Shown piece by piece: positions 1-21,469 of a stretch of 21,469 nucleotides of DNA. Origin of the DNA: Planctomycetota bacterium (GTDB taxonomy: Bacteria; Planctomycetota; B15-G4; JADJEK01); contig JBGAIQ010000079.1 in assembly GCA_044225365.1 (NCBI GenBank), forward strand, positions 1 to 21,469. The letters run 5' to 3'. Position numbers and translations under genes: made by a program. The notes below the pieces were generated by a model, which ran no database searches, had not been told where the DNA came from, and was given only the letters and a program-made list of their open reading frames with translations. The first letter of the stretch is position 1, and every line of letters starts with the position of its first letter.

Positions 1-1361
1 CTTCGCACGAGGACGCTCGCGTTCGCGATCGGGGCGCCCGTGGTCACATCGGTCACGAGACCCGCGACCGGACCGGCGCTCGGCAGTTCGACCGTGATGG
101 GAGTCGGCGAGTCCTTGGTTCCGAGGAAGCGCAATCCGCGGACGAGGGTCTCGAGGTGTCCCTCGGCGGCAACGAGCAGGTCGACGGGTTCCTCGGGTCC
201 GATCGCGAGCGCGGGCGGGCCGGCACGGATCACGAACGAATCCCAGTCAGGAGCGAAATCGATGCGATCCTTGTCGCTCGGATCGCTCACGCGAGCGCGC
301 CCGAGGCGGAGCGAGGTCGGAGTCAACGGCCGCTTCGTCACCGCTTCCACGATCGCGAGCGTCGCATAGCGCCGGGGCAGCGGCTCGAGATGGAGCTTCA
401 ACGGTGAGGTTCGGGATGTGGTCGGGAACGTCGTCAGCGACAGCGGCTCGGACTTGAAGCCTCGGGCTCCGATCGTGAGTTTCTCGGCGTCATCGACGTC
501 GAGGATGAATTCGGCGCGGAGCGCACCCGTCTCGTCGGGCCGGAGTTTCGGGGACCAGTAGAGCGTGCCCGCGTATTTGAGACGGAAATCGAAGTCCGGC
601 GGCTCAGCGAGCCATCGTTCCGGGTCTCCCGTCGAGATGTCGAGCGCGAGCCGTTTCCCCGCGCCGAGCTTCACGGTCGCGACGCCTTCGTCGGGCATTT
701 CGAACTCGACGACTTCACGATCGTTCGCGACCAACGCGAACGAGTGCTCGTCGGGATGGCGCCAGAACGAAAGTTCCCCGTTCGCGTCGGTGAATCCGAT
801 GCGGCTCGAGTCGTCGAGCGAGAACGTCCAGCGTCGACCCGTCCGCCCGACCTTCCACGACGGATCCCGCCACGGATAGTGCAGATGCCCGACGTACACG
901 TAATGCACGCCGACGCCGAGAGCCGGCGCGCCGTTCGCGTCGTGAACCCGGATCGTCGCATCGACTCCCGGCTCGAGCGGAAGGTCGCCGAGATCGATCA
1001 CGCCCTCCTCGGCGCGGCCATAGGCGAGACGGAAGAGCACGTCGGCGTGCGCATCCGCGGAAACGAAGAGGTCGCCCGCGATCGGTTTGCCGAGCGACAA
1101 GGGCGGCGATTCGAGAGTGCCGTCGGACTGGGATTCGAATTCGATGAACGGCGGGCGCGTGAGTTCGCCATGGCTCCGGACCCCCCGCGCGTCGACCTGC
1201 CCGGGTCGGAACACCGCTTTGCCGCCCTTCAGCGGTTTTCCATCGGCGTCGATCAATCGCGTTCGCAACCGAACGAGCGGCGCCGGATCCTGAAATGCCA
1301 TCGCGCTCGCGGGAAGCGATCCCGAGAGCGCGAGGACGAGGGCGATATCGCGACGATTCAC
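1..1361 (-). CDS. Exported protein with carboxypeptidase-regulatory-like (transthyretin/Ig-like) repeats; C-terminus runs off the window
   Basis: Absent from the ORF track because no stop lies in the window. GTG at 1361-1359 overlaps the upstream stop (GTGA). Manual translation: MNRRDIALVLALSGSLPASAMAFQDP (signal peptide), then repeats such as RLIDADGKPL, RVHDANGAP, TDANGE and GLVTDVTTGAPIANASVLV. Confidence 0.8.
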   Translation of the reverse strand, partial: MNRRDIALVLALSGSLPASAMAFQDPAPLVRLRTRLIDADGKPLKGGKAVFRPGQVDARGVRSHGELTRPPFIEFESQSDGTLESPPLSLGKPIAGDLFVSADAHADVLFRLAYGRAEEGVIDLGDLPLEPGVDATIRVHDANGAPALGVGVHYVYVGHLHYPWRDPSWKVGRTGRRWTFSLDDSSRIGFTDANGELSFWRHPDEHSFALVANDREVVEFEMPDEGVATVKLGAGKRLALDISTGDPERWLAEPPDFDFRLKYAGTLYWSPKLRPDETGALRAEFILDVDDAEKLTIGARGFKSEPLSLTTFPTTSRTSPLKLHLEPLPRRYATLAIVEAVTKRPLTPTSLRLGRARVSDPSDKDRIDFAPDWDSFVIRAGPPALAIGPEEPVDLLVAAEGHLETLVRGLRFLGTKDSPTPITVELPSAGPVAGLVTDVTTGAPIANASVLVR

Positions 1362-1804
1362 TTCGCGATGGGCGCGCGCGTGACCGACTTCTTTCCGAAG
1401 AATTTCGGGAGCTGCTCGTCGATCGTGCCCTTGCCGTATTCGACGTTGCCCGAGTCCGCAAAGCGGGTCGCGCTGCCATAGGGCGTGATGACGCCGATCA
1501 TCGCGAACGTCCTGTCCTCGACGAGCACGGTGCCCGCGGGATAGCGGCGCTTCGTTGTGTGGTCATACGCCGGAAGCGGCTCGTAGATGACGGTGTAGCC
1601 GACGAGGAGCGATCCGTCCTTCACTTCCTCGCACCGAGTGTTCGCCTCGCGGATCGGCTGCGAGTCCGGGATCGGAACGCCGTTGATGGCCTGGGGCGGC
1701 GGGTCCATCGCCGATGCCTTCGGGTTGTCGTAGCTCTGCATCTCGCAGGAAAGGGCGAGCGCGGAGACTGCGGCGAGCGCGAGGTAGTGAGCGGCGCGGA
1801 TCAT
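1358..1804 (-). CDS. Hypothetical lipoprotein, 148 aa
   Basis: ATG at 1804 with GAGGA upstream. MIRAAHYLALAAVSALALSC is a signal peptide ending in a lipobox Cys. The ORF-track start at 1969 lies inside the neighbouring gene. Confidence 0.75.
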   Translation of the reverse strand: MIRAAHYLALAAVSALALSCEMQSYDNPKASAMDPPPQAINGVPIPDSQPIREANTRCEEVKDGSLLVGYTVIYEPLPAYDHTTKRRYPAGTVLVEDRTFAMIGVITPYGSATRFADSGNVEYGKGTIDEQLPKFFGKKSVTRAPIAK

Positions 1805-1836
1805 CGTGCGGTCCTCGAGTCGAAACGAAGGGCGAG

Positions 1837-1842
1837 AGTGTA
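1837..1842 (-). promoter_or_regulatory. Candidate -10 element (TACACT) for the lipoprotein gene
   Basis: TAnnnT hexamer in a 44-bp intergenic gap within TA-poor DNA; no clear -35. Confidence 0.4.
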
Positions 1843-1848
1843 GCGCCG

Positions 1849-3510
1849 TCAATTGTGGAAGAACAGGTCGATACGACCGGTCTTCACGTTGGCGGTAGTG
1901 CCGATCATGCTCGCGACCGCAAGGTCGAGGAAACCGTCGCCATCGAGGTCTCCGAGTGCGCAGTCCCACGCGAAGTACTCGCCGCAGGTGTAGGTGGGAC
2001 TCTTCAGCGTATGGTCGGTGTGGAAGAACGGGCCATCGACCATGTACAGCAAGCCGGGTCCGATTCCCACGCAGTCGTTCACGTCCTGCTTCGCGCCGTA
2101 GTTGCCGAAAACGAGTTCGGGATATCCGTCGCCGTTCAAATCCCCGTGAACGACGTGAGGTCCGATCAGGCCGCCGCCGTTGATCTTGGGCACGACGTGC
2201 GAAGCGCTGAATCCGGGTCCCTCGAAGATCCGAACCGGATCGCCCGAGTTCGAAGTCACGACCAAGTCCGCGTCACCGTCGCCGTCGACGTCGGCCACGT
2301 CGAGCCCGGTTCCGAGCTGGGAGTTCTCGGCGGGGGCGGGCGCAAAGATCGTTTGCACGACTTGCAGGCTCGGCCCACGAAGCAGGTGCACCGCTCCGGC
2401 GTTCACCACTCCAGACGCCCCCGGACCATCGTAGAGTCGGCTCGACTCGACGATGTCGGTGATGCCGTCGTGATCGAAGTCCGCCGCCATGAGAACGGAA
2501 CCGAATTGATCGTCGGCCTTCGGCGTCGGATTCTGGATCGACTGAGTCGGCGCGAAGTTCGGCCCCGCGAACACATCGATCAAGCCCGCCGACCCGAGAA
2601 GGCCGACGTACGCTCGCGGACGTCCCGCGGCGATGGCGAGTGATCCGCTCGCAGCGAAGTCACCGACCGCGAGCCTGGATCCGTACTCGCCAGGGAGCCC
2701 TTGTTGCCAGCCGACGATCGTCGCGGCGGGAGTCGTCGCGGGCGACGTTCCGCCCTTGAAGACGTAGATTCGCGAGAGTTGATCGACGGTCGAGCTTCCT
2801 CCGGAGGCGACGACATCGGCTGCGCCATCGCCATCGACGTCCGCAACCTCGAACGGCAATCCGAAGTACGGCTCTGCCGTGGGCTGCGGCGAGTCGAGCA
2901 CGATCGTCTGGGAGAAGGTTGGGCCAAGAGCGACTTCGATGTGCACCGCGGGCGTCAGCTTCGACGACCAACGGTAGAAGACATCCATCGCACCGTCGCC
3001 GTTGAAGTCGCCGAGGCGAACCCCATCCATGAAGCCTTCGCTCTGGATCGCGCCGGAAAGATCGACGGGACCGAGCGACAACGAGGATGTCGTCGTGAAC
3101 GATGGATTCGCCACCGTCACCGTTGCAGCGCTCGTGAGAACGTTGTGACCGATGACCGCCTGGCCTGTCACGACGAGGCCGAGCGTCGTCGGGGTCGGCG
3201 CCGGCATCTGGACGTCGAACGAGGTGTTCACGCCAGGGAACCCCGGGGGAAACGGCGGCATCAGGAACGGAACCACGGGCAGCGGCACGTAGAACTTGCC
3301 GTATGGAGTCGAAAGCCCGGGAAGTTGCGGTGCTGCGCCGAGCAGCAGAATCGCCTGCTTGCCGGACGACGGCTGATCGGCCGTCACGAGAATCGTCAGC
3401 AATCCCGGCACCTGCGGCGATTCGTGGATCGTCAGTTCCGCCGCGGATGCGACGAACGCGGATCCCAACAGCGCCAATGCTGCACACGAGGAGCGAATGC
3501 GAAGCGACAT
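1849..3510 (-). CDS. Exported FG-GAP/VCBS repeat (integrin-alpha-like beta-propeller) protein, 553 aa
   Basis: ATG at 3510 with GGAGG RBS and signal peptide MSLRIRSSCAALALLGSAFVASA. Ca-binding repeats DFNGDGAMD, DVDGDGAAD, DFDHDGITD, DVDGDGDAD, DLNGDGYPE and DLDGDGFLD, plus FG motifs. Confidence 0.9.
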   Translation of the reverse strand: MSLRIRSSCAALALLGSAFVASAAELTIHESPQVPGLLTILVTADQPSSGKQAILLLGAAPQLPGLSTPYGKFYVPLPVVPFLMPPFPPGFPGVNTSFDVQMPAPTPTTLGLVVTGQAVIGHNVLTSAATVTVANPSFTTTSSLSLGPVDLSGAIQSEGFMDGVRLGDFNGDGAMDVFYRWSSKLTPAVHIEVALGPTFSQTIVLDSPQPTAEPYFGLPFEVADVDGDGAADVVASGGSSTVDQLSRIYVFKGGTSPATTPAATIVGWQQGLPGEYGSRLAVGDFAASGSLAIAAGRPRAYVGLLGSAGLIDVFAGPNFAPTQSIQNPTPKADDQFGSVLMAADFDHDGITDIVESSRLYDGPGASGVVNAGAVHLLRGPSLQVVQTIFAPAPAENSQLGTGLDVADVDGDGDADLVVTSNSGDPVRIFEGPGFSASHVVPKINGGGLIGPHVVHGDLNGDGYPELVFGNYGAKQDVNDCVGIGPGLLYMVDGPFFHTDHTLKSPTYTCGEYFAWDCALGDLDGDGFLDLAVASMIGTTANVKTGRIDLFFHN

Positions 3511-3582
3511 GATTCCTCCACCTTGATTCCACCCGTCCTGCGACTCGAAACGTCTGCGGACGGTCCATCGAAACTCGATGCG

Positions 3583-3588
3583 AGTATA
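3583..3588 (-). promoter_or_regulatory. Candidate -10 element (TATACT) for the FG-GAP gene
   Basis: 5/6 match to TATAAT in the rsmG/FG-GAP intergenic region. Confidence 0.5.
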
Positions 3589-3605
3589 ACCGATTCGTCG
3601 CCGAG

Positions 3606-4346
3606 TCACCCCAGGGGCTTGCGCTCGGGGATTCCGGCCGGGCGCGGATATGCGAGCTGCGTGCGCTTCACCTTGTCGACCTGGACGACACACGCCTTGC
3701 GCCCCGGGAAGAGTTCATCGAGCGGTTCGATCGAGGCTTCGCCGCCCAGCAGGCGGAGGGCCTGCTTCGCGCCGACGAGTTCGTCCTCGGCCTTCTCACC
3801 CTTCATCGCGAGGAAGACTCCTCCGACCTCCACGAGCGGCAGCGCGAGCTCGAGCAGGACGCTCATCCGAGCGACGGCGCGCGACACGACGAGCGGGTAA
3901 CGTTCGCGAGTGCTCGGATCGCGACCGAGATCCTCGGCGCGCTTGCTGAACACCTGGACGTTCTTGATCTCCAGCGATTCGACCGCGGACTTCAGGAAGT
4001 CGGCCTTCTTCAGCGTCGCTTCGACGAGCACGAAGCGGCGATTCGGCCGCGCGAGGGCGAGAGGAATCCCGGGGAAGCCGCCGCCCGATCCCAGATCGAG
4101 CACGGCGCCGGTGACACCCTGATCGTCGAGCGCGTCGACCCACGGCAAGAGGCTGAGGCTGTCGAAGACGTGGCGTTCCCAGACTTCGTCGAGATCCTTC
4201 GCCCGCACGAGGTTCATTCGCTCGTTCGTTTCGAGCAGGAGATCGACGAAGCGCGCCATGCGGTCGAGGATCGCAGCGCCTTCGCCGGTGGAATCGTCGA
4301 GGAAGTCCTTCGCGCGCGCTCGCACGGGGTCGGGGATCGGCGTCAT
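3606..4346 (-). CDS. rsmG: 16S rRNA (guanine(527)-N7)-methyltransferase RsmG
   Basis: Motifs NERMNL, RHVFDSL, SAM-binding LDLGSGGGFPGIPLA, RAED, VSRAVA, AMKG and C-terminal YPRPAGIPERKPL. Confidence 0.96.
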   Translation of the reverse strand: MTPIPDPVRARAKDFLDDSTGEGAAILDRMARFVDLLLETNERMNLVRAKDLDEVWERHVFDSLSLLPWVDALDDQGVTGAVLDLGSGGGFPGIPLALARPNRRFVLVEATLKKADFLKSAVESLEIKNVQVFSKRAEDLGRDPSTRERYPLVVSRAVARMSVLLELALPLVEVGGVFLAMKGEKAEDELVGAKQALRLLGGEASIEPLDELFPGRKACVVQVDKVKRTQLAYPRPAGIPERKPLG

Positions 4347-4355
4347 GTTCGGTTC

Positions 4356-5483
4356 TCAGCCATTCGAGTCCAGGAGGACGGCGTCGCTCACGGCATCCTC
4401 GTTCGAGGGCGATGGGATCGGCGGGGGTGGAGCGTTCTCGTCGATCTCGCCCATCGCGATCCTCGCGATGTGTTCGTGAGCGGCCTTGTCCGTTCGCGCG
4501 AGCAGATAGGCCAGGCCGCCGCCGACTTGCTCGGAGGTCGGCGGAGTGAAGCGCGTCTGCAGCAGCGGATGGGCGAAGTCGGGCGAGTGGTAGACGTCCT
4601 CCGGGAGCGGTCGGTACCGGCACAGGAAATCGAGGTGCCAGACGAGGAAGAAGCGCACGCGGGAGTTGCCGTGGTCGTCGTCCCCGAAGTGCTCGCGCGC
4701 GAGCGAAACGTAGCGTCGAAGCAGAGCGAGCCGTTCGTTGGCGTCGAGATGGATCGAGCGGCCCTCTTTGATCTCGCGGAAGATCCACGGCTTGATGAGC
4801 GCGCCGCGGGCGGTCATGAGGGCGTCGGCGCCGCTCTTCGTCCAGCGTTCGCGAGCTTCCCAATGCGTGAGCAGGTCGCCGTTGCCGATCACGGGGATCT
4901 TCACGGCTTGCTTCAGTTCGGCGATCCGGTCCCAGTCGGCGGCCTTGCTGTAGCGCTGCTCCTTCGTGCGGGCGTGCATCGCGATCGCATTCGCACCTTC
5001 GCTCTCCGCGATCCTTCCGATCTCGACGAAGTTCTTGTGCTTGTCGTCGATGCCGAGACGAATCTTCACCGTGACCGGGATCACAACGGCCTGACGCATG
5101 GCGCGCACGAGTTCGGCGAAGCGCTTCGGTCGATCGAGCAGGGACGCGCCGAGGCCGCGATTCGCGATGAGGTCGATCGGGCATCCGCAGTTCAGGTCGA
5201 CGAAATCGGAGCCCATCTCCTCGGCGATCGCCGCGGCCTGGCCGAGCGAATCCGGATTGCGATCGGCGAGCTGCGCGCCAAACGGATGATCGAGTGGATG
5301 AGTTCGCAAGAGCGCGAGTTCGCCGCGCTTCCTCGCGATCACGTTGTAGGCGAGCGCCATCTCGCCGACCGTGACATCGCAGCCGAGCTCGCGGCAGAGT
5401 CTTCGAAAAGGCACGTTGGAGCCCTTCGTCATCGGCGCGAGGACGAGCTTGCCGTGGAAGATCTGCGCTGCGGTCAGGGGCAT
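4356..5483 (-). CDS. tRNA-dihydrouridine synthase, Dus3-like
   Basis: Motifs LAPM, DLNCGCP (catalytic Cys), PVTVKIRLG, MHART, ADWD, IGNGD and ARGALIKPWIF. Start ATG 5483 is preferred because the Dus fold begins a few residues later and a -10 box lies 7 nt upstream. Ends 9 bp before rsmG. Confidence 0.93.
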   Translation of the reverse strand: MPLTAAQIFHGKLVLAPMTKGSNVPFRRLCRELGCDVTVGEMALAYNVIARKRGELALLRTHPLDHPFGAQLADRNPDSLGQAAAIAEEMGSDFVDLNCGCPIDLIANRGLGASLLDRPKRFAELVRAMRQAVVIPVTVKIRLGIDDKHKNFVEIGRIAESEGANAIAMHARTKEQRYSKAADWDRIAELKQAVKIPVIGNGDLLTHWEARERWTKSGADALMTARGALIKPWIFREIKEGRSIHLDANERLALLRRYVSLAREHFGDDDHGNSRVRFFLVWHLDFLCRYRPLPEDVYHSPDFAHPLLQTRFTPPTSEQVGGGLAYLLARTDKAAHEHIARIAMGEIDENAPPPPIPSPSNEDAVSDAVLLDSNG

Positions 5484-5490
5484 GTCCCTG

Positions 5491-5499
5491 ACGTTATCA
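5491..5499 (-). promoter_or_regulatory. Extended -10 promoter (TGaTAACGT), probably giving a leaderless dus-rsmG transcript
   Basis: Minus strand reads GGG-TG-A-TAACGT-CAGGGAC-ATG, with no good SD. Confidence 0.55.
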
Positions 5500-5551
5500 C
5501 CCCGTTCTCGAACTGCGCAGGCATTCACTCATCAGAGAGGGACAACGCGAA

Positions 5552-5585
5552 GCGGGAGCGTGCGATCGATTCGCGACGCTCCCGC
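5552..5585 (-). terminator. Probable intrinsic terminator after the 743-aa gene
   Basis: Perfect 10-bp arms GCGGGAGCGT/ACGCTCCCGC plus an inner GCGA/TCGC pair, 23 bp past the stop at 5609. Followed on the minus strand by the weak U-tract TTCGCGTTGT. Confidence 0.65.
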
Positions 5586-5608
5586 AATTCCCGGTCGCCG
5601 GCCGATCG

Positions 5609-7840
5609 TCACTGGAACTTGATGCTGACGGTGTCCGACACCTTGAACTTCTGGGTGTACTTCGGCGGTCCGCAGAAGGTGCCGGTCGCGTTCGAGGGCA
5701 GGACATCGATCGCTTGCAGCGCGATCGTGAAACCGACCAGCGTCGGAGAGCAGGGCAATTGCGAGCCGACGATCGTCGGGACGGAGAGGATCGAAACGAT
5801 GTTCACCCCGAGCTTGCACCCCACGGCCTGACCCGGGCACATTGCGACCGGTGCAGTCGGGAATCCGATGCAGAGGAGCGCCGTGGGGCTCGAGGCATTT
5901 CCGATCAACACTTGGAAGCTGCCGCCGACTTCGGCGGTGGTGCTGGTGAGTAGGAGCGGCTCGGGAGAACCGCATCCGGTTTGAACCGTCGACACGATCC
6001 CGCCCGGTTGGAGCGTGGAGCGCAGCGCGCCTTCGATGTCCTTCTTGCTCGAGGTCGGCGACGGGAGCGACCAGGTGAGGAGGACGTCGCCGCCCTTCTT
6101 GAACTGCGTCGTCACGACTCCGAGTTCGCTTTCGGTGAGTCCGAACGTGCCATGGGTTGCGGGACCATCGACGATCGTGACCTGGAATGGACTCGCCATC
6201 GAGGCGACCATCGTCGTGGTCGAGACCCGTTTCGACGTCACGAAGTCCGGCTCCTGATACGCGAACGTGAACCGACAGCCTTCGGAGCCAACGGCCGGAT
6301 CCGTCTGGTCCGCGGTTTCGGTCGGGCCGTTGATGAACTTCGTGAGATTGACCGCGCCGACCGAAGCGAGCGTACTCGCCGTCGGCGCGACGAGGAACGT
6401 GCCGACGATGTCGATGTCGCCGAGGGAAGATCGCGTCTCGCGCACGACCAGCCAGTTCGTCCCGTCGCCATCGACGTCGGCGTGGAATTCGTCGGCGAGC
6501 ACGTTCGTCTCGATGATCTGGAGCGCGCCGAGCTTGCTCCCGCCTTCGGAGACCATCTGCGCGTCGAGGAAGCGGTTCTGGGTTCCGAGTGTCTCCCAGC
6601 AGACGACGTAGCGGCCCGCGCTGCCCGCACTCTTCGAGATGCGCGCGCCGTCGACCAGATTGCCGGCGCCGAAGAAGACGTCGCTGCCGAGACTGTTGCC
6701 GAGTTCGTCGATCGCGCGGCCGTGGGTTTCATTGGTCCCGATGAGCGGGTCTTCGCTCCAGACGACGAAGAAGGGACGCGAGATGAGGTTCGGCGACGCG
6801 CCCACGTCCGGCTTCGTCTCGTTGTTGGCGCCCGTGGAGATGTCGAACGCCGCGGCCTGGACCCCGGTGGTCTCGATCCGCCGCCTCCCGCGGATCACGT
6901 TGTCCGAGAACAATGAGCCGTCCGAGAGCTGGTTCCACACGATCATGAAGCTGCTGCCATGCGCGGCGACCGCGGGATCCACGGTGTTCTCCGCCGTGAC
7001 CTCGACGGACAGGGTCTCGAGGAAGTTGCCGTCCGTGTCGAAACGGCGCGAAATGATGTCGTGGTCCGTCGCGGAGAACACGCGCTCGTACACCACGAGG
7101 TAGCTTTCGAGGCCGAACGCCGCGTCGGGATGGAATTCGTCCGTCGCGTCGACGGCGACCGTGACGTTCGCGATCAATGGATCGATGACGAGGGGATAAG
7201 CGGCGCTTGCGAGCGCAGCCGCCGGCACGCGCAGCGCGAGACGCCCGTTCGTCGATTCGACCGCGACGGCGCTCTGCCGACCCCTGGCGTCGACGAGCGT
7301 CGCATGGCCGTAGCGGATCTCGCCCACGCCTGGCATCGCGAAGCGCAGCCCCGTCGAATCCTCGCCCGCGGCCGCGAGATCGGTCTTGGATCCGAAGTCG
7401 AGGACCAGGTCCCCCTGCCCGAGCGGATGGTCGATCACGAAGATCTGCTCCACCTCCCCCGGCGCCAATTTCCAGCGCTCGATGATCGGGCCTCGGTCGT
7501 ACTCGACGACGTCGGCGCCGATCTGCGCAGCTTCGGGGCGAGCGAATCCGACGGGCGTGCCGCCGACGCTCATCCCCATGAGCGAGACGTCGAGCGTCGG
7601 CGTGCGGGGCGCCCGCGACCCGAATTGCGGGTGGTAGGTGGTGCGATCGGCCGCGAAGCGCATCTTCCAATCGGCGCCAAGCACCCAGAGAGTCCCGTCC
7701 GCCGCACGGTCGGCGAGCACGCTCTCTGGCAGTTTCTGCGCGAGCGCCTTCTCCACCGTCGCGGGGAGGTCGCCCGCGAACGAGGCCGTCGCGACGCAGT
7801 TCAGAGCCAGGGTGCACAAGAGCGCGATCGGGGGACGCAT
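5609..7840 (-). CDS. Large exported multidomain hypothetical protein, 743 aa
   Basis: GAGG RBS and signal peptide MRPPIALLCTLALNCVATASFA. N-terminal domain ends in YPLVIDP; central repeats (P-x-V/A...YLVVYE, FMIVWN, FFVVWS, YVVCWE, WLVVRE) suggest a beta-propeller; Cys-containing C-terminal module. Confidence 0.85.
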   Translation of the reverse strand: MRPPIALLCTLALNCVATASFAGDLPATVEKALAQKLPESVLADRAADGTLWVLGADWKMRFAADRTTYHPQFGSRAPRTPTLDVSLMGMSVGGTPVGFARPEAAQIGADVVEYDRGPIIERWKLAPGEVEQIFVIDHPLGQGDLVLDFGSKTDLAAAGEDSTGLRFAMPGVGEIRYGHATLVDARGRQSAVAVESTNGRLALRVPAAALASAAYPLVIDPLIANVTVAVDATDEFHPDAAFGLESYLVVYERVFSATDHDIISRRFDTDGNFLETLSVEVTAENTVDPAVAAHGSSFMIVWNQLSDGSLFSDNVIRGRRRIETTGVQAAAFDISTGANNETKPDVGASPNLISRPFFVVWSEDPLIGTNETHGRAIDELGNSLGSDVFFGAGNLVDGARISKSAGSAGRYVVCWETLGTQNRFLDAQMVSEGGSKLGALQIIETNVLADEFHADVDGDGTNWLVVRETRSSLGDIDIVGTFLVAPTASTLASVGAVNLTKFINGPTETADQTDPAVGSEGCRFTFAYQEPDFVTSKRVSTTTMVASMASPFQVTIVDGPATHGTFGLTESELGVVTTQFKKGGDVLLTWSLPSPTSSKKDIEGALRSTLQPGGIVSTVQTGCGSPEPLLLTSTTAEVGGSFQVLIGNASSPTALLCIGFPTAPVAMCPGQAVGCKLGVNIVSILSVPTIVGSQLPCSPTLVGFTIALQAIDVLPSNATGTFCGPPKYTQKFKVSDTVSIKFQ

Positions 7841-7888
7841 GATGAATCCTCGTGTCGTTGGGGTGTCCGCCCACGGACGAGATTCATC
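7841..7888 (-). promoter_or_regulatory. 5'-UTR hairpin covering the RBS of the 743-aa gene
   Basis: Arms GATGAATC-TCGT ... ACGA-G-GATTCATC end directly at the ATG. Confidence 0.5.
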
Positions 7889-7998
7889 GAGATCTGCGAC
7901 AAGAAGGAGCGGATTTCCTGCGCGGTGGACCGGGGCCGACTCCGAATGGACTGCTCCCGCATCGACCAGGGCGATGGGAGTGAATCGGGGGGACGGGC

Positions 7999-8562
7999 TC
8001 AGGATCCGTCGGACTTCTCGTTCGGCAATGGGAGGCCGAGCATGCCGCTCACTTCCTCGAGCTCGGGAGGCGGAAGGTGCTGGCTGTGGAAGTACCCGAG
8101 GATTTCACGCGACTCGCGAGCGCACGTCAGGAATGCGCTGCTTCCCTGCAGCCGGTAGCTGCTGTTCGATCGGAACTCGATCGCGGTCACCTCGTCGAAC
8201 GTCCAAGTCCATTTGCGAAAGACGAAGCCCAGCGCCGTCACCCGCCACTCGATCTTGCGGGTGAAGGGATCGAACGTCACGGACGCTCGATAGACCGCCT
8301 GCCAGAATCCCCAGAGGGCGAGGAGCAGTCCGGGGACGATCGCTCCTGCTCCCGTCGAAGGCTCGTTCTCCGTTCCCCCGTGGAGCGAGTACTCGATCCA
8401 CTGAACGGCCACGATCGTCGTGGGCAGCATCGCGATGAGTGTGACGAAGACCCCGAACGCCTTGCGCAGACCTTGCGTTCCTTCCACCGAGAAGGTGAGG
8501 ACTCGGGGCTCCGCCACCGTTTCGCTCGTGCGCGACGACATCGTGCGTTTCTTGCGAGACAT
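7999..8562 (-). CDS. Hypothetical membrane protein (2 TM segments plus a beta-rich C-terminal domain), 187 aa
   Basis: AAGGAG RBS. Hydrophobic segments AFGVFVTLIAMLPTTIVAVQWI and GAGAIVPGLLLALWGFW. The tail (SVTFDP..RKIEWR..WTFDEVTAIEF) resembles bacterial PH-like membrane proteins. Confidence 0.75.
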   Translation of the reverse strand: MSRKKRTMSSRTSETVAEPRVLTFSVEGTQGLRKAFGVFVTLIAMLPTTIVAVQWIEYSLHGGTENEPSTGAGAIVPGLLLALWGFWQAVYRASVTFDPFTRKIEWRVTALGFVFRKWTWTFDEVTAIEFRSNSSYRLQGSSAFLTCARESREILGYFHSQHLPPPELEEVSGMLGLPLPNEKSDGS

Positions 8563-8603
8563 CGTGCGCTCCTTCCGAAGATCGATCCACGAGATGGTCG
8601 GGG

Positions 8604-8609
8604 ATCCTA
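8604..8609 (-). promoter_or_regulatory. Candidate -10 element (TAGGAT) for the membrane protein gene
   Basis: TAnnnT immediately after the upstream stop codon, about 40 nt before the ATG. Confidence 0.35.
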
Positions 8610-8610
8610 C

Positions 8611-9609
8611 TCAATTCAACTTCGACTCACCGCCGACGGTGATCAGGTCTTGGAACACGTTGTCCGGCCCGAAGCCCGTATCGAGCGTGAAGTCGTCCTG
8701 GACGTCGATCGCCTCCAGCGTGAGCTGATCGAAGCCAGCGCCGAGCGAGATCGACAGGTCGTCGCCCACGCTGACGTGCTCGACCTGAAGGGAATCGACG
8801 CCCGCACCGCCGAGGATCGTGAGGTCGTTCGCGAAGGAGTCGCCGTCCACGAACGCGGTATTGGACCCATCGCCGAGTTCGATCTTGGTGTCGGCGGCGA
8901 ATTCTGTCTGCTGGATCTGGAAGAAGTCGGTCCCCTTTCCGCCACGGATGCGCGTCTTTGCTTCGAATTCGGCGCTGAAGAGGTTCACCGAGTTCGAACC
9001 GTCGCCCAGTTTGAAGTCGACGTCGCCGTCGAAGAGGCAGGGTCCTTGCGTCGCGCTCACCGAGTCATCCCCGGACGACCCCACGATCGCGAGCTTGTCG
9101 CCGAACTCCGCAGAATCGAACACGACGACGTTCGCGAGACCGAACGCCGGCTTGCCGAGGGTGATCTTGGCGTCGTCCTTCACCAGCGTGTTCCGAAGGA
9201 CGAGGATCGTCGAGTCGGCGTGGGCGTCGATTCGCAGGTCGTTCGAGATCGTCGAGTCGGCGACGGTCAGTTTGCACCCGTGCTCGGCGTCGATCCGTAG
9301 ATCGTGGGGGACCGTGACCGAGGAAATCGAGATCGTCGCGAATTCGTCGAGGTCGATCCGAATGTCCTTGGTGACGCCGAAGACGACGAACGTCGCGCCG
9401 CCGTTGATGGTGGTCGTGATCCCCGAGAGCAAGTGCGACGAGATCCGGAAGGAGCCGGGCGGACCGTTCGGACTCACGTCGAACGCGCACAACTCGTGCG
9501 CCGAGAGGCGCAGCGAGTGGTCCTTGACCTCCGCCGTGACGTCCGCCGCGTGGGAGATGGGGGAAAGGACGAGGGACGAAACGGCGAGCGAGAGTACGGT
9601 GAGTCGCAT
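8611..9609 (-). CDS. Exported glycine/aspartate repeat (beta-helix/beta-roll-like) protein, 332 aa
   Basis: ATG at 9609 with AGGAGG RBS and signal peptide [21 protein letters not shown]. ~22-aa repeats carry [46 protein letters not shown] and GFGPDNV. Confidence 0.85.
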
Positions 9610-9762
9610 GTCATCCTCCTGGGTTCGACCAGGATGGAGGCGGAGGAACGGGTGGCTTCCGACAGAGATTCTTGGAACTCGCCGTCGACGTCGGTTCGGC
9701 CGAAATCGTGGGCATCGATCACAGCGGTTCTTCGGATCCGCGGCGCTGCGGGGTGCACTCGC

Positions 9763-9768
9763 TATCCT
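9763..9768 (+). promoter_or_regulatory. Candidate -10 element (TATCCT) 6 nt before the GTG; probable leaderless start
   Basis: gcTATCCTggcggaGTG, with no properly spaced SD. Confidence 0.5.
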
Positions 9769-9774
9769 GGCGGA

Positions 9775-11943
9775 GTGAACTCGCAAAACCTCATCATCGC
9801 CGCCTTCACCGTCGCTTTGTTCACCGCTCCGCTGTGCGCTCAGACGCAGCTCCCGGCTCCGTCATCGCCGCAGAACCACCTCGCGGGCGAGAAGTCGCCC
9901 TACCTGCTGGAGCACGCCTCCAATCCCGTCGACTGGTATCCGTGGAGCGACAAACCGTTCGCGAAGGCCAAGGCGGAGGGCAAGCTCGTCTTCCTCTCGA
10001 TCGGGTACTCCTCGTGTCACTGGTGCCATGTCATGGCGCGCGAGTCGTTCGAGGACGCCGAGATCGCAAAAGTCCTGAACGAGAACTTCGTGTCGATCAA
10101 GGTCGATCGCGAAGAGCGGCCCGACATCGATGCCGTCTACCTCGCCTACGTCGAGGGTCGCACGGGATCCGGTGGGTGGCCGATGACGGTGATCTTGACG
10201 CCGGATCGGCACCCGGTGTTCGGCGGAACGTACTTCCCGCCGCGCAATCGCGCCGGCGATCCGGGGCTTCTCGAACTCCTGAAGGCCGTCGAGGACGAGT
10301 GGAAGAAGAACCGCGCGGAAGTGGAGCAGTCGGGCGTCGCCGCAGTCGAATTGCTCACGAAGCAATTGGCGCCGGCGGAGCGCGACGACTGGCCGCCCGA
10401 TGTGCTCGCGCGCACGGTCGCGTTGTTCGTCGATCGCGCCGAACTCGATGCGAAGACGCCGCCGAGGGGCCCGCTCTTTCCGCAGCCGATGATGCTCGAA
10501 CTCCTCCTCATCGAGTACGGCAAGAGCGGCGACAAAGCCGCGCTCGCGACGTTGAAGAACGTGCTCGATGCGATGGAGAACGGTGGTATTCACGATCCGG
10601 TGGGCGGCGGCTTCTTCCGCTACAGCGTCGACGGCAAATGGCTCGTGCCGCACTTCGAGAAGATGCTCTACGTGAATGCGCTGCTCGCTCGGCTCTACCT
10701 GCTCGCCTTCCAGGCGACCGGCGAGGCGCGCTATGCCGTCACGGCACGCGACATCCTCGACTACCTGCTGCGCGATATGCAGCTCGATGGAGGCGGGTTC
10801 GCCGCCGCCCAGGACGCCGACAGCCGCGGACCCGACGGTGCGCTGGAGGAAGGTCGCTATTACACGTTCACGCCCGACGAACTGCGCGCGAGTCAGAGTT
10901 CCGAGGTCGCGGATTCGATCGTCAAGATCTTCAACCTGAGTGACAAAGGTCACGTCGGAGGCCGCTCTGTCCCCAATCGAATGGGGAAGGCTGGGTTCGA
11001 ACCCGTGGAGATCGCCAAAGCGCGCGAGTTGCTCTTCGAGTTGCGATCCCAACGGCCGCGTCCGCGGCGCGATGACAAGGTGCTCGCCGATTGGAACGGT
11101 CTCGCCATCTCCGCGTTCGCACTTGCGGGCCGAGTGCTCGGCGACGCGCGATATCGGGTGGCCGCCCGCGGCGCAGCGGATTTCGTGCTCACCAAGCTGT
11201 GGGACGGAACGAGCCAGTCCTTGCTACGACGGTATCGCGACGACGACAGCGCGATCCCGGGTCAGCTCTCCGACTACGCGTATCTGTGCCAGGGCCTGCT
11301 CGATCTCTACTCGACCGACCTCGATCCCCGCGACCTCAACTCCGCGGTCGAGCTCTGCGACTCGATGATCCTGAAATTCTATGACTCGAAGCGGACCGTG
11401 TTCTTCGACACTTCGAAGGATGGCGATGCATTGATCGTGCGACCCCGGGATGGGCGTGACAGCGCGCTACCCGCACCGACCGCCATCGCGCTGCGTTGCC
11501 TCCTGCGAGTCGCGCGACTCACCGGGCGCGGGGATCTCGAGTTCGTCGCCAAGAGCTGCCTCGGTCTCTACGCCAACGAAGTGCGGACGTCGATCATCGA
11601 GCACGCGGAACTCGTACACGTGGCGGAAGAGCTGGCGACGAAGCCGCGCGAGATCGTCTTCGCGGGTACGCGCCATTCGAAGGGGCTCGAGGCCCTCCTC
11701 AACGCCTGGTACAGCGCGCCGCGCCCAGGATTCGTCGTCGCCTTCGCACCGGAGGACGACGATTCCCGCGAGCAGTGCTGGCGCATCGAGGATCTGATCG
11801 AAGGACGCATCCCACAGGAAGGCAACGCTGCCGCCTACGTGTGCGAGAATCGCGTCTGCCAGGAGCCGATCCTCGATCCCGAGAAGCTCGCGAATCTGAA
11901 GATCCCGACCGAACCGGATGCTGCGAAGAAGAAGGGTCCGTGA
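9775..11943 (+). CDS. Thioredoxin domain-containing protein, YyaL/SSP411 (DUF255) family, 722 aa
   Basis: Motifs [91 protein letters not shown] and [11 protein letters not shown] 9775 chosen because the track start at 9304 overlaps the opposite-strand gene. Confidence 0.93.
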
Positions 11944-11946
11944 GCC

Positions 11947-12351
11947 ATGACGCCAGATCGGAAGCCTCAGCGCAGGAACATCTCGAGCGGCGCGCCGTGG
12001 GAGCCCATCGTCGGCTACTCGCGCGCGGTTTGCGTGGGGCCGTACGTCCATGTGTCGGGGACGACCGCGACGAGTCCATCGGGCCTCATCGGCAAGGGCG
12101 ATGCCTACGCGCAGACGGTGCAGATCCTTTTGAACATCGGTGCCGCCCTCGAGAAGGCCGGCGCGCGACTCGACGATGTGGTGCGCACGCGGATCTACGT
12201 CACCGACATCTCGCAGTGGGAGGCCGTCGGGAAGGCGCACGGTGAGGTGTTCGGCGCGATCCGTCCCGCGACTTCGATGGTCGAGGTTCGCAAGCTGATC
12301 GATCCCGACATGCTCGTCGAGATCGAAGCGGACGCGTACGTCGGCAGTTGA
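11947..12351 (+). CDS. Rid (YjgF/YER057c/UK114) family protein
   Basis: Motifs [43 protein letters not shown] and LVEIEADA. Starts 3 bp after the upstream stop. Confidence 0.93.
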
Positions 12352-12434
12352 GTCGATCCCGTGTTTCGATTCGAAGGCCCGGATGCGCCACACCGGTCGT
12401 TCCTGGAATCGTACGCTCTTCTCGAGGTCGATCG

Positions 12435-13655
12435 ATGTTGACACTCCTTGCGATCGTTTCGCTCGCCGTTCCGCCGGGCGATCACGACTACTTCCTCTCC
12501 GTCCCGTCGCTCGGCAGCGTGTTTCGCGTCGACGCCACGACCAAGCAGTCGACGCTCGTCGCCTCGGGTCTCGGCATCCCCTTCTATGGCTTCTTCGATG
12601 CCGCCGGCAACCTGTACCTCCCCGACCGCCTCTACGGCGCTATCTTCAAGATCGCACCCTCGGGGCAGCTCACGCCGCTCTCGGTCGGAGGATTGCTCAC
12701 GACGCCCGTGACGACCGTTCCCGATCCGAATGGCAACGGGATGATCGTGAGCGATCTCTTGAGCGATCGCCTGGTGCGCGTCGGCTTCGATGGTTCGCAG
12801 AGCATCTTTCTCGACGACGCCGCGGCGGGCGGACTGCTGGAGGGTCCGGGCGGTCTCGCGTTCGACGGCGACGGGAATCTCTACATCGCGAACAACCTGG
12901 GCAATTCGATCCTGAAGGTCGACCCGGCGCATCACGTGACGGTCTTCTCGAACTCGCCGTTGATCTCCGCGCCGGGAGGAATGGTCTGCGACGGATCGGG
13001 CAATCTGTTTTGCGCGATGTACAGCTACGCGACGATCGTTCGGTTTCGCCTCGATGATGCGAGCGCCGAGGACTTCGCCTTCGATCTCTCGATCATGTCG
13101 CATCCGAACGATCTGCGCCTTTCGCGGACCGGAGGTCTGCTCGCGACGAGCCGGCAATCGAACCTGATCCGCATCGACGCGCTCGGCAACCTCAGCGTCG
13201 AGTTCCAGGACACGAATTTCGGAGAGATCGACGGCATCGCGGTGCCGATCGATTCGACGCCGTGCAGCGGAACCTTCAAGTCCTATGGAAGCGGCATACC
13301 CGGGAGTCTCGGTATCACTCCGAAGCTGCGCGCGCTGTTCTCGCCGTGTCCCGGATTGCCCATCGCACTCGAATTGCGCGACTTCATCGGGAGTTCCCCA
13401 GCGTGGCTCGTCCTCGGGGTGAATCCGACGAACCTGCCGTTGCTCGGCGGCGCGCTGCTCGTCGATCCTGCCGCGCTCTTCGTCGTCGTTCCGTTCATGA
13501 TGCCGGGGAGCGGGAAACTCGTACTGCCGTTCGACACGGTCGCGGATCCCGCGTTCGTCGGAGTGAAGCTGTACTTCCAGGCACTCGCGTCGGATCCCGC
13601 CGCGGTCCACGGCATCTCGTTCTCGAACGGTCTCGTCGAGACGATCGGGAATTGA
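12435..13655 (+). CDS. Exported NHL/SMP-30-like beta-propeller protein with C-terminal module, 406 aa
   Basis: ATG at 12435 with GAGG RBS and a short hydrophobic N-terminus. Repeats FDAAGNLYL, GPGGLAFDGDGNLYIAN, APGGMVCDGSGNLF and HPNDLRL. Confidence 0.88.
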   Translation: MLTLLAIVSLAVPPGDHDYFLSVPSLGSVFRVDATTKQSTLVASGLGIPFYGFFDAAGNLYLPDRLYGAIFKIAPSGQLTPLSVGGLLTTPVTTVPDPNGNGMIVSDLLSDRLVRVGFDGSQSIFLDDAAAGGLLEGPGGLAFDGDGNLYIANNLGNSILKVDPAHHVTVFSNSPLISAPGGMVCDGSGNLFCAMYSYATIVRFRLDDASAEDFAFDLSIMSHPNDLRLSRTGGLLATSRQSNLIRIDALGNLSVEFQDTNFGEIDGIAVPIDSTPCSGTFKSYGSGIPGSLGITPKLRALFSPCPGLPIALELRDFIGSSPAWLVLGVNPTNLPLLGGALLVDPAALFVVVPFMMPGSGKLVLPFDTVADPAFVGVKLYFQALASDPAAVHGISFSNGLVETIGN

Positions 13656-13665
13656 CCCCGGTCGC

Positions 13666-13671
13666 TACATT
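13666..13671 (+). promoter_or_regulatory. Candidate -10 element (TACATT) upstream of the S41 peptidase gene
   Basis: TAnnnT in a 40-bp intergenic gap, followed by a GGAGG RBS. Confidence 0.35.
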
Positions 13672-13695
13672 CATCGTGACCTCGGAGGAACCACG

Positions 13696-15168
13696 ATGAA
13701 GATCCGCGTGCGGGCGGTGTTCTGCGCTCTTCTCTTCCTCACCGTCTCGTCCTGCGCCGCGATCGGTGATTTGAAGTGGCCGGGTCCCGTTCCCGACTCC
13801 GAGCTCGACCAGCGATTCAGTCCGAGTGAGCTGCGCGAAGACCTTCTCGAAGCCCGCGCGAGGATCGAGGAGATCCACCCCGATGCATACGCAAGGACCT
13901 CGCGCGAAGAAGTCGACGCGGCGGTCATGCACGCGCTCGACGACATCGAGAAGCCGCTCACCCGGCGTGAATTCGCACCGCGATTCCAGCGCTTCCTCGC
14001 GACCTTCGGCGATGGGCATACGAGTGGAGGATTCCCGAGCGAGGAGTTCTCTCGCGAGGCGAAAGCGAATGGCCGTTACCTTCCTTTCGACGCACGCGAC
14101 GAGGAAGGGGTGATCCGGATCGATCCGCTCTACGAGCCCGTGCACGACATGGACGTGGGCGACCGCTTGATCGCACTTCAGGGTCAGCCGATCGAGGTCT
14201 GGTTCGCCGACTGGGTCGGCCTGAAGTGTGGTCCGGCACGTTGGAAGCGCAAGCTCGTCGCCGAGAGCCTACGGGCCTCGGCTTGGCAAGGCGGAATCGA
14301 ATTGCCCGCCCTCGTCGAATGGGAGAAGCCAGACGGTCGACGATGCAGCGCGTGGGTATCGGGCATTCCTTGGCACAACCGGTCCGTGAGCTCGGGAGTG
14401 CGCTGGGAATTCAAGGTTCTCGAGGGCGATATCGGGTATCTCGACTTTCGCAGCATGGACGATCGAGAGACGTGGCAGAAGTTCCTCGAGGCAACCTTCG
14501 CGCGAATGAAGAACGAGAACCTCCGCGGCCTCGTGATCGATCTGCGCAAGAACGGCGGCGGGGACTCCTCGCTCGGTGACGACCTCATCCAGTACGTCAC
14601 GAGCAAGGACTACCGGATGGCGGCGCGCAAGGACTGGAAGGCGAGCCGTGCGTACCGGGATTTCCTGAAGACTCGTCTCAGTGCGTGGATCTCGTGGCTC
14701 CCCGTCGAATGGGTTCATCCCGTTGGTCGCAAATTCTTCGGCGCGGAGGAAGGCTCGATCGTCGCTTTCGAATCGGAGATGGACCATCCCGTGCCGGATT
14801 CGGATGCGCCACTCCGCTTCGAAGGACCCGTCGTGCTGCTGATCGGCGCCGGCACATTCTCCTCCGCATTGATGACGGCCGACGCGTTCGCGACGTATCG
14901 CCTCGCGACCGTCATGGGCGAAGAAACGGCCGAGTGCCCGACGGGCTTCGGCGAAGTGATGGGGCTCGCTCTGCCGCACACCGGCTTGCGGTATCAGGTG
15001 TCGTCCGCTCGATTCGTGCGCGCGAGCGGCGATGCGACGGATCTCGCGGGCGTAAGGCCGGACATCGAAGTGAAGCCGACAGCCGACGACATCCAGAAGG
15101 GAATCGACACGGCGCTCGAGCACGCGCGTCGCTTCGTGCGCGACGCGCCCCACCCCGCGACGAGGTGA
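13696..15168 (+). CDS. S41-family peptidase lipoprotein, 490 aa
   Basis: Lipobox VSSC, DGHT, PDZ-like GDRLIALQG, IGYLDFRS, LVIDLRKNGGG, catalytic-Ser region TFSSA, GEET and GVRPDIEV. Confidence 0.92.
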   Translation: MKIRVRAVFCALLFLTVSSCAAIGDLKWPGPVPDSELDQRFSPSELREDLLEARARIEEIHPDAYARTSREEVDAAVMHALDDIEKPLTRREFAPRFQRFLATFGDGHTSGGFPSEEFSREAKANGRYLPFDARDEEGVIRIDPLYEPVHDMDVGDRLIALQGQPIEVWFADWVGLKCGPARWKRKLVAESLRASAWQGGIELPALVEWEKPDGRRCSAWVSGIPWHNRSVSSGVRWEFKVLEGDIGYLDFRSMDDRETWQKFLEATFARMKNENLRGLVIDLRKNGGGDSSLGDDLIQYVTSKDYRMAARKDWKASRAYRDFLKTRLSAWISWLPVEWVHPVGRKFFGAEEGSIVAFESEMDHPVPDSDAPLRFEGPVVLLIGAGTFSSALMTADAFATYRLATVMGEETAECPTGFGEVMGLALPHTGLRYQVSSARFVRASGDATDLAGVRPDIEVKPTADDIQKGIDTALEHARRFVRDAPHPATR

Positions 15169-15175
15169 GACACAT

Positions 15176-16672
15176 TCATTCGAAGCGATGGGGAAGCGCC
15201 CGCCACACGTTGCCGAGGGCGATCGGGGTGCGTTTCTCGTGATCGAATCCGATTGCGTCGACCTTCGAACCGAAGGCTCCGACGACGGCAAAGAGATGGT
15301 CGTCCGGGTCGAAGGCGAGGGCATCGACCCAGCTGTATCCGACGCCCGCCCATCCCGCCGATCCGCGGACGTGGGACAACTCGGAGTCGAGACGCAGAAC
15401 GAATCCATCGATCTTGCGCTGCGTCTCGCCGACACCCGCGATCCACGCGCTCGCGTCCGAGCTGCCGCCGACGACGATGTCGCCGGTCTTCGAGAGTGCG
15501 AGCGCGCAGATCTGATCGCGCGACGGCGTGGAGACGTAGGTCGAGTGCCGCAGCGCGCCGTCGGGATCGAGAACGGCAACGAAGCCGTCTTCGGTGCCCG
15601 CGGCGCCTCGCGAACGCGTCTGGAATGCTCCGTCCGTGGTCGGGAAATCCAAAGACTCCGTGGTGCCCGCGAGGACGATGCGTCCTTGCGCGTCGATCGC
15701 GAGACCACCACCCGAAGCGCCATGCTCCGCCATCTCGCTGAACTGCGGGCCCGATTCCTGATCCAGGTCCTCGTTGTCGGCGAACTCGTCTTCCGATCCG
15801 CCGATCGCGACGAGGAACTGGCGACGATCCGCCCTATCGTAACGGGCGATGAACATGTCGCCCGAACCGCAGGGACCGTAGCGTCGCGATGGAGTGGGGC
15901 CGTCGTCGACGAGCCCGCCGGCGAGCACGATCCCCTTCGAATCGCATGCGAGGAGAACCGCGGATCGTTCGCCGCACGGGAAGAAGTCGATGACCTTCGG
16001 AGCACCCGCCTCGATCCTCACGACGAACGCGTGCATTCGAGCCCGATCGTCCGTCGAACTCGCGACGGGCGAGAGGAACTCCGCGCGGTCGACGGATTCC
16101 GAACACCCAGCGACGATCAGGTTTCCCTCGCGATCGAACGCGATCCCGGATCCGCAGTCCATTCGTCCGCCGCCGAACGTGAGGGACATCTCGACCTGCT
16201 TCAGGTCCTTCGAGAAGACGACGACGAAGACGTCGGCCTCGAATCGCATCCGACGATTCGGGGCGCGGGAGGGGAAATGGGGGAAACGGCTGCTTCGCGT
16301 CGAGCCCGTCACGGCGATGCGACCGTCCTTCGCGACCGCGACCGCGATCGGAACGGTCGATTCGCCACCGAGGTCGCGACACGCGCGAATGCGGCCGTCG
16401 GGCGCGAACATCACGATCGTGCCGCTGCGATCCACCCGAAGCATTCCCGAGCGACCTCCAACCGCCACGAAATCGCCGCTCGCGGTGAGCGCGACGTCGT
16501 GAAGGGTCGCCATCGGTCCGAGCTCGGGAAGCCGCACGCTCGTCGCGTCGTCATCGACCATTTCTTCGAGCGTCTGGAAGTACGCTTCGACGTGCGACCG
16601 CGACTCGGAGCCGAGAGGATCCGCGTCTTTCGTCTGCGCATGCATCGCGAAAGCGAGTAGTGCGGGAATCAT
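15176..16672 (-). CDS. SBBP-like beta-propeller protein, paralog 1 (most diverged), 498 aa
   Basis: Motifs GGGRMDCGSGIAFDREGNLIVAG and GLAIDAQGRIVLAGTTESLDFPTTDGAFQ..DGFVAVLDPDGALRHSTY. GGAG RBS; ends HRFE. Confidence 0.88.
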   Translation of the reverse strand: MIPALLAFAMHAQTKDADPLGSESRSHVEAYFQTLEEMVDDDATSVRLPELGPMATLHDVALTASGDFVAVGGRSGMLRVDRSGTIVMFAPDGRIRACRDLGGESTVPIAVAVAKDGRIAVTGSTRSSRFPHFPSRAPNRRMRFEADVFVVVFSKDLKQVEMSLTFGGGRMDCGSGIAFDREGNLIVAGCSESVDRAEFLSPVASSTDDRARMHAFVVRIEAGAPKVIDFFPCGERSAVLLACDSKGIVLAGGLVDDGPTPSRRYGPCGSGDMFIARYDRADRRQFLVAIGGSEDEFADNEDLDQESGPQFSEMAEHGASGGGLAIDAQGRIVLAGTTESLDFPTTDGAFQTRSRGAAGTEDGFVAVLDPDGALRHSTYVSTPSRDQICALALSKTGDIVVGGSSDASAWIAGVGETQRKIDGFVLRLDSELSHVRGSAGWAGVGYSWVDALAFDPDDHLFAVVGAFGSKVDAIGFDHEKRTPIALGNVWRALPHRFE

Positions 16673-16724
16673 CGCGAGCGCGCTCCCTTCATTGCCAATC
16701 GTGTCATCGTGTTCCTTCGAACGG

Positions 16725-16760
16725 CGGTCGTGAAGTCGAGGACACTCTCGACACGATCCG
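16725..16760. other. Intergenic hairpin between SBBP paralogs 2 and 1 (possible terminator or processing site)
   Basis: GTCGAG/CTCGAC stem extended by TCGT/ACGA and CGG/CCG with bulges; no clear U-tract. Confidence 0.3.
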
Positions 16761-16803
16761 GGACCGATCGAATGTCGCGTCCGAGCTCGTTACTGGTCGC
16801 ACG

Positions 16804-18282
16804 TCATTCGAATCGGTGAACGATCGCATGCCATCCCGCGCCGGCGATCGGAGTTCGCGGCTTGGTGGAATCGAATTCTACCGCCTGGGCTTCTCTCGCA
16901 TTCGAGCCCCCGATCGCCACGATTCGGCCTTTTGAGTCGATCGCGATCCCCTCGACCCATTGATTCGTATCGCCGATGAAGCCGGCATGGCCGGTCGCGC
17001 GCGTCAGGTCGGCGTCGAGTCGAAGGACGAAGCCTTCGTAGCCGTTGTCGTCGTGGGTTCCATCGATCCACGCACGATCATGACACCGCCCGCCGATGAG
17101 GATGTCTCCGTCTCTTGCGATCGCGAGCGCTCCGGGCTCGTCGACATCGTGGGTCGATAGGTACGTCGCGCGCACGAGCGCGCCGCCGGCATCGACGATC
17201 GCGACGAAGCCGTCCCCCGGCCACTGGGCGTCGCGCGCCGGCGTGGGCTGGAACACGCCGGGTGTCGTCGGGATATCCACCGATCGCGTGGAGCCGCAGA
17301 TCACGGCGTTGCCGTGCGAATCGATCGCCAGGCCGCCGCCGATCGCCGCGTGCTCGCACATCTCATCGAGCCCAAGTGGAGGAGAGAAGCTCAACACATC
17401 CGATGCGAAGTCCTCCGGCCCGCTGCCGCCGATCGCGAGGAGGAAACGGCGGCGGCCCGTCGGCACGTAACGAGCCAGGAAGAGATCGCTGTCGCCCGCG
17501 GGTCCGATCCGCAGCTCGACGCTCGCGTGGTTGCCCTTCCCGAACACTCCCGCGAGAACGGCGGAGGTGCCCGTGCACGCAACGTAGGCCGGCGTGAGGC
17601 GACCGGTCGGAATCAGGTCGACGAGCGTCGCCACACCGTGTTCGAGGCGAACGAGGAACACATTGCCGCCATTGCGATGCGCTTCCATCCGTGCGGCGTC
17701 GGGTGACTCGAATTCGTCCCGTTCGCTGGACTCGCTTCCGCCCGCGACGAAGATGCGGTCCTCGGAGTCGAACGCGATCGAGGTGGCGATGTCGGCACCG
17801 CCGCCGCCAAAGGCGATCGACATCTCGACGCGCGAGAGATCGGGCGAGAAGACGACGACGTAGGGATCGCCCGCGGATCGCGTGCGACGCTCGGTGCCCT
17901 TTGCCCGAGAGTTCGGGAACGCCGCGCTCTGCGTGACGCCCGCGACGGCGACGCGTCCGTCGCTCGCGACCGCGACCGCCATCGCGAGCGATCCCGATCC
18001 GCCGATGAAACGCGCACACTCGGCGGTGCGACCGTCGGCCGCGAACTTCGCGACGAAACCGCGGCGAAACAGGAACGATCCCACGTCGTGGCCATCGCCG
18101 ACCACGACGAAGCCGCCGTCGTGCGTCGCGGCGACGCCGTGGTAGGTCGGTAGGAATCCCGATTCGAATGCGTCCCCATTCGAAAGGTCTTCCGCGTCGA
18201 AGCTCGTGAAGAAGTCCTCGACGCCGGAGTCCGAGGACTTCGGGGCGGCGAGCAGGGAAATGGCGACGACGACGTTCCACAT
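16804..18282 (-). CDS. SBBP-like beta-propeller protein, paralog 2, 492 aa
   Basis: Start MWNVVVAISLLAA aligns with the paralog 3 start. Motifs GGGGADIATSIAFD and GGLAIDSHGNAVICGSTRSVDIPTTPGVFQ; ends HRFE. The track extension to 19248 is antisense to the PD40 gene. Confidence 0.88.
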   Translation of the reverse strand: MWNVVVAISLLAAPKSSDSGVEDFFTSFDAEDLSNGDAFESGFLPTYHGVAATHDGGFVVVGDGHDVGSFLFRRGFVAKFAADGRTAECARFIGGSGSLAMAVAVASDGRVAVAGVTQSAAFPNSRAKGTERRTRSAGDPYVVVFSPDLSRVEMSIAFGGGGADIATSIAFDSEDRIFVAGGSESSERDEFESPDAARMEAHRNGGNVFLVRLEHGVATLVDLIPTGRLTPAYVACTGTSAVLAGVFGKGNHASVELRIGPAGDSDLFLARYVPTGRRRFLLAIGGSGPEDFASDVLSFSPPLGLDEMCEHAAIGGGLAIDSHGNAVICGSTRSVDIPTTPGVFQPTPARDAQWPGDGFVAIVDAGGALVRATYLSTHDVDEPGALAIARDGDILIGGRCHDRAWIDGTHDDNGYEGFVLRLDADLTRATGHAGFIGDTNQWVEGIAIDSKGRIVAIGGSNAREAQAVEFDSTKPRTPIAGAGWHAIVHRFE

Positions 18283-18322
18283 CCGAAGCGAACCCCCATC
18301 CACGAGTTGGGCACGACTTGGA

Positions 18323-18328
18323 ATCCTA
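18323..18328 (-). promoter_or_regulatory. Candidate -10 element (TAGGAT) for SBBP paralog 2
   Basis: Aligns with TACGAT in the duplicate spacer. Confidence 0.5.
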
Positions 18329-18432
18329 CCGCTGAATCTGGGCGAGGGATTTCCCGGATTTCGCGGGCCGCTACGCGCCACCGCGGGGATCACCCATGCT
18401 GAATCCACGGCGCTTCGAACCGGAGTCACACC

Positions 18433-19686
18433 ATGCGTCCCATCTTCCTCGCCCTCGTGCTCGCCTTTCCTGCCCTCGCGACTGCGGCCAACGTTCCGAA
18501 GGGCGGCACCCTGCTGCTTTCGAAGGGCGCGAACGGCGAAGCCGCGAACGCCGACTCTCGCCTGCCGACGATGGCGCCGAGCGGCAAGACGATGGCGGCC
18601 TCGACGCTCGCGTCGAACCTCGGCCCCGGCACGTACAACGGATTCGAGCAGATCATCGGGTATCACCGCGATGGCAAGTCGATCGGCAGCATCTCGAAGA
18701 TGTGGGGCGGGAATCTCGCCAACGACAACTGCGGGTATTCGCGACTGTCGAAGAGCGGGCGGTTCATCGCCTTCGAGAGCGAGGCGAACTTCGGGTTCCC
18801 TGGGGTTCCGGGCGGCTACCAGCAGATCTTCTGGCGCGACACGAAGACGAACGATCTGAAGTTCGCCTCGGTCGGCCCGAGCGGCGCGGTCCCCAACGCG
18901 ATGGCCTACGTCTACGACATCTCCGACGACGGTCGTTTCGTACTCTTCTGGACTCGCGCGGGCAATCTGATCCCCAACGACGACAACATGACGTTCCGTG
19001 CCTACGTGCGCGACATGCAGCAGGGGATGACGGAGCTCGTCTCCGTGACGAATACCGGCCTCCCGTTCAACGACGATATGTACCGCCCGAAGATGTCCGG
19101 CGACGGCCGCTTCGTCTTCTTCGACTCGTACGCGCCCAATCTGGGCTACGGCGCGGACACTCAGGTCTACGTCCGTGATCGGCTGACGAAGACCACGACG
19201 CTCCTCAGCAAGAACGCGGCAGGTCTGCAGGGCGCATCGAACACTCAACTGCTCGACGTCTCACGCAACGGTCGCTTCGTCGTGATGAACACGGACGCGC
19301 TCGATCTCGTTGGACCGCTGCTCGAAGGGCACATCGTGCTCCTCGATCGGGTGACGGGCAAGCTGAAGGCGCTCGACGTCGCGATGCCGGGCAAGACCAT
19401 CTACTACGCCGGGCTCCAGACGGCCATCTCGAACGACGGCAAGCGCCTGATCCTGTCGATCGATTTCAAGGACTCGATCACGAACGCGCATTCGGTCGCC
19501 ATCTGCGAATACGACCTCGTGACCGGCAAGCGTTGGACGGCATCCGAGATCGTGGGTCAGAGCTACCACGACGCCTATCTCGTCTTCGACGCATCGGCGA
19601 CCGCCGAATGGGTGGTCTTCGTGACCGAGTCGGACCTCAAGGAGTCGAACGGCAAGCTCGACGCCTACCTCTATCGAGCCCACTGA
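18433..19686 (+). CDS. Exported PD40/TolB-like beta-propeller protein, copy 1, 417 aa
   Basis: GGAG RBS and signal peptide MRPIFLALVLAFPALATA. Repeats LSKSGRFIAFES, ISDDGRFVLF, MSGDGRFVFFDS, VSRNGRFVV, ISNDGKRL and QVYVRDRL. Confidence 0.9.
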   Translation: MRPIFLALVLAFPALATAANVPKGGTLLLSKGANGEAANADSRLPTMAPSGKTMAASTLASNLGPGTYNGFEQIIGYHRDGKSIGSISKMWGGNLANDNCGYSRLSKSGRFIAFESEANFGFPGVPGGYQQIFWRDTKTNDLKFASVGPSGAVPNAMAYVYDISDDGRFVLFWTRAGNLIPNDDNMTFRAYVRDMQQGMTELVSVTNTGLPFNDDMYRPKMSGDGRFVFFDSYAPNLGYGADTQVYVRDRLTKTTTLLSKNAAGLQGASNTQLLDVSRNGRFVVMNTDALDLVGPLLEGHIVLLDRVTGKLKALDVAMPGKTIYYAGLQTAISNDGKRLILSIDFKDSITNAHSVAICEYDLVTGKRWTASEIVGQSYHDAYLVFDASATAEWVVFVTESDLKESNGKLDAYLYRAH

Positions 19687-19687
19687 T

Positions 19688-19708
19688 CGGTCGAAGGGCT
19701 TCCGACCG
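19688..19708. terminator. Hairpin between convergent genes (possible bidirectional terminator)
   Basis: CGGTCG/CGACCG arms in a 36-bp convergent gap; no U-tract. Confidence 0.4.
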
Positions 19709-19722
19709 TCCCGATGTCCCCG

Positions 19723-21210
19723 TCACTCGAATCGATGCACGATCGGGTGCCAGCCTTTGGGTGCGAGCGAAACGAGGGGGTTCTTCGGATCGAATTCGAC
19801 GGCGGAAGCGTGGACACCGTTCGAGCCCCCGACCGCAACGACGCGGCCTGAAGGATCGATCGCGAGTGCGTCGACCCACTGGAATCCGCCGCCGATGAAA
19901 CCGGCGTGGCCGGTCATGCGCGCCAGCTCCGCGTCGAGCCGGAGGACGAAGCCTTCGTAGCCGTCGACTTCATGTGTTCCGTCGATCCACGCGCGATCAT
20001 GGCAACGGCCGCCGATCACGACGTCCCCGCCCTTGTCGATCGCGAGTGCGCCCGGTTCGTCGACATCGCGGGTCGAGAGATAGGACGCCCGCACGATATC
20101 GCCCTGTTCGTCGACGATCGCGATGAAGCCGTCGCCGTAGAAGAGTGGCTTGTCGACGGGAGACTCCTGGAACGCGCCCGGCGTCGTGGGCAGATCCGTG
20201 GACTCGGTGCAGCCGCAGAGAATGGCCCGGCCTCGCGAGTCGATCGCGAGGCCACCGCCGATCGCGGTGTGCTCGTACAGCTCGTAGATCTCGGGCGGCG
20301 AGAAGATCAGTGCGTCCGATGCGAAGGTCTCGTCCTCGCTCCCTCCGATCGCAACGAGAAAGCGTCGCCGTCCGGTCGGGAGGTAACGCGCGAGGAAGAA
20401 GTCCTTCTGTCCTGCGGGGCCGATCCGGCGATCGACTCGAGGAGCAGACTCCTTGTCGATGACGCCCGCGAGCACGGCGGAAGAGCCGCTGCAAGCGACC
20501 AACGCCGGCGTCAGGATCCCTGTCGCGACGAGATCGACGAGAGTTGCTACGCCATGGTCAATGCAAACGAGGAAGGCATTACCGCCGTTGCGATGCGATT
20601 CCATTCGAGCCGCGTCGGGCGATTCGAACTCCTCGACTTCGCTCGACTCGCTTCCGCCGGCGACGAAGATGCGGTCCTCTTGGTCGAACGCGATCGAGGT
20701 CGCGATGTCGGCGCCGCCGCCGCCAAACGCGATGGACATCTCGACGCGCGAGAGATCGGGCGAGAAGACGACGACGAACGGATCGCCTGCAGATCGCGTG
20801 CGACGCTCCGTGCCCTTCGCGTGGAAGTTTGGAAACGTCGCGCTCTGCGTGACGCCCGCGATCGCGATGCGACCGTCGCTCGCGACCGCGACCGCCATCG
20901 CGAGCGATCCCGATCCGCCGATGCATCGCGCCCGCTCGACGGTGCGGCCATCGGCTGCGAACTTCGCGACGAAACCTCGGCGCATCACGAACTGTCCCAC
21001 GTCGTGTCCATCGCCCACGACGACGAAGCCTCCGTCGTGCGTCGCGGTGACGCCGTGGTAGGTCGGCAAGAACCCCGGTTCGAAGTCCGCCGCTGTTGCG
21101 AGGTCCTCCGCCACGAGTTCCTCCGCATCGAAGTTCGTGAAGAAGTCCTCGACGCTCGAGCCCGAGGACTTCACCGCGGTGAGGAGAGCGATGGCGAAGA
21201 CATTCAGCAT
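19723..21210 (-). CDS. SBBP-like beta-propeller protein, paralog 3, 495 aa
   Basis: Start MLNVFAIALLTA; collinear with paralog 2 over the full length; ends HRFE. Confidence 0.88.
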   Translation of the reverse strand: MLNVFAIALLTAVKSSGSSVEDFFTNFDAEELVAEDLATAADFEPGFLPTYHGVTATHDGGFVVVGDGHDVGQFVMRRGFVAKFAADGRTVERARCIGGSGSLAMAVAVASDGRIAIAGVTQSATFPNFHAKGTERRTRSAGDPFVVVFSPDLSRVEMSIAFGGGGADIATSIAFDQEDRIFVAGGSESSEVEEFESPDAARMESHRNGGNAFLVCIDHGVATLVDLVATGILTPALVACSGSSAVLAGVIDKESAPRVDRRIGPAGQKDFFLARYLPTGRRRFLVAIGGSEDETFASDALIFSPPEIYELYEHTAIGGGLAIDSRGRAILCGCTESTDLPTTPGAFQESPVDKPLFYGDGFIAIVDEQGDIVRASYLSTRDVDEPGALAIDKGGDVVIGGRCHDRAWIDGTHEVDGYEGFVLRLDAELARMTGHAGFIGGGFQWVDALAIDPSGRVVAVGGSNGVHASAVEFDPKNPLVSLAPKGWHPIVHRFE

Positions 21211-21239
21211 CGGAAGAGAATCCCCATCAACGAGTTGGG

Positions 21240-21248
21240 ATCGTACCA
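21240..21248 (-). promoter_or_regulatory. Extended -10 element (TGgTACGAT) for SBBP paralog 3
   Basis: TGn-TAnnnT, 29 nt upstream of the ATG; the position is conserved in unit 1. Confidence 0.55.
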
Positions 21249-21350
21249 CGAATTCCAGAGAGCGCGATCTTCCGGAATTCGCGGGCCGCTTCGAGTAATC
21301 GCGCGGATCGGTATCTCGAAAGCCAGTACGCCCTGAAACGGAGTCACACC

Positions 21351-21469
21351 ATGCGTCCCATCTTCCTCGCGCTCGTCCTCGCTTGTCCTGCCATCGCCAC
21401 CGCCGCAAGCGTTCCCAAGGGCGGCACCCTGCTGCTCTCGAAGGGAGCGAACGGTGAAGCCGCGAACGC
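21351..21469 (+). CDS. Exported PD40/TolB-like protein, copy 2 (N-terminal fragment)
   Basis: MRPIFLALVLACPAIATAASVPKGGTLLLSKGANGEAAN is 36/39 identical to copy 1, and the leader CGGAGTCACACC is identical. Confidence 0.9.
   Translation, partial: MRPIFLALVLACPAIATAASVPKGGTLLLSKGANGEAAN

Follow-up and report, generated by a model that had tools for sequence, protein, structure and literature searches.

A Dus3-type dihydrouridine synthase coexisting with a canonical DusB in a Planctomycetota genome

A gene on the minus strand of a Planctomycetota contig, at positions 4356–5483 of the window (the whole stretch of 21,469 nucleotides that was analysed), encodes a protein of 375 residues, P0001, which, taking the evidence as a whole, is probably a Dus3-lineage RNA dihydrouridine synthase working beside the canonical DusB of the same genome. 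The protein would be an active, stand-alone FMN/NADPH-dependent enzyme and a bacterial ortholog of the catalytic and helical module of Dus3, and not a DusA, DusB or DusC. In the published classification, bacteria are assigned DusA, DusB and DusC, whereas Dus3 is described as restricted to eukaryotes and is regarded as the ancestral Dus there (Kasprzak 2012, PMC3674756; PMC9775027). A literature search returned neither a paper describing bacterial Dus3-type proteins nor an experiment on a bacterial member. Annotation pipelines already call such proteins 'dihydrouridine synthase 3', and the automatic names of JGI and Atlas say Dus3 or D47 synthase family, so that the resemblance itself is not new to databases; for this reason, and given that the chemistry of the enzyme holds no surprise, the result does not amount to a revolution. 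What a well-supported bacterial sister lineage changes is the picture of Dus3 as a eukaryote-only enzyme, and it bears on the origin of the family: Dus3 seems to have relatives in bacteria that have gone unstudied, and may itself have arisen there.

The dus gene is an intact ORF (375 codons plus TGA) running from an ATG at 5483 to a stop at 4358–4356. With the GTG at 5528 as an alternative start, the protein would be 15 residues longer; an in-frame stop lies directly upstream of this codon, which makes extension beyond these 15 codons impossible, and the upstream neighbour gene ends at 5609. Together with the Pfam result (a Dus domain only, PF25585 zf-CCCH_DUS3L being unmatched), these limits bear out the original observation that the zinc-finger region of eukaryotic Dus3 is absent from P0001. 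Membership of the Dus superfamily (PF01207/COG0042) is clear from a Pfam Dus match of 240.3 bits (E = 3.4e-71, residues 15–272, cut-off 20.4). The FMN-binding TIM-barrel catalytic domain (residues about 10–245, positions 4749–5456, minus strand), recognized from this match, the AF2 model and Foldseek, is followed by a helical domain, and the protein has the GCP cysteine, VK(I)R lysine, H(G/A)R and NGD motifs of Dus enzymes. Cys101 in NCGCP (codon 5181–5183, minus strand), which aligns with the single cysteine of the GCP motif in E. coli DusB, is presumably the catalytic general acid, and Lys140 in VKIR (codon 5064–5066, minus strand), also aligned with other Dus, is what we take to be their conserved active-site or FMN-site lysine; His170 in MHAR(T) (codon 4974–4976, minus strand) aligns with the HGRT/HART motif. 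These three residues, as well as N98, Q71, R142 and R172, are invariant in all 51 bacterial Dus3-type sequences, and so are G200, G202 and D203 of the NGD motif, with N201 nearly so.

All the motifs quoted when the gene was first noticed were located in the translation, namely GKLVLAPMTKGSNVPFRRLC (residues 11–30), GEMA (40–43), NCGCP (98–102), EQRYSK (175–180), ARGALIKPWIFREIKE (225–240), ERLALLR (250–256), EHFGDDDHG (264–272) and RFFLVWHLDFLCRYRP (277–292). The Dus3 consensus with which they had been compared also proved accurate: an alignment of fetched eukaryotic Dus3 (Rozella, Polysphondylium, Pedinophyceae and Rhodelphis) shows LAPLTTVGNLPFRR..GADITCGEMA, GCPID, RTRQQRYSKLANWDY, ARGALIKPWxFTEIKE, EHWGSDxxG and RRFLLEWLSFLxRYxPxG. 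P0001 and the eukaryotic tRNA-dihydrouridine(47) synthases Dus3p/DUS3L are 38–48% identical over the barrel and helical domain (residues 9–293), and their common signatures are GEMA, GCPID, REQRYSKxADW, ARGALIKPWxFxEIKE, EHxGxDxxG and RxFLxWxLxFxxRYxP. Both also differ from DusB by a deletion of 5 residues and by an insertion about 18 residues long; in P0001 this insertion follows the Dus3 signature EHFGDDDHG...RFFLVWHLDFLCRYRP (residues 264–292, positions 4608–4694, minus strand). The differences lie in the N-terminal motif (LAPMTKGSN in P0001, LAPLTTVGN in eukaryotic Dus3), in the lack of both the N-terminal disordered region and the CCCH zinc fingers, in length (375 versus about 550–850 residues) and in the bacterial host.

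Comparison with subfamily models, one of the checks proposed at the outset, agrees with a placement outside the three bacterial subfamilies. The best-scoring NCBIfam model is that of DusB (TIGR00737), yet P0001 stays below its cut-off (257.3 versus 293.3 bits, profile positions 7–286 of 319), as it does for DusA (125.8 versus 269 bits) and DusC (133.9 versus 395 bits). The canonical DusB encoded in the same genome passes TIGR00737 with 362.6 bits over positions 1–317 and carries RRHGAWY. The RKHxxWY motif, a marker of DusB, is missing from P0001, as had been claimed, and is seen in three DusB-type rows of the alignment (the own-genome DusB, E. coli DusB and a Eubacterium Dus). P0001 and the own-genome DusB come from the only two Dus genes of the genome, no DusA or DusC equivalent being found above cut-off.

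The Dus3 affinity is also seen in a sequence search with P0001 across 1.84 billion proteins, of which the best 150 matches were examined. The strongest are about ten representatives of bacterial length (274–330 bits). Among the 150, 93 are extended at the N-terminus by 150 residues or more, with a CCCH pattern in 56 of these 93 and Pfam zf-CCCH_DUS3L in 8 of 10 tested; they comprise proteins named as D47 synthases in Rozella and Polysphondylium, as well as unnamed ones from Rhodelphis and Pedinophyceae. These eukaryotic Dus3 score 200–260 bits against P0001, compared with 175 for the own DusB and 147, 121 and 73 for E. coli DusB, DusC and DusA, respectively. Some Lachnospiraceae DusB-type proteins reach 197–213 bits and thus overlap the lower eukaryotic Dus3 scores, so that raw score ranking was rejected as the sole separator in favour of trees and of a profile for a single domain. 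A further contig search by exact peptide patterns gave 74 loci with 4 true relatives, the patterns having mostly caught ordinary DusB; the other 70 loci were reused as a DusB-type comparison set.

The domain-specific profile was built on residues 245–345, with a threshold of at least 20 bits, and covers the C-terminal helical domain (residues 248–345, positions 4449–4742, minus strand), in which the AF2 model places helices at 248–266, 270–287, 323–329 and 333–343. At this threshold, it matches 55 of 56 zinc-finger eukaryotic Dus3 and all 45 proteins of the P0186 search list, and none of 72 DusB-type proteins (all at most 7.1 bits), nor DusC nor DusA. The helical domain of P0001 is therefore of a Dus3-specific type, unrelated to that of DusB at the profile level. 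The model as a whole is of high confidence (pLDDT 91.5, pTM 0.91) and shows a barrel in which strands alternate with helices, followed by the helical domain; only the variable C-terminal tail (residues 346–375, positions 4359–4448, minus strand), which has no consensus in the bacterial Dus3-type alignment, is of low confidence (pLDDT 53 then 39 in the last two 10-residue blocks). The best 20 Foldseek matches in the PDB are all Dus enzymes, the best PDB match being E. coli DusB 6EI9 (146.5 bits by sequence; E = 2.3e-22 and TMq 0.63 by fold). No solved Dus3 structure occurs among the PDB matches by sequence or fold, and no Dus3 structure paper was found. Small, soluble and modelled with high confidence, P0001 is a candidate for studying variable-loop recognition by Dus3 and offers a direct test of the need for zinc fingers in site choice.

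The placement was examined in two careful maximum-likelihood trees. In the first (64 rows, 347 columns, LG+C20), one clade (support 100/99, branch 0.60) unites P0186 with 21 rows of bacterial type and with 16 eukaryotic Dus3, which are monophyletic (100/100). In the second (61 rows, its bootstrap not fully settled), the Dus3 superclade is recovered at 98/99 and a 9-row bacterial clade containing P0186 is sister to eukaryotic Dus3 (96/92). [quoted passage not shown] The trees sampled DusA, DusB, DusC, bacterial Dus and eukaryotic Dus3, with Dus1, Dus2, Dus4, archaeal Dus and B. subtilis DusB1 absent; the phylogeny originally called for was thus carried out in its DusA/B/C and Dus3 part, where the clade of P0001, whose members lack zinc fingers and are mostly bacterial, joins eukaryotic Dus3. 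The sole distant outgroup is a single long DusA branch and several rows have a deviant composition. Nesting inside DusB, named beforehand as the outcome that would speak against a Dus3 assignment, was seen in no tree, and a constraint that unites bacterial-type with DusB-type rows lowers the log-likelihood by 138.9 (p-AU = 2.4e-15); the constraint group was written after the tree had been seen and matches the criterion stated beforehand. P0001 has the two-domain fold, similar length and lack of extra domains of bacterial DusB, but differs from it in family score, in the missing RKHxxWY, in its helical domain and in the outcome of the AU test.

E. coli DusC, weakly attached on the Dus3 side in a 111-row quick tree and part of a polytomy in a 64-row quick tree, has attachment support of 88/52 and 70/59 in the two careful trees and was treated as an unplaced long branch. 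P0127, at first counted as a bacterial Dus3-type representative, falls among Lachnospiraceae DusB in the 111-row quick tree; its match is split into two segments, a chimera being possible, and it was excluded from the careful trees. P0389, P0390 and P0392, assigned to the P0186 family on the strength of the hit list, were placed in the main bacterial clade by the second tree.

The Dus3-type gene is an accessory second Dus beside canonical DusB. Of 11 further genomes from its family, 8 have an ortholog (62–70% identity); none of 29 from other families of the order has the gene, and 19 of the 301 Planctomycetota genomes sampled do, a patchiness indicating that the gene often moves or is lost. 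Such a distribution would fit a recent transfer from eukaryotes to bacteria with loss of the zinc-finger region, in which case the gene would be uninformative about the origin of Dus3. This scenario is nonetheless highly improbable: eukaryotic Dus3 is monophyletic with a long stem (0.68–0.87) and contains no bacterial row; P0208, the main clade and the P0186 clade, all bacterial, branch successively below it; clade members come from many phyla, with Planctomycetota, Acidobacteriota, Krumholzibacteriota, Actinomycetota, Pseudomonadota and Bradymonadales among the groups represented; and the window has a GC content of 63–68%, like its surroundings. The relevance to Dus3 origin that had been claimed for the protein is thus upheld. 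When DusA is taken as the root, eukaryotic Dus3 lies nested between lineages from bacteria, which suggests a bacterial source for the Dus3 core and a later gain of the CCCH zinc fingers; in the present sampling, the nearest sister of eukaryotic Dus3 appears to be a clade with Bradymonadales and Pseudomonadota MAGs among its members. A stronger version, in which the bacterial proteins are a fourth, undescribed Dus subfamily of true Dus3 orthologs, dedicated U47 reductases without zinc fingers and donors of the eukaryotic core before the last eukaryotic common ancestor, is rather doubtful; if true, it would overturn the view of Dus3 as ancestral and eukaryote-only, and the zinc-finger-less copies of diatoms and plants would represent a second, separate acquisition.

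As regards the substrate, tRNA is very likely. To our knowledge, all characterized Dus enzymes act primarily on tRNA, and in solved Dus complexes it is the helical domain that positions the tRNA. The Dus3-type helical domain of P0001 would set the docking orientation of the tRNA, and a uridine would be flipped into the FMN site and protonated via Cys101. Another target (rRNA, mRNA or small RNA), or the same uridine in a non-canonical substrate, could be imagined from the local gene order, as rsmG (gidB, encoding the 16S rRNA m7G methyltransferase; 3606–4346, minus strand, Pfam GidB 170 bits) starts 9 nt past the dus stop, with no terminator-like site found between them, and the two genes are probably co-transcribed at this locus. 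In addition, eukaryotic DUS3L is reported to crosslink to mRNAs too (PMC9176250). Such a target is nevertheless quite improbable, given the family-wide preference for tRNA and two clade members fused to a C-terminal Pfam tRNA_bind domain (P0132, 38.6 bits; P0137, 43.4 bits). Of 12 ortholog loci, 8 of which had only about 1.5 kb of flank, a single one showed RsmG next to the Dus3-type gene, and because the adjacency is not conserved, gene neighbourhood was dropped as a functional clue.

Within tRNA, orthology to Dus3 points tentatively to U47, or to positions 46–48, of the variable loop as a possible target, and a U is present at the position corresponding to 47 in all 28 tRNAs of the genome with a 5-nt variable loop. 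The specificity of DusB illustrates how sites shift within a subfamily: it makes D17 only in E. coli, acts on three sites in Mycoplasma and, as the multi-site B. subtilis enzyme DusB1 of the DusB subfamily, makes D17, D20, D20a and D47 (PMC9775027, PMC11162810). Orthology is consequently a weak predictor of site, and bacterial D47 needs no Dus3-type enzyme, since DusB1 makes it. In AlkAniline-Seq, m7G46 masks the signal of position 47 (PMC11162810). We know of no bacterial enzyme other than DusB1 that has been shown to make D47; as P0001 belongs to the Dus3 lineage and DusB1 to DusB, any D47 activity of P0001 would have a separate evolutionary origin. The eukaryotic zinc fingers that P0001 lacks may contribute to site choice. 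It is also conceivable, albeit unlikely, that P0001 is Dus3-type by descent and serves as an additional D-loop synthase (D16/17/20/20a) whose role overlaps in part with that of DusB, aiding it or sharing its work, like B. subtilis DusB2. Such site shifts would permit this role, the D-loop holds by far the commonest D sites, the genome has just two Dus genes without a DusA or DusC equivalent, and two paralogs with partly overlapping roles are retained in B. subtilis (PMC11162810). Against it stand the Dus3-type helical domain, from which a docking mode different from that of DusB is argued, and the accessory status of the gene (19/301 genomes), whereas D-loop dihydrouridine is near-universal. 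The acp3U47 enzyme family (DTW/TapT) has no match in this 94%-complete genome. Mutual exclusion of the two gene families was considered and rejected, as DTW proteins were seen in 3 of the 19 Planctomycetota genomes with the Dus3-type gene and in 62 of the 282 without it, which gives no signal; an enzyme competing for U47 is conceivable. In two genomes (G254 and G191), DTW and Dus3-type genes lie 5–10 kb apart.

The dus gene at window positions 4356..5483 (-) is an intact open reading frame of 375 codons (ATG at 5483, TGA at 4358-4356) with AGGGA a few bases 5′ of the ATG, while an in-frame GTG at 5528 is an alternative start that would make the product 15 residues longer. The protein has one Pfam Dus domain (PF01207, 240.3 bits, residues 15-272), and a Pfam scan of the whole protein found no second domain beside it. 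Since every motif string quoted in the original prediction occurs at its place in the translated frame and the single Pfam match is strong, this Dus-like reading frame is real, far above chance. Across the alignment of 51 bacterial Dus3-type homologs (A1), residues Q71, N98, C101 (the Cys of the GCP motif), K140, R142, H170, R172, G200, G202, D203 and K231-P232-W233 are invariant and N201 is nearly so; the invariant columns line up with the matching motifs of E. coli DusB. Judged from sequence, all features required for Dus chemistry are present in the protein. An AlphaFold2 model built on A1 is confident (pLDDT 91.5, pTM 0.91) and consists of a TIM barrel (residues about 10-245), a helical domain (helices 248-266, 270-287, 323-329 and 333-343) and a disordered tail. 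The top 20 Foldseek matches of this model in the PDB are all Dus enzymes, among them E. coli DusB (6EI9; E 2.3e-22, TMq 0.63), T. maritima 1VHN, DusC, T. thermophilus DusA and human Dus2, with old yellow enzymes and DPD ranking after them; no Dus3 structure was found in the PDB copy searched, by sequence or by fold.

Kasprzak 2012 distinguishes eight Dus subfamilies, with Dus3 comprising eukaryotic sequences, and notes that Dus3, DusB and DusC cluster near one another (PMC3674756); later papers count three subfamilies in bacteria and four in eukaryotes and treat Dus3 as the ancestral Dus of eukaryotes (PMC9775027, PMC11162810). Within the text returned by a full-text literature search, no description of a bacterial Dus3 was found, and 'Dus3 homolog' was met only for the human protein and in a passage on Dus2 distribution. 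Most close bacterial homologs bear the JGI name 'tRNA-dihydrouridine synthase 3', and bacteria-dominated Atlas clusters carry the automatic name 'tRNA-dihydrouridine(47) synthase family protein'. As far as these searches reach, the resemblance is thus known to annotation pipelines and undescribed in print, although supplementary tables may list orthologs.

Run exhaustively against 1.84 billion representatives, phmmer found 17,359 matches at E <= 0.001. Among the top 150, the best are about ten bacterial-length proteins (274-330 bits), and 93 are extended N-terminally by 150 residues or more, the match covering query residues about 9-293; a CCCH pattern occurs in 56 of these 93, and zf-CCCH_DUS3L (PF25585) in 8 of 10 matches tested by Pfam. 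Close matches belong to clusters named tRNA-dihydrouridine(47) synthase, from Rozella allomycis and Polysphondylium violaceum, and unnamed Rhodelphis and pedinophyte proteins are also among the eukaryotic Dus3 relatives. The nearest relatives of the query are eukaryotic Dus3 proteins, at 200-260 bits and 38-48% identity; the canonical DusB of the same genome scores 175, E. coli DusB 147, DusC 121 and DusA 73. Some Lachnospiraceae Dus reach 197-213 bits, and score ranking alone therefore cannot decide the subfamily.

Shared characters were read from an alignment of the query, five bacterial-type (zinc-finger-less, mostly bacterial) relatives, P0186 and P0208 (from two further bacterial lineages that branch below eukaryotic Dus3), five eukaryotic Dus3, three DusB-type proteins and DusC. 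The eukaryotic and bacterial-type rows have in common GEMA, where DusB carries SEM/TEM, together with GCPID, R(E/Q)QRYS(K/R)xA(D/N)W, ARGALIKPWxFxEIKE followed by a 5-residue deletion, EH(F/W)GxDxxG, RxFLxWxLxFxxRYxP and an insertion of about 18 residues within the helical domain; the DusB rows have RKHxxWY instead. The Dus3 consensus strings of the original prediction agree with the Dus3 sequences fetched for this alignment. Kasprzak 2012 lists LTTVGNPPFRR as Dus3-specific and states that Dus3 does not conserve the (T/S)EM motif of bacterial Dus (PMC3674756); the query resembles Dus3 in its GEMA, yet has LAPMTKGSNVPFRR where Dus3 has LTTVGN.

The helical domain separates the groups sharply. 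A profile of residues 245-345 from the 51 bacterial Dus3-type sequences reaches the 20-bit threshold in 55 of 56 zinc-finger Dus3 proteins (median 41.7 bits) and in all 45 proteins of the P0186 search list, and in none of 72 DusB-type proteins (maximum 7.1 bits), nor in E. coli DusC, E. coli DusA or P0208 (14.6 bits). The barrel profile separates them far less (median 257 bits for Dus3 versus 210 for DusB-type). Identity as DusA, DusB or DusC was rejected, as every NCBIfam equivalog score of the query is under its cut-off: 257.3 bits against 293.3 for DusB (TIGR00737, the best model, whose match stops at profile position 286 of 319), 133.9 against 395 for DusC and 125.8 against 269 for DusA. 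Five further Dus3-clade proteins, including Polysphondylium Dus3, are also under the DusB cut-off. The window's genome (6.53 Mb, 103 contigs, 94% complete) encodes a second Dus on contig C61, which covers the whole DusB profile at 362.6 bits and has the motif RRHGAWY. A third, weak PF01207 match in this genome (L003, G000:C66:19298-19702 (+); 24.3 bits, profile positions 114-240) sits within a 757-aa open frame and is probably another TIM-barrel flavoenzyme rather than a Dus.

The rows of a quick tree (LG+C20+F+G4 PMSF, 111 rows, 357 columns) included every eighth of the close homologs (15 of 119), eight representatives of bacterial length, four named loci, seven proteins that carry additional domains or extensions, half of the zinc-finger proteins (28 of 56), nine short matches and the even-numbered DusB-type loci (35 of 70); this tree places the bacterial-type clade as sister to eukaryotic Dus3 (SH-aLRT 93). 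In a first careful tree (64 of these rows, 347 columns; UFBoot/SH-aLRT), 21 bacterial-type rows, P0186 and 16 eukaryotic Dus3 form a clade (100/99, branch 0.60), joined by P0208 at 99/95. Within it, eukaryotic Dus3 is monophyletic (100/100) and has the Pseudomonadota MAG protein P0186 as sister (98/93), while all but one of the 21 bacterial-type rows group together (94/87); outside it fall E. coli DusB, the genome's own DusB, DusA and a further 19 bacterial Dus. A second careful tree (61 rows, more P0186 relatives), its bootstrap not quite settled, recovers the Dus3 superclade (98/99; with P0208, 99/97), eukaryotic Dus3 (100/100) and a nine-row P0186 clade as its sister (96/92). The trees were built without Dus1, Dus2, Dus4 and archaeal Dus and with DusC unplaced; the DusA outgroup is a single long branch, and several rows have deviant composition. 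The original prediction had named nesting inside DusB as the outcome that would contradict it: the query lies outside DusB, and forcing 21 bacterial-type and 21 DusB-type rows together, a grouping stated in that prediction but written as a constraint with the tree already seen, is 138.9 lnL worse (AU test, p-AU 2.4e-15). P0127 (447 aa) matches at 298.5 bits in two stretches among the top representatives, yet falls in the quick tree among Lachnospiraceae DusB; its gene model may be chimeric or duplicated.

Two metagenomic Dus3-type proteins, P0132 (685 aa, 38.6 bits) and P0137 (670 aa, 43.4 bits), carry a C-terminal Pfam tRNA_bind domain, none being detectable by Pfam in their close relative P0141. 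These fusions hint at tRNA as the substrate, which is probable; another RNA as target seems improbable. Since the two modules that contact RNA are orthologs of those in Dus3, the likeliest site would be U47 of the variable loop, a tentative assignment; D-loop sites are the less likely alternative. D47 of B. subtilis is made by a DusB-type enzyme (PMC11162810), and DusB specificity differs between species (PMC9775027). As for the proposed U47 target, all 28 tRNAs of the genome with a 5-nt variable loop (ARAGORN, 56 calls, some dubious) have U at the position corresponding to 47. Among bacteria at large, U47 is frequent. This 94% complete genome has a TrmB-type gene; no DTW/TapT gene was found in it. 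Within the phylum, the Dus3-type gene and a gene of the DTW family, to which the acp3U47 enzyme belongs, can occur in one genome (DTW in 3 of 19 Dus3-type-positive versus 62 of 282 other genomes). Two Planctomycetota genomes from a single family have a DTW-domain gene at a distance of 5-10 kb from the Dus3-type one (G254:C20 6628-7170 and 11699-12637; G191:C1 5013302-5013844 and 5024173-5025189).

The close homologs (50-79% identity, 316-441 aa) are metagenome and MAG proteins whose labels include Planctomycetota, Vicinamibacteria/Acidobacteria, Solirubrobacterales, Betaproteobacteria, Phycisphaeraceae and Krumholzibacteriota, and a Bradymonadales MAG falls within the P0186 clade. At least one Dus-type match occurs in 39 of 40 relative genomes. 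The Dus3-type gene is an accessory paralog of patchy distribution, since an ortholog (> 480 bits) is carried by 8 of the 11 further genomes in its family and 0 of 29 from the order's other families, and a match at E <= 1e-75 by 19 of 301 sampled Planctomycetota genomes (14 of 238 genera). One match (G112:C15:33269-34330) contains an in-frame TGA, which could reflect a broken gene or a sequencing error.

Some zinc-finger-less members of the bacterial-type clade have N-terminal extensions of 80-130 aa, namely P0150 (diatom Nitzschia sp. RCC80, 587 aa, extension about 115 aa), P0421 (from a Pseudo-nitzschia-labelled transcriptome, adjoining P0150 in the second careful tree) and the marine metagenomic P0128, P0130 and P0135; the ESM Atlas look-alikes include a cluster of 432-aa proteins, 99% of it eukaryotic and most of it Streptophyta. 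These diatom, marine and plant proteins may be organelle-targeted copies of bacterial origin. P0121 (671 aa), the top-scoring representative match (330 bits; a 77-member cluster, one named from 'Candidatus Bruticola sp.'), fuses a Dus3-type domain (10-289) to a purine-nucleoside phosphorylase domain (PNP_UDP_1, residues 456-662). P0131/P0286 of Rozella allomycis (850 aa) combines short-chain dehydrogenase, DUS3L zinc finger and Dus; its cluster also holds a 465-aa form, and it may be a merged gene model.

In the window, dus and rsmG (-) are probably co-transcribed, because their 9-nt junction lacks a terminator-like site; this adjacency is found at 1 of 12 loci and is not conserved. Two open reading frames, of 743 aa (5609..7840 (-), with a hydrophobic, signal-like N-terminus) and 407 aa (8077..9300 (+)), have no Pfam match at E <= 0.001; a weak relative of the former (33% over 136 aa) adjoins the Dus3-type gene in L004/L085. 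The 614-aa FG-GAP repeat protein at 1849..3693 (-) has a marginal TcdB_toxin_midN match (25.0 bits, cut-off 24.8), of which no single stretch passes alone and which is probably repeat cross-talk. The 879-aa protein at 9304..11943 (+) contains a Thioredox_DsbH (DUF255) domain.
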